IMG/VR virus record: IMGVR_UViG_2767802108_000001
Location: 25,135-89,134 of that record
Length of the DNA: 64,000 nt
DNA from: a virus
Taxonomy: Duplodnaviria; Caudoviricetes
Reading direction: 5' to 3' (one strand)
Shown here: positions 1 through 64,000 of the stretch, one piece after another
Layout of the letters: each line of letters begins with the position of its first letter
Position numbering within the stretch: position 1 is the stretch's first letter
Made by a program: the position numbers and the translations under genes
Notes under the pieces: model-generated
The model's input: the letters and a program-made list of their open reading frames with translations, nothing else
Told to the model about the DNA's origin: nothing
The model's database searches: none

Positions 1-2
1 CC

Positions 3-1160
3 CACGCCCCCGACGACGTCATCGACGGCGAAGTCATCGACGAAGACCGCATCGCCCTCGTCAAAGCCCGCCGGGAAAAGCAGGCCCGCCGCCAGGCCAT
101 CACCGCCGGCAAGAAAGCCGAGAAGGACGCCGCCCGCGACGGCACCATGGGCGACCCCATCAAGGTCAAGGCCGAACGGATCCGCTGGGAGAACCAGCGG
201 ATCGACTACGAGTTGAACAGAGCCGAACAGCTGCTCGCGCTCGCGGCATCCACGGAACAGCGAAGGAGCACCCCCGTGACCTACCCCGTACCCGTCATCC
301 AGGCCGCAGGCACCCGCACGGCTGGCGTCGCGGTAGCCCGGCAGATCGACGTCCGCGGCGCTCTCACCTACCGGCTCCTGGTCGCCATGGCCGAACAGCT
401 CGCCAACGGACTCCACAACGACGCCGACGCCGACATGGCCGACCACGTCGTGGAACTCGTCGGGATCCCCGCCATGTGCCGCAACCTCGCCCTCGCCGTC
501 CGTGAAGCCGCGAACGCCCTCCAGAAGACCGCACCGCTCCACCCGTCCGTCATCAAGCACCTCAACAACGCCGCCGTGTCCGCACTAACCGCCGCCCGCA
601 TGGCCGACACAATCCTCGCCGTGTTCGTCCAGGCCCACCGCGCCGACATCTACCGCGTCATGGAGCCCCGCCTCGGCGAGGAGCGGTGGAACATCCGCAA
701 TGCCGCCGGAACCCTCGACGCAGCCAAGCTCCGCGCCGCGATCCTGTCCGCCGGCCAGCAGCGCCTCGCCCTCCCCGGCGGCAGCAGCACCAACACGTCC
801 AGCCCGGCCGGGAAACTCGTCCCCGCCTCCGGGGAGAGCACCAAGAAGCTCATCAACGTCATGAAGGGCTTCGACCGCGGCCACATGGTCACCTGCCTGT
901 CCGAAGTCGCCGGCACCGCCCGCGGTATCGACATCGTCGCCGACGCCATCAACAAGCTGTACCGGCGCATGGCCAACACCTGGCCCACCGAGAACGTCGT
1001 CGACGACACCGTCCGGGCCACCGCCTCCAAGGTCAAGAACATCTCCGCGGAACTCCACAAGGCCATCAAGGCCGCCCAGCGCGCCCACGCCCGCGAACTG
1101 AAGCTCAACGCCAAGCCCCGGAAGGGCGCCAACGCCGAGAAGAAGTGGGACGTCGTCTGA
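3..1160 (+). CDS. Plasmid transfer-region protein upstream of traB (5' truncated by window edge)
   Basis: Frame is open from base 3 with strong GC3 bias; stop overlaps the traB start (TGATG). Confidence 0.75.
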   Translation, partial: HAPDDVIDGEVIDEDRIALVKARREKQARRQAITAGKKAEKDAARDGTMGDPIKVKAERIRWENQRIDYELNRAEQLLALAASTEQRRSTPVTYPVPVIQAAGTRTAGVAVARQIDVRGALTYRLLVAMAEQLANGLHNDADADMADHVVELVGIPAMCRNLALAVREAANALQKTAPLHPSVIKHLNNAAVSALTAARMADTILAVFVQAHRADIYRVMEPRLGEERWNIRNAAGTLDAAKLRAAILSAGQQRLALPGGSSTNTSSPAGKLVPASGESTKKLINVMKGFDRGHMVTCLSEVAGTARGIDIVADAINKLYRRMANTWPTENVVDDTVRATASKVKNISAELHKAIKAAQRAHARELKLNAKPRKGANAEKKWDVV

Positions 1161-3346
1161 TGACCAAGACCAAGACCGAGGTCCCTGCCGGCCTCGAGCC
1201 CCTGACACCCGCCGACAAGCGATGGGACTTCAGCCGCGACGCCGTCACCCCCGGCCGCCTCACCGCGTGGGGTGCCGAACTCGCCTGCGCCAGCGCCCTC
1301 GTCGCCCCCCTCGCAAACATCCCCTGGCAGGCCGGCGCCACCACCGGAGCCCTCGCCACCGGCGTAGCCGTCCTCTACGAGAAAGCCCGCGGCTCCTGGC
1401 GACGCGTCCTCGTCGCCCGCGCCTCCACATGGATGGCCACCACCGGCTGGCTGTCGTACGCCCTCGCTACCCAGCCCACCCTCACCACCATGGCCGTCGG
1501 CACCACCATCTGGGGAGCCGGAGCCGCCGTCAACATCGGCATGGACAAGTGGGGCGAAGCCACCCGCGAAGCCGAGCAGGAGCTCGACCGGCGTCTCGCC
1601 AACGGCGAGCAGATCGCCGCCGCACAGCAGGGCTGGGCAAAGCTTCTGTACGACATCTGCGGCATCGAAGGCGCCGTCGCGGACCCCATCGTCGACCGGT
1701 GGCCGTCCGGCGCCGGAGAAACCGTCAAAATCACCCTCCCGGCGCACCTCAACATCAACGCCCTCCGCGGCTACGAAGCCGAACTCGCCGGAGCCCTCCA
1801 CCTCCCCAAGGGCGGCGGCGTCGCCTTCTCCGACGGCGGCGCCAACGTCCCCCGCAACGTCGTCTTCATCGCCATCACCCGAAAGAACATGATGGCCGGG
1901 GCCATCCCCTACCCCGGGCTCACCCCCACCACGATCAACGAGCCGATCGGGTTCGGCGTCATCGGTACCGGCCAGGAAGCCGGCCTCAACCTCAAGGACG
2001 AAGGGTTCATCGCGATCGGCGCCCAGGGCTCCGGCAAGACCGCCCTCATGAAGACCCTCGGCCTCGGCCTCGTCCGTTGCACCGACGCCATCGTCATCGA
2101 CCTCGACACCTCCGCGAAGATGTCCGCAGTCTTCGTGAACCCCTACCTGCGGTACGGCATCGGCCGACCCCTCATCGACTGGCCCGCGACAACCGCAGAC
2201 GAGTGCCGCCTCGTCATCCAGGCCGCGAAGGCTGCTATTGCCGCCCGCAAAACCGAGTACGCCGACCTCCTCGAAGACGAGGACGTCGACAACCTGCCCG
2301 CCCGCCCCGACATCCCCGCCATCCACATCCGCGTTGACGAGACCAAGTCCATGCCCGACGACGTCCTCGAAGGCATCGACTTCATCATCGAAGAAGGTCG
2401 TTCCGTCAACATCCGCGTCTCCAACACCGGCCTCCGAGCAACCCGCGAGTACATCACCGGCACCATGGACGAACTCACCCCCGGCCGGATCGGACTCCGC
2501 ACCAACAACAGCAGCGAGCTCCAGATGCTGTTCCCCGACACCGGCGCACCCGACATGGCGATCTTCACCGACCCCGGCACTGTCGCCTACATGTCCACGA
2601 CCAAGGGCCCCTTCCAGCCCACCCCCGCCAAGGCATACGCCACCATGGCCGAGACCTTCCCGGAGGGCTCCGCCGACTACCGGCGGATGCAGACCCTGTT
2701 CATGGACGCCGCTCGCGAGCTTTCGCCCAGCCGTCCCGACCTGGACGAGGTCACGGCTCGAGCGATGGGCCTCGCCTGGTCCCAGCGTTGGGCCCGCTGC
2801 ATCCCCAACCTCCGCGGCGACGCCTACGGAAACGTCGGTCCCGACCGCATGCACGAGAGCGTGTGGGAGCTCTACCAGTCCTGGCCCAAGCCCACGCCGG
2901 TCGAGGTTCTCCTCGGTACCGCCCTCGACGACGACGGCTACCCGATCGAAGCCCGCGGCGCAGCGACGGAGATCCCCCGTCTCACCGAGGCCATGCTCGA
3001 CGAAGACGAGCTCGAGCGGGTCGCCGCCCAGGACGCCGCGATCGAACTCGCCAAGACCCGCGTCACCCCCAAGACCCACGACCAGCTCGCCGTCGAACTG
3101 TTCGCGTCCCTCGGCCGTCCCGCCAAGCCGTCCGAGGTGTACCCCCTCATGGTCAAGGCTGGCTACGACAAGTCCGGGCGGACCTTCCGTGACCTTTGTG
3201 CCCGCCTTGGGCTGCAAGACAGGCTCGTGAAGGGCGATGATGGAACCTACGCGGCCAACAACAGCGGTGAGGTTCCTGATGCAGCCGGACGAGTTCCCGG
3301 ACCTGAAGATGACGCACATGGACCAGGCGATGCTCCACATGGCTGA
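1160..3346 (+). CDS. traB: TraB-like FtsK/SpoIIIE conjugative DNA translocase
   Basis: N-terminal hydrophobic segments, Walker A GAQGSGKT, Walker B IRVDE, winged-helix-like C-terminus; next to spdD and kilB. Confidence 0.85.
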   Translation: MTKTKTEVPAGLEPLTPADKRWDFSRDAVTPGRLTAWGAELACASALVAPLANIPWQAGATTGALATGVAVLYEKARGSWRRVLVARASTWMATTGWLSYALATQPTLTTMAVGTTIWGAGAAVNIGMDKWGEATREAEQELDRRLANGEQIAAAQQGWAKLLYDICGIEGAVADPIVDRWPSGAGETVKITLPAHLNINALRGYEAELAGALHLPKGGGVAFSDGGANVPRNVVFIAITRKNMMAGAIPYPGLTPTTINEPIGFGVIGTGQEAGLNLKDEGFIAIGAQGSGKTALMKTLGLGLVRCTDAIVIDLDTSAKMSAVFVNPYLRYGIGRPLIDWPATTADECRLVIQAAKAAIAARKTEYADLLEDEDVDNLPARPDIPAIHIRVDETKSMPDDVLEGIDFIIEEGRSVNIRVSNTGLRATREYITGTMDELTPGRIGLRTNNSSELQMLFPDTGAPDMAIFTDPGTVAYMSTTKGPFQPTPAKAYATMAETFPEGSADYRRMQTLFMDAARELSPSRPDLDEVTARAMGLAWSQRWARCIPNLRGDAYGNVGPDRMHESVWELYQSWPKPTPVEVLLGTALDDDGYPIEARGAATEIPRLTEAMLDEDELERVAAQDAAIELAKTRVTPKTHDQLAVELFASLGRPAKPSEVYPLMVKAGYDKSGRTFRDLCARLGLQDRLVKGDDGTYAANNSGEVPDAAGRVPGPEDDAHGPGDAPHG

Positions 3347-3452
3347 GGTGATCGACGGTCTGAAGAAGGCCGGCCTGAGCGAGAACTCAGCCGTCCGTTT
3401 CGCGGCGATCTACTTCAACGAGATGTCGCAGAACGACACGGACGACGACTGA
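3279..3452 (+). CDS. Small hypothetical protein
   Basis: GAGG RBS before ATG 3279; overlaps traB 3' end; followed by a terminator. Confidence 0.5.
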   Translation: MQPDEFPDLKMTHMDQAMLHMAEVIDGLKKAGLSENSAVRFAAIYFNEMSQNDTDDD

Positions 3453-3468
3453 ACCAACCAGCGACCAG

Positions 3469-3499
3469 GAAAACCCCCGGGTCGTACCCGGGGGTTTTC
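3469..3499. terminator. Intrinsic terminator-like inverted repeat
   Basis: GAAAACCCCCGGG-tcgta-CCCGGGGGTTTTC perfect 13-bp stem. Confidence 0.8.
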
Positions 3500-3548
3500 T
3501 GTATCCACCGCCACCCTCACCACCCGCCGCCCCGAAGGACACCCACCG

Positions 3549-4079
3549 ATGAACGCCCCCCTGACAGGCCCGACCCAGCCCACCGCCCCACCCGCCGCGC
3601 AGCCTGTCGACGACCAGCGCATCGACCGCATCGCCAACGCTTTCAGCCAGGCCCTCGACCAAGCCACCGCCACCCCCACCGCCTTCCGAGACGAGACGCC
3701 CGTGCCCGCCATCGGCAACGCCCTCCCGGTACCCCAACCCGGCCGCACCCCGATGTCACAGCGGGCCACCGACGCCAGCGTCCTCATCCTTTCCGCTGGC
3801 GCCGCCTCCATCCCCCTCGGCGGCATGACCGCCCTCATCATCTACGCCCTCGGCAACGCCGACCCCGTATCCCTCGCCGTCGGCGCCGGCGCCCCCATCA
3901 CACTCGCCGTGCCGATCCTCGCCCTCACCCGACTCGTACGACGAGCCAAGGAGACCGTCCAGGCCGCCCCGCCCGTCATCCACCAGCACTACACCGGCAC
4001 CGTCGTCCAGGACCAGCGGACCGTGAACACCACCACCCGCGGCATGTGGGCATCCACCCGCAACCAGCTGCCCAAGTAG
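3549..4079 (+). CDS. spdD: SpdD-like plasmid spread protein
   Basis: Pro-rich N-terminus, two TM segments, C-terminal HQHYTGTVVQDQR...TRG motif typical of Streptomyces SpdD-like proteins. Confidence 0.7.
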   Translation: MNAPLTGPTQPTAPPAAQPVDDQRIDRIANAFSQALDQATATPTAFRDETPVPAIGNALPVPQPGRTPMSQRATDASVLILSAGAASIPLGGMTALIIYALGNADPVSLAVGAGAPITLAVPILALTRLVRRAKETVQAAPPVIHQHYTGTVVQDQRTVNTTTRGMWASTRNQLPK

Positions 4080-4090
4080 AGGAGATCCCC

Positions 4091-4558
4091 GTGACCGCCA
4101 CTGTCATCGCCGTCCTCGGCACCCTCGCCGGAACCCTCCTCACCGGCACCCTCGCCCACCTCAGCCAGCGAGCCCAACGCAAAGCCGACACCACCACCGC
4201 CCGTCGGACCGAAGCCCTGACCGCCGTCACCGACCTCGCCACCGCACTCGCCGACCACCGCCGCGCCATGTGGGTCCGCGAAGACCTCCGCTTACACGGC
4301 GAGGACTGGGACCAGGCCCGTACCGAGTCCCACACCACCCGGTCCGCAATCACCGCCCCGCTGCTGCGCGTGCAACTGCTACTGCCCGCACTCGCCCCGA
4401 CCGCGCAGGACGCCGCCCACGCCACCTACGCCCTCCGCGACGGCTGGGAGACCGGCGAGACCGGACTCGCATCCCGACGCGATCACGCCATCACCAAGAC
4501 CGACGACCTCGTCACGGCCGCTGGCCGGCTCCTCGACGGTCAGCCCGCACGACGGTAA
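4091..4558 (+). CDS. kilB: KilB-like protein
   Basis: N-terminal IAVLGTLAG TM segment and ADHRRAMWVRE motif as in pIJ101-type KilB; GGAG RBS; contains a TTA codon. Confidence 0.75.
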   Translation: MTATVIAVLGTLAGTLLTGTLAHLSQRAQRKADTTTARRTEALTAVTDLATALADHRRAMWVREDLRLHGEDWDQARTESHTTRSAITAPLLRVQLLLPALAPTAQDAAHATYALRDGWETGETGLASRRDHAITKTDDLVTAAGRLLDGQPARR

Positions 4559-4694
4559 GCGGCCGCAGGGGGAACGCGTCTCAGACAAACGCCCCCGCAT
4601 ACCCCACACTCAGAACTGCACGGCCCGGGTAACTCCGATCGACTCCGGTGTCCCCGCGCCCAAGTCACACGGGCCCGGGCCGTGCCCGACCACC

Positions 4695-4730
4695 CGGCCC
4701 CGCACGCCACCCCCGGCGTTGCGGGGCCGT
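4695..4730. terminator. Inverted repeat between convergent genes
   Basis: CGGCCCCGCA...TGCGGGGCCG stem. Confidence 0.55.
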
Positions 4731-4742
4731 CCCACGCCCACC

Positions 4743-4970
4743 TCAGCCGTAGTAGTCGTCCGTGTACTCCACGCGGTCCCGCCCCTCCTCAACGCACCCC
4801 TCATACCGCTCCGGCGCACCATGAGTCACCACAAGCCGATACGACTGGCCCAGCTGGCAGCCCTTATCCGTCCACCGGTTCGCCGCCACCGTCCACACCA
4901 GCAGCAACACCAGCACACCGACAATCTTCTGATTTCGGGTAGGACGCCACCCGCGTCTCTCCTCGTTCAT
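4743..4970 (-). CDS. Small membrane protein
   Basis: One TM helix (IVGVLVLLLVWTV) and two Cys; probably a leaderless ATG. Confidence 0.55.
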   Translation of the reverse strand: MNEERRGWRPTRNQKIVGVLVLLLVWTVAANRWTDKGCQLGQSYRLVVTHGAPERYEGCVEEGRDRVEYTDDYYG

Positions 4971-5089
4971 GCCGCGCAGCATGCCCGAGCCCCTAGGCAA
5001 GGGGAACAGAACACCGAAAATCAGCGATCATCCGTTACAGGCGCGGGGCCTCACAACCACACACCCATCCGAGCGGGAGCCCCACCGCC

Positions 5090-5635
5090 ATGCCAGCCTC
5101 CAAGACCAAGCAAGCCCTCGTCGCCCAGCGGCGCTCCGAGATGCTCATCATGAAGATCCAGGGCCGCACCGCAGCCCAGATCGCAGAGCACTTCAACATC
5201 TCACCAGGCACCGCACGCTCCGACCTCGCCCGAGCCGTCAAAAAGGCCAAGGCCATGGAAGTCCAGGACGCGGAGCTCTACCGCTTCATCCAAGGCTCCC
5301 GCCTCGAGACCCTGCTACGCGCAGTGATGCCCCTCGCCATTGACGACGGTGACCTGAAAGCCAACGAACAGGCCCGCAAACTCATCGCCGACATCACCGA
5401 ACTGTTCGGCCTTAAGGTGCCCGTACGCACCGAGATCAGCGGCCCCGACGGCGGCGCCATCCCCTTCTCCAGCGGCGAAGCCGCCGAAGTCCTGGCCCTC
5501 ATCGACATCTCCGACCGCGACAACGCCGAAATTCCCGCCATCAACCAGGACACCGACCTCGACGACGAAGACGAGGACGACGCTGGCGTCGATGATGACC
5601 TGGACGACGAGGACGACGGTGACGACAGCCCCTGA
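5090..5635 (+). CDS. terS: Terminase small subunit (HTH)
   Basis: N-terminal HTH, EISGPDGG motif, acidic tail; directly upstream of terL. Confidence 0.7.
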   Translation: MPASKTKQALVAQRRSEMLIMKIQGRTAAQIAEHFNISPGTARSDLARAVKKAKAMEVQDAELYRFIQGSRLETLLRAVMPLAIDDGDLKANEQARKLIADITELFGLKVPVRTEISGPDGGAIPFSSGEAAEVLALIDISDRDNAEIPAINQDTDLDDEDEDDAGVDDDLDDEDDGDDSP

Positions 5636-7178
5636 CCGGCAAACCGACCTTGAGACCCGCTACCGCAGCCTCCCCGCGGACCAACGACGCCGCGTTATCA
5701 CCCGCGCCCGCCCCGAAACCCGAGCCAAACTCGCCCACATCGAACGCGAGATGGCCATGGACCGCTCCCCAGGAGCCCTCGCAGCCGTCCTCACCGAACG
5801 CCGCGAGAAGCAGGCCGCCCACCTCGACATGATCGACAGCGCGTTCCGGCGCATCGCCGCAGGTGAACGCCTCCAGGTCATGCTGACCTGCCCGCCAAGA
5901 CATGGGAAGTCGCAGCGAGCCTCACGGTGGGGGCCACTCTGGTACCTGCGTCGGCACCCCGAACACCGCGTCATGATCGCCTCCTACGGAGCCGACCTCG
6001 CTGACGACCACGGCCGATGGGTACGCGACCAGCTCAAGGAGTACTCACCCGTCCTCGGCATCAAACTCCACCCCGCCTCACACGCAGCGAACCGATTCGA
6101 CCTCGAACAGAAGCGTGGCTCCAGCGTCCGCGGCGGCATGGTCACCGCAGGCGTCGGCGGCGGCCTGACCGGCAAAGGCTTCAACCTCGGCATCATCGAC
6201 GACCCCTTCAAAGGCCACGACGACGCCGCCAGCCCCGCCCAACGCGACCGCGTCTGGGAGTGGTACCGGTCAGTGTTCTTCACCCGGCGCGCCCCCGGCG
6301 CCTCCCTCATCCTGATCAACACACGCTGGCACGAGGACGACCTCTCTGGCCGGCTCCTCGCCCACGAACCCCACCGCTGGCTCCAGATCGACCTGCCCGC
6401 CCTCGCCGACAGCCCCAACGACCCCCTCCACCGCCCCATCGGCGCCCCCCTGTGGCCCGACCAGTACGACGCCGGAGAACTTGCCGACATCCGCGAGAGC
6501 GTCGGCGAACGCGTCTGGTACGCCCTCTACCAGCAAAAACCCCGACCCCTTGAGGGCGGGGTGTGGAAGTGGGCATGGATCACCGGCCACCGGCTCAAGC
6601 CCGAAGCCTGGGCCGGCATCAACCCCACCCGCGTCGTTGTCGCTGTCGACCACGCCGGCGGCGACACCCTCCGCAACGACGAAGTCGGACTCGTCTGCGC
6701 CGCGCGCGACCACGACGGAGACCTCTATGTCCTGGACGACCGCTCCCGCACCATGGGAGCCGAGACGTGGGGAGCGGAAGTCTGCAAGTTGGCCATCGAA
6801 CGCCAGGCGGACGCCATCCTCGTCGAACGGAATTTCGGCGGGGACATGGCCCGGCAGATCGTTGTGCAGGGCTGGCAGGAACTTGCCCGGCAGGGCGAGA
6901 CCAACGGGATGCTGATGCCGTCGATCATCGAAGTCCATGCCAAGCAGGGCAAAAGGTTGAGGGCCGAGCCGATCGCGCAGCTGTACAAGCAGGGCAAGGT
7001 CCACCACGTCGGGGAGTTCACCGAACTTGAGGGACAGATGGTCACCTGGCTACCGGGTATGGACTCCCCAGACCGGATGGACGCCGCCGTGCACGCCCTG
7101 ACCGAGCTGGCCGATCCGGCACAAGAAGGTCTGGGCAGCCAGCCCTATACGGATCAGCGACTCCGCGGACGACGGTAA
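5619..7178 (+). CDS. terL: Terminase large subunit
   Basis: PPRHGKS Walker A, IIDDP Walker B, TRWHEDD, ALYQQ, C-terminal nuclease motif (SPDRMDA). Confidence 0.95.
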   Translation: MTTAPDRQTDLETRYRSLPADQRRRVITRARPETRAKLAHIEREMAMDRSPGALAAVLTERREKQAAHLDMIDSAFRRIAAGERLQVMLTCPPRHGKSQRASRWGPLWYLRRHPEHRVMIASYGADLADDHGRWVRDQLKEYSPVLGIKLHPASHAANRFDLEQKRGSSVRGGMVTAGVGGGLTGKGFNLGIIDDPFKGHDDAASPAQRDRVWEWYRSVFFTRRAPGASLILINTRWHEDDLSGRLLAHEPHRWLQIDLPALADSPNDPLHRPIGAPLWPDQYDAGELADIRESVGERVWYALYQQKPRPLEGGVWKWAWITGHRLKPEAWAGINPTRVVVAVDHAGGDTLRNDEVGLVCAARDHDGDLYVLDDRSRTMGAETWGAEVCKLAIERQADAILVERNFGGDMARQIVVQGWQELARQGETNGMLMPSIIEVHAKQGKRLRAEPIAQLYKQGKVHHVGEFTELEGQMVTWLPGMDSPDRMDAAVHALTELADPAQEGLGSQPYTDQRLRGRR

Positions 7179-7200
7179 TGCCCACGGGGCCTGGGCACGG

Positions 7201-7229
7201 GGAACGGGCATGGCAACGGCCCGTACTCT
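7201..7229 (+). promoter_or_regulatory. Putative promoter GGAAC-N18-TACTCT upstream of portal
   Basis: Same spacing recurs at 27042, 33328, 47962 (+) and 30641, 37247 (-). Confidence 0.55.
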
Positions 7230-7281
7230 GATCACAGGCGCGGGGCCCGCCAACTGGCGGGAACGTCTGTGAGGAGCAGAG

Positions 7282-9189
7282 GTGGGTCTGCGCGAGGTCG
7301 TCATCCACGCCTGGTCGTGGCTCAACTACAAGCCCGTCTACTCCGACGGCGACAACCCCGGCATGCCCAACCGGCGGGCCTTCCCCGAAGCCAACGCCAT
7401 GTGGGTCCCCGAGGAAGACCAGAAACGCCTCGCCGCGTACAAGCTCCTCCAGGCCTACGACAACAACCAGGCAGCCGAACTCGCCGAAGCCGGCGGCGAC
7501 CTGGACGCCCGGGAGAAGCGAGAGTTCGGCGACCCCGCCATGTTCATCGACACCGTCATGGCGAACGTCCTCGGCCGCGAACAGACCATCACCGTCACCG
7601 GCGCGGACACCGACAGCGAGCAGCCCACCCCCGACGAGGCCATGGCCGCCCGCGTTCAGGAACTTCTCCGGGACTGGGCCGAGGCCGAGCTCCTGCCGAT
7701 GCGGGTCCAGCAGACCGAACGCAAGGCCGTCACGCTGGGGGACGGCGTGTACCGGCTCGCGTGGGAACCCGGCAAGAACCGTCCCGTACTGCGCGTCCAC
7801 GACCCCGGCTTCTACTTCCCGATCCTGCCTGAGGACGGAGACGCCGGCGACTACCCGACCCGCATCCACTTCGCGTGGGAACTCCCCGCCGACCCGCGCC
7901 GCGGTATCAAGGCGCGGCTGCGGCGCATCACCTACGAGCTGGACTGGATCCGCCCGGCGACCGCCCCCGGAGTCGACGAGACCGGCCGTGCCGTTCGCGC
8001 CCCCGTCCCCGCTACCGGCCCGGATCCCGACCAGCCGGACGCCGAAGTGCCGCCGCCTCTCACCCCGGGGGACCTGTACTACCCGGAGACCGGGGCGATC
8101 GCCCGCCAGTACCCATGGAACGACGGCCCGTCCTACGTCACCTGCTACCTCACCGACGCCACCTGGGTCCTGGAGGACATCAAGGGCAGCCCCGACGTCG
8201 ACTCCCTCCCGCTGGAGTCTGCGACGTTCGCAACCCGCGGCGACGGCGAGGTCCTCGACCACCTCGACCTCATGCTGGACTTCGTCCCGGTGATCCACCT
8301 CCCGAACACCGTCCCGCCCGCGGAGGAGCACTGGGGGCAGTCGTCCCTGGCGAAGGTGTTGCAGATCTTCGACGAGCTGACGTCCACCGACACCGACTCC
8401 GCCAGGGCCTCCGCAACGACCGGAGCGCCGATGATCGGCCTGTGGGGCAAGGCCACCGACTCCCGCCTGGAAGTGCACTCCATCCAGGCCGGCATGCTCC
8501 TCAAGCTGGGGGAGGGCGGCGGCATGCAAGCCCTGGACACCAGCAAAAACCTCGCCGAGCTCCGCAACCGCACCCACGACCTGGAGGACCGGGCCGCGAA
8601 GGTCGCACGTCTGCCCGCCGTCGCCCTCGGCACCCTCGACCCGTCCCAAGCACCGTCCGGGTACGCCATGGACGTGTCCCTCGGCCCGCTCGACGCCCTC
8701 ATTGCGTCCATGCGGCTCGCCCGGGACCACAAGTACGCGCTGCTCCTGAAGATGGTGCAACGCCTGTACATCGGCAGCCAGCATCCCGACTGGGCCGACG
8801 TCACCGTGCAGCCCGCCCGGCTGGTGTTCGGCTCGTACAAGCCCACCGACAAGGCTGCCGTCCTCGAGCTCGCCGCAACCGGCGTCAAGGACGGCGTCCT
8901 CTCCCTCGAAACCGCCGTGCAGATGCTCACGGAGGCAGGGTTCCCCATCGAGGACGCCCCCAGGGAGATCGAACGGATCCAGGCCCGCCAGTTCGAGAAG
9001 GCCCGAGCGCTTGCCGACGCTACCGGCGACACCGGCCTCGTCGGGGACTTCCTCGGTGTCACCGTCACCGAACCCGACCCGGCCGCCGCCCCGCCCCCAG
9101 AGTTCCCGGAAGTCGACGGAACCGACGGCGACCTGACCGCCGAGGAAGACAACGACGAGGGGGAGCAAGGGAGCGGGGGGAACACGTGA
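7282..9189 (+). CDS. Portal protein
   Basis: 635 aa directly after terL; LGDGVY and WGQSSL motifs typical of actinophage portals. Confidence 0.8.
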   Translation: MGLREVVIHAWSWLNYKPVYSDGDNPGMPNRRAFPEANAMWVPEEDQKRLAAYKLLQAYDNNQAAELAEAGGDLDAREKREFGDPAMFIDTVMANVLGREQTITVTGADTDSEQPTPDEAMAARVQELLRDWAEAELLPMRVQQTERKAVTLGDGVYRLAWEPGKNRPVLRVHDPGFYFPILPEDGDAGDYPTRIHFAWELPADPRRGIKARLRRITYELDWIRPATAPGVDETGRAVRAPVPATGPDPDQPDAEVPPPLTPGDLYYPETGAIARQYPWNDGPSYVTCYLTDATWVLEDIKGSPDVDSLPLESATFATRGDGEVLDHLDLMLDFVPVIHLPNTVPPAEEHWGQSSLAKVLQIFDELTSTDTDSARASATTGAPMIGLWGKATDSRLEVHSIQAGMLLKLGEGGGMQALDTSKNLAELRNRTHDLEDRAAKVARLPAVALGTLDPSQAPSGYAMDVSLGPLDALIASMRLARDHKYALLLKMVQRLYIGSQHPDWADVTVQPARLVFGSYKPTDKAAVLELAATGVKDGVLSLETAVQMLTEAGFPIEDAPREIERIQARQFEKARALADATGDTGLVGDFLGVTVTEPDPAAAPPPEFPEVDGTDGDLTAEEDNDEGEQGSGGNT

Positions 9190-9254
9190 CAGATTCTGTG
9201 CTCCACTTGGATCTAGGCGCGGGGCCTGAACGTCCTACGGGAGGACTGTCTGCA

Positions 9255-10010
9255 ATGCGTGCCCCCACGCAGCACCACCGCCGCCCCGGCCTCGCCGCCC
9301 CCCACGGCTGGGCCCACCCCTACACCGGCCTGAACGCGCTCGCCGTGTTCTACAACGACGGCGGCAACCCGCCCGAGCCGAACCCAGCGGACCCGCCGAA
9401 GCCCGGCCCGCCCCCCGGCCCCAGCCCGCAGTTCACCCAGGACGACCTCGACCGCATCGCCGCCAAGGAAAAGGCCCAAGGCCAGCGAGCCGGCGCCCGC
9501 CAAGCCCTCGAGGACCTCGCCAAGGACCTCGGCTTCACCAACCCCGACGACGTCAAGGCATTCGTCGCCGCCGCTCGGAAGGCCGAGGACGCTAAGAAGT
9601 CCGAAGAGCAGAAGCGGCAGGAGGAACTCGACCGCCGCGAACAGGACCTCAAGGACCGTGAAGCCGCAGCCGTCGCCCGCGAGCGGGCCGCGATCCGCAA
9701 GTCCGCCCTCGTCCAGCTCGGCGCCACCGGCACCGACCTCGAGGACGCTCTCGCTCTCCTCGAACGCGACCTGCGGCAGACCCCCGACGCCGACGAAGCC
9801 ACCGTGCAGGCCACCGCGGAAGCGCTGAAGGAACGCCGCGCCGCTCTCTTCGGCGCCACCCCCGCCACTGCCCCGGCCAGCAGCATGCCGCCGATCCCGG
9901 GCGGATCCCCCGCCGGCGGACCCCCGCCCCGCCAGGCATCCGCCAGCAAGCCCGGAAGCCGCGGCCTCGAGATGGCCCGCCTCCGCGGCCACAACCGCAA
10001 CGCCGCCTAG
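9255..10010 (+). CDS. Capsid scaffolding protein
   Basis: FTQDDLDRIAAKEK motif, coiled coil, Pro/Gly-rich C-terminus; located before the capsid genes. Confidence 0.75.
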   Translation: MRAPTQHHRRPGLAAPHGWAHPYTGLNALAVFYNDGGNPPEPNPADPPKPGPPPGPSPQFTQDDLDRIAAKEKAQGQRAGARQALEDLAKDLGFTNPDDVKAFVAAARKAEDAKKSEEQKRQEELDRREQDLKDREAAAVARERAAIRKSALVQLGATGTDLEDALALLERDLRQTPDADEATVQATAEALKERRAALFGATPATAPASSMPPIPGGSPAGGPPPRQASASKPGSRGLEMARLRGHNRNAA

Positions 10011-10117
10011 ACCTCCCCGGCCACCCGGCCGGGGCATCGGGACCACGCCCTCTCCTCGTGGACGCGCGCCAAGCGGCGCAGCTGTCACCGCACGCCGTTT
10101 TATGAGGAGAGGCAGTC

Positions 10118-10870
10118 GTGAACGACTTCCAGCCCTACTCCTACACGGACAGCGTCACGGCCGACCGGCCCTGGCTCGCGTCCCTGGTAGGAGTCCAGGA
10201 CACCAACACCATCACCCTCGACCTGACCAAGTTCAGCGAGGGCTCCCACTACGTGACCTCCGCGAACCCGATGCTCCAGGGCCGCAACGTCATGAAGTCC
10301 GGCATCCCGCTGGGCAAGGTCACCGCGTCCGGCCTGTACGCCCCCTACTCGGGGCCGCGCAGCGAGGTCCAGACCGTGACGATCACCGGCGGACCCACCG
10401 GCGGTACGTACACGCTGACCTTCAGCGGGCAGACCACCGCAGGGATCCCCTACAACGCGACCGCCGCGCAGGTGAAGTCCGCGCTGGAAGCCCTGTCCAA
10501 CGTGAACGTCGGGGACGTCGCTGTCTCCGGCGGCCCGCACCCGGGCACCGCGGTCGTCGTCACCTTCGGCGGCCAGTACCTCGGCGAGGACGTCGCCCAG
10601 ATGACCGCGTCCGGTGCCAGCCTCACCGGCGGCACCAGCCCCGCCGTAGCCGTCGCCACCACCACCGCAGGCGGCGGCGCGTCCGCCACGGACGGCACCG
10701 AGGCCCTCGCCGGGTTCCTCGTCGACGCCATCAGCTTCAACCCGACGTCCACCAAGGCCGCCGGCGCGCTGCTGTGGCACGGCGAAGTCTTCGCCGACAA
10801 GTGCCCCATCCCATTCGACCCGACCGACGTCGCCAGCACCGCGCCCGGCGTCAACATCCACTACCGGTAG
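10118..10870 (+). CDS. Head decoration protein with an inserted beta-rich domain
   Basis: SGIPLGKVTASGLYAPY...DGTEALAGFL decoration-protein motif interrupted by EVQTVTITGGPTGGTYTLTF domain. Confidence 0.7.
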   Translation: MNDFQPYSYTDSVTADRPWLASLVGVQDTNTITLDLTKFSEGSHYVTSANPMLQGRNVMKSGIPLGKVTASGLYAPYSGPRSEVQTVTITGGPTGGTYTLTFSGQTTAGIPYNATAAQVKSALEALSNVNVGDVAVSGGPHPGTAVVVTFGGQYLGEDVAQMTASGASLTGGTSPAVAVATTTAGGGASATDGTEALAGFLVDAISFNPTSTKAAGALLWHGEVFADKCPIPFDPTDVASTAPGVNIHYR

Positions 10871-10885
10871 AAGGAGGAGATCACC

Positions 10886-11938
10886 ATGGAGGCTCTCGAG
10901 CTCCTCCTGCGGGACACGAACGACACCGACCTCACGGTGTACGCCCGCCAGATCGACACGCCCGCCAAGTACCGGCTGACCCGCGAGGTCTTTCCGGAAA
11001 CTCGGGTGCAGGGCATCAAGTTCCGCACCACCTCGGCGAAGCGCCGGGTCAACGCGGCCAAGTTCCGCGCCTACAACGCGCCGACTGCGCTGGCGCAGCG
11101 GCAGGCCGAGCGGATCGTCAACGAGGGCATGCTGCCTGCCCTCGGCCAGACCCTCCCGGTCTCCGAGATGGACCAGATCCTCCTCGATGTCGACCATGGC
11201 AAGGACACGCAGGAGTACATCGACCTGCTGTACTCCGATGTCGACCGGCACGTGGAGTCCATCCAGACCGCGCAGGAACTTGCCGCTGGTCAGCTCCTGG
11301 CCAACGGTGCCGTCAGCCTGCCCGGCCTCGGCCTTGACGTCGACTGGAACGTCCCGTCCGCCAACATGCCCACTGCTGCGACGCTGTGGGACGATCCGGC
11401 AGCCACCCCGCTGTCCGATGAGCGCGCGTGGATGGACTACCTTCTGGACAGCGGCGCGCCGGCACCCCGCGAGATCATCACCTCGCGTCGGGCACGGGCC
11501 CTGCTCGCCTCCAACGAGGAGTACCGTGCGGCCTACTACGGGTCCAGCACGGTCGGTGGCACCCCGACAGCCACCCTCGCACCCAACGAAGTCGACACCG
11601 TCCGCGCCCGGTACGGCCTTCCGCCGATCGTGACCTATGACGTCCAAGTCTGGAACGACGACCAGTACGTCCGCGTCCTCCCCGACAACAAGTGGATCAT
11701 GGTGCCGGATGTTCCGGCTGCCGAGTGGGGCCAGACGCAGTACGGTCGGACCCGCGAGGCCGCGAAGTTCACCTCCGGAACGAACCCTGCCCTGACGCGG
11801 GAAGAGGCCCCGGGCATCGTCGTGGTCACCGGTGTCGAGGATGACCCCGTGCAGATCTACTCACGTGGCTGCGCGATCGGCATGCCGGTGCTGTACGTGC
11901 CGGACATCCACATCTCGGCGACCGTCCTCGGGAGCTGA
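10886..11938 (+). CDS. Major capsid protein (gpE-like)
   Basis: 350 aa, strong RBS (AAGGAGG), position after decoration gene, W..P.A.PL.D motif. Confidence 0.85.
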   Translation: MEALELLLRDTNDTDLTVYARQIDTPAKYRLTREVFPETRVQGIKFRTTSAKRRVNAAKFRAYNAPTALAQRQAERIVNEGMLPALGQTLPVSEMDQILLDVDHGKDTQEYIDLLYSDVDRHVESIQTAQELAAGQLLANGAVSLPGLGLDVDWNVPSANMPTAATLWDDPAATPLSDERAWMDYLLDSGAPAPREIITSRRARALLASNEEYRAAYYGSSTVGGTPTATLAPNEVDTVRARYGLPPIVTYDVQVWNDDQYVRVLPDNKWIMVPDVPAAEWGQTQYGRTREAAKFTSGTNPALTREEAPGIVVVTGVEDDPVQIYSRGCAIGMPVLYVPDIHISATVLGS

Positions 11939-11944
11939 GCGGTC

Positions 11945-12247
11945 ATGGCCAAGCTGGTGAAGGCCGTGTTCGTGAAGGACCCGGAACGCAACCGCACCGT
12001 CGTCCTGCGCCCGGGGGAGGAACCGGAGCCGCGCCTCGCGGCCCTGGTCACCAACCCCGACGCGTGGGAGGACGGGAAGCTGCCCTCCGTCCAGGACGAC
12101 TCCGCCGACAGTGGCAAGGACCAGTCCAGCAGCGAGGACAGCACCGACAAGGCCGCACCGCCGGCCAAGCCGTCAGGGCGCAAGCCCGCGGCACGCAAGC
12201 CGGCCCGGGGCCGGGACGTCGCTGACGAGGGCACCAGCGGCGACTAG
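11945..12247 (+). CDS. Small virion-associated protein
   Basis: Follows MCP; VTNPDAW motif and basic low-complexity tail. Confidence 0.7.
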   Translation: MAKLVKAVFVKDPERNRTVVLRPGEEPEPRLAALVTNPDAWEDGKLPSVQDDSADSGKDQSSSEDSTDKAAPPAKPSGRKPAARKPARGRDVADEGTSGD

Positions 12248-12251
12248 CGGG

Positions 12252-12296
12252 ATGCGGGCCCGCCCCCACGGTGGGGGCGCCACAGGGCGGGCCCGC
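12252..12296. terminator. Stem-loop after the capsid genes
   Basis: TGCGGGCCCGCCC...GGGCGGGCCCGCA inverted repeat. Confidence 0.6.
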
Positions 12297-12336
12297 ACCC
12301 GCACCACCCCTTCCCACACCAGCTTTGGAGGCAGCC

Positions 12337-12666
12337 ATGGACACCGCCGTACAGGCATGGCTCCTTGCCCAGCTCGGCGCAGCCACCGACCTCGCCGACC
12401 TTGAGACTCGTTACGCCCGCCTCGGATCGGCCCGCGCCGTCGCCATCGAAGTCCTCACCGGCCGTCTCGCCGACCTCCTGGCACAGCCCACCACCATCAA
12501 CGTCACCGGCATCGTCGGTCTCGGCTTCAGCGAGAACATCAAGGCCCTGGAACGAAAGATCTCCGCCCTCCGGGATGGAGACATTCCTGCACCTGACGAC
12601 CCGGACGGCTCCGACGACGGAACCGGCATCGGCTGGATCGTTCTCAAGGCAAGGCCCCGACGATGA
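12337..12666 (+). CDS. Putative head-tail adaptor
   Basis: GGAGG RBS; size and position. Confidence 0.55.
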   Translation: MDTAVQAWLLAQLGAATDLADLETRYARLGSARAVAIEVLTGRLADLLAQPTTINVTGIVGLGFSENIKALERKISALRDGDIPAPDDPDGSDDGTGIGWIVLKARPRR

Positions 12667-13505
12667 CGACCCCCGTCCGACGCCGCAGCCGCACCCTCCG
12701 CCAGCGCCTCCTGGCGCTCATCACCGACGCTGTCGACCGGCTTCGCGCGGCGTGGGGCATCCTCACCATCGCCCAGACCCGCCTGCTCAACGCGCTGGCC
12801 CGGATCCGGCCCGGCCGGACGTCCGGCGGTGGGCGTGCCCTGCGTGCGGCGATCGCCGCGTTCAACACCAGCCTCGGTACGTTCGCTCGCGCGGCCGGTG
12901 CCTTTGCTGAACGGTGGGCGTCCGCTGACCTGCCGCTCATCTACCGGGAGGGCGCCTGGCAGATGCTGGAGAATGCCGACCGGCGCACCGACCGCTTCCA
13001 GTGGACCGAACGTCACCAGGCCGCGGTCACCGCAGCGTCTGCCCAGTACTACGCCGACCTGACCAGCCGCATCGGCGAGGCCCTGCGCCGGGCCCGGTCC
13101 TTCCTCCGGGCCGCCCAGGACGCTGCCCGCAGTACCGCCGACCGCTTCGACACCAACCAGCTCCGCCGCGACCACCCGCTGGACACCGTCGTCTACGCCA
13201 ACGACGCACGGCATCCGGTCGACGCATGGGCGCGTGCCGCCATCACCTGGCAGGCCGTGACCACCGCCAACACGGCGGCCGCCCGGACCGCACTGGACGA
13301 GCTCGGCACGGAGTGGGTGGAGGTTCGTGATGGGCCCGACTGCGGATGGGAATCGCATAACGATCCCGACCGGGCCAACCGCACGCTGCGCACCGTCCAA
13401 GACGCCCTCGCCCATCCAGTTGCTCACCCTCACTGCCAACGCGAGCTGCTACCGCGCCTCGACCTCGTCGGCCGAACCGAGATCCGGTCTGGAGCGCTTC
13501 TCTGA
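12663..13505 (+). CDS. MuF-like head morphogenesis / minor capsid protein
   Basis: C-terminal DGPDCG...AHPHCQR metal-binding motif. Confidence 0.65.
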   Translation: MTTPVRRRSRTLRQRLLALITDAVDRLRAAWGILTIAQTRLLNALARIRPGRTSGGGRALRAAIAAFNTSLGTFARAAGAFAERWASADLPLIYREGAWQMLENADRRTDRFQWTERHQAAVTAASAQYYADLTSRIGEALRRARSFLRAAQDAARSTADRFDTNQLRRDHPLDTVVYANDARHPVDAWARAAITWQAVTTANTAAARTALDELGTEWVEVRDGPDCGWESHNDPDRANRTLRTVQDALAHPVAHPHCQRELLPRLDLVGRTEIRSGALL

Positions 13506-13732
13506 TGCGCCTCACCATCACCTCCGGCGGTTGCACCGTGGACATACGCACCGATCCCGGCGAAGGCGTCTCGCTACGCGCTGCTGAGAAAGCCGCGCTA
13601 CGGCTCTTTCACGCACTTCCGCCCTCCGACGACACGACGGAGGACGAGCAGCCGTTCGGATTCGCACTCTCCTCCGACACCGAACGAGCCCCGGAGACGC
13701 CAGACACCGTGGAGTACGAAGACGATGAGTAA
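13505..13732 (+). CDS. Hypothetical protein
   Basis: Translationally coupled to both neighbours. Confidence 0.6.
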   Translation: MRLTITSGGCTVDIRTDPGEGVSLRAAEKAALRLFHALPPSDDTTEDEQPFGFALSSDTERAPETPDTVEYEDDE

Positions 13733-14117
13733 CCCCGCAGAGCCGCAGGCGCACGCTGTCCGTATCGACGCCCAGCCTGGCCAGGCCACCATCCGTATCG
13801 GCGGCGAAGCCCTCCCGCCCGGGTCCGTCACCGGCTACGTCCTTCAGCACGACGTGTCCGCGGCCCTGCCCACCCTGATCCTGCACACCCGGCAGTCCGA
13901 TCACGTTGCTTTCGAAGGGCTCGCCCGCGTTGCCGTCGGCGTGCCCAAGACCCCCGCCGACCAGATCTGCGAGTTCTTGGCCGCGGTTGACCCGCAGATC
14001 CTCGATCAGGAGGCCCTCAACCGGGCCGACTACGGTGGCGGGCCCGGCGCCACCGCATGCGCGATGCTCATGACCCTCACGGAGTGGGCGCGGAACACGG
14101 AAGGGGGGACCCGCTGA
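13725..14117 (+). CDS. Hypothetical protein
   Basis: Overlapping start and stop; GC3 bias. Confidence 0.65.
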   Translation: MSNPAEPQAHAVRIDAQPGQATIRIGGEALPPGSVTGYVLQHDVSAALPTLILHTRQSDHVAFEGLARVAVGVPKTPADQICEFLAAVDPQILDQEALNRADYGGGPGATACAMLMTLTEWARNTEGGTR

Positions 14118-14563
14118 TGGCTGTCGATCTCGCCCGGATCCTCGCCAACGTGGCTCCTCTTGTCGAGGGGATGCTCCTCCTCGACACGGTGCGCTTCGTC
14201 ACCCCCGGCGGGCCGCCCGTCTTCAACCCCGACACCGGCCAATTCGAGGTACCGGAAGGCGCCATCACGTACGAGGGCCCGGGTGCTGTGCAGTCCGGCA
14301 GCCTGCCCGAGACCGCGTCCGCAGTCGTCGCCACCCAGCCGTGGGTGACCGAGACCACCAGCAAGTACAAGGCTTTCACCCCTCTCGCGGCGCCGATCGC
14401 CGCCCGGGACACCATCGTCACCGTCGTCTCCGTTCACGACGGAGGCGACCAGGCCCTCGTCGGACGGCAGTGGCGCACCATGGACCCCTCCCAGGCGGGC
14501 ACCCTCGGCGTCATCCGTGTCACCAGCCTCGACCAGATCCAGCAGACTGGCGGGGAGGCGTGA
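14117..14563 (+). CDS. Head closure / DUF6093-like protein
   Basis: DPDTG-like and YEGP motifs; neck-gene position. Confidence 0.65.
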   Translation: MAVDLARILANVAPLVEGMLLLDTVRFVTPGGPPVFNPDTGQFEVPEGAITYEGPGAVQSGSLPETASAVVATQPWVTETTSKYKAFTPLAAPIAARDTIVTVVSVHDGGDQALVGRQWRTMDPSQAGTLGVIRVTSLDQIQQTGGEA

Positions 14564-14955
14564 TGGACCTGGACGAGCTTTCCGACCGGCTGGAGGAGGC
14601 CGCCGACCGTGTCGGCCCCGAGGTGAACCGCACGGTGCAGCAGCAGGCGCGGCTTGCCCAGGCGATGATCCGCTTCAATGCGTCCGGCCGCCCCGGACCG
14701 AACATCATCACGGGCGACTACTTCGACTCGTGGCGCACCGAACCGTTCGCCGTGCCCGATGGTGGCGGGGCGACCGTGGGCACCGACCGGCCGCAGGGCC
14801 GCCGCCTCGAGTTCGGCTTTTGGGACATGACCGACAGCATCGGACGGCATTTCTTCCAGCCGCCATACCCGCACGTGGAGCCCGCAGTGACGGAGCTGTC
14901 CGCAGAGTACGAGGACGCCTTCAAAGCCGCCCTTGACCGGATCTTCGGGAGCTGA
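14563..14955 (+). CDS. HK97 gp10-like neck protein
   Basis: SGRPGPNIITG, RLEFG and PYPHVEPA motifs. Confidence 0.75.
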   Translation: MDLDELSDRLEEAADRVGPEVNRTVQQQARLAQAMIRFNASGRPGPNIITGDYFDSWRTEPFAVPDGGGATVGTDRPQGRRLEFGFWDMTDSIGRHFFQPPYPHVEPAVTELSAEYEDAFKAALDRIFGS

Positions 14956-14957
14956 CC

Positions 14958-15431
14958 GTGATCCAACGCCTCCCCGTCACCCAGGGCCTCCAGGCACTCC
15001 TGGCATCCCTCACCGGCCGCCCCGTCGGCCTCCGATCCGTACCACTGGACAGCAAGGGCGCCCCGCTGCCGCCGCCGTACACGCTGCTCTACCCCCTGGA
15101 CCGGACCGACGACACCGCCACCCTCGCCGACAACCAGCGGGCAGCTGTCCTCGACTACCAGGCGACGTTCGTTTCCGGGCCCACCCCCGGCGTCCCGAAC
15201 AGTCGCGGCGGCGACGAGCAGGCGCAGTGGCTGGCCGACCGCGGGTGGAAGGTCGTCGAACGTCCTGCGGACGGCAGTCCCGGCTACACGAACGCCCTCA
15301 GTGTCGGGCCCGGCGTGCACTGCTGGCGGCGGGAGGCACGCGAAGCAGGGGGAACGTCCGACCAGAACGATGCAATCATCACTTCAGTGATCCGTTACCG
15401 GCTCTTCCTCGAGGAGCAGCCGGCCGGATAG
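14958..15431 (+). CDS. Tail terminator protein
   Basis: PPYTLLY motif; directly before the major tail gene. Confidence 0.65.
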   Translation: MIQRLPVTQGLQALLASLTGRPVGLRSVPLDSKGAPLPPPYTLLYPLDRTDDTATLADNQRAAVLDYQATFVSGPTPGVPNSRGGDEQAQWLADRGWKVVERPADGSPGYTNALSVGPGVHCWRREAREAGGTSDQNDAIITSVIRYRLFLEEQPAG

Positions 15432-15558
15432 CCCCTCCGGGGGCAGTGCAGTACCGCACCGCGGCGGGACCCCACGCGGACGCCACCACCACAGGTGGCC
15501 GCCACACCAACACGTGTAGCAGGGGCCCCGACTTGGCCCCTATCCGCGAGGGGCCACC

Positions 15559-16032
15559 ATGGCAAGGTTTTACCGCAAGGGCATCAGTAAGTACTACTTC
15601 CTTCCGACGATCGCCTCCGACACGCTCGTCCCCACCGGCGCCGAGATCGACGGCGGAACGGACTACTCGTCGCACATCACGTCCGTCGAGGGCTTCAGTC
15701 TGACCAACCAGACCATCGAGACCCCGGACATGGACTCCACGTTCGTCAGCAAGATCGGCGGTGACGACTCCGCCGAGGACAGCTCCTGGACCATGTACGA
15801 GGACTCGGTCCTCGACGCCATCGAGACCGACCTCGCCAAGGGCACCACTGGCTTCGTCGTTCACTTCTCCAAGGGCCTGACCGCTGGCACCAAGGGCATG
15901 GACGTCTTCCCCGTGACTGTGGTCAGCAATTCCAAGAGCTACGCAGCCGACAACGAGGCTGCCAAGGTCACGGTCCAGTTCACGATCACGGACCGTCCCT
16001 TGTTCAACGGCACCGTTCCCACCCTGACCTGA
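15559..16032 (+). CDS. Major tail tube protein
   Basis: 157 aa, IETPDMDSTFVSKIGG motif; precedes the chaperones and TMP. Confidence 0.85.
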   Translation: MARFYRKGISKYYFLPTIASDTLVPTGAEIDGGTDYSSHITSVEGFSLTNQTIETPDMDSTFVSKIGGDDSAEDSSWTMYEDSVLDAIETDLAKGTTGFVVHFSKGLTAGTKGMDVFPVTVVSNSKSYAADNEAAKVTVQFTITDRPLFNGTVPTLT

Positions 16033-16126
16033 CCGGCATCATCCCACCAGCCCCCGGCCGGGCCGTCGCGGTTCAGGGAAGGGCGCCACGCGCCCGGCCG
16101 GGCCTTCCCACATGGAGACCCTCCGT

Positions 16127-16654
16127 ATGAGCAGCACTGCATGGGATGCCATTCAGAAGCGCCTGGACAGCATGCCCAAGCCCACTCAGGTACTTCGCCT
16201 GTGTGCCGACCCCGACGTCCGCGACCGCTACCAGAGCGCGAAGCAGGCCGCCGCGCGTGCCGAGGACTACGAGAAGTCGCTCGGCAAGGACGCCGACAAG
16301 GACGCCCTTGCCCTTGTCCGGAAGCAGACCCGCGAAGCGCAGGCCGAGTTGAAGGCGGCCACGGACGCGTACGAGAGCGCGACCGTCACCCTGACCTTCC
16401 AGGCCCTTGAGCGGGGCCAGCTCGAACTTCTCATCAAGGCACACCCGCCGGGCGAGGAGGACGAGGAGCAGAACTCCGAATTCCACGTCGACACCTTCGC
16501 ACCCGCCCTGATCGCCGCCGCGTCCACAGACGACATGCCGCTGGAGTACGCGCAGCAGGCCATGCAGACCTGGCCCCTCGACGACTGGAAGCGCCTGTGG
16601 GGCGCCGCGTGGACGGTACAGCAGCGGCAGCGAAGTGACCTGGGAAAAGGCTGA
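16127..16654 (+). CDS. Tail assembly chaperone (G)
   Basis: Lies between tail tube and TMP genes; ends at slippery G GGA AAA. Confidence 0.8.
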   Translation: MSSTAWDAIQKRLDSMPKPTQVLRLCADPDVRDRYQSAKQAAARAEDYEKSLGKDADKDALALVRKQTREAQAELKAATDAYESATVTLTFQALERGQLELLIKAHPPGEEDEEQNSEFHVDTFAPALIAAASTDDMPLEYAQQAMQTWPLDDWKRLWGAAWTVQQRQRSDLGKG

Positions 16655-17022
16655 TCGACGATGCCGACTTCCGTGCCGAGATGGAGCTGTGCCGCCAGTA
16701 CGGCATCCCGCACAGCCACTACCGCGGCCACGGAGACGGCACCTGGACCGACCTCGACCGGCGCAAGGCACGCGCCTACGAGCACTACCTCAAGCAGGTC
16801 TGCCCGACCTGCGGCACCCGGCCCGACGAGTGGGACGAAGACGCCGGTGGTGACGAGGACGCCTACCGGGCCACCACGCACCGCTGTATCGGCTGCCAGA
16901 TCCTCGCCGACCGGCAGAAGGAGATCCCCGACGGCGACGAGGGCCACGGCGTGAAGGTCCTCCTCATCCCGACCAGCGTCCACGCCGCCCTGCAATTCCA
17001 GAAGCAGCACAGCCACCAGTAG
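16642..17022 (+). CDS. Tail assembly chaperone extension (GT) reached by -1 frameshift
   Basis: -1 frame is open from GGGAAAA (16642-16648) through LIDDADFRAEMELC to stop at 17022; CxxC motifs. Confidence 0.75.
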   Translation, partial: GKRLIDDADFRAEMELCRQYGIPHSHYRGHGDGTWTDLDRRKARAYEHYLKQVCPTCGTRPDEWDEDAGGDEDAYRATTHRCIGCQILADRQKEIPDGDEGHGVKVLLIPTSVHAALQFQKQHSHQ

Positions 17023-17038
17023 AGGAAGGAGCCCGCCC

Positions 17039-20000
17039 GTGTCCGAGTGGAACCTGTCGGTACGTCTGACCGGCCAGGGCTCTGGACTCGCCCGTACCCT
17101 GCGCGACCTGTCCGGTGACGCCCGCACCGCCTCCCGGAACGTGAACGCGCTCCGCCGGGACATCGACCGGCTTCGCACCGAGACCCGCAACCCGATCCGC
17201 GTCCGTCTGGATGTGGACGCCGGGCATCTGCGGGCCGATGTGCGGGCCGCGCTCACCAGCGCCGGGTCCGGGCAGGGGCTCCGCGTCCGCCTCGGCCTGG
17301 ACGCCGACCACCTGCGGGCCGACGTGTCCGCCGCCCTGTCCGCAGCCGGTGCCGGGCAGGGCCTGGCCGTGAACCTGCGCCTCGGCAACAGCATGCAGCT
17401 GCGCCGCGAAGTTGAGGACGCCGTGCGGTGGGCGGCGTGGGGACACCGCATCGAGATCCCCATCGCCCTCCAGGACCCCATGCAGCTGCGCCGGGACGTG
17501 TCCGCTGCGGTCCGGTGGGCGTCGATGAACCAGGTCATTCGCGTCCGTGTCGACCCCGACACCAGCGGCCTCCGGACGCCTCTCCCTGGCCTTCCTGGGG
17601 GTTCTGGTGGCGGCGGGGGTCTGGACTTCAACCTCGGTTCTCTCATCCCCGCAGCGACCGCCGTGGTCCCCCTGATTGCGGGTCTCGCCGCGAACCTGGC
17701 CCCGCTCGCCGGTACGTTCGCCGCGACTGGTGGCGCAGCAGCAGCATTCGGGATCGCCCTCGCCGGCCAGGTCGGGCCACTCAAGGAAGCCTCCGAGGCG
17801 GAGAAGGCGTACCAAGACGCCGTCCGCGACCACGGGGCAGCGTCGAAGGAAGCAGCGCAGGCGCAGCTCGCCTACCAGCAGCAGCTCGCGTCGATGCCGG
17901 CGGAGACGCAGAAAGCCGCGGTAGCCCTGTCCCGGTTGAAGACCACGTTCGGCGACTGGTCGGACGACATGGCCAGCTTCACCATGGCCCCGGTCGAGAA
18001 GGGCTTCACGGTCCTTGAGCAGGTCATTCCGAAGCTGTCCCCCGAGGTGGAGGCGTTCTCGGGCAGCTTCGACCGGCTCATGAACGTGGCCGGCGGCGCC
18101 GTATCCACCCCAGGCTTCGACGCGTTCGCCGACCGGGTCGGGGAACTGACGCAGGCGAAGGTGGACGACTTCACCGACCAGATCATCCACCTGCTCCGCG
18201 TTGTGTCCCAGGGTGATGCGGACGCCGGCGCGGTCGGACAGATCCTCGCCTACTTCCGGGAGAACGGGCCGGAGGCGCGGGAGGCAGTCAACGCGATCGG
18301 TGACGCTGTCGTCACCCTCGCGCAGGGCGCAGCGCAGGCCGGACCCACGATGCTGACGCTGGTCACCGCGGCCGCAAAGCTGGTCGCCGCACTCCCGCCC
18401 GAACTGGTCGCGATCATCCTTCAGACCGCGACCGCGCTGAAGCTGCTTCAGCTGTCCGGCGCCGGTATGGCTGCTCTGGCGGGCGGGGTCACCCGGGTCC
18501 GTACGTCGATTGTCGGCCTGGCAGCAGCGTCCACAGCCGCCGGTGGCGGACTCGCCGGCCTGCGCGCCGCGTTCCTCGCCCTCGGCACCGCAGCGAAGGC
18601 GTCCGTGGTCGTCGCGGGGATCGCCGCCGTGGTCCTGGCGGTCAAGGAGTTGGGGGACCTTGGGGAGTCTGCCCCGCCCAACGTGGACCGGCTGACCACC
18701 AGCCTCGGACAGCTGGGCAGGACCGGTAAGGCCACCGGCTACGTCGCCGAGCAGTTCGGGTCCGACTTCGAGAAGCTGAACGACAAGATCAGCAAGGTGA
18801 TGAACCCCAGTACGGTCGACTCGATCAACAACTGGGGTGCGGACGTCACCAACGGCCTGCTGGACGCCTCCGATGCTACCGAGGACTTCACCAAGTCCGC
18901 CGACGCGATCGACGAGTCCCTGACGAACCTGGTCCGCAACGGCAACGCTGAGCAAGCTGCGGCCGCCCTCAAGTACATGACCGCCAGCATGTCGCCGGAA
19001 GAGGCGGCACGGCTGCGGGAGGAGCTGGACGGCTACGACTCCTCGCTGGCCGACCTCAAGTTCGAGTCGGACATGGCCGCGGACTCCATGGGGCTGTTCG
19101 GGAAGGCCGCTGCGGACGTCCAGGCGCAGCTCAGCGCACAGAAGCAGGCCGCGGACGGGTTGCGGAATTCCTTGGTGGCCCTGAACGAGACGAACCGGGA
19201 CGCCTACTCCGCTGAGATCAACTACGAGCAGGCCCTGGACGACCTGACCGCAGCGTTCAAGGAGAACGGCAACACCCTCGACATTCACACCGAAGCGGGC
19301 CGCCGCAACGGCGAGGCGATGACTCAGGCGGCCGCAGCGCAGGACGAAATGATCGTTTCCGGGATTGCGGCTGGCGAGTCGTTCGCGACCATGTCGGGGA
19401 AGTCTCAGGCGCTGCGCGCGGAGATGCTGGAGCTGGCCACCAAGGGCTTTGGCGGGAACAAGAAGGCAGCCGAGGACTACGTCAACACGCTGTTGGGGAC
19501 GCCCGCCGAGGTCAACACGATCATCAAGGCTGAGACGGCAGCCGCGATCACCGATCTGGAGGCGGTCAAGAACGAGATCGCCACCACCCATGGCAAAACC
19601 ATCGTCATGGAGGCGCCGACTGCGGCCGCGCGTGCCCAGCTTGAAGCCCTCGGATTCAAGATCGAGGACGTACCGGGGTCGAAGAACGTCAAAATCACCA
19701 TCCCGACCGGCACCCCCATCAGCGCGGTCCAAGCCATTCAGAGCGCCATCAACGGCATGCAGGGCAAGAACATCGGCATCGGTATCTACAAGACGGAGTA
19801 CCTGAACACCGTCCGCACCGGCGGTGCCATCGACGGGAAGAAGTACCCGGGCGTCACGCCGCAGGCCCACGGCTCCGTCCTGGAGTTCTACGCCGACGGC
19901 GGCATGCGGGAGAACCACGTCGCGCAGATCGCACCAGCGGGCGCGTGGAGGGTCTGGGCGGAGCCTTCCACAGGCGGGGAGAGCTACATCCCTCTCAGCC

Positions 20001-21229
20001 CGTCGAAGCGACCCCGGTCCCGGGCCATCGCCGAGGAGACCGTCCGCCGTCTGGGAGGCGACCCCGCCTCCATCCAATGGCACGCCAACGGCGGGATCGA
20101 CGGCTGGCAGTACGACCCGGTCAGCGGATCCCTGTACTCGCCGTCCGAAGCCGGGCAGGCCGGCCACAAGACGAAGAAGGTGAAGACCAAGGGCGGCAAG
20201 ACCAAGGAAGTCGAGTACTTCGACCTTGCCGCGGTGGAGAAGAAGCTGTGGGACCTCGGCGAAGCCACAGCCGCCTGGAACCGCAACTTGGAAAAGGTAG
20301 CCGACCGGGCCGGCGGCGATGTCGCCCGTGCTCTGGCATCCATGGGCGAGGACGGCCTGAAGATCGCCGCGAAGATGGCGACCGGCACGGACAAGTACGT
20401 CGCCCAGATGTCCATCGCCCTCAGGAACCTGGAGAAGGAAGCACGGGCCCGCCTGTCCGACTTCACGTCCCAGCTGTCCCACGACTCCGCCAACAACCAG
20501 ATCTTCCAGAACAACCTCGCCAAGCTCGCAGCGATGGGCTACGGCGATCTCGCCGGGCAGCTTGCCGCGCAGAACGACCAGGCCGCGATGGACCTCGCCG
20601 CGGAGGCCGCTGGCAGCAAGTCGAAGGCGAAGAAAGCGAACGAGGAGGTCAAGCAGCGTAAGGCGCAGATGACCTCCGACGAGATGGCGAAGTTCATCGA
20701 GATCATCGCGGCGATCAGCAACAAGAACATCGGGATCCACCAGGTCGCGGACAAGACCGGTCTCGGTGAGGACGAGATCATCGAGGTCGGGAACAAGGGC
20801 AAGCTGAAGCTGCACCAGCTCCTCGGAGCGAAGGCCCTCAAGTTCCTCCAGGACCTGGCGAAGGCCAACAGCGGCAAGGCGTACGAGAACGGCGGCATCC
20901 GGGCCGGCATGTACGCCACGCAGGGCGGCATCATCCGGTTCGCGGAGCCGTCCACCCACGGTGAGGCGTACATCCCCCTCGGGCAGAACAAGCGGGGCTC
21001 CGCCACCCGGGTCCTCGGCGACGTCGCCTCCCGCTTCGGCCTCGGCCTCACCGACGGGCAGGCGTCCCGGGTCATCATCCGCGAGCAGGGCCCCCTCGTT
21101 GGAGAGTCCCACTTCCACATCGGTGACCGTCAGTCCGACCGGGACCTGGCCCGCGCAGTCGAGTCCCGGCAGGGATATCAGCTGCGCCGTCTGGCGCGCG
21201 GCGGCGTAGCAGCAAGGGGAAGCCGATGA
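17039..21229 (+). CDS. Tape measure protein
   Basis: 1396 aa, Ala-rich and helical, with hydrophobic segments and two A.GG...EP.T.GE.YIPL motifs. Confidence 0.9.
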   Translation: MSEWNLSVRLTGQGSGLARTLRDLSGDARTASRNVNALRRDIDRLRTETRNPIRVRLDVDAGHLRADVRAALTSAGSGQGLRVRLGLDADHLRADVSAALSAAGAGQGLAVNLRLGNSMQLRREVEDAVRWAAWGHRIEIPIALQDPMQLRRDVSAAVRWASMNQVIRVRVDPDTSGLRTPLPGLPGGSGGGGGLDFNLGSLIPAATAVVPLIAGLAANLAPLAGTFAATGGAAAAFGIALAGQVGPLKEASEAEKAYQDAVRDHGAASKEAAQAQLAYQQQLASMPAETQKAAVALSRLKTTFGDWSDDMASFTMAPVEKGFTVLEQVIPKLSPEVEAFSGSFDRLMNVAGGAVSTPGFDAFADRVGELTQAKVDDFTDQIIHLLRVVSQGDADAGAVGQILAYFRENGPEAREAVNAIGDAVVTLAQGAAQAGPTMLTLVTAAAKLVAALPPELVAIILQTATALKLLQLSGAGMAALAGGVTRVRTSIVGLAAASTAAGGGLAGLRAAFLALGTAAKASVVVAGIAAVVLAVKELGDLGESAPPNVDRLTTSLGQLGRTGKATGYVAEQFGSDFEKLNDKISKVMNPSTVDSINNWGADVTNGLLDASDATEDFTKSADAIDESLTNLVRNGNAEQAAAALKYMTASMSPEEAARLREELDGYDSSLADLKFESDMAADSMGLFGKAAADVQAQLSAQKQAADGLRNSLVALNETNRDAYSAEINYEQALDDLTAAFKENGNTLDIHTEAGRRNGEAMTQAAAAQDEMIVSGIAAGESFATMSGKSQALRAEMLELATKGFGGNKKAAEDYVNTLLGTPAEVNTIIKAETAAAITDLEAVKNEIATTHGKTIVMEAPTAAARAQLEALGFKIEDVPGSKNVKITIPTGTPISAVQAIQSAINGMQGKNIGIGIYKTEYLNTVRTGGAIDGKKYPGVTPQAHGSVLEFYADGGMRENHVAQIAPAGAWRVWAEPSTGGESYIPLSPSKRPRSRAIAEETVRRLGGDPASIQWHANGGIDGWQYDPVSGSLYSPSEAGQAGHKTKKVKTKGGKTKEVEYFDLAAVEKKLWDLGEATAAWNRNLEKVADRAGGDVARALASMGEDGLKIAAKMATGTDKYVAQMSIALRNLEKEARARLSDFTSQLSHDSANNQIFQNNLAKLAAMGYGDLAGQLAAQNDQAAMDLAAEAAGSKSKAKKANEEVKQRKAQMTSDEMAKFIEIIAAISNKNIGIHQVADKTGLGEDEIIEVGNKGKLKLHQLLGAKALKFLQDLAKANSGKAYENGGIRAGMYATQGGIIRFAEPSTHGEAYIPLGQNKRGSATRVLGDVASRFGLGLTDGQASRVIIREQGPLVGESHFHIGDRQSDRDLARAVESRQGYQLRRLARGGVAARGSR

Positions 21230-22119
21230 GTACGCCTGTGGAACTGGTCGACGGGCAGCACGAACTGGCCGGGGTCCTCATCGGGAAGGGCACCCCGGTC
21301 GTCATCGCGGCGATCGAAGGGCTCGGCAGGACGCCGCAGCGGACCGCGGACGTCGAACCCCCGGGCGAGGACGGCCTGTGGCTGGGCCCGGACCTGTTCA
21401 ACGGCCGCACCATCAAGATCGACGCCGGGATCAAGACCCCCGGGAACCAGCAGGCCGCCCTCGACATCCACGCCCAGCTTCAGGAAGCTGCTGACGACGA
21501 AGCCGTCCGCCTGGCCGGCGGGGCCACCACTGACCTGCGGCTGAAGTTCCCCGGCCGGCCGGCACGCATCGTGCGAGGTCGGATCCGTGATCTGGCCGCT
21601 GACCTTACGCAGGCCAAGCACGGCTGGATCCCCCTCGACATTGAGTTCACCGGCCAGGACCAGCTGTTCTACGACGAGCAGCAGACCACATCGATGCCGC
21701 TCGGTGCCCTCACCCGGGGCGGGCTTACTTTCCCCCTCGTGTTCCCGTTCACGATCGAGTACACGGCCGGAGCCGTCGGCCGGCCCGGGTTCATCGACAC
21801 GTCCGGGACCGCGCCGACGTGGCCAGTGCTGCGGGTCACCGGACCGTGCGCCAACCCGACGATCACGCATGTCGCGTCCGGGCGGACGCTGACCGTCCAA
21901 GGCTCGCTGGCTGCGGGGGAGTGGGTGGAGATCGACACCCGTCCCGGCTGGCGGACCGTCCTCCGCGACAACGGCGGCGGCATGGCGCTCACCCCGCAGT
22001 CCCGTATCGACCTGTTCCGTCTCGACCCGGGCCTGAACGAAATCCACTGGCGCGCGACCGACCCGACCCTGACCAGTTCTCTCGCCGTCACCTGGTGGCC
22101 GGCGTACAAGGCCCTGTGA
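21226..22119 (+). CDS. Distal tail protein (Dit)
   Basis: Follows TMP; GLTFPLVFP and GP..NP...L.PG.N motifs. Confidence 0.75.
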   Translation: MSTPVELVDGQHELAGVLIGKGTPVVIAAIEGLGRTPQRTADVEPPGEDGLWLGPDLFNGRTIKIDAGIKTPGNQQAALDIHAQLQEAADDEAVRLAGGATTDLRLKFPGRPARIVRGRIRDLAADLTQAKHGWIPLDIEFTGQDQLFYDEQQTTSMPLGALTRGGLTFPLVFPFTIEYTAGAVGRPGFIDTSGTAPTWPVLRVTGPCANPTITHVASGRTLTVQGSLAAGEWVEIDTRPGWRTVLRDNGGGMALTPQSRIDLFRLDPGLNEIHWRATDPTLTSSLAVTWWPAYKAL

Positions 22120-22126
22120 GGATCTG

Positions 22127-23080
22127 ATGGCACTCGTACCTGTTCCGATCGCTACGCGGGGTGCGGAGCATTCCGCGCAGCAGTTCCGCATGATGATCAA
22201 AGACCTGGCGCGGGACAACCAGGGCGTGACCACGGGCTCCGACCTCAAGGTTACGGCCCTGTCGACGCCGGGGGCCGGCGTGCAGATCGGCGATGGCTCG
22301 GCGGTCATCGCGGGCAAGGTCTCCCCGGTACAGGGCTTCTACAACGCGTACAACATCGGCTCCGACACCGAGGACGTCGCCGCGACCGGCGCTACGGGCC
22401 GTTCCGACATGCTGGTGCTGCGCGTGGAGGACCCCGAGTACGAGGGCGACCGCGATCCGGCCGTGGATCCGATTGTGTTCTTCGAGGTCATCGGCAACGT
22501 GTCCTCCAGCGCGACCACCGTCCCCGCCGGATACTCCGCGATCCCGCTGGCCAGGATCGACATACCGGCGTCCACGGCCACCATCACCAACGCCATGATC
22601 AAGGATCTGCGGCAGGTTGCCAACCCCCGCCGTGACCGGGTCCTCACCCCCTACTACCAGCCCGGCGGACCGGTCATCGAGATCTCCGGGACGTCCAGCA
22701 CCTACAAGACGCACCCCAACGTCACCCTCGCCACCCTCGCCATCCCCTCCTGGGCAGCCACCGCGAAGGTCATCTTCTCCGTGAACGGGCTCCGTCTCGC
22801 AACCGGCGACGTGTTCGGCGCGTTCCGGTTCAAGCTCGGCAGCGTAGAGGCGTCCCAGGAAGTCTTCATCGACGACAACCAGGGCGCGGTCGTCCGCCGC
22901 ATCAACGTGGAGATGGTCGAGACGATCGACCTCACCACCACGCCCGGGGCGGCGATGCGCGGCACCAATCAGCCGATCGTGTCCCGCATGCGCACAGACC
23001 CGCTGAACGACGGCACGATCGGGGTGGACTCCCGCACCACCTTCAAGATCGACGTGGAGTTCCTTGAGGGACGGCTGTAG
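22127..23080 (+). CDS. Minor tail / baseplate protein
   Basis: RSDMLVLRVEDP and IPLARIDIPA...ITNAMIKDLR motifs typical of actinophage minor tail proteins. Confidence 0.7.
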   Translation: MALVPVPIATRGAEHSAQQFRMMIKDLARDNQGVTTGSDLKVTALSTPGAGVQIGDGSAVIAGKVSPVQGFYNAYNIGSDTEDVAATGATGRSDMLVLRVEDPEYEGDRDPAVDPIVFFEVIGNVSSSATTVPAGYSAIPLARIDIPASTATITNAMIKDLRQVANPRRDRVLTPYYQPGGPVIEISGTSSTYKTHPNVTLATLAIPSWAATAKVIFSVNGLRLATGDVFGAFRFKLGSVEASQEVFIDDNQGAVVRRINVEMVETIDLTTTPGAAMRGTNQPIVSRMRTDPLNDGTIGVDSRTTFKIDVEFLEGRL

Positions 23081-24171
23081 TGGGCCGCTGGCGGTTCTGG
23101 ACCCAGCACGCCCTCACTGGCGCCCAACTCCACCCCGACCTGCCCCTGGCCAAGGCCGAGTTCGGGAACGAGCTCAACGGGCCCGGCCAGCTGCGGGGTA
23201 CGCTCACGCCGCGGTTCGTGAAGGCCAACGTGGCCTCGCTGATTCCCGGCAAGGCTGTCATCTACGCGGAGGCCGACGGCTACCTGCGGTGGGGCGGCCT
23301 GATCTGGGACGTCACCGTCCAGGACGGCGAATTCGAGATCGAGGCCGCGTCCTGGTCGTCGTACCTGACGAAACGCCACGACACCCACGGGGAGCTGGCC
23401 GGCCGTGGCCCGTACGTGAACACCGATCCGTGCAAAATCATCCGGGATGTGTGGGCGTACGCCCAGTCCCAGCCCGACGGCAACCTGGGCGTGGTCGTCG
23501 ACTCCACCGTCTCGAAGATCACGGTGGGGACATCCAAGGAGCCGTGGCACTCGTACTGGTACGAGAACACCGCACTCAGCGACCACCTCGACGACCTCGT
23601 CTCTGAGGAGGGCGCACCCCAGTACACGAACACGTGCCGCTACCTCGGTAACGGGGTGGAGAAGCGCCTCAAGCTGGGCTATCCGCGGCTGGGTGCTCGC
23701 CGCACCGACATCGCCTTCCGCACGGGCGTGAACATCATCGACGCCGTTCCCGTTACCTACTCCGGTGACGACTTCGCGAACGTCGTCATCGCTACCGGCT
23801 CCGGTGAGGGAACTGCCACCCGTCGGGCGGAAGCCCCGTCCCGGGACGGCGGGCTGCGCATGGAGACGATCCTCGCCCTGGCCACCGTCAACGGCAACGA
23901 CGTCCTCGGCCGGCGTGCAGCTGCGGAACTGAAACGTCGCAAGGTCATGGGCCAGGTTGAGTCGGTCACCATCCGGCACCATCCGAACGCTCCGCTGGGG
24001 TCGTGGCAGATCGGTGACGACGTGCAGGTGACGGTCAACAACCAGTGGACCAGTTGGTCGGGCTGGTGCCGGATTCTGGCCGATTCCTACCGGCCCACCG
24101 AATCCCCAGATCAGGCGGTGCTCACCCTGGCCCGCGCTGACTCCTTCCACTACGGCCCCGCGGAGGCATGA
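23080..24171 (+). CDS. Tail hub / Tal-like minor tail protein
   Basis: LNGPG, WGGLIW, LGYPRLG and GDDV motifs. Confidence 0.7.
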   Translation: MGRWRFWTQHALTGAQLHPDLPLAKAEFGNELNGPGQLRGTLTPRFVKANVASLIPGKAVIYAEADGYLRWGGLIWDVTVQDGEFEIEAASWSSYLTKRHDTHGELAGRGPYVNTDPCKIIRDVWAYAQSQPDGNLGVVVDSTVSKITVGTSKEPWHSYWYENTALSDHLDDLVSEEGAPQYTNTCRYLGNGVEKRLKLGYPRLGARRTDIAFRTGVNIIDAVPVTYSGDDFANVVIATGSGEGTATRRAEAPSRDGGLRMETILALATVNGNDVLGRRAAAELKRRKVMGQVESVTIRHHPNAPLGSWQIGDDVQVTVNNQWTSWSGWCRILADSYRPTESPDQAVLTLARADSFHYGPAEA

Positions 24172-26660
24172 CCATGGCCCGAGATCTGACCAGTGAAGTC
24201 GCCCGTCTCCGGCAGGAACTCAAGGAGGCCAAGCGGGGGCAGCGGTACGCGCACGGCGGCAGCATCGAAGACAGCGCCCTCGAGGTGAAGGACGACACGG
24301 GGAGCCTCCGTGCGATCGTCGGCGTGCAGAGTGACGGCACGACCGCGGTGAACATCGTCAACGGGCCCCCACCACCAGCCCCGACACCGCCGATCCTGGG
24401 GTCTGTCCTGGGCGGGATCACCGTCTCCTGGAACGGTCAGTTCGCGGACGGTGCGATACCCCCGCTGGACTGGCAGCGCGTCGAAGTTCACGCCTCCACC
24501 ACCAGCGGCTTCACCCCGTCGCTGGAGACGCTGCGGACGACGTTCGAGACGCCGCAGGGCGGCACAGTCGTCGTGCCGTGCGAGGAGCCCGTGTACGTCC
24601 TCCTCGTCGCCCGGAACACGTCCGGGACCGCGTCCACGCCGACCGCGCAGGCCGGGCCGCTGGGTCCTGCGCCGGTCGTAGCGACGGACATCCTGGACGG
24701 CATCGTCACCACGGTGAAACTCGCGGAGGGCGCCGTCACCGAAGCGAAGATCGCCGCCGATGCGGTCGGCACGGTCGCCCTACAGGAGTCCGCGGTCCTC
24801 GCGGAGAACCTCGCGGACGCCGCCGTGGAGGTCGGGAAGATCGCAGACAATGCGGTGACCGGCCCGGCGATCGCCTCCGAAGCCGTCACCGCGGGGAAGC
24901 TCGCCGCGAACTCGGTGGTGGCAGGGAACATTCAGGCGGGGGCGGTCACGTCGGCGACGGTCGCTGCCGGGGCGATCACCACGGACAAGCTGACCGTGAC
25001 CGGCGGCGCCAACGTCCTCACCGACCCCAGCTTCGAGGGCGCCTACACGGCGTCCATCCTGGCCGGACTCTCCTACGCCAGCCAGGACACCACCAGGGGC
25101 AACGGGTCACCCACCTCCCTAAAGATCGATGCCACGGCGGGAAGTGCCACCAACCGGGCCGTGTCCATCACCGCGATTCCGGTACTGCCCGGCGACCAGC
25201 TGAACATCGGCATCGACTACTGGGTGGAGACCGCGTGGGCGGGCTCGGGTGTCAACGTTCACATCCGGTGGGAGACCGCTGCTGGTGGGATCGTGTCGTA
25301 CGGCATCGCCGCGTCGGGTGGATCCCCGGTGCGGAATGCGTGGACCAGGCTGTCGGGCACGTACACGGCCCCGGCAACGGCGACGGTGGCCCGGCTGCGG
25401 ATCGAATCGTCCGGGGGTACGGCGGGCGCGGTGTGGTTCGACAATGCGTCGCTGCGGCCGGTGCTGGGCGGTACGCAGATCCAGGACGGGGCGGTCACTA
25501 CTCAGAAGCTGGTCGCGGCTGCCGTGCAGGCGTTGCAGATCGATGCTGGGGCGGTCAATGCCGACAAGATCGCATCGGGTGCGGTGACGACCGCAAAACT
25601 GGACGCGCTCGCCGTCACCGCAGACAAGATCGCTGCGAATGCCATCACTGTCGGGAAGATCGCCGCCGGGGCCGTGGACGCCACCGCCATCGCCGCCGAC
25701 GCCATCACCGGTAAGACCATCACCGGCGGCATCATCAACGGCGCCGTGATCCAGACCGCCGACAGTGGCGAACGGATCACCCTCAACGAAGCCGACGAGA
25801 ACATGATCCTCGTCTACAACGACACCGAAAGCATCGGTGAACTTTCCGTCCGCGGTCTCCTCGTCAAAGGAACCGGCGGTGCCATCATGTGGCTCGACCC
25901 CAGCGCCGTCCTCCCACAGCTGCGGTTCCTCAACTCCGCTGGCACCAACTCCGTGTACATCCAGATGGCCGAAGCCACCCCCGGCGATGCCAACCTCCAG
26001 ATCGTTGCCGGATCCTTCGCCGGTGACGGCTTCACCGACCGCACCTGGCGCACGTACATGGGTAACGACCTGGCCGTCATCGAACGCATCCGCCGCACCT
26101 CGGCGTCCAGCCACCGCGGCGGCCGCATGAACCTCCGCGCGGACTACGCCGAGATCGGCTACATGGACTCTGCTGTCGCAGCAGACGCCGGGTACTTCCT
26201 GCACCAGCCCGGAGTGATCACCAGCAAGGGCCGTCACCGGGTGGAACCGCAGGCGGCAAGCAGCGAAAGCGCCCTCCATGTGACCGCACAGACTGGACAC
26301 ACCGGAAACCTGCTGCGCCTGGCCCGGGACACGGACAAGGTCACCGTCGACAAGGACGGCAACACGGTGATCGCCGGGATGATGACTGCCGGGAACATCG
26401 TCACCGGCACCACCACCATCACCCCCTCCGCTGCCAGCACCCCAACCAGCGCGTCCGTCAGCTTTACCGCACTGAAGGGCACCACGTTCCGCGGCTACGC
26501 CACCGCGTCAACCACTGTGCCCGGCGTCCGTACTCCCGTCGGCGCCCAGGGCGTCACCGGAGTCAGCGTGTCCTCTGTGACGTCCAGCAGCATGCTCGTC
26601 TGGGTCAACCGCGAGAACACCACAGCAACCGTTATCAACTGGATGGTGATCGGATCATGA
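24168..26660 (+). CDS. Tail fibre / receptor-binding protein
   Basis: FN3-like N-terminal region, 10-aa AVTxxK(L/I) repeats flanking a CBM-like domain (DPSFE...WFDNASL). Confidence 0.75.
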   Translation: MTMARDLTSEVARLRQELKEAKRGQRYAHGGSIEDSALEVKDDTGSLRAIVGVQSDGTTAVNIVNGPPPPAPTPPILGSVLGGITVSWNGQFADGAIPPLDWQRVEVHASTTSGFTPSLETLRTTFETPQGGTVVVPCEEPVYVLLVARNTSGTASTPTAQAGPLGPAPVVATDILDGIVTTVKLAEGAVTEAKIAADAVGTVALQESAVLAENLADAAVEVGKIADNAVTGPAIASEAVTAGKLAANSVVAGNIQAGAVTSATVAAGAITTDKLTVTGGANVLTDPSFEGAYTASILAGLSYASQDTTRGNGSPTSLKIDATAGSATNRAVSITAIPVLPGDQLNIGIDYWVETAWAGSGVNVHIRWETAAGGIVSYGIAASGGSPVRNAWTRLSGTYTAPATATVARLRIESSGGTAGAVWFDNASLRPVLGGTQIQDGAVTTQKLVAAAVQALQIDAGAVNADKIASGAVTTAKLDALAVTADKIAANAITVGKIAAGAVDATAIAADAITGKTITGGIINGAVIQTADSGERITLNEADENMILVYNDTESIGELSVRGLLVKGTGGAIMWLDPSAVLPQLRFLNSAGTNSVYIQMAEATPGDANLQIVAGSFAGDGFTDRTWRTYMGNDLAVIERIRRTSASSHRGGRMNLRADYAEIGYMDSAVAADAGYFLHQPGVITSKGRHRVEPQAASSESALHVTAQTGHTGNLLRLARDTDKVTVDKDGNTVIAGMMTAGNIVTGTTTITPSAASTPTSASVSFTALKGTTFRGYATASTTVPGVRTPVGAQGVTGVSVSSVTSSSMLVWVNRENTTATVINWMVIGS

Positions 26661-27022
26661 GCGAAACCGCGCCCGCTCCGCAGACCGAAGCGACCCAGGC
26701 AGAAGAACCGCCTCCGCCGCCTGTGGAGGACCCGCCCCCGCCGCCCGTGGAGGAGCCGCCGTCGGAGCCGCCGCCCACCCCGGATCCCGTTCCGGAGCCG
26801 GACGTCATCAACTGGGAACCGCAGACCTGGTACTCGATCACCTCCGCGTGCGTCACGCCCGGCTGCCCGCAGGAGAACGTGATCGTCGCGATCCCGATGT
26901 TCTACTCCAACAACGGCGAGCTGAAGTACATCAGGGTGGTGTGCGGCGCGGACGGCTGCTGCGGCAAGGACTGCCGAATCCTCACCGCCGACAAGCTCGA
27001 CCCGCAGCCGATCGAGGAATAG
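26657..27022 (+). CDS. Pro-rich/Cys-rich small protein after the tail fibre gene
   Basis: EEPPPPPV repeats and several Cys; ATGA overlap. Confidence 0.65.
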   Translation: MSETAPAPQTEATQAEEPPPPPVEDPPPPPVEEPPSEPPPTPDPVPEPDVINWEPQTWYSITSACVTPGCPQENVIVAIPMFYSNNGELKYIRVVCGADGCCGKDCRILTADKLDPQPIEE

Positions 27023-27041
27023 ACCGTCCGGGGCGGCCGGG

Positions 27042-27070
27042 GGAACGACTCACCCGGCCGCCCCTACCCT
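27042..27070 (+). promoter_or_regulatory. Putative promoter GGAAC-N18-TACCCT upstream of the lysis genes
   Basis: Matches the recurring promoter class. Confidence 0.55.
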
Positions 27071-27182
27071 GATCAAAGAGGGCGACCCTCCGCCCGCCTG
27101 CACCACCCTCCGAGGGACGGCCACACCACAGTGGCCCGCCATACCCTTCCACCTGGGCGCGGGGAGTTCAGGAGTACGGGCA

Positions 27183-27572
27183 ATGCCCGACCCGAAGCAG
27201 CACGACGAGACGGCTGCCCGTAAGAAGACCGACAGCCCGTCCGACGCCACCCCGGCCCCAGCCCCCGCACCGGTAGAGCCCGCCGCGGACACCAGCGGCC
27301 AGTACGAGCCCTACCCCGGCCGGGAGTTCTTCCACGGCGGCCGTTACAGCCCCATCAACGCCGCGGCCGGCGCGCGCCTCACCCGCGAAGGCCACGCCCC
27401 CGCAGGCAAGACCCTCGGCCCGGACTGGACGACCGCCCACCGCGACGCCTGGAAGTCCTACCAGGAGTCCCTGCGACCCAAGGGCGGCGGCGACACCAGC
27501 GGTATCCCCGACGAGACCGCCTGGAACCGGCTTCAGGTACCGCGCGTCAGCCCCGCCCCCAAGGAGTCCTGA
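27183..27572 (+). CDS. Stand-alone peptidoglycan-binding domain protein
   Basis: PYPGREFF..GR.SP...GPDWT...YQ..L...SGIP...W.RL.VP, like Streptomyces phage cell-wall binding domains. Confidence 0.7.
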   Translation: MPDPKQHDETAARKKTDSPSDATPAPAPAPVEPAADTSGQYEPYPGREFFHGGRYSPINAAAGARLTREGHAPAGKTLGPDWTTAHRDAWKSYQESLRPKGGGDTSGIPDETAWNRLQVPRVSPAPKES

Positions 27573-28471
27573 TGGCCACACCCCTGTCCGCGAGCGCTCT
27601 CCTCGCCGCCCTCAAAGCGGAAGGCTGCCAGGTCGTCGAGTACCGCGACTGGCGCACCCACAACCGCAACCACAAGGGCGCATGGGGCCCGGTCCACGGC
27701 GTCGTCATCCACCACACCGTCTCCTCCGGAGAGGACTCCTCCGTCGCCCTCTGCTACGACGGCCACGCCGACCTGCCGGGCCCGCTGTGCCACACCGTCG
27801 GCGGGAAGTCCGGGAAGCTGTACATGGTCGGCCACGGCCGCGCCAACCACGCCGGATCCGGCGACGGTGACGTCCTCCAGGCCGTCATCGACGAGCGCGC
27901 GCTGCCCGCCGACAACGAGGCGAACACCGACGGCAACGCCCGCTTCTACGGAATCGAGATCGTCAACCTCGGCAACGGCAAGGACACCTATCCGGCCGTG
28001 CAGTATGACGCCGCGGTCCGGTGGGCGGCAGCGATCTGCCGCGCCCACGGCTGGGGTGCCGCGTCCGTCATCGGCCACAAGGAGTGGCAGCCCGGAAAGA
28101 TCGACCCGGCCGGGCCGGTCGAAGGCCGCGGTGACTTCTCCATGGACCGTTTCCGCGCCGACGTCGGCGAACGCCTCACCCATCCCGCTTCGTGGAGCGC
28201 CGGCTCCTCTAGCACCAAGCCACCCGCACAGGAGGAGGACCCCATGGCGGGGTACAGCAAGGCCGACATCGGCGACGCCGTAATCCACCGGGACAACATC
28301 CCCGCACCGAAGTCCGCCCCGGACAAGGCCAAGAACACCAAGTGGACGCTGTCCAGCTACGTCCAGTCGATCTACAACACGGTCGTCGGCCTGCCCGGCG
28401 ACGTCTCCGCGCTCCGAAAGGACGTCGCCGCGCTCCGCGCCGACGTCGCAGCCCTCAAGAAGGAGTCCTGA
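27572..28471 (+). CDS. Endolysin, N-acetylmuramoyl-L-alanine amidase
   Basis: IHHT, ANHAG, YGIE and IGHKEW...KIDP amidase_2 motifs. Confidence 0.92.
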   Translation: MATPLSASALLAALKAEGCQVVEYRDWRTHNRNHKGAWGPVHGVVIHHTVSSGEDSSVALCYDGHADLPGPLCHTVGGKSGKLYMVGHGRANHAGSGDGDVLQAVIDERALPADNEANTDGNARFYGIEIVNLGNGKDTYPAVQYDAAVRWAAAICRAHGWGAASVIGHKEWQPGKIDPAGPVEGRGDFSMDRFRADVGERLTHPASWSAGSSSTKPPAQEEDPMAGYSKADIGDAVIHRDNIPAPKSAPDKAKNTKWTLSSYVQSIYNTVVGLPGDVSALRKDVAALRADVAALKKES

Positions 28472-28473
28472 TC

Positions 28474-28860
28474 GTGAAGATCCTCGGGCGTGAGCCCGTC
28501 TACCTGCTGGCCTTCGCCGCCATCGCTCTGAAGCTGGCGTCGGCCTACGGCCTGGACGTCTCCGACGACCAGCAGACCGCCATCATGGCCGTCCTGTCCT
28601 GCATCGTCGCCCTCGCCACCGCGATCGTCCTCAAGACCGGCGCCGCCGCAGCGGCCATCGTCAACCTCGCCCAAGCTGGACTCGCCCTGTTCCTCGGCTT
28701 CGGCCTCGACATGAGCGCAGAACAGCAGGCCCTATGGATGCTCTTCGTGGAGGGCGCCGTCGCCATCTTCCTCCGCAAGGAGGTCACCGCCCCCGTCCCC
28801 GCCGTGAGCCTGGAGACGTCAAGCCCCCTCGCCAAGCAGCACGACCCGACCGCCGTCTGA
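28474..28860 (+). CDS. Holin-like membrane protein
   Basis: KILGREP start, about 4 TM segments, R..VT.P end. Confidence 0.75.
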   Translation: MKILGREPVYLLAFAAIALKLASAYGLDVSDDQQTAIMAVLSCIVALATAIVLKTGAAAAAIVNLAQAGLALFLGFGLDMSAEQQALWMLFVEGAVAIFLRKEVTAPVPAVSLETSSPLAKQHDPTAV

Positions 28861-28938
28861 CCATGCCCACACGGTACGCAGGGGCCGACTGGCAGCGGCA
28901 CCCGCGTACCCCACCCCCCACACATAAGGAGCAGCGAG

Positions 28939-29274
28939 GTGAATGACCTGTCGGCCGTCAGCGTCCTACTGCCAGGCGGGGCCGGGGCAATCGTCACCCT
29001 CATCGTGCTGCTCATCCTCCGCGGGAGCCTCGTCGCCCGAGCGGTCCTCGAAGACGTACGGAAGGACCGTGACGCCCGCGTCGCCGAGCTGGCGAAAGAG
29101 CGGGACATGTGGCGTGAGGCCCACCGTGAGAGCGAAGCCGCACGCATCGAAGCGCAGAGCCAGGTCGGTGAACTCCTCGAGCTGTCGAGGGTCGCCGACC
29201 ACGTTCTGCGTGCCATACGAGGGGAGGTGCCCGGGGATGCGATGGATCCGTCGGTTGCTGCGCCGCCGTCCTGA
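28939..29274 (+). CDS. Membrane protein (lysis cassette)
   Basis: N-terminal TM plus coiled coil (ERDMWR). Confidence 0.7.
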   Translation: MNDLSAVSVLLPGGAGAIVTLIVLLILRGSLVARAVLEDVRKDRDARVAELAKERDMWREAHRESEAARIEAQSQVGELLELSRVADHVLRAIRGEVPGDAMDPSVAAPPS

Positions 29275-29482
29275 GCCCGCCCCGCAGCGCCCGGACGAGG
29301 CCGGAAAGACACGCGGGCAGAGGGAAGCCGAATCGGCGCTGTCCCGTGCCCGGAAGGCCCGCCGGGCGGTGGAAGCGCACCGTCCCGCTGTCGCCCGCGT
29401 CGCCGAGCGTTTGGCGAGCGAGCGGGAACGCAATCACTTCGCGGAAATCTTCCGCGACGCCTTTGAGGGAGGGCACCGCTGA
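29237..29482 (+). CDS. Small basic protein (lysis cassette)
   Basis: GGAGG RBS; RERNHFAE motif; coupled to the next gene. Confidence 0.65.
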   Translation: MRWIRRLLRRRPEPAPQRPDEAGKTRGQREAESALSRARKARRAVEAHRPAVARVAERLASERERNHFAEIFRDAFEGGHR

Positions 29483-29826
29483 TGGACTGCGCGCAGTTCG
29501 CAAACCTTGCAGCCTCGAGCCTGGTCGCCCTGTGCAGTTTCGCGTTCGGGATCGTGTACAGCCGGTGCGCGCCGTGGCGGTCGACTGCGGTGGGCCGGCA
29601 CATCATGTTGTTCACGCTGACGATCGGCGCGCTGGGCGCGTACACGGTTGCGATCACCGTGTGGGATCACGGGGCGCCGGCCGTGGTGCTGCGGTCGACC
29701 CGAACGTTGCTGCTGCTGGTCGTGGCCGGTCTGGTGGTGCAGCGGACCCGAATGGTCGTCCGGGCTCAGCACCGGCGGGCTCTGCATGATGCTGTTCAGG
29801 ATCCGTCGGGGCCGCCTTCTGTCTGA
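29482..29826 (+). CDS. Putative holin, 3 TM
   Basis: APWRSTAVGRHIM motif and three hydrophobic helices. Confidence 0.7.
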   Translation: MDCAQFANLAASSLVALCSFAFGIVYSRCAPWRSTAVGRHIMLFTLTIGALGAYTVAITVWDHGAPAVVLRSTRTLLLLVVAGLVVQRTRMVVRAQHRRALHDAVQDPSGPPSV

Positions 29827-29844
29827 ACTGGTGTGCGAACCGGG

Positions 29845-30573
29845 TCAGGGGGCGATGCGGCCGTTGGCGTTGAACGCGGCGTGGGTGAGGGGCATCAGCT
29901 TTGCCCACTCGGCTTCCATGGCCTCGCCGACCATCTCAATCTCGCGTTGGGGGTACGACGCCACTGCGGCGTCGGGGTGGGTGGTGCGCAACCCCAGGAA
30001 GTGCATCAGCGACCGCGCGTTGCAGGTGGCGTACATCGACGAGTACAGGCCGACGGGGAGCACCGCGCGGGCCACCTCGCGGGCGACGCCCTCCGCCAGC
30101 ATCTGTTGGTAGGCCTCGTAGGCGAGACGGTAGGAGTCCTGCAGTGTCTTCTGAGTGACCCAGAGCTGATGCTTGGTGCCCTCGACGATTTTGTACCGTC
30201 CCGGACGGCCTTTCTGCACCAGGTTCCGGTACATGTTGGGGACGTAGAAGACCGGCTCCAGCTCTCGGTAGCGACCGGACTCCTCGTTGTAGGACCAGCC
30301 GACGCGGTGCCGCATGAACTCCCGGAACACGAAGATCGGGGCGCTGATCAGGAACGTCATCGACGTGTGCTCGAAGGGCGAGCCGTGGCGCTCCCGCACC
30401 AGGTAGTTGATGAGCCCCTTCGACCGCTCGGGGTCCTTGCCGATCTCGTCGATGGACTGCTCGCCGAGGGTGGAGACGCGGGCGGCGAAGAGAACGTCGG
30501 CGTCGGACGCGGTCTGCTTGACCAGCTGCACGGTGACGTTGCTGCGGAAGACGGGCTGGAGGGGTTCGGGCAT
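29845..30573 (-). CDS. thyX: FAD-dependent thymidylate synthase
   Basis: HGSPFEH, RHR...SYNEESGRY, E.ARAVLP and NARSLMHFL motifs. Confidence 0.97.
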   Translation of the reverse strand: MPEPLQPVFRSNVTVQLVKQTASDADVLFAARVSTLGEQSIDEIGKDPERSKGLINYLVRERHGSPFEHTSMTFLISAPIFVFREFMRHRVGWSYNEESGRYRELEPVFYVPNMYRNLVQKGRPGRYKIVEGTKHQLWVTQKTLQDSYRLAYEAYQQMLAEGVAREVARAVLPVGLYSSMYATCNARSLMHFLGLRTTHPDAAVASYPQREIEMVGEAMEAEWAKLMPLTHAAFNANGRIAP

Positions 30574-30667
30574 GGGGAAGGGCTCCGATCGCGGGGGAGG
30601 GGCGGTGTGACCAGTCTCCCGCCGTCACGCCCCGGTGTTCCCTCTGCCCGGTCGTAGGGTGGCGGGC

Positions 30668-30859
30668 ATGAGCACGATCTCCGACAGACCGGTCCCTCCA
30701 GCCCCTGAGTGCGCGCCGTCGCAGGTGGGGCCGTGTCGTGGCTGTCAGCATCCGACGCACCGGTATGGGCTGGGCGGGAACCCTCTGTGCGTGGTGTGCA
30801 CGCGGGCCCTGGAGGGCCGGCGGGCCAGCGTGGGGAAGGCGTCGGCGGGACGGCCGTAG
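30668..30859 (+). CDS. Small Cys-containing protein
   Basis: TAGGGT -10 just upstream of ATG (leaderless); CxxC...CxxC. Confidence 0.5.
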   Translation: MSTISDRPVPPAPECAPSQVGPCRGCQHPTHRYGLGGNPLCVVCTRALEGRRASVGKASAGRP

Positions 30860-30868
30860 CCTCCTGGT

Positions 30869-31450
30869 GTGCTCCTTTCCGACCTGCACCTCCGTGAAGC
30901 GATAGCCGACGGCCGGCTCGGTATCGACCCGTTCGACGAGTCGATGCTTCAGCCCGCGTCGATCGACGTCCGCCTGGACGCCGCGTTCCGGGTGTTCGAG
31001 AGTCACCGGCATGACTGCATCGACCCCTCGGTGCAGCAGGACGATCTGACGCGGCTGGTGGAGGTGCTGCCGGGTGAGGCGTTCGTGTTGCACCCGGGGG
31101 AGTTCGTGTTGGGGTCGACGTTGGAGCGGGTGTCGCTGCCGGACACGTTGGCGGCCCGCTTGGAGGGGAAGTCGTCGCTGGGCAGGCTGGGGCTGATCAC
31201 GCATTCCACGGCGGGGTTCATCGACCCCGGGTTCGAGGGGCACGTCACCCTGGAGCTCAGCAATCTGGCGACCTTGCCGATCAAGCTGTGGCCGGGGATG
31301 AAGATCGGACAGATCTGCGTGTTCCAGCTCAGCTCCCCGTCGGAGCATCCGTACGGGAGCGCGGTGCGCGGGTCCCGGTATCAGGGGCAGCGCGGGCCGA
31401 CCGCCTCCCGCTCCTGGCAGAACTTCCACCGGTCAGCGTTGCCTGGGTAG
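30869..31450 (+). CDS. dcd: dCTP deaminase
   Basis: [31 protein letters not shown] and [10 protein letters not shown] motifs. Confidence 0.97.
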
Positions 31451-31457
31451 GGTGCGG

Positions 31458-31502
31458 GCATGATGGTGCCCGCCTGCTTTCCTCAGGCGGGCACCATCAT
31501 GC
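31458..31502. terminator. Bidirectional terminator between convergent genes
   Basis: Perfect 19-bp stem GCATGATGGTGCCCGCCTG / CAGGCGGGCACCATCATGC. Confidence 0.85.
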
Positions 31503-31507
31503 GTGGG

Positions 31508-31795
31508 TCAGCGCTGTGCGAGTTCGGCGCAGTAGAACGCGAACTTGCGGCTGTAGTCGGAGTGGCCAGACGCCTGCCGCTCGACCTGCACAACGTCGTC
31601 CAGAGAGACCGCAGGGCGCCCCTGGTCGGCGCGTAGGGCATTCACGGCTTTCCACATTTCGGACCGCTCGTGCGCGGCCCAGCCGCACTCGACGCCATCG
31701 GGGCCGTCGACGAGATCCTCGCGTTCACTGCGGTCTTCCTGTGCACGTGACAGCACACGCTGGAGTCGATCAGCGATCACCCTCAGATCGGGCAT
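31508..31795 (-). CDS. Hypothetical protein
   Basis: GAGGA RBS inside the repeated junction; GHSDY..KFA.YCAEL motif. Confidence 0.7.
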   Translation of the reverse strand: MPDLRVIADRLQRVLSRAQEDRSEREDLVDGPDGVECGWAAHERSEMWKAVNALRADQGRPAVSLDDVVQVERQASGHSDYSRKFAFYCAELAQR

Positions 31796-31806
31796 GGTCG
31801 GCGTCC

Positions 31807-32055
31807 TCACTTCTCGGTGGCGGGCAGGTGGGCACGTCCGGCGTCGGTCAGCAGGAATGGCTTACGCAGGCCTACCTCGGGACCCCACGTCGCCCACCCG
31901 TTGCGAACCAGGACCGTGCTGGTAGCGGCGGTGATCCGGCCGCCCGGGGCGTAGACGTTGGTGTCGGCGAAGGCGCGGGTGCTGCGGTAGGCGGTACCGT
32001 CGGCGAGGAGGACGAGCGCGTTTCGCTGTGTCTTCGTCGGCTTCGGGGTGCGCAT
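31807..32055 (-). CDS. Hypothetical protein (winged-helix-like)
   Basis: Start lies in the junction repeat; LTDAGR motif; ends ATEK. Confidence 0.7.
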   Translation of the reverse strand: MRTPKPTKTQRNALVLLADGTAYRSTRAFADTNVYAPGGRITAATSTVLVRNGWATWGPEVGLRKPFLLTDAGRAHLPATEK

Positions 32056-32066
32056 GGTCGGTGTCC

Positions 32067-32303
32067 TCACTTCTCGGTGGCGGCCTGGGCCGCGCAGATC
32101 TCGTCGGCGGTCACGGTCTCGAACCAACGCCAGACGCCGTCCTCCCACTGCTCCACCTTCGCAGCGGTGGCCGGGCTGTCGGCGCCGAGGCTGGCGCGGA
32201 TGAAGGCGTAGGCCTTGGCCTCGCTGGTGAACGGAGATGTTGCCTCCACGTCCGGGCCGGTGACGGTCACCCGCCACGGCTTCGACGGCTTCCTTACGGT
32301 CAT
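32067..32303 (-). CDS. Hypothetical protein
   Basis: Start lies in the junction repeat; ends ATEK. Confidence 0.7.
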   Translation of the reverse strand: MTVRKPSKPWRVTVTGPDVEATSPFTSEAKAYAFIRASLGADSPATAAKVEQWEDGVWRWFETVTADEICAAQAATEK

Positions 32304-32310
32304 GGTGTCC

Positions 32311-32514
32311 TCACTTCTCTCGCTTCGTTGCCTGTCGTTTCGGGTGCTGTGCCCGCCACGCGTCCACTCCCTCCTCGGGCCAGAGGGAAGTGCGTCCGAT
32401 CTTCTTGGGCTTCGGAAAGTCCGCTGATCGGTTGGCCAGGTTGTAGAGGCTCTGGCGGTTGATGCCGAGTCGTTCTGCTGCTTGGTCGGAGGTCAGGTAG
32501 CCGGTCAGGTCCAT
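32311..32514 (-). CDS. AlpA/excisionase-like HTH regulator
   Basis: YLTSDQAAERLGI...FPKP.KIGR..LW....V.AW. Confidence 0.85.
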   Translation of the reverse strand: MDLTGYLTSDQAAERLGINRQSLYNLANRSADFPKPKKIGRTSLWPEEGVDAWRAQHPKRQATKREK

Positions 32515-32536
32515 GGGTTCAGCGTAGGCGGGGCGG

Positions 32537-32577
32537 AGTAGCTTGACTACTGCTACGCTTAGAGTAGCTCAACTACT
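32537..32577. promoter_or_regulatory. Tandem palindromic operators AGTAG-N5-CTACT in a divergent promoter region
   Basis: Copies at 32537-32551 and 32563-32577; TTGACT overlaps the first. Confidence 0.7.
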
Positions 32578-32580
32578 CCT

Positions 32581-32754
32581 ATGACGGAAGATGGGGGAAC
32601 GATGCAGGAAGCGCTGACGCCCGAACTGGAGACGCGGTGCGGCAACCCCGAGTGCGACAGGGAAACGCCCGAGAATAAGAGCCCTGCGGGCCGCGCCCGG
32701 TACTGTTCATCCCCCTGCGCCACGAAGGCGGCCCGTCTGCCAAACGGCTCCTGA
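32581..32754 (+). CDS. Small CGNR-like zinc-finger protein (not in the ORF track)
   Basis: 57 aa: RCGNPEC...RYCSSPCATKAAR. Confidence 0.5.
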   Translation: MTEDGGTMQEALTPELETRCGNPECDRETPENKSPAGRARYCSSPCATKAARLPNGS

Positions 32755-32963
32755 CGAAGAATCGGACTCCTATGCGATTCGGGGGTCCGATCCTTCGTTT
32801 GGCGACAGATTCACTGTCAAGATCATTTTTGTGATGCTTGATAAGCTCACATGCAGTGCATCACGGGGTGATCGACGCGAACCGGTTCGGCGTACACGGC
32901 CCACGGTGTACGTTCATGCGGAACGCGCCGCCGGCGTCCCCACCGCGAGAGGACGAACCCCCC

Positions 32964-33158
32964 ATGGAATCCACCACCGCCACTCGTGAACGGCTCCTCG
33001 CACGCCAGCAGGAACTTCGGGCGGAACTGGAGCAGGTGCAACGGCACTTGGAGCAGCTGGACACGATGGTGGTTGCGTCGCAGTGGCGGCATAGGCCCAG
33101 CGGTTCGAAGGGGCGCGGCACCTCTATCACACCGGTACGGACGACCGCTGCAAGCTGA
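32964..33158 (+). CDS. Small coiled-coil protein
   Basis: GAGGA RBS; heptad pattern. Confidence 0.6.
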   Translation: MESTTATRERLLARQQELRAELEQVQRHLEQLDTMVVASQWRHRPSGSKGRGTSITPVRTTAAS

Positions 33159-33362
33159 CGAACGGTCCCGAGACCATCACCCTCTACGAAGCCCTGCAAA
33201 CGGGGCTGGCCCCGTGCAGTACGTGCAAGCCGAAGAGGCCCTAGTGCGGCCGACCTCGCAGTGAGGTGAGGCAATAGATCCTCTGGCTCCAGTTAATGTT
33301 CCTGATCTCGGGCTGGCGTGAGCGGGGGGAACGTCCCGGCTAGACCGTGGCACGGTATGGAC

Positions 33363-34067
33363 ATGCCCCCGAAGTCGAGTACCGCAGGCCAGGAGCAGGC
33401 GCTCAAGGAAGTACGCGCGGCCGCGAAGAAGTACCTCGCCGCCGATCTGCCGCCGCTGAAGCGTGCCGCCCGCCAGGCCCTCCGCGAAGCCGTTGCCCAG
33501 GCAGCGCAGGCCGGCGTCAAACAGGTTGAGGTCGCCAGGGCCTCTGGACTGAGCAAGGCGCAGGTCTCCCGTCTCTCCCGTGGTGCCACCAGTGGCCGCA
33601 CCCCGCTGCCGCCAGCCGAGTACCTGGTACGCAGCCTTCCGACGGATCCAATCGTCACCCGCTACCAGGAAGGCGCTACCGCCGTCGACCTCGGTCGGGA
33701 GTACGGGTGCAGCAGCACCACCATCCTCACCATCCTGAGGCGCTGCCAAGTCCAGGTCCGGAAGGGCCGCGAGATCGAACTGCCCGTGTCCGATGCCGAC
33801 CTGGTGCGCCGGTACGTGGACGAGCGGATGCAGATCCAGGACATTGCTGCCGAGCTCGGGGTGAAGCCGAACCTGATCTCCCGGCGCCTGTCGGCGGCCG
33901 GCGTGCGCATCCCTGTGGGGCATCGTCGGATGGATCTCCCGGATGCGGAGATCGTGCGACGGTACCGGGCGGGGGAGTCGGCGAACCGGATCGCGAAGTC
34001 TTATGGCGTCAGCCATGTGACCGTGATGCGTCGGGTGCGGGAGGATCGCGCCAGACGACGCGCATAA
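33363..34067 (+). CDS. Multi-HTH DNA-binding protein
   Basis: Four HTH-like units (VARASGLS, LGREYGCS, IAAELGVK, IAKSYGVS); leaderless after GGAAC-N18-CACGGT. Confidence 0.8.
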   Translation: MPPKSSTAGQEQALKEVRAAAKKYLAADLPPLKRAARQALREAVAQAAQAGVKQVEVARASGLSKAQVSRLSRGATSGRTPLPPAEYLVRSLPTDPIVTRYQEGATAVDLGREYGCSSTTILTILRRCQVQVRKGREIELPVSDADLVRRYVDERMQIQDIAAELGVKPNLISRRLSAAGVRIPVGHRRMDLPDAEIVRRYRAGESANRIAKSYGVSHVTVMRRVREDRARRRA

Positions 34068-34084
34068 CGTGTGTTATGGATGAT
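34057..34084. other. dif/Xer-like recombination core site (11-6-11)
   Basis: GACGCGCATAA-CGTGTG-TTATGGATGAT vs E. coli dif GGTGCGCATAA-TGTATA-TTATGTTAAAT; directly upstream of the recombinase operon. Confidence 0.65.
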
Positions 34085-34102
34085 CGACGGTAGACTCAGA
34101 TC

Positions 34103-34342
34103 ATGACGGCTGAAGATGACGAGGCAACCGGACGCCTACTCGTAGCCGCCGCGCTGCACGACGGAATGCAGCACGATGCAGCTACAGCAGAAGCGGCACA
34201 GTGGCTCGCCAAGGACTGGGAACGCACTGGCCGCATCGAAGGTTCGATGTACGCAGTCGTCATGGGCTATGCACTCAAGCACGCCACCCCCGACGAACAA
34301 GAAGCGCTGCGCCGCTGGTTCACGGAGTTGACGGCACGATGA
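34103..34342 (+). CDS. Hypothetical protein, first gene of the recombinase operon
   Basis: TAGACT -10 at 34091 followed by a leaderless ATG; ATGA overlap with the recombinase. Confidence 0.65.
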   Translation: MTAEDDEATGRLLVAAALHDGMQHDAATAEAAQWLAKDWERTGRIEGSMYAVVMGYALKHATPDEQEALRRWFTELTAR

Positions 34343-35442
34343 CCCAACACACCGTCACCGCCCGGCCCCGCGCCGAACTCGCCACACCTGGCAGCGCGGA
34401 AGAGGCCCTGTACTGGCTGCGCGACACCCTCGGCACCGTCGCACGCCGCGACCCACGCACCCGCCGCCTCGGCCCACGCCGCTACCGCCTCGAACTCCTT
34501 GCCGAAGTCTGCGACCGCGACACCTTCCTCCTCATCACCTCCTGGCTTGGCTCCGAAGCCGTCCCCGCGGTCACGTCCAAGCAGGCCTACGCCGACGACG
34601 TCTGTCTCTGGGCCGACGTCGCCCGGGAGTTGGGCGGCCACGAACGCTTCCACGTCGGCGCCATCACGCCCGGCATCATCGAGACCTGGACCAAGACACA
34701 GAAGGCCCAGGGCAAGGCGCCCCGCACTATCAACCGACGCCTGTCCGTCCTCACCGCCCTCACCCAGTACGCGGCATGGAAGACGAAGGAGACCATCGCC
34801 TCACCGGTCACCAAATACGACCGGCCACGCGTCGATCCCCGCGACGAGACCACCGCCACCCCCATCCTCGAAGTCCCAGAGTTCCAGGCCGTCGTCAACG
34901 CCGCCCAAACCCCGCGCCAGGCCCTCGTGCCCGTCCTCATCTACACCCTCGCCGGCCGCGTCACCGAGTGCTGCACCGCCCAGCTAGAGCACCTTAAGAA
35001 GACGGGCGGGAAGCGCCGACTGGACCTGTCCCGCAAAGGCGGGAAGGGCCGCGTCTGGCCGCTCCCAAACCGGCTGTGCGACCTCATCGACGTGGCCACC
35101 GCTGGCCGCGATAGCGGGACGCTGCTCCTGACCGACGATGACCGTCCCATGGACCGTCACGCCGTCGACCGCCTCCTCAACCGCCTTGGCGAGGAAGCCG
35201 GAGTTCTCCCCGGCCGGGACCTCACACCGCACGTCCTGCGTGCCTCCAAGCTCACCCACATGCACGACGCCGGCCATCCAGTAGAGGAGATTCAGGAGTA
35301 CGCCGACCACGCCGCTATCGAGACGACGCTGCGGTACATCCGACGCCGCGACGACGCCGCCCGCAAGGCCAAGCACGCTGCGGCCGCAGCCGCCGTCTAC
35401 GACCACTTGGTAGACCGGTTCGTCAACAGGGGAGGAATATGA
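34339..35442 (+). CDS. Tyrosine recombinase (XerC/D-like)
   Basis: Catalytic set intact: GRVTE (R), RKGGK (K), HVLR, ADH and LRY. Confidence 0.9.
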   Translation: MTQHTVTARPRAELATPGSAEEALYWLRDTLGTVARRDPRTRRLGPRRYRLELLAEVCDRDTFLLITSWLGSEAVPAVTSKQAYADDVCLWADVARELGGHERFHVGAITPGIIETWTKTQKAQGKAPRTINRRLSVLTALTQYAAWKTKETIASPVTKYDRPRVDPRDETTATPILEVPEFQAVVNAAQTPRQALVPVLIYTLAGRVTECCTAQLEHLKKTGGKRRLDLSRKGGKGRVWPLPNRLCDLIDVATAGRDSGTLLLTDDDRPMDRHAVDRLLNRLGEEAGVLPGRDLTPHVLRASKLTHMHDAGHPVEEIQEYADHAAIETTLRYIRRRDDAARKAKHAAAAAAVYDHLVDRFVNRGGI

Positions 35443-35897
35443 AGACGCCAGCCTGTTGGGCATGGCCAGCAGATCGGCCGGGAGAAGACGACGTCACTCG
35501 GAGATTCTGGGAAGGCATCGACACTACCGGCTACAGTGCCAGCGTTCTTGATCTCTTGGAGGAGGTAGCCGCCGCCCAGTGTGACGACGAGGGGACGCTC
35601 CGGACCTGGCAGGCCGGCCGATGTGCCATCTGCGGGGAGACAGACCGGACCATGGTCTGCGATCACGACCACGAAACCGGATTGGTACGCGGCTGGCTGT
35701 GCGTCTCATGCAACACCCGAGAAGGTGTTGCCGTAGGCGTACCTGGAACGGTCATGGCGGCATATCGTCAGCGGCCGCCCACCGCCATTCTTGGGCTGAC
35801 GATTCGGTACCGCGATCCCTTCGCGCGCCGGTATGCAGATCCGGAACCGGTCCGTAAGGATGGCTGGGACGACAGCTCCAGCGCGGACCTCACGTAG
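35439..35897 (+). CDS. Endonuclease VII domain protein
   Basis: CAICG...DHDHETGLVRGWLCVSCN. Confidence 0.85.
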   Translation: MKTPACWAWPADRPGEDDVTRRFWEGIDTTGYSASVLDLLEEVAAAQCDDEGTLRTWQAGRCAICGETDRTMVCDHDHETGLVRGWLCVSCNTREGVAVGVPGTVMAAYRQRPPTAILGLTIRYRDPFARRYADPEPVRKDGWDDSSSADLT

Positions 35898-36114
35898 CGG
35901 TAGGCCTGCGGGTCGGCTCCTGCCCCCACCGGATCTTCTCGGCGGTTTCCTTCTCGTCCACCAGGAGCCGGCCGTCTCCGAAGCAGTCGTCGCAGCGGCC
36001 CCAGCCGAGAGTGGGCTCGCCGTCCTCGTCGTCGGGCGGCTGGATGACTTGCACGGAGCCTTCACCGTCGCATTCGTCGCACGTGAACTCGTACTCGCCC
36101 TCGACCAGCGTCAT
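35890..36114 (-). CDS. Small DnaJ-type zinc-finger protein
   Basis: CDECDGEG and CDDCFGDG motifs. Confidence 0.7.
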   Translation of the reverse strand: MTLVEGEYEFTCDECDGEGSVQVIQPPDDEDGEPTLGWGRCDDCFGDGRLLVDEKETAEKIRWGQEPTRRPTAT

Positions 36115-36152
36115 CGTGGCGCCCCTCCCCGGTGTGTGGGCTGTGATCCTAC

Positions 36153-37004
36153 TCAGCCTGCGGGCGTGTCCCAGAATCCGGTGTGGGCGATGACGTCTGC
36201 GGTGACGGGTGGGGTGCGTTGGGCGAGGAGGGGGTTGGTGGCGCAGATCTGCTGGATGAGCATGTTGGGGTAGCGGGAGGCAATGGGCCGGCCGCCTTGC
36301 CCGAGGATCAGCGCGTGGACGCCGTCGGCGGGGCGGGGTCGTTTGGGCAGGTAGTGGTGGAGGGCGGCTGCGGTGAGGGGTTCGAGGGTGTGCTTTGTGC
36401 CGACGTTCTCGAAGTCGTCGGGGGTGCGGACGGTCCAGGTGCCTTCGGCGGTGTTCTCGTACAGGTGTCGCATGTCGAGGCGGACGATTTCGCCGGGGCG
36501 CAGGCCTTCCAGGAGGAGGTAGCCGATCAGGCGGTCGCGGAGGTAGTGGCGGGCTTGGTCGGGGCCCCAGCCTCCGAGGCAGGTGAAGAAGGTGACGCGT
36601 TCCATGGGGGTGAGGCGTCGGGGTGGTTCGGCGTCGCGGTCGACTCCGGAGCGCAGCAGGTTGAGTTCGGGGAGCTGGCGGATGACGCCGGTGTCGCGGG
36701 CGGCGGTGTAGTAGCCGGTGAGTGCGGTGATGCGTCGGTCGTGGGATTTCGCGACGTCGGGGTGGTGGTGGGCGAGCCAGGCGAGGGTGTCGGGTCCGTC
36801 GAGGGGCCGGCCGTCGAGGGCCCAGGCGAGGTGCCGGTCCTGTGCCCAGCGGGCCACGTTCTCGAGGCCGAAGTCGTAGGGGTTGACGCGACAGTCGTGG
36901 CACCAGTCGAGCCAGGAGGTGACCTCGCGGCGGTACTCGATGGCGGTGGAGGGGCGGAGGGTGCCGCCGGTGAGCCAGGTGTCGAGGAGTGCGCGGGGTT
37001 CCAT
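36153..37004 (-). CDS. Tyrosine-recombinase-like protein lacking the catalytic C-terminus
   Basis: Core-binding domain and RDRL...GLRPGEIVRL are present, but HxxR reads DVIAH and the ORF ends 9 aa later with no H/Y. Confidence 0.75.
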   Translation of the reverse strand: MEPRALLDTWLTGGTLRPSTAIEYRREVTSWLDWCHDCRVNPYDFGLENVARWAQDRHLAWALDGRPLDGPDTLAWLAHHHPDVAKSHDRRITALTGYYTAARDTGVIRQLPELNLLRSGVDRDAEPPRRLTPMERVTFFTCLGGWGPDQARHYLRDRLIGYLLLEGLRPGEIVRLDMRHLYENTAEGTWTVRTPDDFENVGTKHTLEPLTAAALHHYLPKRPRPADGVHALILGQGGRPIASRYPNMLIQQICATNPLLAQRTPPVTADVIAHTGFWDTPAG

Positions 37005-37045
37005 GCCCCTTAGTGTGCCCGTACCACGCCTCAGATCAAGATCTA

Positions 37046-37158
37046 TACAAAACCTCGGGACCCTCCACCCACTTGGTGGCGGCTTGGGTATGTGGCGCGG
37101 TGCGGGGCGGAGATCGCGCGCTGCTTCTCCTGGTGGGTGGGGTGGCCGAGGTTTTGTA
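37046..37158. repeat. Spaced inverted repeat upstream of the inactive recombinase gene
   Basis: TACAAAACCTCGG...CCACCCAC (37046-37072) and GTGGGTGG...CCGAGGTTTTGTA (37133-37158). Confidence 0.75.
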
Positions 37159-37286
37159 CAGGTTGCCGATCTTGGGTTCGGGGCGGGCCTGCGGACCTTC
37201 TCCGAGGCTGCACGAATCACGCTACGGGCTGGACGGACAACCGTTCCCCCTGCACAACGGCGGCGTGTCAGCGTTCGGACGTTGGC

Positions 37287-37478
37287 CTACAGGCCGGGTA
37301 TCGGCTCCTGATCCACGTCGTGCCGGTCGTAGCCGTGACGCGGTTCGGGATCGCATTCCGGGCCGAGGCGCCGGCTGCGCGAGACCTCGTCCGTCAACTC
37401 TCGGTGGCATTCGCGGCACCAGATGCGGGTACGGTCGCCGGGGTCGATGAGCAGCGTCTCCTGCCGGTCACGGGCCAT
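37287..37478 (-). CDS. Small zinc-binding protein (DUF6011-like)
   Basis: CRECHRELTD..SR...LGPEC. Confidence 0.7.
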   Translation of the reverse strand: MARDRQETLLIDPGDRTRIWCRECHRELTDEVSRSRRLGPECDPEPRHGYDRHDVDQEPIPGL

Positions 37479-37495
37479 GACTTCAGTTTCCTTAC

Positions 37496-38413
37496 TCAGT
37501 CTTGGAGTGATCCCCAGCGGGCGCGGCAGGGCGAGCGACGGCAGCGGTCAAGGCTGGGCACCGTGAACATAGGGGAGAGCCCGCCTGCCCCTGATTCAAG
37601 CGCCTTGTCCTGGATGCAAGCGGCTACAGCAGCCCTTCGGCTGGACCAGGTCCCAGTGACGGCTGCGTGCACGAGGGAACGTCGGTTGGATCGCACGATA
37701 CGACCGCCGAGGAGTGCTCCGTCTTGTGTGAGCGTTCGGACAGTCTGGTGCACCACGGTCTCCGCGAGGTAGGAGTTCAGCTCCACACACTGGCCTATGG
37801 GCGGCGCTGCGCTGCCAAGCGAAGGGATGCTCGACGTGGCACGCAACTCGTTGATGTAAGCGATCAGGTCAGGCGTCGGATGGAACCACTCGCGGCTCCG
37901 TGCTGATGCGCGGGCATGCTTGAACCGGCGCTGCAAATGGCGTTCACGGTCGATACCGCCAGGCTCAGTTGCCAGAGCTTCTGCATGCAGGGCGGTCATC
38001 CTCAGGCGAAGGTTCGTCGTCTTGCCGATCTTGATGAGCTTTTCCCGGCGGGCGAAGTAGACGAGTGGGGCATGTCGTCCGTACTGCGGATCCGGTTGGA
38101 GTCTGTCCCCGTACTTGCGGGTCCAGGTCGAGACGGACTTGGTCAGGTCTTCCTCCAGTTCGCGGACCTTGGCTGCTCCGGCGGTATGGGCCAGCAGAGT
38201 CGCCGCTTCTTCCTCGTGGTCGGCGCAGAAGCGCAGTGGCTCCTTTGTGGTGGCAAGCATGCGGCAGTCGTCGAAGGCACAGATTCGAGTGGTGACGGAT
38301 ACCGCGATGACCTGGACGCGGGCGCCGCATCCACAGCGGAAGGCGTTGCGGCCGGCGCGTCCGTACGGGTTCATGGATCTGCTGCATCCGCATCTGACGG
38401 TGAACTGCTGCAT
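37496..38413 (-). CDS. GIY-YIG/T5orf172-domain protein with Cys-rich N-terminus
   Basis: VYF...IKIGKT.N...R...E..L..RF...REWF. Confidence 0.75.
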   Translation of the reverse strand: MQQFTVRCGCSRSMNPYGRAGRNAFRCGCGARVQVIAVSVTTRICAFDDCRMLATTKEPLRFCADHEEEAATLLAHTAGAAKVRELEEDLTKSVSTWTRKYGDRLQPDPQYGRHAPLVYFARREKLIKIGKTTNLRLRMTALHAEALATEPGGIDRERHLQRRFKHARASARSREWFHPTPDLIAYINELRATSSIPSLGSAAPPIGQCVELNSYLAETVVHQTVRTLTQDGALLGGRIVRSNRRSLVHAAVTGTWSSRRAAVAACIQDKALESGAGGLSPMFTVPSLDRCRRSPCRARWGSLQD

Positions 38414-38537
38414 GGTTTCGTGTTCTCCCAGTTCAGAGACAGGGGTAGCGCGGTGACGAGTTCCGGAGTTAAGATTCGGGGGCGCGATTCGAGTCATCAC
38501 CCAGGCCACCAACCTCTGTTGGTGGCCTTCGTCGTTC

Positions 38538-38876
38538 CTAGGCGGCGAGGGCGAGCTTGGCGGCGCAGGCCTTGTACTCGGCGCGGCGGGGCCGGTAGAT
38601 GACGGCAATGGCTGCGACCTGGGCCGGTGTGTAGCGGGTGCAGGTGCGGGCCTGGCCCTTGCGGTAGGCGGTGCCGGTGACGCCCTGCACGCCAGCCTTG
38701 GTGGCGTTCTTGCGGAGGCTGCTGGCGACGGTGCGGGCTTGGCTGGGGGTGAGGCCGGCGGCGAGGCAGTGGGTGGTGAGGGAGCCAACGCCGCGGCGGT
38801 TAATGCGGGTGGCGGCGCGCTGGCTGCGGGTCCGGTTGCGGAGGGTCTGGCGGGCCTGGCGGCTGCGTGCGTTCAC
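38538..38876 (-). CDS. Basic hypothetical protein
   Basis: GGGAG RBS; YRPRRAEYK motif. Confidence 0.7.
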   Translation of the reverse strand: MNARSRQARQTLRNRTRSQRAATRINRRGVGSLTTHCLAAGLTPSQARTVASSLRKNATKAGVQGVTGTAYRKGQARTCTRYTPAQVAAIAVIYRPRRAEYKACAAKLALAA

Positions 38877-38924
38877 GGTGGGCTCCCCCTTGGTTGGTGC
38901 GGTGCACTCAACATACCTGGAAAG

Positions 38925-38957
38925 GCATTGCCAGGCAACGTCTAAGGCGGATACAGT
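38925..38957 (+). promoter_or_regulatory. Housekeeping-type promoter, divergent third copy of a repeated promoter
   Basis: TTGCCA-N18-TACAGT, sharing GCATTGC...GTCTA...CGG with 52881 and 58744. Confidence 0.55.
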
Positions 38958-39030
38958 AGGGATTGTTGGGGCGCCGCCCCGGCAGTCATCCCGAATGGGC
39001 ATGGCACCCCTATGCAGAATGGAGGACACT

Positions 39031-39900
39031 GTGGTGGCAAACGCCCCCACCACGCGCCCGCCCAACCGTCGAGACGGGCGGCGCCCTTCGAGAGGACACC
39101 ACCTCGTGTCTGGTTCGACCCGTGACCTCCTCAACGCCGCCGCCGGCCAGCTGAAGAAGGACGGCCACCACGACTACGCGTCGGCGGTGGAGTCCGTACT
39201 CGCCCCGGACGGCTGGAAGCATCTGAGGGACACCTCCGGACAGGGCGTTGCCACGCCGCTGTCCGTCACGATGGATTCGGAACTGAAGAGCGCCATTGAA
39301 GACGCGCTGTCCGAGTTCGGATGGTCGAAGCGTGCTCTGGCAGAGCAGGCGTACGAGAAGGTGCTGGCCGGTGAGTGGCTGCCGGAGAAGGTCGGCCGTC
39401 GTCGCACGCGCGGTAAGAAGGCCGTGTGGCAGGTTGACGTGGACGCCAGCCTGCGGCGCCGGGTCCAGGCGGAGCTTGGCCGTCTGACGGAGGAGGCCGG
39501 CTACCGGATCAGTGAGGGCGGCATCATCGTCGCCTGGGTCTGTGAGGAGCTGGGCGTGGACCGGGGGACCGGTTCGGCGATGGTTCTTCAGATGCCGGTC
39601 CAGTTGCGTGACCACTTTGCTGCGGCCCGGGACCGGGGCGTGGATCTGGATGCGCTGGTGGACGGGCGTGTGCGGGCGTTGGTGGACGGTTCGTGGGAGT
39701 TGCCGCGTCCGTCGAAGGCGCCGAAGGGTACGTGGGCGTCTGATGACTGGGGCAAGTTGTCGCTGCGTATCGACAATTCCTTGCGTGATGCGCTGCACGA
39801 GATGGCGCCGCGTCTGTCGGATGAGCTTGGTATCCGCGTGTATCCGGGGACGATCGTCCGGCAGATTCTGACGCTTGAGCTGGGTCAGCCGGCCGAGTAG
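39031..39900 (+). CDS. Putative DNA-binding regulator with tandem RHH-like repeats
   Basis: Four strand-helix-helix-like units arranged as two similar halves; GGAGGA RBS. Confidence 0.55.
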   Translation: MVANAPTTRPPNRRDGRRPSRGHHLVSGSTRDLLNAAAGQLKKDGHHDYASAVESVLAPDGWKHLRDTSGQGVATPLSVTMDSELKSAIEDALSEFGWSKRALAEQAYEKVLAGEWLPEKVGRRRTRGKKAVWQVDVDASLRRRVQAELGRLTEEAGYRISEGGIIVAWVCEELGVDRGTGSAMVLQMPVQLRDHFAAARDRGVDLDALVDGRVRALVDGSWELPRPSKAPKGTWASDDWGKLSLRIDNSLRDALHEMAPRLSDELGIRVYPGTIVRQILTLELGQPAE

Positions 39901-39987
39901 CATTTGGGCGGGGCCGGCCTGGACGCCGACAACCGGGCCGGATACCCGCCGGATCTCATCACTGCACAACCTCATAGGAGAGACCTC

Positions 39988-40815
39988 ATGGCGCAAGCCG
40001 TTGAGGCCCCCGCCGGGACGATGGCGGAGGGCCCCACCTCGCACACCCAAAACCAGGCTGCACTCTTCTCCCCGTACCAGCTGCGGATGCTCCACGGCGG
40101 TATCCACGCCAACCGGGTCCGCATGCTCCGCGGCATGGCCCACCTCGAAGCGTGGGACGTCCGCCGCCAGCTCATCCGTGTCTTCGGGTTCGGCGGGTTC
40201 TCCATCGACACCGTCAGTCTGGACCTGGTCTCCGAGCGGGAGACAAAGAACGGTGAGCGGTCGAAGTGGACCATCGTGTACCGAGCGCAGGTTCGTCTGA
40301 CGCTGTACACCCCCGACGGTCGGAAGATCACGCACTTCGAGGACGCGGCTGCGGGTGACGCCATCAACCAGCCGTCCATCGGTGACGCGCACGACCTGGC
40401 GATGAAGACGGCGGTGTCGCAGGCGCTGAAGCGGTGCGCGGTGAACCTCGGGGACCAGTTCGGTCTGTCGCTGTACAACAACGGGTCGTCGGATCCGGTG
40501 GTGCACTTCTCGGCTGCGCATCCGCCGCAGGAGTGGAAGCCGGTGGAGCCGCCCGCGCCGGAGCCGGAGGATCCGCCGGTGCAGCCGGAGCCGCAGGCTG
40601 CGAGCGTGGTCTCGGAGGCTGTCGCGGAGCCGACGGCGGCTCAGGACCGGGACTACCTGCACGAGGCGCACGAGGCGTCGGATGCGGCCACAGTGCGCCG
40701 TATCTGGCAGGCGGCGCGGGCGGACGGTGCAGTCGAGGAGTACCTAGCGCAGATCGCCGAGGTGGGTAAGGGGAAGGCCGCGCAGGGCGGCGACACGGAG
40801 AGGAGCGCCGCATGA
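39988..40815 (+). CDS. Rad52/Rad22-family (Sak-like) single-strand annealing protein
   Basis: HLEAWDVRRQLIRVFGFGG and A.KTAVSQALKRCAVNLGDQFGLSLY motifs. Confidence 0.9.
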   Translation: MAQAVEAPAGTMAEGPTSHTQNQAALFSPYQLRMLHGGIHANRVRMLRGMAHLEAWDVRRQLIRVFGFGGFSIDTVSLDLVSERETKNGERSKWTIVYRAQVRLTLYTPDGRKITHFEDAAAGDAINQPSIGDAHDLAMKTAVSQALKRCAVNLGDQFGLSLYNNGSSDPVVHFSAAHPPQEWKPVEPPAPEPEDPPVQPEPQAASVVSEAVAEPTAAQDRDYLHEAHEASDAATVRRIWQAARADGAVEEYLAQIAEVGKGKAAQGGDTERSAA

Positions 40816-41237
40816 ACGGGGTCCGGGTCGGTGTCGCACCGCGCGAGCGGCTGTACGCGTCGACCACCGACACCTTCGACCCGGACCAGGACCTGGACTT
40901 CATCGCCATTGAGTACGCCCTGAATGGTGAGAGGGTCCGGCTCACGACCGCGGAGAAGATTTACGCTGCGCGGATCCTGGACGGTCGGAATGTGGTCGTG
41001 AAGGAGATCGGCCGGCGGGTCGGCGCGGACTCGTCCACCGTGTTGGGGTGGAAGGAGAACGGCTGGAAGCCGGGGAAGCACCCGAAGACGCGTAGCCGGG
41101 TTCCGCGGCCTGAGCCGAAGTGTGGGGAGCCGCGCATGTATCGCCGGCATCTGAAGGCTGGCGAGCGCTGCGACGTCTGTCGTGCAGCCAACGCTGCTGC
41201 TGATCGTCGCTACCGGCTCACGGGTAGCCGCAAGTAG
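40812..41237 (+). CDS. HTH plus Cys/His-motif protein
   Basis: EIGRRVG HTH; CG...YRRH...GE.C..CRAA. Confidence 0.7.
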   Translation: MNGVRVGVAPRERLYASTTDTFDPDQDLDFIAIEYALNGERVRLTTAEKIYAARILDGRNVVVKEIGRRVGADSSTVLGWKENGWKPGKHPKTRSRVPRPEPKCGEPRMYRRHLKAGERCDVCRAANAAADRRYRLTGSRK

Positions 41238-41349
41238 TTCGTGGGGCCGCCGTCGTGCGGGCTCTTGGAGGCGTGACCTCCCTGAAGTCCCCGTCTTGGG
41301 GCATCGCATCACCCATCCCGTTCCGGCGGCTGCCGGTTGGAGGTTCCTC

Positions 41350-41586
41350 ATGCCTGTTTCCGTGTGGTGGCTGCTGGGTCTGCTGTTCGTGTCGGCGGTA
41401 GGGACGTGGTGGGTGGTGTGGCGTGAGCGGCGCCGTCCGTCGTCGTATCGCCGTCGGTGGGAGGCGGAGATGGCCGAGTGGCGGTCGCTACCCACTGAGG
41501 TGCAGGCCGCGCACGACAACGCGGTTCTGGACGCTGCGGAGGCTGCGGAGAACGCGGCCTTAGCGCGGCCAGCGGCCTGGTCCTGA
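41350..41586 (+). CDS. Small membrane protein (contains a TTA codon)
   Basis: GGAGG RBS; N-terminal TM. Confidence 0.55.
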   Translation: MPVSVWWLLGLLFVSAVGTWWVVWRERRRPSSYRRRWEAEMAEWRSLPTEVQAAHDNAVLDAAEAAENAALARPAAWS

Positions 41587-41606
41587 TCTGTCCGTCCCTT
41601 CCCCTG

Positions 41607-41930
41607 TTGTTGGAGGTGAGCGCTTTGGGTGCTCGGGCTTGTGTGTGCGTGGCGGCCGTCGTGGTGCTCACCGCGGCGGCCGCCGCCGTTGTGGTGGTGC
41701 GGCGTCGGGAGGCCAGGTTGCGGTGTCGGGCGGTGTCGGCGGAGTTGATGGCCGGCTGCGCGCACCGGGACAGCGAGGCGCTGCGGGTGCAGTTGGAGGG
41801 GTTCCGCCGTCGGCTGGATCGGGAGATCGCGGAGGCGTCGGTGTTGTCGGCGGCTGGGTTGGTGGTGGATGAGGCGTGGGCGTCGGCTCCGTCGCGAATA
41901 GATCCGTCCTCGGAGGGAGGAACGCTGTGA
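41607..41930 (+). CDS. Small membrane protein
   Basis: N-terminal hydrophobic stretch; GTGA overlap with the next gene. Confidence 0.55.
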   Translation: MLEVSALGARACVCVAAVVVLTAAAAAVVVVRRREARLRCRAVSAELMAGCAHRDSEALRVQLEGFRRRLDREIAEASVLSAAGLVVDEAWASAPSRIDPSSEGGTL

Positions 41931-42811
41931 CGAGTTCGAGGGTGTTGAGGCAGGCGTGGGAGGACCACCCGCACTACAGGTACCGCGGGTGCGCGGAGGA
42001 CCAGGACGTACGGGGCCGTGCGGCGGGCGACGTCTCGTTGTCGCTGGACGCGTGGCACGGGGACGACCGGGACGGGTCGGAGCCGCAGCGGGTGCGTGAG
42101 GCCCGGCAGGCTGCCGCAGTCGAGGTGTGTCTGAACTGCCCGGTGATGGTGCAGTGCGACGCCTACGCCAACTCGGTGGTGGTGGAGGACGGGCAGGCTC
42201 GTCTGGCGGAGCCGGCGGGTGTGTGGGGTGCCCGGACGGGGCTGGAGCGGCATCGGGCGTTCATCAAGCACCGGCATGAGGTGGCGGTGCCGGCGCCGCG
42301 GCGGCTGGTGTTGACGGGGCAGCGGGAGGCGGTGCTGTTGGCGCTGGCCGGTCACTGGGATCCGGGGGCGGTGGCGTCGGCGGCTGGGGTGGATGTGCGG
42401 ACGGCGAATTGGCAGCGTCGTCGTCTGGTGACGATGCTGGCGCTGCCGCAGGCGGTGTCGCGTCGGGAGCTGCTGGCGGCCGCTGTCGCTCAGGGGCTGC
42501 TGGACGCGGACGTGGTGGTGGGGGATGACGGCAGCGTGCCTGCGGTGCCGCCTCCGCCTGCCCCGTCCCGGGCCGCGTCTGGTGGCTCGGGCGGCACGGC
42601 GGCCGGGGCGGTGCCGCCTGTGGAGGCGCCCGCCGTCCTTCGGGGACGTGTCCGGGGTCGCCCTCGTCGTCCTGGTGCTGCCCGCCGGCGCGTCACTCTC
42701 GGGCCGCCGGTCCCTGTAGGCCCTGGGCAGCTGTCGATGTTCGAGGTGCCCCAGCCGTCTGCCCCTGTTGTTCCCCTGCACCGTTCTGAGCCGTTGGAGG
42801 CCGCAGCATGA
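41927..42811 (+). CDS. WhiB-family regulator with C-terminal extension
   Basis: C...CLNCPVMVQC...GVWGA, followed by an HTH-like region. Confidence 0.8.
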   Translation: MTSSRVLRQAWEDHPHYRYRGCAEDQDVRGRAAGDVSLSLDAWHGDDRDGSEPQRVREARQAAAVEVCLNCPVMVQCDAYANSVVVEDGQARLAEPAGVWGARTGLERHRAFIKHRHEVAVPAPRRLVLTGQREAVLLALAGHWDPGAVASAAGVDVRTANWQRRRLVTMLALPQAVSRRELLAAAVAQGLLDADVVVGDDGSVPAVPPPPAPSRAASGGSGGTAAGAVPPVEAPAVLRGRVRGRPRRPGAARRRVTLGPPVPVGPGQLSMFEVPQPSAPVVPLHRSEPLEAAA

Positions 42812-43233
42812 CCGAGACCACCCCTGCCCCTGTCCCGTCCGCCTCCGACGACGACGCGGCGTTCGAGACGATGCGCACGGACGCGGTGAACGCCGGCCGG
42901 GCGATGTCGTCGGGCGAGTTCCTGGCGGGGCTGATCGCCAACGGGCAGTTGGAGACGGCGGGCCGTCCGGAGAAGCTGGCGCGGGACATGTGGCCGGACG
43001 CGGATCCGGCGCTGGTGCAGGCGGTGTGGGACCGGGCTCTCGCAGTCGGGTTCCACGCCGGGCGGGTGTCGGCTGCGCCGCGCATGTTCCGGGACCAGCT
43101 GGACCGCCTGGCGGGCGTGTTCGCGGCGGCGGGGTTTCATGCGATGGGTGGTCTGGTGTCGCGGTCGCGGCGGCTGGTGGTTCCGGAGGCACCGTCGCAT
43201 CCGGCGGACGGCGAGGCGGGGCACGGGCACTGA
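42808..43233 (+). CDS. Hypothetical protein
   Basis: GGAGG RBS; ATGA overlap. Confidence 0.7.
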   Translation: MTETTPAPVPSASDDDAAFETMRTDAVNAGRAMSSGEFLAGLIANGQLETAGRPEKLARDMWPDADPALVQAVWDRALAVGFHAGRVSAAPRMFRDQLDRLAGVFAAAGFHAMGGLVSRSRRLVVPEAPSHPADGEAGHGH

Positions 43234-43605
43234 CGGCGGGTCACATCCGGTGTGACTTGTCGGACTAGAGACACAGGGGAAGGGACTGGGACAGGTGGCA
43301 GGTTCAACCGGTAGCATGTGGTACACGTCAGACGTTCAGTCAGTTGCGAGGCTGGATGGCAGGCGTCACCAAACTGAAAAGTCGGAAGCCCCCGCTGCCA
43401 CCTTGGTGGCAGTCCCGGTTTGCGAAGCCGGGACGCGAGGGCTGACGGCACTCACCGTTGCTGAGACGAATGAAGGTGCCGACGTGGCAAAGAGTACCCG
43501 GGGTCGTTCCCCCGAAGACAGGTCACCCCGAAGTTTCTGCGTATCCGGCGTGAAGATCACACCGCCGATGCAGCCGGGCCCTGTCCCTTCTACCCGCACA
43601 GTCGC

Positions 43606-44076
43606 ATGACCGCCCAGGCGGTATACCGCCTGCTCTGCGACGCGCCTCACTGCTTGGCGTCTGAACTCGTCGAGGATCTCCGGCAGGTACCCGACGGCTG
43701 GCGGAAGCTGAAGTCCACCGACCACATCGCCGTCCCGCCCCGGCAGCTTGCCTTCGAGCGGCGCCGACCTCGCACCCTGACCTACAGCGAGCAATGCCGT
43801 GGAGAGTTCACCCTCCACCTCTGCCCTGAACACCCGAACGTCTTCGACGCCCACCTGCCACGCACCGACGGCATCTACACCCGTCCCGGTCGGGACAGTC
43901 AGGCATACGCGTCGTGCTCCTGCGGCATGAAGTACGTCCTGTGCCGCACCGGCTGGAGGATCGCCGGAGGCGACGGCCGCGGCCCGGCTTCCCACACGGA
44001 GAACGCATGGTGGCGGCATCTCCCGGCCGAACTCCAGTGGTACGCCACTCGCGACGCTGGGCAGGTGGAGCGATGA
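43606..44076 (+). CDS. Cys-rich hypothetical protein
   Basis: CDAPHC, HLCPEH and CSCG motifs. Confidence 0.65.
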   Translation: MTAQAVYRLLCDAPHCLASELVEDLRQVPDGWRKLKSTDHIAVPPRQLAFERRRPRTLTYSEQCRGEFTLHLCPEHPNVFDAHLPRTDGIYTRPGRDSQAYASCSCGMKYVLCRTGWRIAGGDGRGPASHTENAWWRHLPAELQWYATRDAGQVER

Positions 44077-44492
44077 GCCCCGACGACCTCTCCCTCGCCG
44101 ACCTGCGTAGCGAACTCCACCGGCTGGTCGCCGTTGCCGACAGTGCGGAGCGCCCCAAGCCCACCCGCATCAACCCCGCCGACCACTCCATGCCCGGCTA
44201 CGAATGGGACCTGCGCGAGCAGGACCACCCGTACACCAAGCGGCAGTACGTGTGGGTCATAAGGGCCATCGACGACCAGGACACGGCCGACGGCATGGTC
44301 CACGTGTCCACGCCGGAGTCGATGTTCCCCGGCGAAGACTTCGTCCCCATGTACGCGTCGGACGCCCGCCGCCTCGCAATGGCGTTGCTGGCCGCAGCCG
44401 ACCGTGCCGACTCCGTCAGTCAGGGCGTTACCAGTCTGGTCGCCTGGCGGACGGCCAAGAGCGATCCACCTGAGAGGAAGCAGATGACGTAG
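44073..44492 (+). CDS. Hypothetical protein
   Basis: ATGA overlap; DARRLAMALLAAADRA motif. Confidence 0.7.
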   Translation: MSPDDLSLADLRSELHRLVAVADSAERPKPTRINPADHSMPGYEWDLREQDHPYTKRQYVWVIRAIDDQDTADGMVHVSTPESMFPGEDFVPMYASDARRLAMALLAAADRADSVSQGVTSLVAWRTAKSDPPERKQMT

Positions 44493-44716
44493 CGAGTAGC
44501 TGAGGCGGGAGGTTCCTGGGCCCCTTGGCGGGGGCTCATCCTCTACCGCCTGGCCGCTGGTGTTGGCGCACCGTGCGCGGCCTCGTACCACGGCTCGAAG
44601 TTGGCGCTTCGAGCTAAGGCTCCGGATTCCCGGAGCGAACTACAGGTTCTGACCGAACCAGACCACCGAAGCCGGGGCCCTTTTGTGCTCCCGGCGCAAC
44701 CGGAAGCAGGTCCATA

Positions 44717-46111
44717 GTGCCTCAGCGCACCCCTTCTTGTCAGCTTGGCGCTTCCCGCACGCCCGAAACGCGAGGAACATCCCCCCGCACGGTCGACACC
44801 CAGTGCCCCGAAACCCGACTCCCCGTGGCCCCCCCGCACCAGTGGCTGCACGCCACGACAGGCCGTATCGCACCCGACCCGCACTCCTGGATGACCTCCG
44901 TCCACTGGATGACCGACCACGCCACCAAGGGCCACTACAAGCCCACCGCCAAGGGCTCCCCGAAGTGGGGGCCCACCACGGTCGCCGTTGCTCAGGAGAT
45001 CGCCGCACTCAAGGAGTGCCGACCCGGCGTCGACTACCTCGCCCGGAAACTCCGCGTGTCCGAGAGGACCGTCCAGTACCACCTCGGCATGCTCCGCGAG
45101 ACCGGACTCCTCGTGTACCGCAGCAAGGGCACCCGCATCCGCGGCGGAGGCAACCAGGCGTCCGTGTACGAGCGGACCATCCCCGTCGTCTTTGACGAGG
45201 CCCTCGGTATCCGCACCGTCGGCGAAGGGGTGCAACGCCGTCCCGTCGGCGCCTCACCGGAGCACCGGAAGACCCTCGGGAAGCTCGCCAAGAAGGCCGC
45301 CCGGAAGGTCCGCCGGCCCCGCCGCCGGACCCCTGTTTCGGCCGGTACCCGTTGCACCCCAATGGGGGTGGGTACTTCTGCGGCTTCTTCTGCGGCTAGT
45401 ACCTACTCTCCCTCTGAGAGCAAGCTCGCAAGCGGGGAAGGCAAGTCCCCCACCCCCAAGTCGTCGAAGCGCGGACCGCGCACCCTGAACCGCGTCGGCC
45501 GCCGCTACCAGCTCGCCCGAGAAGCCATCACCGTCATTCCGTGGCTGCACGGCGCCTCCACCCCCCGCATCGCCTGGATCCTCAAGGACTTCGCCGACAA
45601 CGGCTGGACTGTCCGCGAGGTCCAGGCCGTCGCCGAGAACATCCCCATGCCCACCCACGGCGTCCGACGCCCCTCCGGAATGCTCGCTGACCGCCTCCGC
45701 GGCAAGGCCGACATGACCGCCACGATGCGCGCCGCCTACGTGACCATGTGGGAAGAGTCCCGGACCGCCGCCAAGGACCGGCACGCCGACTACGAGGCTG
45801 CCCCCGCCGGCCCCCAGAGCCTCGCCGCCCGTCGGGCGATGGACGAGGCATTCGCCGCCATCCGCGACCGGCTCGCTCCCCAGATGCCCGAGGTGGAGTT
45901 GTCGCCGCTCGGCTCCATCGACGACCTCACTCGGCAGGAAGTCCTCGACCTCCGTCACGAGGCCGCCAAGAACCCCGACGTGATCCTCGACATGATCCAG
46001 GTCCTCGGGGAGCGAGACGCCCGCCGCCTGTACACGAACCGGGTCGTCGACCAGACCCTCGCCCTCGAGCGCATCAACGCCCGCCGCGACACCTACGCCC
46101 CCGCCTTCTGA
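44717..46111 (+). CDS. Putative replication initiator (winged HTH)
   Basis: PGVDYLARKLRVSERTVQYHLGMLRETGLL HTH_36-like motif plus NQASVY, as in phage/plasmid Rep proteins; structured leader; DciA nearby. Confidence 0.7.
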   Translation: MPQRTPSCQLGASRTPETRGTSPRTVDTQCPETRLPVAPPHQWLHATTGRIAPDPHSWMTSVHWMTDHATKGHYKPTAKGSPKWGPTTVAVAQEIAALKECRPGVDYLARKLRVSERTVQYHLGMLRETGLLVYRSKGTRIRGGGNQASVYERTIPVVFDEALGIRTVGEGVQRRPVGASPEHRKTLGKLAKKAARKVRRPRRRTPVSAGTRCTPMGVGTSAASSAASTYSPSESKLASGEGKSPTPKSSKRGPRTLNRVGRRYQLAREAITVIPWLHGASTPRIAWILKDFADNGWTVREVQAVAENIPMPTHGVRRPSGMLADRLRGKADMTATMRAAYVTMWEESRTAAKDRHADYEAAPAGPQSLAARRAMDEAFAAIRDRLAPQMPEVELSPLGSIDDLTRQEVLDLRHEAAKNPDVILDMIQVLGERDARRLYTNRVVDQTLALERINARRDTYAPAF

Positions 46112-46122
46112 GGAGACCCACC

Positions 46123-46782
46123 ATGCCCCGCAGCAAACTCGACCAGTCGTACCCGCGCGTCCTCCGCGCCCACACCAGGACCAATCCCGCACCCGAGTCG
46201 ATCCAGTTGGAGTTCCCTGTGCCCCAGGAAGACACGTACAGGGGAAGCCAAGAATCTGTCCGGTGCGTCAACGTCGTGCGCGACCTGGCCGATTACGTCC
46301 CGAGCGCAACCAAGGCAACCAAGCCTGCTTCATCTGCATCGACCGTCCACCGGAACCAGCTCCGACGTCTTGCCATCGGACGAATACAGAGGCTCGCCGC
46401 CACCGACGACTGGGGGCACAGGCCGGATCCTGATCCCGTCCACGACGCAGACCACAGAACGTCCATGAGCGACGCACGAATCGCGCTCAACGTTGTTCGC
46501 GGCATCACCCTTGCCGACATCGACCCCACTACTGGATACGACGTGTCTCGACAGGCGTACGAGAGAAGCCGGATCGAGTGGCGTAAGCGCATAGCGCAGC
46601 AGGGTTGGGACATTTTCACGGCCACTCAGTACGCCAAGGTGCGAGCAAGGTGGGAGGCGCGCCACCCGGAGTGGGTCGTGGATGACGACTGGCTGGAGGG
46701 ACTCGCCGGAGTGGAGGCAGCGCGACGGGAACTGGATGTGGCGCGGGAGCGCATCCGAGTTGTCGTTGAGGGGGCCCAGTGA
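46123..46782 (+). CDS. Hypothetical protein
   Basis: AGGAG RBS; weaker GC3 bias than neighbours. Confidence 0.6.
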   Translation: MPRSKLDQSYPRVLRAHTRTNPAPESIQLEFPVPQEDTYRGSQESVRCVNVVRDLADYVPSATKATKPASSASTVHRNQLRRLAIGRIQRLAATDDWGHRPDPDPVHDADHRTSMSDARIALNVVRGITLADIDPTTGYDVSRQAYERSRIEWRKRIAQQGWDIFTATQYAKVRARWEARHPEWVVDDDWLEGLAGVEAARRELDVARERIRVVVEGAQ

Positions 46783-47564
46783 CCGAGCAGGCTTCCGGTG
46801 CAGACCTGGCCCGCATGGCGCTCGCCGCCGCCCGCGCCAACGCCAAATCCAACCCCGCACCCGCCAGAAAGACCCGCCGCGGACCCCGACCCGCCCGCGG
46901 CGAAGGACGCGACCCCCAAGGACTCGGCACCATCCTCGGACGCCTCCAGACCGAACAAGGCTGGGACGCCGGACTCAACGGCGGCAACCTCCTCGACCAA
47001 TGGGCCACCATCGCCCCCACCGAGTTGGCCGCAACCGTCCAAGCCGTCGCCTACGACCCCGACCGCGGCATCCTCGAACTCCGCCCCACCAGCCCCGCCT
47101 ACGCCACCCAGATACGCCTCTTCCAGCAGCAGCTAGTCACCCACCTCAACCGGCAGCTGGGCAAGCCCGCCGTCCGCACCATCCGCGTCCTCGCCCCAGG
47201 CGCCGACCACAAGCCCACGGACGGCGCCCTCGAGCCGGAGACGGCCGCCACGCCAGCCGGGCCCGTGAAGATCCGCGACACCGCCCACCCCGGCTACCAG
47301 GCCACGCTCGCCCTCGCCCTCCAACACCGCGGCAGCCACCAGCGCACCGACCCCTACGAGGAGCAGGCCCGCGCCCGACAGGAAGCCGCGTTGCGCGCCG
47401 GCCGGCAGCACGAGACCGAACACCGCGACGGCGTGTGGGAACTCGACCGGCTCGAGACTGCCCGCGTTGACCAGGCGGAAGCCGTCCGCCAAGCCGCCAT
47501 CGCCCGAGCCCGCCAGGAGAAAGCAGGTGGCACCATGCCCCGCAAAGCCTTCGACGCCGCCTAA
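46779..47564 (+). CDS. dciA: DciA/DUF721-family protein
   Basis: SGADLARMAL, RDPQ.LG..L..L....GW and W..I.......G.L.....SPAYATQIR motifs. Confidence 0.8.
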   Translation: MTEQASGADLARMALAAARANAKSNPAPARKTRRGPRPARGEGRDPQGLGTILGRLQTEQGWDAGLNGGNLLDQWATIAPTELAATVQAVAYDPDRGILELRPTSPAYATQIRLFQQQLVTHLNRQLGKPAVRTIRVLAPGADHKPTDGALEPETAATPAGPVKIRDTAHPGYQATLALALQHRGSHQRTDPYEEQARARQEAALRAGRQHETEHRDGVWELDRLETARVDQAEAVRQAAIARARQEKAGGTMPRKAFDAA

Positions 47565-47586
47565 CACCCCCGCCACGGAGCACCAC

Positions 47587-47955
47587 GTGACCGCACCACA
47601 CCAGCCCACCAATCGCTCCATAGGCGACGTCAGCGAAGCCATCCGGTGGGCGGAGACCCACATCGAGCAGACGTTCAGCATCGAAGACCTCGCCGTCCGC
47701 GCCCACGTCAGCCGAAGCACCTTTCAACGTCACTTCCGCAAGATCACAGGCTCCGCGCCTCTGGAATGGCTGACCGCCAGACGCATGGACCGCGCCAAGC
47801 ACCTGCTGGCCACCACCAACCTCCCCATCCGGGCGGTCGCACGCCGCTCCGGCTTTCACGACGAGCCCCTGTTCCGCTACCACTGGCGTCGGCTGGTAGG
47901 CGGCACACCCTCGGGCTGGAGGAAGAAGCAGTCCGCGAGCCGGGACGCATCCTGA
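47587..47955 (+). CDS. Stand-alone AraC-type HTH resembling the AdpA DNA-binding domain
   Basis: W...H..Q.F..E.LA.RA..SR.TF.R.FR..TGSAPLEWL...A..LL.T......VA.R.GF. Confidence 0.8.
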   Translation: MTAPHQPTNRSIGDVSEAIRWAETHIEQTFSIEDLAVRAHVSRSTFQRHFRKITGSAPLEWLTARRMDRAKHLLATTNLPIRAVARRSGFHDEPLFRYHWRRLVGGTPSGWRKKQSASRDAS

Positions 47956-48023
47956 GCCAGGGGAACGTCCGCCGGTTTCCGGTGCATCGTGACAGCGATC
48001 ACCCGCACGAACGGAGACCGCCC

Positions 48024-48169
48024 ATGGCCCACACCCCGACTGGCACACCCTCGCCGAAGCCGACGAACGGCACTGGCTCGACCAGTGGGCCCGCGGCCTC
48101 ATCAACCCCACCACCCTCGAGCTGGCCGACCCCGCGCCCGCTTCCGTCCTCGCCGGAGCCACCGCATGA
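48024..48169 (+). pseudogene. Small ORF with an apparent 1-nt deletion in a C run
   Basis: GGAG + ATG at 48024 is one base out of frame with a GC3-biased frame that ends in an ATGA overlap at 48166-48169. Confidence 0.45.
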
Positions 48170-48330
48170 CCGCCCCCACGCCCACGCGGCCCGCCAAACC
48201 CCGCATCACCTACCCGCGGCCCCCACTTGTCCGCGACCACACTGCCCTCTTCCGTGAGGCCACCTACACGGACGGGCAGCCATACAACGACGGCGACCTC
48301 GAGGACGACGAGCCCAACGGTGAGTGGTGA
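48166..48330 (+). CDS. Small hypothetical protein
   Basis: GGAG RBS; codon bias. Confidence 0.5.
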   Translation: MTAPTPTRPAKPRITYPRPPLVRDHTALFREATYTDGQPYNDGDLEDDEPNGEW

Positions 48331-48392
48331 CCATGTGGTCACCACCTTCGGGTCAGAATGACGACAAGGTGGTGACCACATGGTCACCACCT
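48324..48392. repeat. Nested palindromes, candidate parS centromere
   Basis: GTGGTGACCA-TG-TGGTCACCAC and AGGTGGTGACCA-CA-TGGTCACCACCT, also inverted relative to each other; just 3' of the par operon. Confidence 0.75.
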
Positions 48393-48417
48393 CGAGACGC
48401 CGCCCGTCGCAGAGTCG

Positions 48418-49329
48418 TCAGCCCAAATTCCCCGACAACTCCTCCACCAGCTCACGCACCGCGGACTCCAGCTCCTCCGCCTCACGACGAGCACGCGCCG
48501 GATCCCGCTCCGCCAACTCCCGGATCCTCTCCACCGCCCGCAACGACTCACTCACCTGAGCCGCCGTGGGCGGCTTCTCCTGTTTCTGCACCGTCGGCCC
48601 CGGCAGCTCCTTCGGCGGCGCATAGCCGAGGAAGTTCGCCGCCTGCATCAGCGTCTTATCGGTGACGTTGCCGTGCCGGGCCGCCTCCAACCACGTCTCC
48701 CGCACCGCCTCCCGACCGTGCGCCTCCAGGACCGGCACCAGCACCCGCAGTGGACGCTCCTTCAGTTCCTGGGTGGTGATGTCCTCGAGGGCCTGCGCGA
48801 CCGGCATCACGCGGAGGATGTTGTTCGCCTGATGCTTCTTGATCCCAAACCGGGAGTCGGTCAGCTCACCGAAGGTGTTGAACCCGGCCGTCTTGTGGAG
48901 CTCCTCATCCTTCATCGCCTGCAACCGCAGCCCCAGCCCGATCAGCTTCTGCTGCTCCGCTCGCTCGTGGTTGGCGCGGGCCGCGTACTGCACAGCGAGG
49001 ATGCCGCGGGAGTAGAACTCCAGCCGCTCCACCGGGTCGTCACTGTCAGGCTGGGTGAACGCCGGCATCGGCAGATAGCCCGCAGCCCCGGCCGACGCCA
49101 CCTCGATCTCCCCGGTCGAATCGTCCTCCCCCGTAGAATCGTCCACCGATCCGTCGGCCTGTTCGGGCAGTGCTGGTGCCGTAGCAGGGACAGCGGTCAG
49201 CACCGGAGCGGCTGCGGCCTCACGGGCACGCCGCTGGTTCTCTTCCCACTCCCGCAGCTGATTCTCACGCGACTGATCCCCACCACCCTGACCAATCACC
49301 GGAATCGGTGGTGGCGCCTTCCGGGTCAC
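48418..49329 (-). CDS. Putative partition adaptor (non-canonical ParB position)
   Basis: Coupled to parA; low-complexity N-terminus, HTH-like GFNTFGEL...RFGI; no ParB CTPase GxxR motif seen. Confidence 0.65.
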   Translation of the reverse strand: MTRKAPPPIPVIGQGGGDQSRENQLREWEENQRRAREAAAAPVLTAVPATAPALPEQADGSVDDSTGEDDSTGEIEVASAGAAGYLPMPAFTQPDSDDPVERLEFYSRGILAVQYAARANHERAEQQKLIGLGLRLQAMKDEELHKTAGFNTFGELTDSRFGIKKHQANNILRVMPVAQALEDITTQELKERPLRVLVPVLEAHGREAVRETWLEAARHGNVTDKTLMQAANFLGYAPPKELPGPTVQKQEKPPTAAQVSESLRAVERIRELAERDPARARREAEELESAVRELVEELSGNLG

Positions 49330-50471
49330 GCTGCCAACTCCTTCGCCAGCGACCGCATCACCTGAGCCTGCTCAGACTCCGGCGCATGCACCAGCAGCGG
49401 CACCTGATAGTCCGACGCCTCCCGGCCCTCCACCAGATCCCGAATCGTGCCCAGCGTCCCCGGCGTCGTCAGCTCGTTCCACCCCTCGTAAAAGGAGCGC
49501 GTTCCGACACCCTTCCGCGGGTCGTAGGCGTTCACAACGAAGCCCAGCTGGTCCACCACCGCGCCCGTCATCCGGCAGTGCGTGTCGATCTGCTCGTTCA
49601 ACATCTCGTACGCGTCGAACGACGACCGGTCCGACCAGACCGGCACCAGGATCCCGGAGTGGTCGATGAGCTCGCCCGGACGGCGCTGCACGTAGTTGAT
49701 GGCGAGGTCTATGGCCAGACCCAGGTTTGGCGGGCCATCCAGGATGATGACGTCGTAGCCGTCCTCGACCGGCGCCAGCGCACGCGCCAGACAGGTGTCC
49801 CGGCCAACCTGGAGCAACGCCAGCTTGGCGTCCATCAAGAAGGCGTCCTTCGATGCGGGCAGCACGTGCAGTCGGCCGCCGAACCGCTCGTGCGGCAGCG
49901 CCACCAGCGACCGTGCCAGATGCCGGTCCGCCTCACCGAGCATGTGCTTCAGCAGACTGTCCGACCCCTCCGGCAGACCCGGAATCTGAAGCCGGCTGGT
50001 GAGGTGGCCCTGCGGGTCGTAGTCGACCAGGAGGACGTTCAGGCCCATCTCTGCCATGGCCTGCGCCAGACCGGAGGCAACGAACGTCTTGCCGACGCCG
50101 CCCTTCTGGTTGCCCACCAGGATCCGCTTCACCGGCTGAGCCACCCGGCGCTCCGTGGGGGAGGGGTGCGCCTCGAGCCACAGGGCGATGGCCTGCGCCA
50201 TGCCCTGCACCTTCGTCAGCTGCCGGGCTTCGCACTCGGCAGTGAACCGGGCCGGGCCGCCGGCGGGAAGGAACACCCCCCACGACTTGGCACCGCGAGT
50301 CTCGACCTCCGGGGAATGCGGGGACTCCAGCCATAGGGTGATGGCGGACGCGGCGGCGTCCTGCATGTTCAGCCCGTGCTCGGCCGCCCGGATCCGCAGG
50401 TCCCTGCGGAGTTCGGGCGTCAGGTTGACGAGCAACTTTTCGCGCGCTTCGTCGGCGCCTGGATGTGTCAT
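49326..50471 (-). CDS. parA: ParA family ATPase with an N-terminal tandem RHH-like extension
   Basis: NQKGGVGKT, LVDYDPQG and ILDGPP motifs. Confidence 0.92.
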   Translation of the reverse strand: MTHPGADEAREKLLVNLTPELRRDLRIRAAEHGLNMQDAAASAITLWLESPHSPEVETRGAKSWGVFLPAGGPARFTAECEARQLTKVQGMAQAIALWLEAHPSPTERRVAQPVKRILVGNQKGGVGKTFVASGLAQAMAEMGLNVLLVDYDPQGHLTSRLQIPGLPEGSDSLLKHMLGEADRHLARSLVALPHERFGGRLHVLPASKDAFLMDAKLALLQVGRDTCLARALAPVEDGYDVIILDGPPNLGLAIDLAINYVQRRPGELIDHSGILVPVWSDRSSFDAYEMLNEQIDTHCRMTGAVVDQLGFVVNAYDPRKGVGTRSFYEGWNELTTPGTLGTIRDLVEGREASDYQVPLLVHAPESEQAQVMRSLAKELAA

Positions 50472-51190
50472 GGCGAGCAAATTACCAGTCGATCATGCGC
50501 AGGGAAGGTACCGGACCGACGACTCACTGGACGATGTCGTTGAACCATGGTCAGTACATGGCGGGTTGCCGGGGTTTCTCCTCGCCCGTTCGGGTGACAC
50601 CCGCACCCGCTCCTTGCCCCGTGCATCCAAGCCGTCTTGGCTGGCCACTGTCGGCCCACGCTAGGTAGCCGGCCGTCGGACCGAGGAACCCCCACGAGAC
50701 GCCACGGAGCAACGGGCCGCCCCGTATCGCAGCCTCCCGGCGTCTCCCCTCGGTCCCGACGCAACCCCCGCCCACACCCCCGGGAGCGGCCCGGATCCGG
50801 TGGGGAACGCGTCTACCAGCGTGACGGCAACCGTGACTAGACTGGCGTCACCGAACGGGCATGCCCGTGAGGTCTCTAGCCCCCTCACCGGAAACCGGGC
50901 GTTGTCGGCAACAACCGCCCCTGGTGCCGGGGGCACCTTCATCCCCCGACCGGCCTGTACACCGGGTACCGTCGCAGCCCGTAACAGAACCAGCCACCAC
51001 AGTCACGGAACCGGTCACGGCCCGGTGAAAACTGCCACCGGTCTTCGCCACCGGCCAAAATCAGTGCCACAGTGGGCACCCGCGGTTCGGAACGGCAGCC
51101 GGCCCGCGCCAGGGTGCCCACACCCGTGAGGGAGCGGGCAAACGAGGACCCTGCACCCTTCCCGCACTGCCGGAGGAGCGGAGACGCCCC

Positions 51191-51625
51191 ATGTCCGCAG
51201 CACAACCGGCCGACCCCGCACACCCCTACGTCCCAGCAGACGTGAACGGCCCCGACGACGCGGCCGTAATCCCCCTCGACCAGCACCGCGGACCCCGCGG
51301 TGTCCTACGAGCGGTCAGGGAACGGTGGTCACCCATGGGCAACATCGAGGACCACGACCAGGTCCACGCACTGCGCGACACCGGCCAGAGCCCGGACAAC
51401 GGTGTCCCGGCCCTCGACGCGTTCGCCAGCAGCATCGAAACGAGCTTCCTGGAAATCGGGCAGTCCCTCACCGACCCGCACACCGCGGCCGCCTTCCAAC
51501 GGACCCTGGACGTGTGGGAGCGGATCCTCCAAGGCCACCACGCGCAAGGCACCATCGACGACCAGCAACTCGACCGGCTGCTGGAAACCCTGCACGGCAT
51601 GCGGCAGGCCCCAACTCTGCTCTAA
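51191..51625 (+). CDS. Hypothetical protein
   Basis: GGAG RBS; codon bias. Confidence 0.65.
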   Translation: MSAAQPADPAHPYVPADVNGPDDAAVIPLDQHRGPRGVLRAVRERWSPMGNIEDHDQVHALRDTGQSPDNGVPALDAFASSIETSFLEIGQSLTDPHTAAAFQRTLDVWERILQGHHAQGTIDDQQLDRLLETLHGMRQAPTLL

Positions 51626-51874
51626 CGATGCCCGCCTGACGGCTTGTCCGAGTATGCCGGGGGTTCTTCCACTCTGCCCCCGGCGTGCACGCCACACCCG
51701 TGCAACAGCCTGTTGATCAACAGTCGCGAAACGTTCAACTTCCGACCCACGCATGCCATAGTGGGGCGTCCGGAAACAACCGGAACACCGCATAACTGGT
51801 CTCCGGCGCGCGCCCCCTGCACCAGCACGGACGCCCCGCGCCCCCGGGGACCCCAGGGGACGGGGAAACAACCC

Positions 51875-52432
51875 ATGAACCAGCCGGAAGACAGCGCAGC
51901 CTCAAGATTCCGCGACCTCACCGCCTACATGCGTGAGCGTCCCGTCACCGGACCCGAAGGCCACTCGTACATCGGCAACACCCCCCGCGGCACCGCCACC
52001 CACCCCGGCCTCCCCATCAACGTCCGCGTCCTCGAACACGTCGATCGGACCGTTGCTGAAGTCGTCCAGTACACCCGGGAGAACAACCCCGCCGCGGCTC
52101 CCGTCCCCCAGAACGTGCAGGACGTCTACCGCTGGTGCGTGGAAAACACCGTCAACGCCCCCGAAGCGGAACAGCAGCGCCGGGAAACCCTGGAGTACAA
52201 GCACCAGCTGGAGCACGCCGTAGCCGCTGGCGACGTTGCCGTCATCCGCCCGCACCGCTGCCCCGAATGCGGCACCTTCGGCCTCATGTGGGACAACCTG
52301 AAGCAGCGGATTGTCTGCACCAACCTGGAGTGTGTCGACGAGGACGGCCTGACCACCATCGTCGAGTTCGCCCGCCTCGCCCACCTCTACGTGGCGGCCC
52401 GCAAGAATATTCGGCAGGTGCGTGCAACCTGA
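51875..52432 (+). CDS. Zinc-ribbon hypothetical protein (possible regulator)
   Basis: CPECGTFGL.W...CTN.EC. Confidence 0.7.
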   Translation: MNQPEDSAASRFRDLTAYMRERPVTGPEGHSYIGNTPRGTATHPGLPINVRVLEHVDRTVAEVVQYTRENNPAAAPVPQNVQDVYRWCVENTVNAPEAEQQRRETLEYKHQLEHAVAAGDVAVIRPHRCPECGTFGLMWDNLKQRIVCTNLECVDEDGLTTIVEFARLAHLYVAARKNIRQVRAT

Positions 52433-52560
52433 AACGGGGTACGCGAGTCGTACCTAGCATCGAGAAACAACTGCACACCTTCACCACACCCGGACCCTCA
52501 GGGTCCACCCGTATCGGCCGCCGGAGCTGCGAACGATGGCCGCCGACCATGGGAGGCCGC

Positions 52561-52791
52561 ATGGCCACAGCACTGGCAAACCCGTACGTTCCCCGCGATG
52601 AGCGGAAGATGGACGACGCCGTCATCCTCCTCGAAGAGACCGGCTACCCGATCTCCAAGAGCACCCTGGAGCGGCAGTGCCGCAAGCACGGCGTCCCCTT
52701 GACTCGCCGTAACCGGGCCAACTGGGTTTCCTGGACTGCCGTCCTCAAGGTCCACGCCGCGTGGGTCGACTCCCGCGACGACCTCCCCTGA
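52561..52791 (+). CDS. Small HTH protein
   Basis: GGAGG RBS; GYPISKSTLERQC. Confidence 0.65.
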   Translation: MATALANPYVPRDERKMDDAVILLEETGYPISKSTLERQCRKHGVPLTRRNRANWVSWTAVLKVHAAWVDSRDDLP

Positions 52792-52811
52792 CGCCGGCCA
52801 CCCCCTGAACT

Positions 52812-52852
52812 GCCCCTGACCGTCTGCCCCCAGCAGGTGGTCAGGGGCTTTC
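52812..52852 (+). terminator. Intrinsic terminator
   Basis: GCCCCTGACC...GGTCAGGGGC-TTTC. Confidence 0.75.
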
Positions 52853-52880
52853 TCATGCCCTGACACAACCAACCCCGGCG

Positions 52881-52918
52881 TACGCATTGCGTTGCCATGT
52901 CTATACGGGTACGGTGGA
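52881..52918 (+). promoter_or_regulatory. Repeated 38-bp promoter/operator, copy 1
   Basis: TTGCGT-N17-TACGGT; 36/38 identical to 58744-58781. Confidence 0.8.
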
Positions 52919-52986
52919 CACATCAAGACAGCACCCCACCCCCAACCAGGGGTGAACGCTCTCCTCTTGCCCTCCCTGGAGCCACC

Positions 52987-53343
52987 GTGGCCGTGATGAC
53001 GCATGCCCGCCCCAGCCTCGAAGCCGACTACCGGACCCTGAGCCCCGTCGCGCAGGCCGTCATTGACAAGGCCATGGACAAGGCCGACAACGCCCTCACC
53101 ACCAGCGACTACACCGACGCCATGGAGTACGTCGCCATCGCCGCGGGCATCGCGCTCCCCGCCTCCAACGACCTGGCCATCTGCTCATGCCGCAACGACG
53201 CCGGCGGCTGCGGATGCTCCGTCATCTTCGACACCGCCCTCCCCGGCGCCGTCGTCACCGCGGTCAACGACCCGGACTGCAACCTGTCGCAGCTCCAGTG
53301 CCCCACCTGCGGTCACGACCACCCCCGCCCCATCACCGACTGA
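52987..53343 (+). CDS. Cys-rich hypothetical protein
   Basis: GGAG RBS; CSC, CGC and CPTCG motifs. Confidence 0.7.
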   Translation: MAVMTHARPSLEADYRTLSPVAQAVIDKAMDKADNALTTSDYTDAMEYVAIAAGIALPASNDLAICSCRNDAGGCGCSVIFDTALPGAVVTAVNDPDCNLSQLQCPTCGHDHPRPITD

Positions 53344-53364
53344 CCCAGAGAGGCTGCCGCTGGG

Positions 53365-53496
53365 ATGGATCCGGGCATGTGGGTGCTCGTCGCCTACGAG
53401 GGCGACTCCCAGGAGCGCGCCCGGATGCGGCGTCTGTCCAACGCGGAGATCGACGCGCTGCGTACCGCCGATTCGTTCGCCCGCATCTACGAGTGA
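53365..53496 (+). CDS. Very small hypothetical protein (43 aa)
   Basis: GC3-biased frame MDPGMWVLVAYEG... Confidence 0.35.
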   Translation: MDPGMWVLVAYEGDSQERARMRRLSNAEIDALRTADSFARIYE

Positions 53497-53569
53497 ACAC
53501 CCCCAAGCCGCCCGGCGGCGCGTGAAGCCGACACCGCGCCGCCGGGCGAACAACCCCAGGAGAAGCCAC

Positions 53570-53992
53570 ATGCGGAGCACAAGCCGAGTCCTTCAGCTCG
53601 CTGCCCACCTGATCAGCCACCGAGGACTCAACACCGGAGAGCAGTTCGTCAACGCCCGCGGCGCTCTGGACATCTGCGCAGCGATCTACATGGCCGCCGA
53701 GAAGTACACGTTGCCGGAGCGGCTGGACGTCCCCACCGAGTTTCGGACCGACGAGTGCGCCTCCCTCGCCCTGATCGAGTCCAGCGACCGCGCCATGGCC
53801 GCCATCCGCGCGATCAGCGCCGCCCTCGACACCGAACCCTGCGAGACCAACGGCGTCCCCGACTACATCGAGCACGTCTCCAACTGGGCCGCCACCCGCG
53901 CCCCCTTCGCCAGCGCGCCGCCCACCACCTCCGAGGTCATCGGCCGCATCCTCCGCGCCGCCGACACCCTCAACCACCAGACCGCCGCCTGA
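53570..53992 (+). CDS. Hypothetical protein (DUF6197-like)
   Basis: VL..AA..I..RG...ALDICAAI and EVI..ILRAAD motifs. Confidence 0.7.
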   Translation: MRSTSRVLQLAAHLISHRGLNTGEQFVNARGALDICAAIYMAAEKYTLPERLDVPTEFRTDECASLALIESSDRAMAAIRAISAALDTEPCETNGVPDYIEHVSNWAATRAPFASAPPTTSEVIGRILRAADTLNHQTAA

Positions 53993-54003
53993 AAGGACAC
54001 GCC

Positions 54004-54333
54004 ATGACCGTGCAGACCTTCACCCCGCCCACCAGCCCCTTCGCCCGCGACCCCTTCTACGCCATGGGCGCCGCCGACGCCTACGACGAACACCAAGCCG
54101 GCCTCAGCGTCCACGACCTCCTGCGCCGCGCCGACGAGATGCTCGACAACGCCCCCACCGGCCCCGTCCCCGCCAACTACTACGTCTGCGGCTACGCCAA
54201 CGCCGTCCGCGGCCTCTTCAACAGCCACATCGCGCAGATCAACGCGCAGGCCGACGTCGCCCAGACCTGGCTGGCCCGCAAGCAGGGCCGCGAGACCAGC
54301 ACCCTCCACCAGCGCCACCGCACCCACCGCTGA
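54004..54333 (+). CDS. Hypothetical protein
   Basis: AAGGA RBS; codon bias. Confidence 0.7.
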   Translation: MTVQTFTPPTSPFARDPFYAMGAADAYDEHQAGLSVHDLLRRADEMLDNAPTGPVPANYYVCGYANAVRGLFNSHIAQINAQADVAQTWLARKQGRETSTLHQRHRTHR

Positions 54334-54407
54334 ACCATCCCCCCGCACCGCACGAGCACCGGAGCACCACCCGAAACCAGCCCCACCCCGACCACCGGGA
54401 GCCAGCA

Positions 54408-55070
54408 ATGACCAGGACCGTACGCACCACCACCAAGAAGACCCCCGCCAAGAAGACGGCGAAGAAGACCACCGCCCCCCGTACCCGCAAGCAGACCCAG
54501 CCCCGCCTCTCCCTGGTCAAGCCCACCCCGCCCCGACCCGCCCGCGCCCTCGACTTCATCACCGACGCACAGATCTACGCCGTCCACACCGCCCGCCAAG
54601 CCGGCCTGCCCATCCACCGCATCCGCGACTGGCGCGACCACCGAGACGGCACCGCCACCCGGCCCCTGGCCGACGGCAGCACCCTCCACTACACGCTCGC
54701 CACCCGCACCCTCCGCTGGCAAGCCATCTGCCCCATGGGCGGCATCCACGAGTACGTCCTCACGTCACCGTCCACCGCCGCCGCGGCCCGCGTCCACGCC
54801 GACCGCTGCCAGCAGGAGCACGCCGACCTCACCACCGTGCAGCCCCTCACCCCGGACGAACTCGCCGCCCTCGGCATCCACACCGGTCCCACCTGGGCCC
54901 GGCCCCTCCCCGGCGAACCCGCCACGGAGTCCATCCCTCTCCCCGCCCGTTCGGTCGCCCGCGCTACCGCATCAGCCGCCGACACCCAGCCCATGTCCAC
55001 CCGCGAGATAGCCGCAGGCATCGCCGCCCGCGCCGACAACGACCAGCCGAAGGAGCACCCCCAGCCGTGA
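54408..55070 (+). CDS. Hypothetical protein with basic N-terminus
   Basis: KKTPAKKTAKK; GGGAG RBS. Confidence 0.7.
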   Translation: MTRTVRTTTKKTPAKKTAKKTTAPRTRKQTQPRLSLVKPTPPRPARALDFITDAQIYAVHTARQAGLPIHRIRDWRDHRDGTATRPLADGSTLHYTLATRTLRWQAICPMGGIHEYVLTSPSTAAAARVHADRCQQEHADLTTVQPLTPDELAALGIHTGPTWARPLPGEPATESIPLPARSVARATASAADTQPMSTREIAAGIAARADNDQPKEHPQP

Positions 55071-55984
55071 CCACCATCGAATGGACCGAGCAGACCTGGA
55101 ACCCGACTTCGGGTTGTGACCGCATCAGCCCCGGATGCGATCACTGCTACGCCCTCACCATGGCCAAGCGACTCAAGGGCATGGGGCAGGCCAAGTACCA
55201 GAACGACGGCAACCCCAAGACCTCCGGACCCGGCTTCGCCCTCACCATCCACCCGGACGTGCTCACCGAGCCGCTGCGCTGGAAGAAGCCCCGCAAGGTC
55301 TTCGTCAACTCCATGAGCGACCTCTTCCACGCCCGGGTACCCCGCGAGTTCCTGGCCCGCGTGTTCGCCGTCATGGCCGCCACTCCGCAGCACACCTACC
55401 AGATCCTCACCAAGCGCCCGGAGCGCGCCGCCCGCATCCTTACCGACCTGTGCACCTGCGGCGTGGGTCACCCGCCCGGCGAGCACTTCCGCTCATCCAT
55501 GGAGTGGGCCGCCACCTCTCACAGCCCCACCTACGTGCCCGGCCTGGAGTCCGGCATATACCACCGCTCCGCCTGGCCCCTGCCCAACGTGTGGATCGGC
55601 ACGTCCATCGAGTCCGACGACTACACCCGCCGCGCCGCTGCCCTCCGCAACACCCCGGCCGCCATCCGATTCATCTCTGCCGAACCCCTCCTGGGACCGC
55701 TGCCGTCGCTCAACCTGACCGACGTCGACTGGCTGATCATCGGCGGCGAGTCCGGGCCCGGCGCGCGAGTCCTCGAACCCTGGTGGATCGACGACCTCGT
55801 GTACGAGGCCCGCCAAGCTGGCGCCGCTCCGTTCGTGAAGCAGCTTGGATCCGTCTGGGCCCGCCACACCATGGTCGGCGGCAAGACCGTCGCGGCTTGG
55901 GGCGACACCAAGGGCGGCAACCCCGCTCACTGGCCCGCACAGCTCCGCGTCCGCGAGTACCCCGAGGCAGGCAGCGATGGCTGA
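55067..55984 (+). CDS. Phage Gp37/Gp68 (DUF5131) family protein
   Basis: IEWT..TWNP.SGC..ISPGCDHCYA, FVNSMSDLFH, LTKRP, SAEPLLG, IGGESG and FVKQLG motifs. Confidence 0.92.
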   Translation: MTTIEWTEQTWNPTSGCDRISPGCDHCYALTMAKRLKGMGQAKYQNDGNPKTSGPGFALTIHPDVLTEPLRWKKPRKVFVNSMSDLFHARVPREFLARVFAVMAATPQHTYQILTKRPERAARILTDLCTCGVGHPPGEHFRSSMEWAATSHSPTYVPGLESGIYHRSAWPLPNVWIGTSIESDDYTRRAAALRNTPAAIRFISAEPLLGPLPSLNLTDVDWLIIGGESGPGARVLEPWWIDDLVYEARQAGAAPFVKQLGSVWARHTMVGGKTVAAWGDTKGGNPAHWPAQLRVREYPEAGSDG

Positions 55985-56180
55985 CCAGGACGCCTACGTC
56001 ACCGAGCTGGCGAGCGAACTCCAGCACCGCCACCCCGACCTGGTCTCCGCCGAAAACGACCTCGCCGTCCACCGCGGCCGCCTCGCCATCGTCGTCCGCT
56101 TCCTCCACAACGAAGCCATCGCCCACGACATCAGGCTCAACCTCGCCCGCGACCTCAAACTCCCCGAACCCAGCCGATGA
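55977..56180 (+). CDS. Small hypothetical protein
   Basis: Coupled within the operon. Confidence 0.65.
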   Translation: MADQDAYVTELASELQHRHPDLVSAENDLAVHRGRLAIVVRFLHNEAIAHDIRLNLARDLKLPEPSR

Positions 56181-56386
56181 CCGAATACGAGATCGCCTGC
56201 CAAGGCAAAAGCCGCTTCCCCAACCGGCGGGCCGCCAAGAACCGGTCCAACCAGATCCGCCGCGAAGGCGGCCCCGCCATGCGGCCCTACCACTGCACCA
56301 AGTTCTGCGGCCTCTGGCATCTCGGTCATCGGCCCGGCCACGCCACCTACCTCCGACGCGGACAACCCCTGGAGCCCACCCCATGA
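56177..56386 (+). CDS. Small Cys/His protein
   Basis: C.GK.RF...A and PYHC..CGLWHL motifs. Confidence 0.7.
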   Translation: MTEYEIACQGKSRFPNRRAAKNRSNQIRREGGPAMRPYHCTKFCGLWHLGHRPGHATYLRRGQPLEPTP

Positions 56387-56895
56387 CCGCCCTCGCCCCC
56401 GAACCCGACACCGACCGCCAACTCCGCCTCACCATCGTGGTGAACGGGCGCCCAGCCCCGCAGGGCAGCAAGGCCTATAAGGGCCACCGAACCAACGCCG
56501 CCACAGGCCGCCGCAGCGCCGTCCTCGTCGAACAGTCCAAGCGCGTCAAGCCCTGGCGAGCCCTCGTCACCCGCGCCGCCATGGACAGCATGCTCGACAC
56601 CGGCCGCACCGAGCCCCTGGACGGGCCGCTCGAAGCCGACATCGTCTTCACCGTCCTCAAGCCCGCCAGCGCCCCCAAACGCCGCCGCACCTGGCCCACA
56701 ACCCGGCACTCGGGCGACGTCGACAAGTTGATCCGCTCGACTTTCGACGGAATCGCCGACGGCCAGGCCGTAGTCGACGACTCCCGCATCATCGCCATCA
56801 CCGCCCGCAAGACCTTCCCCGGCGAACACCCCGAAGCCCTCGACCAGCCCGGCGCGATCATCCGCCTCTACACCCTTCCCGGAGCCACCCGATGA
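56383..56895 (+). CDS. rusA: RusA-family Holliday junction resolvase
   Basis: PAPQGSK, KPWR and DVDKLIRSTFDGI...VDDSRI motifs. Confidence 0.88.
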   Translation: MTALAPEPDTDRQLRLTIVVNGRPAPQGSKAYKGHRTNAATGRRSAVLVEQSKRVKPWRALVTRAAMDSMLDTGRTEPLDGPLEADIVFTVLKPASAPKRRRTWPTTRHSGDVDKLIRSTFDGIADGQAVVDDSRIIAITARKTFPGEHPEALDQPGAIIRLYTLPGATR

Positions 56896-57350
56896 CCACC
56901 ACAACCAGCCTCGGCACGACACCCGCCACGCCCGCCCCCAACTGGGACCGGGCCCTGTGCGCCCAAACCGACCCCGCCCTGTTCTTCCCCGAAGGCCGGG
57001 GAGGACAGATCACGAACGCGATCGAGGCCGCGAAGCGGGTGTGCCGACGCTGCCCGATCCGTACGGCGTGCCTGGAGTGGGCGGTGGCGTCGGATCAGCG
57101 GTTCGGTGTGTGGGGCGGCCTGGACGAGCAGGAGCGCCAGACGCTGGGCCGGAAGCGTTCCGGGGAGCGTGTCGCGTACGCCCTGTGCATCGACGCGCAG
57201 GACTTCATTGAGCGGCGGGTGTCGGAGGGTGCGTCGCATCGGACGATCGCCGACGAGCTCGGGGTGGGGCATCACGCGGTGGGTCGGGCGTGGCGGTACT
57301 TCCAGTCGGAGAAGGACACGGCCGCGGCCGGTCAGGGGGTGGCGGCGTGA
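56892..57350 (+). CDS. WhiB-family regulator with C-terminal HTH
   Basis: W..ALCAQTDPALFFP...C..CP....C...GVWGG...ER. Confidence 0.92.
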   Translation: MTTTTSLGTTPATPAPNWDRALCAQTDPALFFPEGRGGQITNAIEAAKRVCRRCPIRTACLEWAVASDQRFGVWGGLDEQERQTLGRKRSGERVAYALCIDAQDFIERRVSEGASHRTIADELGVGHHAVGRAWRYFQSEKDTAAAGQGVAA

Positions 57351-58159
57351 GCAGCATGTCTCCGGAGCAGCGCGGTGACCTGGCCGAGCGGATGCTCCCC
57401 GAAGCAGCAAACCTCGCCGTTCTCGTACACGGTGACGGCGGGCCCGAGGACGTTGCCCAGGTCCTGGCCGGCCTGTCGGCGGCGGAGAAGGACGCCCTGA
57501 TCGTCGTCCTCGCCGGTTTGGTCGACCCGGAGCAGCCCGTCGGGCGGGCCCTGGGTTGGCTCGACTTCAACGAGCACGGCTCCCTGACGGTGCCGGCGTC
57601 GTGGGCGGAGGACCGGAAGGTCCGCGACCTCGCCCCCGACGACGACACGGACCTTGACGAGGACTTCGTCGACCAGGTCGCCGTTGCCAAGTTCATCAAG
57701 GGCTTCCGTGTCGACAATCTCACCGACGCCGAGTTCCTGGAGGCCGTCAAGCAGTGCGTTGCGAAGGGCTTGACGCTCGCTGACGTCGACCAGCTGCGGC
57801 GGTGGCCGCGGAAGACGACGGAGAACCGGGTGAACCGGCTGAGGAAGCAGTGGCAGCGGTCCGGCCGCGCCTTCCCGTCGCTGAAGTCGTCCTCGGGGGT
57901 GGTGCTGACGGAGGAGCAGGTCATCGCGATCCGTGTCCGAGCGCAGGAGGGAGCCACGGATCTGTCGCTGGCGATGTCGTTCAACGTGTCGCAGAAAACT
58001 GTGGGCGAGATATGCCGGGGCCGCAGGTATCCGCAGTACGGGGGGCCGATCAGGGCGCCGAAGAAGGTGCAGCATCTGCCGGGGTCTCGGCAGGCGATGT
58101 GCGGTCACGGGGACATGTCGTTGGCTGCGAGGAAGCCGAGTGAGAGGAAGGTGGCCTGA
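57347..58159 (+). CDS. Multi-HTH hypothetical protein
   Basis: [10 protein letters not shown]...LA..FNVS..TV..I..G. Confidence 0.7.
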
Positions 58160-58668
58160 TGGCTGGCGAGACAGTGGTGACGATCATCGGTAATGCGACC
58201 AAGGACCCTGAGCTGCGTTACACGAGCAGCGGGACGGCGGTAGCGAAGTTCACGGTGGCGTCGACACCGCGGACGTACAACAAGCAGTCCCAGGCGTGGG
58301 AGGACGGCGAGACGCTGTTCCTTCCGGTGACGGTGTGGCGGCAGCAGGCTGAGCACGTCGCGGAGAGCGTGGTCCAGGGCTGTCGGGTGGTGGTGCAGGG
58401 CCGGCTGTCGCAGCGGTCGTTCGAGGATCGTGAGGGGCAGCGTCGCACGGTGTACGAGGTGGAGGGGGACGAGGTGGCGGTGTCACTGCGGTCGGCGACG
58501 GCGAAGGTGACAAAGGCCAGCTCGGGCGGGCAGGGGCGTCAGCAGTACGAGCAGGCGAAGCAGGCGTCGTCGCGGGAGGGGCGTGAGGATCCGTGGGCGT
58601 CGGGTGTGCCGGGTACGGGGACGACGGCGGGGGCGTGGGGTGGGGGTGACGACAGCCCGCCGTTCTGA
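58159..58668 (+). CDS. ssb: Single-stranded DNA-binding protein
   Basis: [26 protein letters not shown] and terminal PPF. Confidence 0.95.
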
Positions 58669-58687
58669 GGTGATCGTGGTGCGCGTG

Positions 58688-58719
58688 AGGGGTCTGGCCG
58701 TTGGGGTCGGGCCCCTTTC
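58688..58719 (+). terminator. Terminator-like hairpin after ssb
   Basis: AGGGGTCTGGCC...GGTCGGGCCCCT-TTC (GU pairs). Confidence 0.55.
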
Positions 58720-58743
58720 GCATGCCTGCCTCCAATCCCGCAC

Positions 58744-58781
58744 TACGCATTGCATTGCCATGTCTATGCGGGTACGGTGGA
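58744..58781 (+). promoter_or_regulatory. Repeated 38-bp promoter/operator, copy 2
   Basis: TTGCAT-N17-TACGGT; 36/38 identical to 52881-52918. Confidence 0.8.
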
Positions 58782-58816
58782 GGTATCCAAGCCCCACCCC
58801 CCCGAAAGGGGATCCC

Positions 58817-59137
58817 ATGTCCACCATCCGCATCGCCCAGCTCCGCGAATCCATCGCCCGCCGCGCCCTCGCCTCCACCGGCGTTACCAACGCCCGAATC
58901 ACCAGCGTCCAGCGCATCGGCACGGTCTTCGTCGTCGCCACCGAGACCCCCGGTGACCGTTGGGCGCCCCACGCCGTCGAAACCTTCCGCATCCCCACCC
59001 CCGACGACACCGACCGCAACTACGAGCTGGGCAAGGCCCCGAAGATCTGGTGCCCGCTGGCTGGCTGGATCGGCGCCAGCACGGACGAGGTTCCCGGACT
59101 GCTCGCCAAGGCCGTCGACTACGCCCGTACCGCCTGA
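58817..59137 (+). CDS. Hypothetical protein
   Basis: AAAGGGG RBS; first gene after the promoter. Confidence 0.7.
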   Translation: MSTIRIAQLRESIARRALASTGVTNARITSVQRIGTVFVVATETPGDRWAPHAVETFRIPTPDDTDRNYELGKAPKIWCPLAGWIGASTDEVPGLLAKAVDYARTA

Positions 59138-59138
59138 C

Positions 59139-59255
59139 ATGCCGTCCTGCGACTGCGATGCCACCCCCGAAGACCTCGCCGCCGGCATCCACGGCACCCC
59201 CTGCACATCCCGCGACGGCCAGCCCGACGACCCGTCCGACCACTACGGCCAGTAA
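59139..59255 (+). CDS. Very small Cys/His protein
   Basis: MPSCDC...H..PC; codon bias. Confidence 0.4.
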   Translation: MPSCDCDATPEDLAAGIHGTPCTSRDGQPDDPSDHYGQ

Positions 59256-59277
59256 CCCGCCGACAGGAAGACGTCGC

Positions 59278-60150
59278 ATGAACACCATGAGTGCCGCTGA
59301 AAGGGTCGCCGCCCTGCGTGACGAGTACGCCCGGCTCGGCGAGAACGTCGACCACCTCACCGACCTCGACCTGCTCAATAAGAACGCAGAGCGGGCCGAG
59401 CGGGACCACATCAACACCAACGACCGCTACATGCGGCTCCTCACCAAGCAGCGCCACTACGGCGACACGGTGCGTGCCGCGGCGATCCAGGCGCTGCGGG
59501 AACGCATTGACATGATCGCTGCGGAGGCCGTAGAGCGGCACATCCGCGAGGCTGGCCGTCTCGTCAGCGCACTGGAGAGGCTTCCGCCGCAGCCTCAGCC
59601 CGAGCACATCGCCCGCCTCCGTGACGTTACTGTCAGCGTCAAGCACATGCTGCGCCTTCTGGAGGAGGAACGCGGCGACTGGCGGCGCGACAACCACTAC
59701 AACCTTGTTCAGCGCGCCCGATCTGTTGTCGGTGTTCTCCGCGACGAGCCGGGAGTGTCTTCGGCCGATGTGATCCGACTCGTCAACGAGGCACTCACCG
59801 GTGACGGAAATCTGGGTGAGCTGTTCGAAATTGCCCATGCCACCCCGGTCAAGCGCCACCGGCCGGCTTTCGTCGACGCTGACTGGGTCGAAATGGGCGG
59901 CGGCAGTTATTGGACCTTCGAACCGGTCGGTAGCCGGTATCGAGTCGTCGCCTACAGCCAGGGCGACGCTTGGTGGATGGACTTGCAGGGCCCGACCGGA
60001 TCCCTCATCGCCGCTGGCGAGACCACCGAGGACGAGGTTGCCGCGACTGCCACCGCGCTCATTGAGCAGGCAACGGATCTGGCCGCGTCCGGGCGGCGGC
60101 CCTGGCAGTGCTGGCAGACCGTCACGGTTTCCACCACAACGGCTGCGTGA
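59278..60150 (+). CDS. Hypothetical protein
   Basis: Long ORF with coiled-coil N-terminus. Confidence 0.7.
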   Translation: MNTMSAAERVAALRDEYARLGENVDHLTDLDLLNKNAERAERDHINTNDRYMRLLTKQRHYGDTVRAAAIQALRERIDMIAAEAVERHIREAGRLVSALERLPPQPQPEHIARLRDVTVSVKHMLRLLEEERGDWRRDNHYNLVQRARSVVGVLRDEPGVSSADVIRLVNEALTGDGNLGELFEIAHATPVKRHRPAFVDADWVEMGGGSYWTFEPVGSRYRVVAYSQGDAWWMDLQGPTGSLIAAGETTEDEVAATATALIEQATDLAASGRRPWQCWQTVTVSTTTAA

Positions 60151-60192
60151 GCAGCACAGATCTCTCGATACTCCATTCGAAAGCAGACCCAC

Positions 60193-60642
60193 ATGACCAC
60201 CCCCGCCCTGCATCCCGACATCCTCATCGCCAAGCTGGAAACCATCCGCTGCTGGACCGGCATCGAAGCCATCCGCCGGGAATCCCTCAGCGCGTGGCAG
60301 ACGTCCCGCCTCGACGACGGCACCCTGTTCCTGTCCGGGCAGATCACCGGCAACGATCCGGGCCGTGCGTTGCACCGGTTCGCGGACCGGCACACCGGCT
60401 ACCTCACCCACCAGCCGCAGCAGCCCGGCGACCAAGTCCCGGCCCTGGACGTGTCCGTGCCGGGCCGTGAAGCCTGCGTGTGGCGTACCGGCGGCGTGTG
60501 GGTGGAACTCTGGCACCCAGTCCCCACCACGGCGTCTACGCAGCCTGTGCGGCCCGTTTCGGGCGCGCCGTCTCCGCGGAGTGTGTTCGGGGCGCGCCTG
60601 CCCTTCGGACGCCGCCGTAAGGCCCCCACCGCCGCCGGGTGA
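60193..60642 (+). CDS. Hypothetical protein
   Basis: Codon bias; WRTGGVWVELWHP. Confidence 0.65.
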   Translation: MTTPALHPDILIAKLETIRCWTGIEAIRRESLSAWQTSRLDDGTLFLSGQITGNDPGRALHRFADRHTGYLTHQPQQPGDQVPALDVSVPGREACVWRTGGVWVELWHPVPTTASTQPVRPVSGAPSPRSVFGARLPFGRRRKAPTAAG

Positions 60643-60731
60643 CCGGTGTGCCGGAAACCCACCCCAACCCGCCGGCCCTAGCGGTGGCTGTCCGCCGGGG
60701 CCGTGCCCGCACCGTACCCACAGGAGAACCC

Positions 60732-60986
60732 ATGACCGACCACCTCACCACCCAGCAGCTCGCCGACATCGAGCGCGCCGTGCCCCGACTCAGCGAGTAC
60801 TCCGAGCAGTCCGACGATGTCCGAACCGTCGCCGAGGGCGTGCCCGCACTGCTCGCCGAGATCCGGCGCCTCCAGGCAGAGCTGACCGAAGCGGCCGAGG
60901 ACGTCACCTGGCTCCGCTGCCTGGAGGCGGCTGGTGTCGACAACTGGGAGGGCATCGAGACCGCGATTGAAATGCGTGGCGAGTAG
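60732..60986 (+). CDS. Hypothetical phage protein
   Basis: VPALLAEIRRL and L.CLEAAGVDNWEG motifs. Confidence 0.75.
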   Translation: MTDHLTTQQLADIERAVPRLSEYSEQSDDVRTVAEGVPALLAEIRRLQAELTEAAEDVTWLRCLEAAGVDNWEGIETAIEMRGE

Positions 60987-61069
60987 CCCTCCGCCAGCAG
61001 GTCGGCCGCCCCTGAAGCAAGCAGGGGCGGCCGGTGCCCGAACCCTACCCACCCACCACGGAGGACACC

Positions 61070-62473
61070 GTGACCGACCCGACCACCGAGACCGCCCGCC
61101 ACCTCTGGGACTACGACCACCCGTACTACTGCGCCGAGAGCAACTACTTCCAGAATGGCCAGCACGCCCGCTGGGACTCCTGGCAGCACTTCGCTGAGGA
61201 GACGCTGTTCGTCACCGGTGACCGGGAACTGAACCTGCTCTTCCGCTGGGACTGGCAGCGCTCCGGCAACCGGCACACGCTGCTGCTGTTCTTCGTGATC
61301 CAGCGCAAGGGGCTCAACTGCTCGCACGAGATCGAGGTCACGGAGGCTGACGAGCCTGCGGTGCGGCGATTCCTGGAGGAGTGCGGGCAGACGCTGAGGG
61401 AGACGTGGGAGCCGATGCTGCCTGCGGTCGTGCCTGCCGTGTCGCTGCCGTCCGCCGACCAGACCGCGCTCACCGTCGCCGAGGCCGTTCTGGCCGTCGT
61501 GGAGACCGCGTTGGGCGACACGCTGGTGCCTGCCGCGAGGGCGGAAGCGCTCGCCGGGATCGCCGCCGTGCTGCCCACGACCACCGGCCAGACCGCCGAC
61601 GAGCGCATCGAGCAGGCCGAGGCCGACGCCGAGCTGCATGCCCGCAACACCCTGGCCGTGGCCCGCGAAAGGGACACCTACCGGAAGGTGTGGAAGGAGG
61701 AGCAGGAGCGGCGCGTCAAGGCCGAAGCCGCTGTCGCCCGAGTGCGGCGCCTGCACGACGCCCTTGACGAGGAGACCGCCCTCACTTCCCCGGACGACGA
61801 GATCACCCGGGGCGCGGCGGCTCGGAAGATCGCTGCCGCATTGGACGGCTGGACCGACCCCGCCCTGCTGCGCCGTATGGCCGACGAGACACCAGCCGCC
61901 GAGACCAAGCACCGGCCGCGTCGGGGCGACGAGTTCGAGGCGTGGCTGAAGACGCAACGGGACGCCTGCTTCGGACACGCGTCCTCATGGGCAGCCGTTG
62001 ACGGCCTGCTGGACCAGTACCGCCTGCACGCCGACACGGGCACCCCGCTCTGCGAGCACGTCTGCGAGGGGCAGACGGTCGGGGACTGCGAGTGCCTGGA
62101 GCAGCCCGCCATGGCGGCACAGCGCGCGGAGGCCCACGCCGAGGGTGAGCACGCCTTCTGCGGACCCGAGTGCGACACCGGCCAGCCCACCAACGGGGCG
62201 CGGCAGGACAAGTCGGGCACCAACGCTTGCACGTGTGGCGACGCGGGCGAAAGTTTCCGCCCGGCCGGGCACTACGCCGACTGCCCCGCCGCCGGAACGC
62301 GGCAGGCCGAGACGGCAGCCGCCCCGTGCGTCGAGTGCGACCACCCTAAGACAGCCCACGGGGAGGGCGACGACCCGGTCACCCCCGGCCAGTGCGCCGA
62401 CTGCCCCGACGACGAGGACCGGCACGACTACCAGCCCGCCGCCGGGGCGCGGCAGGACGGGGTGCAGTCGTGA
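61070..62473 (+). CDS. Mosaic hypothetical protein with Cys/His mini-modules
   Basis: GGAGGA RBS; repeated QP..GARQD linkers between short modules. Confidence 0.75.
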   Translation: MTDPTTETARHLWDYDHPYYCAESNYFQNGQHARWDSWQHFAEETLFVTGDRELNLLFRWDWQRSGNRHTLLLFFVIQRKGLNCSHEIEVTEADEPAVRRFLEECGQTLRETWEPMLPAVVPAVSLPSADQTALTVAEAVLAVVETALGDTLVPAARAEALAGIAAVLPTTTGQTADERIEQAEADAELHARNTLAVARERDTYRKVWKEEQERRVKAEAAVARVRRLHDALDEETALTSPDDEITRGAAARKIAAALDGWTDPALLRRMADETPAAETKHRPRRGDEFEAWLKTQRDACFGHASSWAAVDGLLDQYRLHADTGTPLCEHVCEGQTVGDCECLEQPAMAAQRAEAHAEGEHAFCGPECDTGQPTNGARQDKSGTNACTCGDAGESFRPAGHYADCPAAGTRQAETAAAPCVECDHPKTAHGEGDDPVTPGQCADCPDDEDRHDYQPAAGARQDGVQS

Positions 62474-62640
62474 CCCTCGCCGACCGCCAGGCCGCCGCCC
62501 TGGCCGCCCTCACCCGCCGCCAGCCGCCCGCCGAGCTGTACCCGGGGGAGACCCGGCCGTCGGGGGACATGCCCGTCGATTGGCGGGAGGCGCTGGCCTG
62601 GCTCAACGCCCGGGACCGACTGGAGGGGACAGGCCAGTGA
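62470..62640 (+). CDS. Small hypothetical protein
   Basis: GTGA overlaps at both ends. Confidence 0.6.
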   Translation: MTLADRQAAALAALTRRQPPAELYPGETRPSGDMPVDWREALAWLNARDRLEGTGQ

Positions 62641-63032
62641 CCACAGCACCCGCACGACTGGGCCCCGCCACCACAGGCGGGCCCGGCCTCACCCCCAGCG
62701 AACTGGCAGTCCTCGAACGAGCCGCAAACGGCGCTACCTACGCCCTCATCGCCCGCGACCTCGGCTACCAGGAGAAGAGCGTGTCGAAGATGGCGCTCCG
62801 CCTGGCCCGGAAGCTGGGGGCGCGGAACATCACCCACGCCGTGTTCCTGGCGGTCGCGGCCGGTGTGCTGGACCCGCGGCGCCGTCATGGTGACCATCCG
62901 GGGTTCGTGGCGCACCGTCGGCGTGGTGAGGAGCCGTGTGAGGCGTGCTGGGACGGCGAGCGCGCCTACCGGCGGGAGCGCCGTGCGGCGCGGAAAGCCA
63001 CCCAAACCGGACCGGAAACCCGGACATCTTAG
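62637..63032 (+). CDS. LuxR-type HTH regulator with Cys/His tail
   Basis: LTPSELAVL..AANG.T...IA..LG....V......KLGARN...AV. Confidence 0.85.
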   Translation: MTTAPARLGPATTGGPGLTPSELAVLERAANGATYALIARDLGYQEKSVSKMALRLARKLGARNITHAVFLAVAAGVLDPRRRHGDHPGFVAHRRRGEEPCEACWDGERAYRRERRAARKATQTGPETRTS

Positions 63033-63080
63033 ACACCGCCACCAGCGGGCAACACCGATCACGCCCGGAAGGGGCCTCTC

Positions 63081-63338
63081 GTGCACCGTATCCGTCCACA
63101 CCTCGGGCTCACCCTGTCCATCCTCGCCGGCGGCGTCATCGGAACCGGAAGCGTCCTCGCCTGGTGGCACGCCCTCGCCCACCAGCCGTTGCCGCAGTGG
63201 GCGATGTTCGCGATATCCGTGGCGACTGCCCTGCTGGTCCTGTCTGCGGCTGCGGAAGTCCACCGTCGTCACCAGGGTCGGGGTCGCACACACCGTCGGC
63301 ACGCCCGTCCCCACCACATTCGGAAGGCTTCGCGATGA
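63081..63338 (+). CDS. Small membrane protein
   Basis: Two TM segments. Confidence 0.6.
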   Translation: MHRIRPHLGLTLSILAGGVIGTGSVLAWWHALAHQPLPQWAMFAISVATALLVLSAAAEVHRRHQGRGRTHRRHARPHHIRKASR

Positions 63339-63535
63339 CCGTTGACCTGATGACCGCCTACGCGTGCCGGGTGGCTGCCGTCACCGCATGCGCGGGCGGT
63401 GCCTCCCTCACGATCGCCCACGAGTGGATTCCCGGGGTGCTGCTGTTGTGGCTGGTGCCCAGCCTGCTCTTCGTCGCCCACCGGGCCCGCCTCGCCCACG
63501 CCCGAACCCCTCAGACCGGAAGGACCACACGATGA
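63335..63535 (+). CDS. Small membrane protein
   Basis: Two hydrophobic segments; ATGA overlaps. Confidence 0.55.
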   Translation: MTVDLMTAYACRVAAVTACAGGASLTIAHEWIPGVLLLWLVPSLLFVAHRARLAHARTPQTGRTTR

Positions 63536-63978
63536 CCGAGCTGGACCCGTCCCGCCGCTACCTGCGGCCCGTAGCACCGCTCCTGCTGCCCGGTGTGGAG
63601 GACGTGACGCACTGGTCCGTGTACCAGTGGATGCCGATGTTCGAGGCGTGGGCGACGGGCATGTCCTTGTGTGGCGCTTCAATGCGGCAGAGCCCGCTGC
63701 CGGAGGGCACGGCGGTCACGTGCGAGGGGTGTGAGGCGTACCGGCCGAAGTACGAGCGGATGCTGGTCCCCGGCTACCAGCCTGAGGACGACGACCCCGA
63801 GGTGCTACGGAAGCGCGTGCAGGCGGCGGAGGAGCTGCTGAAGCGCTACGTGGACCTGGCGGCCGTGACGCACAAGTACCCGATCACGGGAGGGCACGAC
63901 TGTCTCGGGGAGAACCTCTCGTGCGCCGGGTGTTCGCTGGCGAAGCAGGCTCAGGAGCACTTGGAGGAGTACCGGTGA
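63532..63978 (+). CDS. Cys-containing hypothetical protein
   Basis: H...SLCG...VTCEGC; AGGA RBS. Confidence 0.65.
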   Translation: MTELDPSRRYLRPVAPLLLPGVEDVTHWSVYQWMPMFEAWATGMSLCGASMRQSPLPEGTAVTCEGCEAYRPKYERMLVPGYQPEDDDPEVLRKRVQAAEELLKRYVDLAAVTHKYPITGGHDCLGENLSCAGCSLAKQAQEHLEEYR

Positions 63979-64000
63979 CGGCGGGTGGGTCGACGGCGGG

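Follow-up and report, generated by a model that had tools for sequence, protein, structure and literature searches.

The locus described here appears to consist of two separate modules: a catalytically complete tyrosine recombinase (R) with a dif-like site of its own, and a truncated, catalytically dead protein of the recombinase fold (D) that is linked to a palindrome. We hold it to be an even bet that this division is correct and that D is a recombinase domesticated into a binder of the palindrome, comparable to MrpR/SroF and TnsF.

The locus lies in a window of 64,000 nucleotides, the term window being used throughout for the whole stretch of DNA that was analysed. The first and last 99 bases of the contig that carries it (C24) are identical, and C24 is therefore a circular element of ~89,035 bp, with a GC content of 68.5% compared to 72.2% for the genome. 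Its relatives are circular Streptomyces plasmids of 86–93 kb, pSLE1 and pSAM1 among them, and IMG/VR viral contigs hold 35 relatives. pSLE1 is described as having high homology and synteny with the plasmid-phage pZL12 and as carrying ‘two genes encoding putative integrases’ (passages of PMC4487206). The element is a Streptomyces phage-plasmid.

D is encoded on the minus strand (36153–37004), convergent with R, and is 283 amino acids long. Its match to the Pfam Phage_integrase profile is below the cut-off and partial (E 0.046, 13.9 bits versus 27.1, profile positions 20–118 of 172), and it matches the phrog_1 integrase family at 6.6e-5. The AlphaFold model of D (pLDDT 88.9) matches Cre in Foldseek (E 1.8e-6) and, more weakly, XerA, XerD, XerH and Tn1549 Int. 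VIA-align places the model on XerH with a Z score of 17.4 (250 residues, rmsd 6.0), on Cre with a Z score of about 14, and on the XerD catalytic domain with a Z score of 13.2 (143 residues, rmsd 3.0). As modelled, D has the two-domain CB + CAT recombinase fold.

The original prediction had portrayed this reading frame as one that keeps the first catalytic arginine, has lost HxxR, and ends before the His and Tyr, and the residues bear this out. Arg I is present as R169 within GLRPGE, the HxLRHT box reads ADVIAHT (H replaced by D and R by A), and the chain ends nine residues past this box, as it does in 28 of 28 close and 10 remote relatives. In the VIA-align superpositions, the D model stops opposite residue 303 of Cre and residue 323 of XerH, which precede W315/Y324 of Cre and H335/Y344 of XerH (numbering of catalytic residues as in Table 3 of PMC10516654). 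No displaced C-terminal piece was found downstream of the D stop codon. Because HxxR and the C-terminal part with the His/Trp and the Tyr nucleophile are lost, D, judged by its sequence, cannot cut or rejoin DNA.

The truncated length of D is conserved. At E ≤ 0.001, D has 260 homologues; among the 120 listed, all are open frames of 281–305 amino acids with 59–100% identity. The question of whether homologues end where D ends has a clear answer: all 28 that were aligned terminate at VTADxIAHTG(F/Y)WD, the very last motif is among the 77 invariant columns of the alignment, and remote relatives with 25–36% identity terminate at the same point. Sequence comparison thus presents D as a conserved truncated protein and not as a recent pseudogene.

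Directly upstream of D is an imperfect palindrome of about 120 bp (37043–37161). Its outer arms (37043–37072 and 37133–37161) contain a perfect core, TACAAAACCTCGG, at 37046–37058 and 37146–37158, and flank a C-rich centre of 60–87 bp. At up to 2 mismatches, the arm motif is found on C24 in these 2 arms only; one extra match appears at 3 mismatches, the background on five other similar-sized contigs being 0–2. An inverted repeat, with arms near −155 and −50 relative to the D ATG, is present in 19 of 20 loci, and the palindrome was also found at 4 of 4 further plasmid loci and at 30 of 33 IMG/VR loci, a set that partly repeats loci already counted. As gene and site are adjacent, it is expected that this linkage tracks phylogeny. 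The palindrome also precedes four of eight remote D-like genes on other Streptomyces plasmids (L034, L036, L080 and L081) and was not found at the remaining four; seven of the eight have 24–28% identity to D, and the eighth, L083, has 27.6% over 81% of D. The arm sequences of the four remote palindromes are unrelated, the spacing is constant (90–99 bp), and the inverted repeats score 14–18, compared to a maximum of 10–12 among 30 shuffles. Within the D family, the arms covary, with 13 of 17 pairs changed on both sides.

Between the palindrome and the D ATG is a conserved stretch (37005–37042, minus strand) in which a putative promoter, TTGATC ... CACTAA, can be read by eye. When the upstream regions of D genes are aligned, TTGATC reappears at this place, as does a (C/G)A(C/T)(A/T)A(A/T)-like box. 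A scan of 35800–37600 for consensus sigma-70 promoters, the palindrome centre included, returned no sites. We infer that this stretch may be the promoter of a nearly leaderless D mRNA.

In our proposal, D and the palindrome would form one module. D retains the DNA-wrapping two-domain C-clamp and Arg I, and each of the two inverted arms, the centres of which are about 100 bp apart, would be clamped by one D molecule. As the proximal arm abuts the apparent D promoter, binding of D would control D itself and the variable cargo genes downstream of it in the plasmid state. In the window, this cargo would be a 74-residue Zn-ribbon-like gene with two CxxCxGxG motifs (35890–36114, minus strand; Pfam DnaJ_CXXCXGXG E 0.002, below the cut-off), which begins 39 bases past the D stop codon. 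According to tblastn, the same gene is directly downstream of D in loci L001, L002, L008 and L015; in L026 it is 550 bases past an incomplete D, and in L006 it lies at another place, on the opposite strand. The genes flanking D vary: the families found among downstream neighbours are PIN_4 (3 of 25), DnaJ-CXXCXGXG (2 of 25) and three others once each; upstream, DUF6011 was found in 4 of 33 cases and no other family was. The window has a DUF6011 gene upstream of D and in the same direction (37287–37478, minus strand; Pfam PF19474 2.4e-8), followed farther upstream by a weakly matching T5orf172/MUG113-like gene on the same strand (37496–38200; Pfam MUG113 0.0012 and T5orf172 0.0025, both below the cut-off, and phrog_8604 5.8e-14).

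The precedent for a repressor role, the fallback offered in the original prediction, is MrpR (YopR)/SroF, the master repressor of Bacillus SPbeta-family phages, which is reported to have a recombinase fold, to have lost recombinase function, and to bind DNA in a sequence-specific manner (parts of PMC10516654 and bioRxiv 10.1101/2025.11.27.690993). D likewise has a recombinase fold without recombinase chemistry and, by analogy, may act as a repressor. MrpR and SroF were absent from the results of the D sequence searches and were matched by fold only; in VIA-align, the Z scores of the D model are 11.3 against SroF (9rd5) and 10.2 against MrpR (8a0a), lower than against XerH or Cre. There are further differences. 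MrpR and SroF are full length (about 320 amino acids) and keep the last helices and a Tyr, whereas D stops after the HxxR-equivalent helix. MrpR binds an element that is repeated across the phage genome, whereas the presumed site of D is single and has two inverted arms; as the replicon has only two copies of the arm, D cannot be a genome-wide master repressor of the MrpR kind. The host phylum is also different, and D is found on plasmids without annotated phage genes as well.

A second precedent is TnsF, the target selector of the Tn7-like element Tn6022, in which an inactivated tyrosine-recombinase domain is reused for DNA-site recognition; its active relatives, Tsy, act together with another recombinase and an HTH protein, and also with a GIY-YIG nuclease that is dispensable. 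As portrayed in the relevant parts of PMC10293859, TnsF differs from D in having N-terminal zinc fingers, tandem CB domains, Tn7 transposition proteins and a comM target, and no Tn7 genes were found among the annotated features or family matches of the loci examined. The placement of D next to its upstream site also mirrors the layout of Xer/dif and Cre/loxP systems, in which a recombinase gene adjoins its site, but D is incapable of strand exchange and its arms are 87–99 bp apart instead of 6–8 bp.

One feature of the palindrome is left unexplained by a plain operator model: even in remote relatives its centre is conserved, and it occurs in either orientation. Among 23 loci, orientation A was called clearly in 15 and B in 7, with 1 tie; of the 30 IMG/VR loci, 9 had A and 15 had B, and 6 gave no clear call. 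Orientation B appears in at least three places on the D tree, and the L024 centre, taken as the reverse complement, matches that of L001 over about 50 bases. This raises the possibility that D works with the palindrome as a DNA-processing unit, in which D would recognise the arms or a cruciform extruded by the palindrome and bring a nuclease, the centre being cleaved, inverted or flip-flopped, or that the palindrome is a maintenance mark near rep/par genes. The nuclease would be of the EndoVII type, fused to the D-like protein in one lineage and encoded apart from it elsewhere. One remote D-like domain is naturally fused to an EndoVII domain on another plasmid (P0142/L034) and has a D-type palindrome, and L024 has an EndoVII ORF downstream of D in the same orientation. 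Furthermore, on other plasmids, a remote D-like gene is beside ParA in L083 and another is near RepL2 and a partition gene in L082. The fusion and the rep/par neighbourhoods are a hint of DNA processing or plasmid maintenance as opposed to regulation. The arms are held perfectly complementary, and two assemblies break at the palindrome, L008 inside it and L015 at its edge.

Set against this, the L015 break is the opening point of a circular contig with a 95-base overlap, and class B centres are no clean full-length reverse complements of class A, with roughly as much C as G in several of the class B centres. No flips were seen within five groups of identical or near-identical elements, and no contig with the opposite orientation was found among the assembled contigs of the window’s genome or of G001. 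EndoVII is present anywhere in the flanks of 7 of 51 unique D loci, which by our estimate is about what chance would give for one gene per 90-kb replicon, a gene number taken from C24 alone. The resemblance to fimS (FimB/FimE) and other invertons is similarly incomplete: as in those switches, the D locus has inverted repeats, here of 11–23 bp, around a short segment that occurs in both orientations beside recombinase-family genes, but no heterogeneity of the D segment was found within a sample, at the level of assembled contigs, or between near-identical elements, no promoter-like site was found in it, and the only protein conserved with the D repeats is the dead D, R being variable or absent. 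We consider the DNA-processing alternative unlikely.

The palindrome could also work as RNA, either as a leader hairpin of the D transcript (an attenuator or an RNase III site) or as a small RNA, in which case D would have no direct link to it. Both strands fold well beyond shuffled sequences (−56.8 kcal/mol, z −4.8, for the D sense strand and −72.5 kcal/mol, z −5.3, for the other), and the covariation of the arms described above would be expected of a hairpin too. Yet no G-U pair is present in the 11 inner arm pairs among 19 sequences, and in the outer pairs G-U-type mismatches are about as frequent as A-C-type mismatches in a manual count. As the mismatches favour neither strand, they point to a role as DNA rather than RNA. 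Moreover, no Rfam family matches the palindrome at E ≤ 1, the centre stands in either orientation relative to D, and the same architecture with unrelated arms accompanies D-like genes across 24–28% identity, which fits a protein–site pair. An RNA role is improbable.

The other module would be R and its site. R (34339–35442, plus strand) is an Xer-like tyrosine recombinase of 367 amino acids, with the ATG at 34339 being the probable start within an ORF that spans 34201–35442. It scores above the gathering threshold of Pfam Phage_integrase (PF00589; E 2.8e-19, 70 bits, cut-off 27.1), and it matches Phage_int_SAM_1 (PF02899; E 2.6e-5) and the NCBIfam XerA, XerC and XerD models (8e-22 to 1.4e-18, with every score far under the model cut-offs). 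The claim that one recombinase has all catalytic residues is upheld: R207, K233/K236, H298-x-x-R301, H324 and Y333 are present, do not vary among the 4 sequences aligned, and align with those of active relatives. In principle, such an enzyme needs no helper.

Upstream of the R operon is a dif-like 11-6-11 site with unequal arms, GACGCGCATAA CGTGTG TTATGGATGAT (34057–34102), likely to be the site of R. Its pattern, CATAA-N6-TTATG, occurs at a single place in the whole genome; being symmetric, it gives a match on each strand there. The site overlaps the end of a gene for a 249-residue multi-HTH protein (33318–34067, plus strand; Pfam HTH_23 1.5e-12, HTH_7 6.7e-12 and other HTH families) and is followed by a 79-residue ORF without a family match (34103–34342, plus strand), which overlaps the start of R, has 90% identity to its counterpart in L018, and occupies the position at which DUF6221 is annotated in pSLE1 and pSAM1. 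A dif-like site is present upstream of R in six further loci. It stands at the equivalent place with an identical left arm in L018, L030 and L031, the R of which belongs to the same cluster as that of the window, and has different arms in L002, L004 and L015, which carry R of another cluster. The site thus seems to go with R, its arms changing with the R lineage. Two inverted 11-bp arms around a 6-bp spacer adjoining the recombinase gene are an Xer/dif-type layout, as in XerH-difH, XerS-difSL and P1 Cre/loxP, and R and its site would be an ordinary, self-contained Xer/Cre-type unit. By analogy, they most likely resolve multimers of the circular phage-plasmid, and they may also serve integration.

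In the window, this unit would have acquired an EndoVII gene (35439–35897, plus strand). The reported ATGA coupling of the two genes was confirmed, the EndoVII start overlapping the R stop by 4 bases. The product matches Pfam Endonuclease_7 (PF02945; E 1.8e-15, 57 bits, cut-off 23.6) and PHROG endonuclease VII families; like T4 endonuclease VII, it has the domain and its Cys/His/Asp/Asn motifs (CAICGE...CDHDHETG...CVSCN, that is, CxxC...DHDH...CxxCN). A local HMM search found it to be the sole EndoVII gene on C24. The EndoVII gene is not conserved at this place and is best described as an accessory cassette, a candidate junction resolvase or mobile homing-type nuclease.

The original prediction had joined the three proteins into one machine, in which D would occupy one arm of the asymmetric dif-like site, the heteromeric R–D recombinase would exchange one strand pair, and EndoVII would resolve the Holliday junction. 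The unequal arms, the natural D-like/EndoVII fusion, and the presence of a convergent tyrosine recombinase next to D in 40 of the 51 unique D loci are in line with this idea, as is the succession of R and EndoVII in the window, L013, L019 and phage ZL12. The comparison of the 51 loci does not support it. The original prediction named a lack of co-occurrence of the three genes as grounds for refutation, and this is what the loci show: an EndoVII gene comes right after R in 3 loci (window, L013 and L019) and is missing from this position in the other 48. The R slot is occupied by seven lineages at 40% identity and, in one locus, by a serine recombinase, whereas D forms a single lineage. Identities of D and R are uncorrelated (Spearman 0.04, 780 pairs), as exemplified by L023 and L048 (D 96%, R 28%) and by the window and L018 (D 53%, R 92%). 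An R with 91% identity to that of the window is present in L018 without an EndoVII gene; in L013, an EndoVII gene with 78% identity stands beside an R that gives no tblastn match to that of the window at 1e-5; and ZL12 has R and EndoVII without D. Finally, the conserved palindrome of D has no sequence relation to either dif arm, and R is complete by itself. By sequence, R and EndoVII are interchangeable cassettes and not partners of D, and we regard the three-protein machine as highly improbable.

That D is a pseudogene decaying from a duplicated integrase is barely conceivable: it has indeed lost its C-terminus and four of six catalytic positions, but the frames of its listed homologues are open and uniform in length, invariant columns reach the final motif and remote relatives stop at the same place, GC3 is 0.87–0.95 in D ORFs whose call begins at the D ATG, and maximum-likelihood dN/dS is 0.04–0.13 in four of five unsaturated pairs, although dN/dS overall gave no stable answer.

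Returning to D and its palindrome as a module in its own right, we raise one further prospect with considerable reserve: the D family and its palindromes may be an undescribed module, widespread in plasmids and phage-plasmids of Streptomycetaceae, in which a dead, truncated recombinase clamps the two inverted arms, with centres about 100–115 bp apart, or the cruciform that they form, and directs an EndoVII-type nuclease, fused to it or separate, to this place. If so, the module would cleave the centre site-specifically or invert it back and forth, in the service of plasmid maintenance, replication or phage-plasmid switching, and a recombinase scaffold would have been turned into the subunit that targets a structure-specific nuclease.

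The window corresponds to bases 25135-89134 of contig C24. C24 begins and ends with the same 99 bases and therefore represents a circle of about 89,035 bp, with a GC content of 68.5% compared to 72.2% for the whole assembly. Among annotated records, it is closest to circular Streptomyces plasmids, 86-93 kb in size, including pSLE1 and pSAM1. For pSLE1, strong homology and synteny with the plasmid-phage pZL12 are reported, together with two putative integrase genes (PMC4487206). A further 35 relatives of the locus described here are found on IMG/VR viral contigs, which are often 85-97 kb long. The C24 element is thus a phage-plasmid like pZL12, pSLE1 and pSAM1. Directly after its dCTP deaminase gene, at 31458-31502, the two 19-bp arms of a perfect inverted repeat enclose a loop of 7 bases; the repeat, which separates convergent genes, is probably a two-way terminator.

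The locus encodes a 283-aa protein, D (36153-37004, minus strand), convergent with a complete tyrosine recombinase, R. D falls below the Pfam cut-off (13.9 bits compared to 27.1), is matched weakly by a PHROG integrase and receives only generic integrase labels from NCBIfam and the ESM Atlas. AlphaFold modelling from 28 homologues gave D a structure with a pLDDT of 88.9, which in a structure search resembles Cre, XerA, XerD, XerH and the Tn1549 integrase, with VIA-align Z scores of 17.4 for XerH and about 14 for Cre. When aligned with active enzymes, D retains Arg I, its HxLRHT box is replaced by ADVIAHT, and the chain stops 9 residues on. The structural alignment of the model ends at Cre 303 and XerH 323, before W315/Y324 of Cre and H335/Y344 of XerH (numbering as in Table 3 of PMC10516654). 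Alignment and model therefore agree with the original prediction, which described a second, convergent recombinase-fold ORF that keeps Arg I, has lost HxxR and ends before the His/Tyr pair.

A word-indexed search with D returned 260 homologues; the 120 listed are all 281-305 aa long with 59-100% identity, and many of them reside on ~90 kb contigs. On pSAM1, the D homologue is SAM23877_RS36575. The C-terminal motif is common to all 28 aligned sequences, in which 77 columns are invariant. An exhaustive search of representatives gave only 30 clusters, and the chains of ten remote members (263-302 aa, 25-36% identity) likewise finish immediately beyond this box, which reads (T)(A/P)D..(I/V)A.(S/T). 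That homologues of 36153-37004 should end at the same point had been put forward as a check, and the 28 aligned sequences and the ten remote members all do. A search for longer homologues found no forms of 497-2000 aa, which is weak evidence in itself, and the representative search yielded one fusion of 458 aa. A separate small gene starts 39 bases past the D stop; this gene and the uniform length of the listed homologues rule out a frameshifted pseudogene. A split recombinase, in which the product of that small gene would supply the Tyr helix, was also rejected, as this protein is of a CxxCxGxG Zn-ribbon type and is missing from most loci.

For 210 pairs of D, NG86 returned a median dN/dS of 0.85 and a dS of only 0.2-0.3 at 50% protein identity; these values were judged unusable because a GC3 as extreme as the value near 0.9 found here distorts the estimate. 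Maximum likelihood estimates were unstable (0.04-0.13 in four pairs, 0.91 in one, and four more saturated with dS of 47-85). The argument for selection therefore rests on open frames and conserved length and, on these sequence grounds, D is a conserved gene. Partial or broken copies occur in the collected loci L010, where the partial D adjoins a Mutator-family transposase, L011, L017, L025, where D is in pieces, L026, and L027, where the fragment is part of a 752-kb contig.

Directly upstream of D lies an imperfect palindrome with arms at 37043-37072 and 37133-37161 and a perfect core, TACAAAACCTCGG, which is found nowhere else on the replicon beyond the two arms. The palindrome is positioned at about −155 and −50 from the D ATG in 19 of the 20 loci whose upstream region is intact (the exception being L021), and is present in all four further plasmid loci and in 30 of 33 IMG/VR loci (L061, L062 and L070 lack it). 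Its arms vary by lineage yet remain complementary, both sides having changed in 13 of 17 pairs. The strongest evidence is provided by remote D-like genes with 24-28% identity, carried by very dissimilar Streptomycetaceae plasmids that range from 35 to 233 kb and include linear ones: four of the eight examined (L034, L036, L080 and L081) display the same architecture. Their arms, of 14-18 bp, are unrelated or partly related, with 90-99 bp between them; the repeat ends 13-18 bases before the start codon, and the inverted repeat scores are 14-18 compared to a maximum of 10-12 in shuffles. As the genes on either side of D vary and are mostly of no known family, D and the palindrome form a conserved unit.

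An Rfam scan of 36800-37500 gave no match at E ≤ 1, and consensus promoter and terminator scans of 35800-37600 gave no hit of either type. A search for master-repressor operators elsewhere on C24 found no further sites. The palindrome was also considered as a replication origin or terminus by means of GC skew, which tracks gene direction and is uninformative here. One contig, L008, terminates inside the palindrome centre (at its base 1), and the circular 89,333-bp contig of L015 (G001:C22), with a 95-base overlap, is opened at the palindrome edge.

The 72-94 bp between the arms carry polarity. In class A, which includes the window, a motif of the type CCACCCAC-C/TAGG-A/G-GAAGTCGCGCGCGC is located beside the distal arm; in class B, its reverse complement is located beside the proximal arm. 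Among 23 loci, 15 belong to class A and 7 to class B, with one tie; among 30 IMG/VR loci, 9 are A, 15 are B and 6 are unclear. Class B appears at no fewer than three places on the D tree, which is partly unresolved, and the centre of the remote locus L034 aligns to class A as the reverse complement. The coexistence of both orientations and the repeated appearance of class B on the tree indicate more than one inversion of the centre. In several class B centres, the reverse complementarity does not hold cleanly from end to end. There is no sign of fast switching: orientation agrees within each of five groups of identical or near-identical elements, and no contig of opposite orientation is present in the window's assembly (G000) or in the assemblies G001 and G002.

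With moderate confidence, we regard D as a dead recombinase and a putative binder of its own palindrome that would control its own operon. D would clamp the palindrome, and this binding would control the D operon. Precedents are described for MrpR/SroF, integrase-fold repressors of SPbeta phages that no longer recombine DNA and, as monomers, wrap a box of 26 bp (PMC10516654; bioRxiv 10.1101/2025.11.27.690993), and for TnsF, in which an inactivated recombinase domain acts as a transposon target selector (PMC10293859). In these Bacillus phages and Tn7-like transposons, as putatively in D, a dead recombinase fold serves as a DNA binder. D differs in that it is truncated, has one palindromic site with fixed spacing and belongs to another host range. 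No kinship was detected, MrpR/SroF being absent from the D sequence searches and TnsF being compared by description. A literature search whose coverage leaves out most subscription journals found no paper on the D family.

Some neighbours of D-like genes point elsewhere, to a DNA-processing or maintenance role for D and the palindrome, which we consider rather unlikely. A remote D-like gene directly precedes a ParA gene on a 35-kb plasmid (L083 2959-5957, NZ_CP109525.1), and on a linear plasmid of 128 kb (L082, CP146838.1) another is flanked by a RepL2 gene on one side and a partition gene on the other; these neighbours hint at maintenance. Processing is suggested by the protein P0142 (NZ_CP109498.1; L034 4001-5377), which combines a D-like domain with an Endonuclease_7 domain on its C-terminal side (E 1e-5; 25.8 bits compared to a cut-off of 23.6) and whose gene is preceded by a pair of 18-bp inverted repeats 93 bp apart, and by locus L024, in which D has an endonuclease VII (EndoVII) ORF of the same orientation behind it. 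The fusion and the L024 arrangement leave room for a reading in which D might direct a nuclease to the palindrome, or to the cruciform formed by it, and they offer no support for resolution of R junctions. A survey of neighbour genes saw no nuclease enrichment beside the palindrome.

Action of the palindrome as RNA is less probable still. The inner 11 arm pairs contain no G-U, and at the edges G-U-type mismatches are about as frequent as A-C-type ones. Because the mismatches favour neither strand, a symmetry at the DNA level fits better than an RNA helix.

The original prediction, in which R exchanges one strand pair at a dif-like site, D occupies an arm of that site and EndoVII resolves the Holliday junction, is very improbable, as the three genes fail the co-occurrence test. 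Its description of R itself, with all catalytic residues and ATGA coupling to an EndoVII gene, was borne out. R (34339-35442, plus strand; ORF open from GTG 34201) carries a Phage_integrase domain (E 2.8e-19) and a SAM-like N-domain, and its catalytic set R207, K233/K236, H298-x-x-R301, H324 and Y333 is invariant in four of four relatives. The next gene, EndoVII (35439-35897, plus strand; Endonuclease_7, 1.8e-15), overlaps the R stop in ATGA. Just upstream of the R operon, a dif-like 11-6-11 site (34057-34102) reads GACGCGCATAA-CGTGTG-TTATGGATGAT, and the 7.65-Mb assembly contains the pattern CATAA-N6-TTATG at a single position. Sites of the same type occupy the same place upstream of the recombinase operon in L018 (near 9965) and L030/L031 (near 8309), which belong to the R cluster of the window and have an identical left arm; in L002 (near 7658), L004 (near 9260) and L015 (near 2686), from another R cluster, the arms differ. 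Across the window and these six loci, the arms change with the recombinase lineage. R and the dif-like site are a normal, self-contained Xer/Cre-like module.

Co-occurrence was examined in loci pooled from three sources, 25 loci being taken from species genomes, 11 from close plasmid records and phage ZL12, and 35 from IMG/VR; 59 of the loci contain a full D (51 unique proteins). The HMM used to detect recombinases was derived from 20 such proteins encoded downstream, of which 16 match Pfam Phage_integrase at E ≤ 0.001 (11 above the Pfam cut-off) and four are known solely from an earlier iterative HMM; matches had to cover more than 200 profile positions, which removed R fragments at the locus ends of L070 and L077. 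A convergent tyrosine recombinase follows D in at least 40 of the 51 unique loci, a lower bound because the flanks span 3-6 kb and these two locus-end matches were filtered out. At 40% identity, the recombinases beside D form seven clusters and D forms one, and the identity of D shows no correlation with that of R (Spearman 0.04, 780 pairs), with extremes in L023/L048 (D 96%, R 28%) and window/L018 (D 53%, R 92%). In L033 (CP108822.1, an S. chartreusis plasmid; 6516-7346), a serine recombinase (Resolvase domain, 1.4e-17) takes the place of the tyrosine recombinase convergent to D. Of the 51 D loci, 7 have EndoVII in the flank, and it immediately follows R in just three of them, the window, L013 and L019. 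L018 has an R 91% identical to that of the window without EndoVII, and the EndoVII of L013, 78% identical to that of the window, is located beside an unrelated R. In phage ZL12, the recombinase gp036 is followed by the EndoVII-like gp035, and a tblastn search at 1e-3 found no D.

Considering (i) the seven recombinase lineages beside a single D, (ii) the lack of identity correlation and (iii) the rarity of EndoVII, the site-specific recombinase slot is a backbone component with a freely exchanged occupant, and EndoVII is an occasional passenger at the locus. EndoVII directly after R in 3 of 51 loci, R in seven lineages and ZL12 without D largely refute a D, R and EndoVII machine acting on the dif-like site.

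The gap between D and the recombinase (35897-36153 in the window, and its equivalents elsewhere) is a cargo hot spot containing a Zn-ribbon gene, PIN-domain genes (3/25), EndoVII, SpoIIE-like, PRiA4_ORF3-like or HTH genes, or none. The recombination gene of the early divergent operon (39904-40815) is also exchanged between elements: Rad52-like in the window (Pfam 1.1e-18), it is replaced at the equivalent position by Bet in pSAM1 and by ERF in NBC_01483.

The reuse of dead recombinase folds as DNA binders is a recent theme, to which the D family, from plasmids and phage-plasmids of actinomycetes, would add an independent example. Its own features are a clean C-terminal truncation, a dedicated single palindrome with spacing fixed across 24-28% identity, and a natural EndoVII fusion. 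The 'second integrase' annotated on pSLE1-type plasmids is incapable of integration. In a group of elements that does not lend itself easily to study, D and its palindrome offer a simple, testable putative pair of protein and site. The recombinase slot serves these phage-plasmids as a swap site, a property relevant to their exchange of resolution or integration modules.
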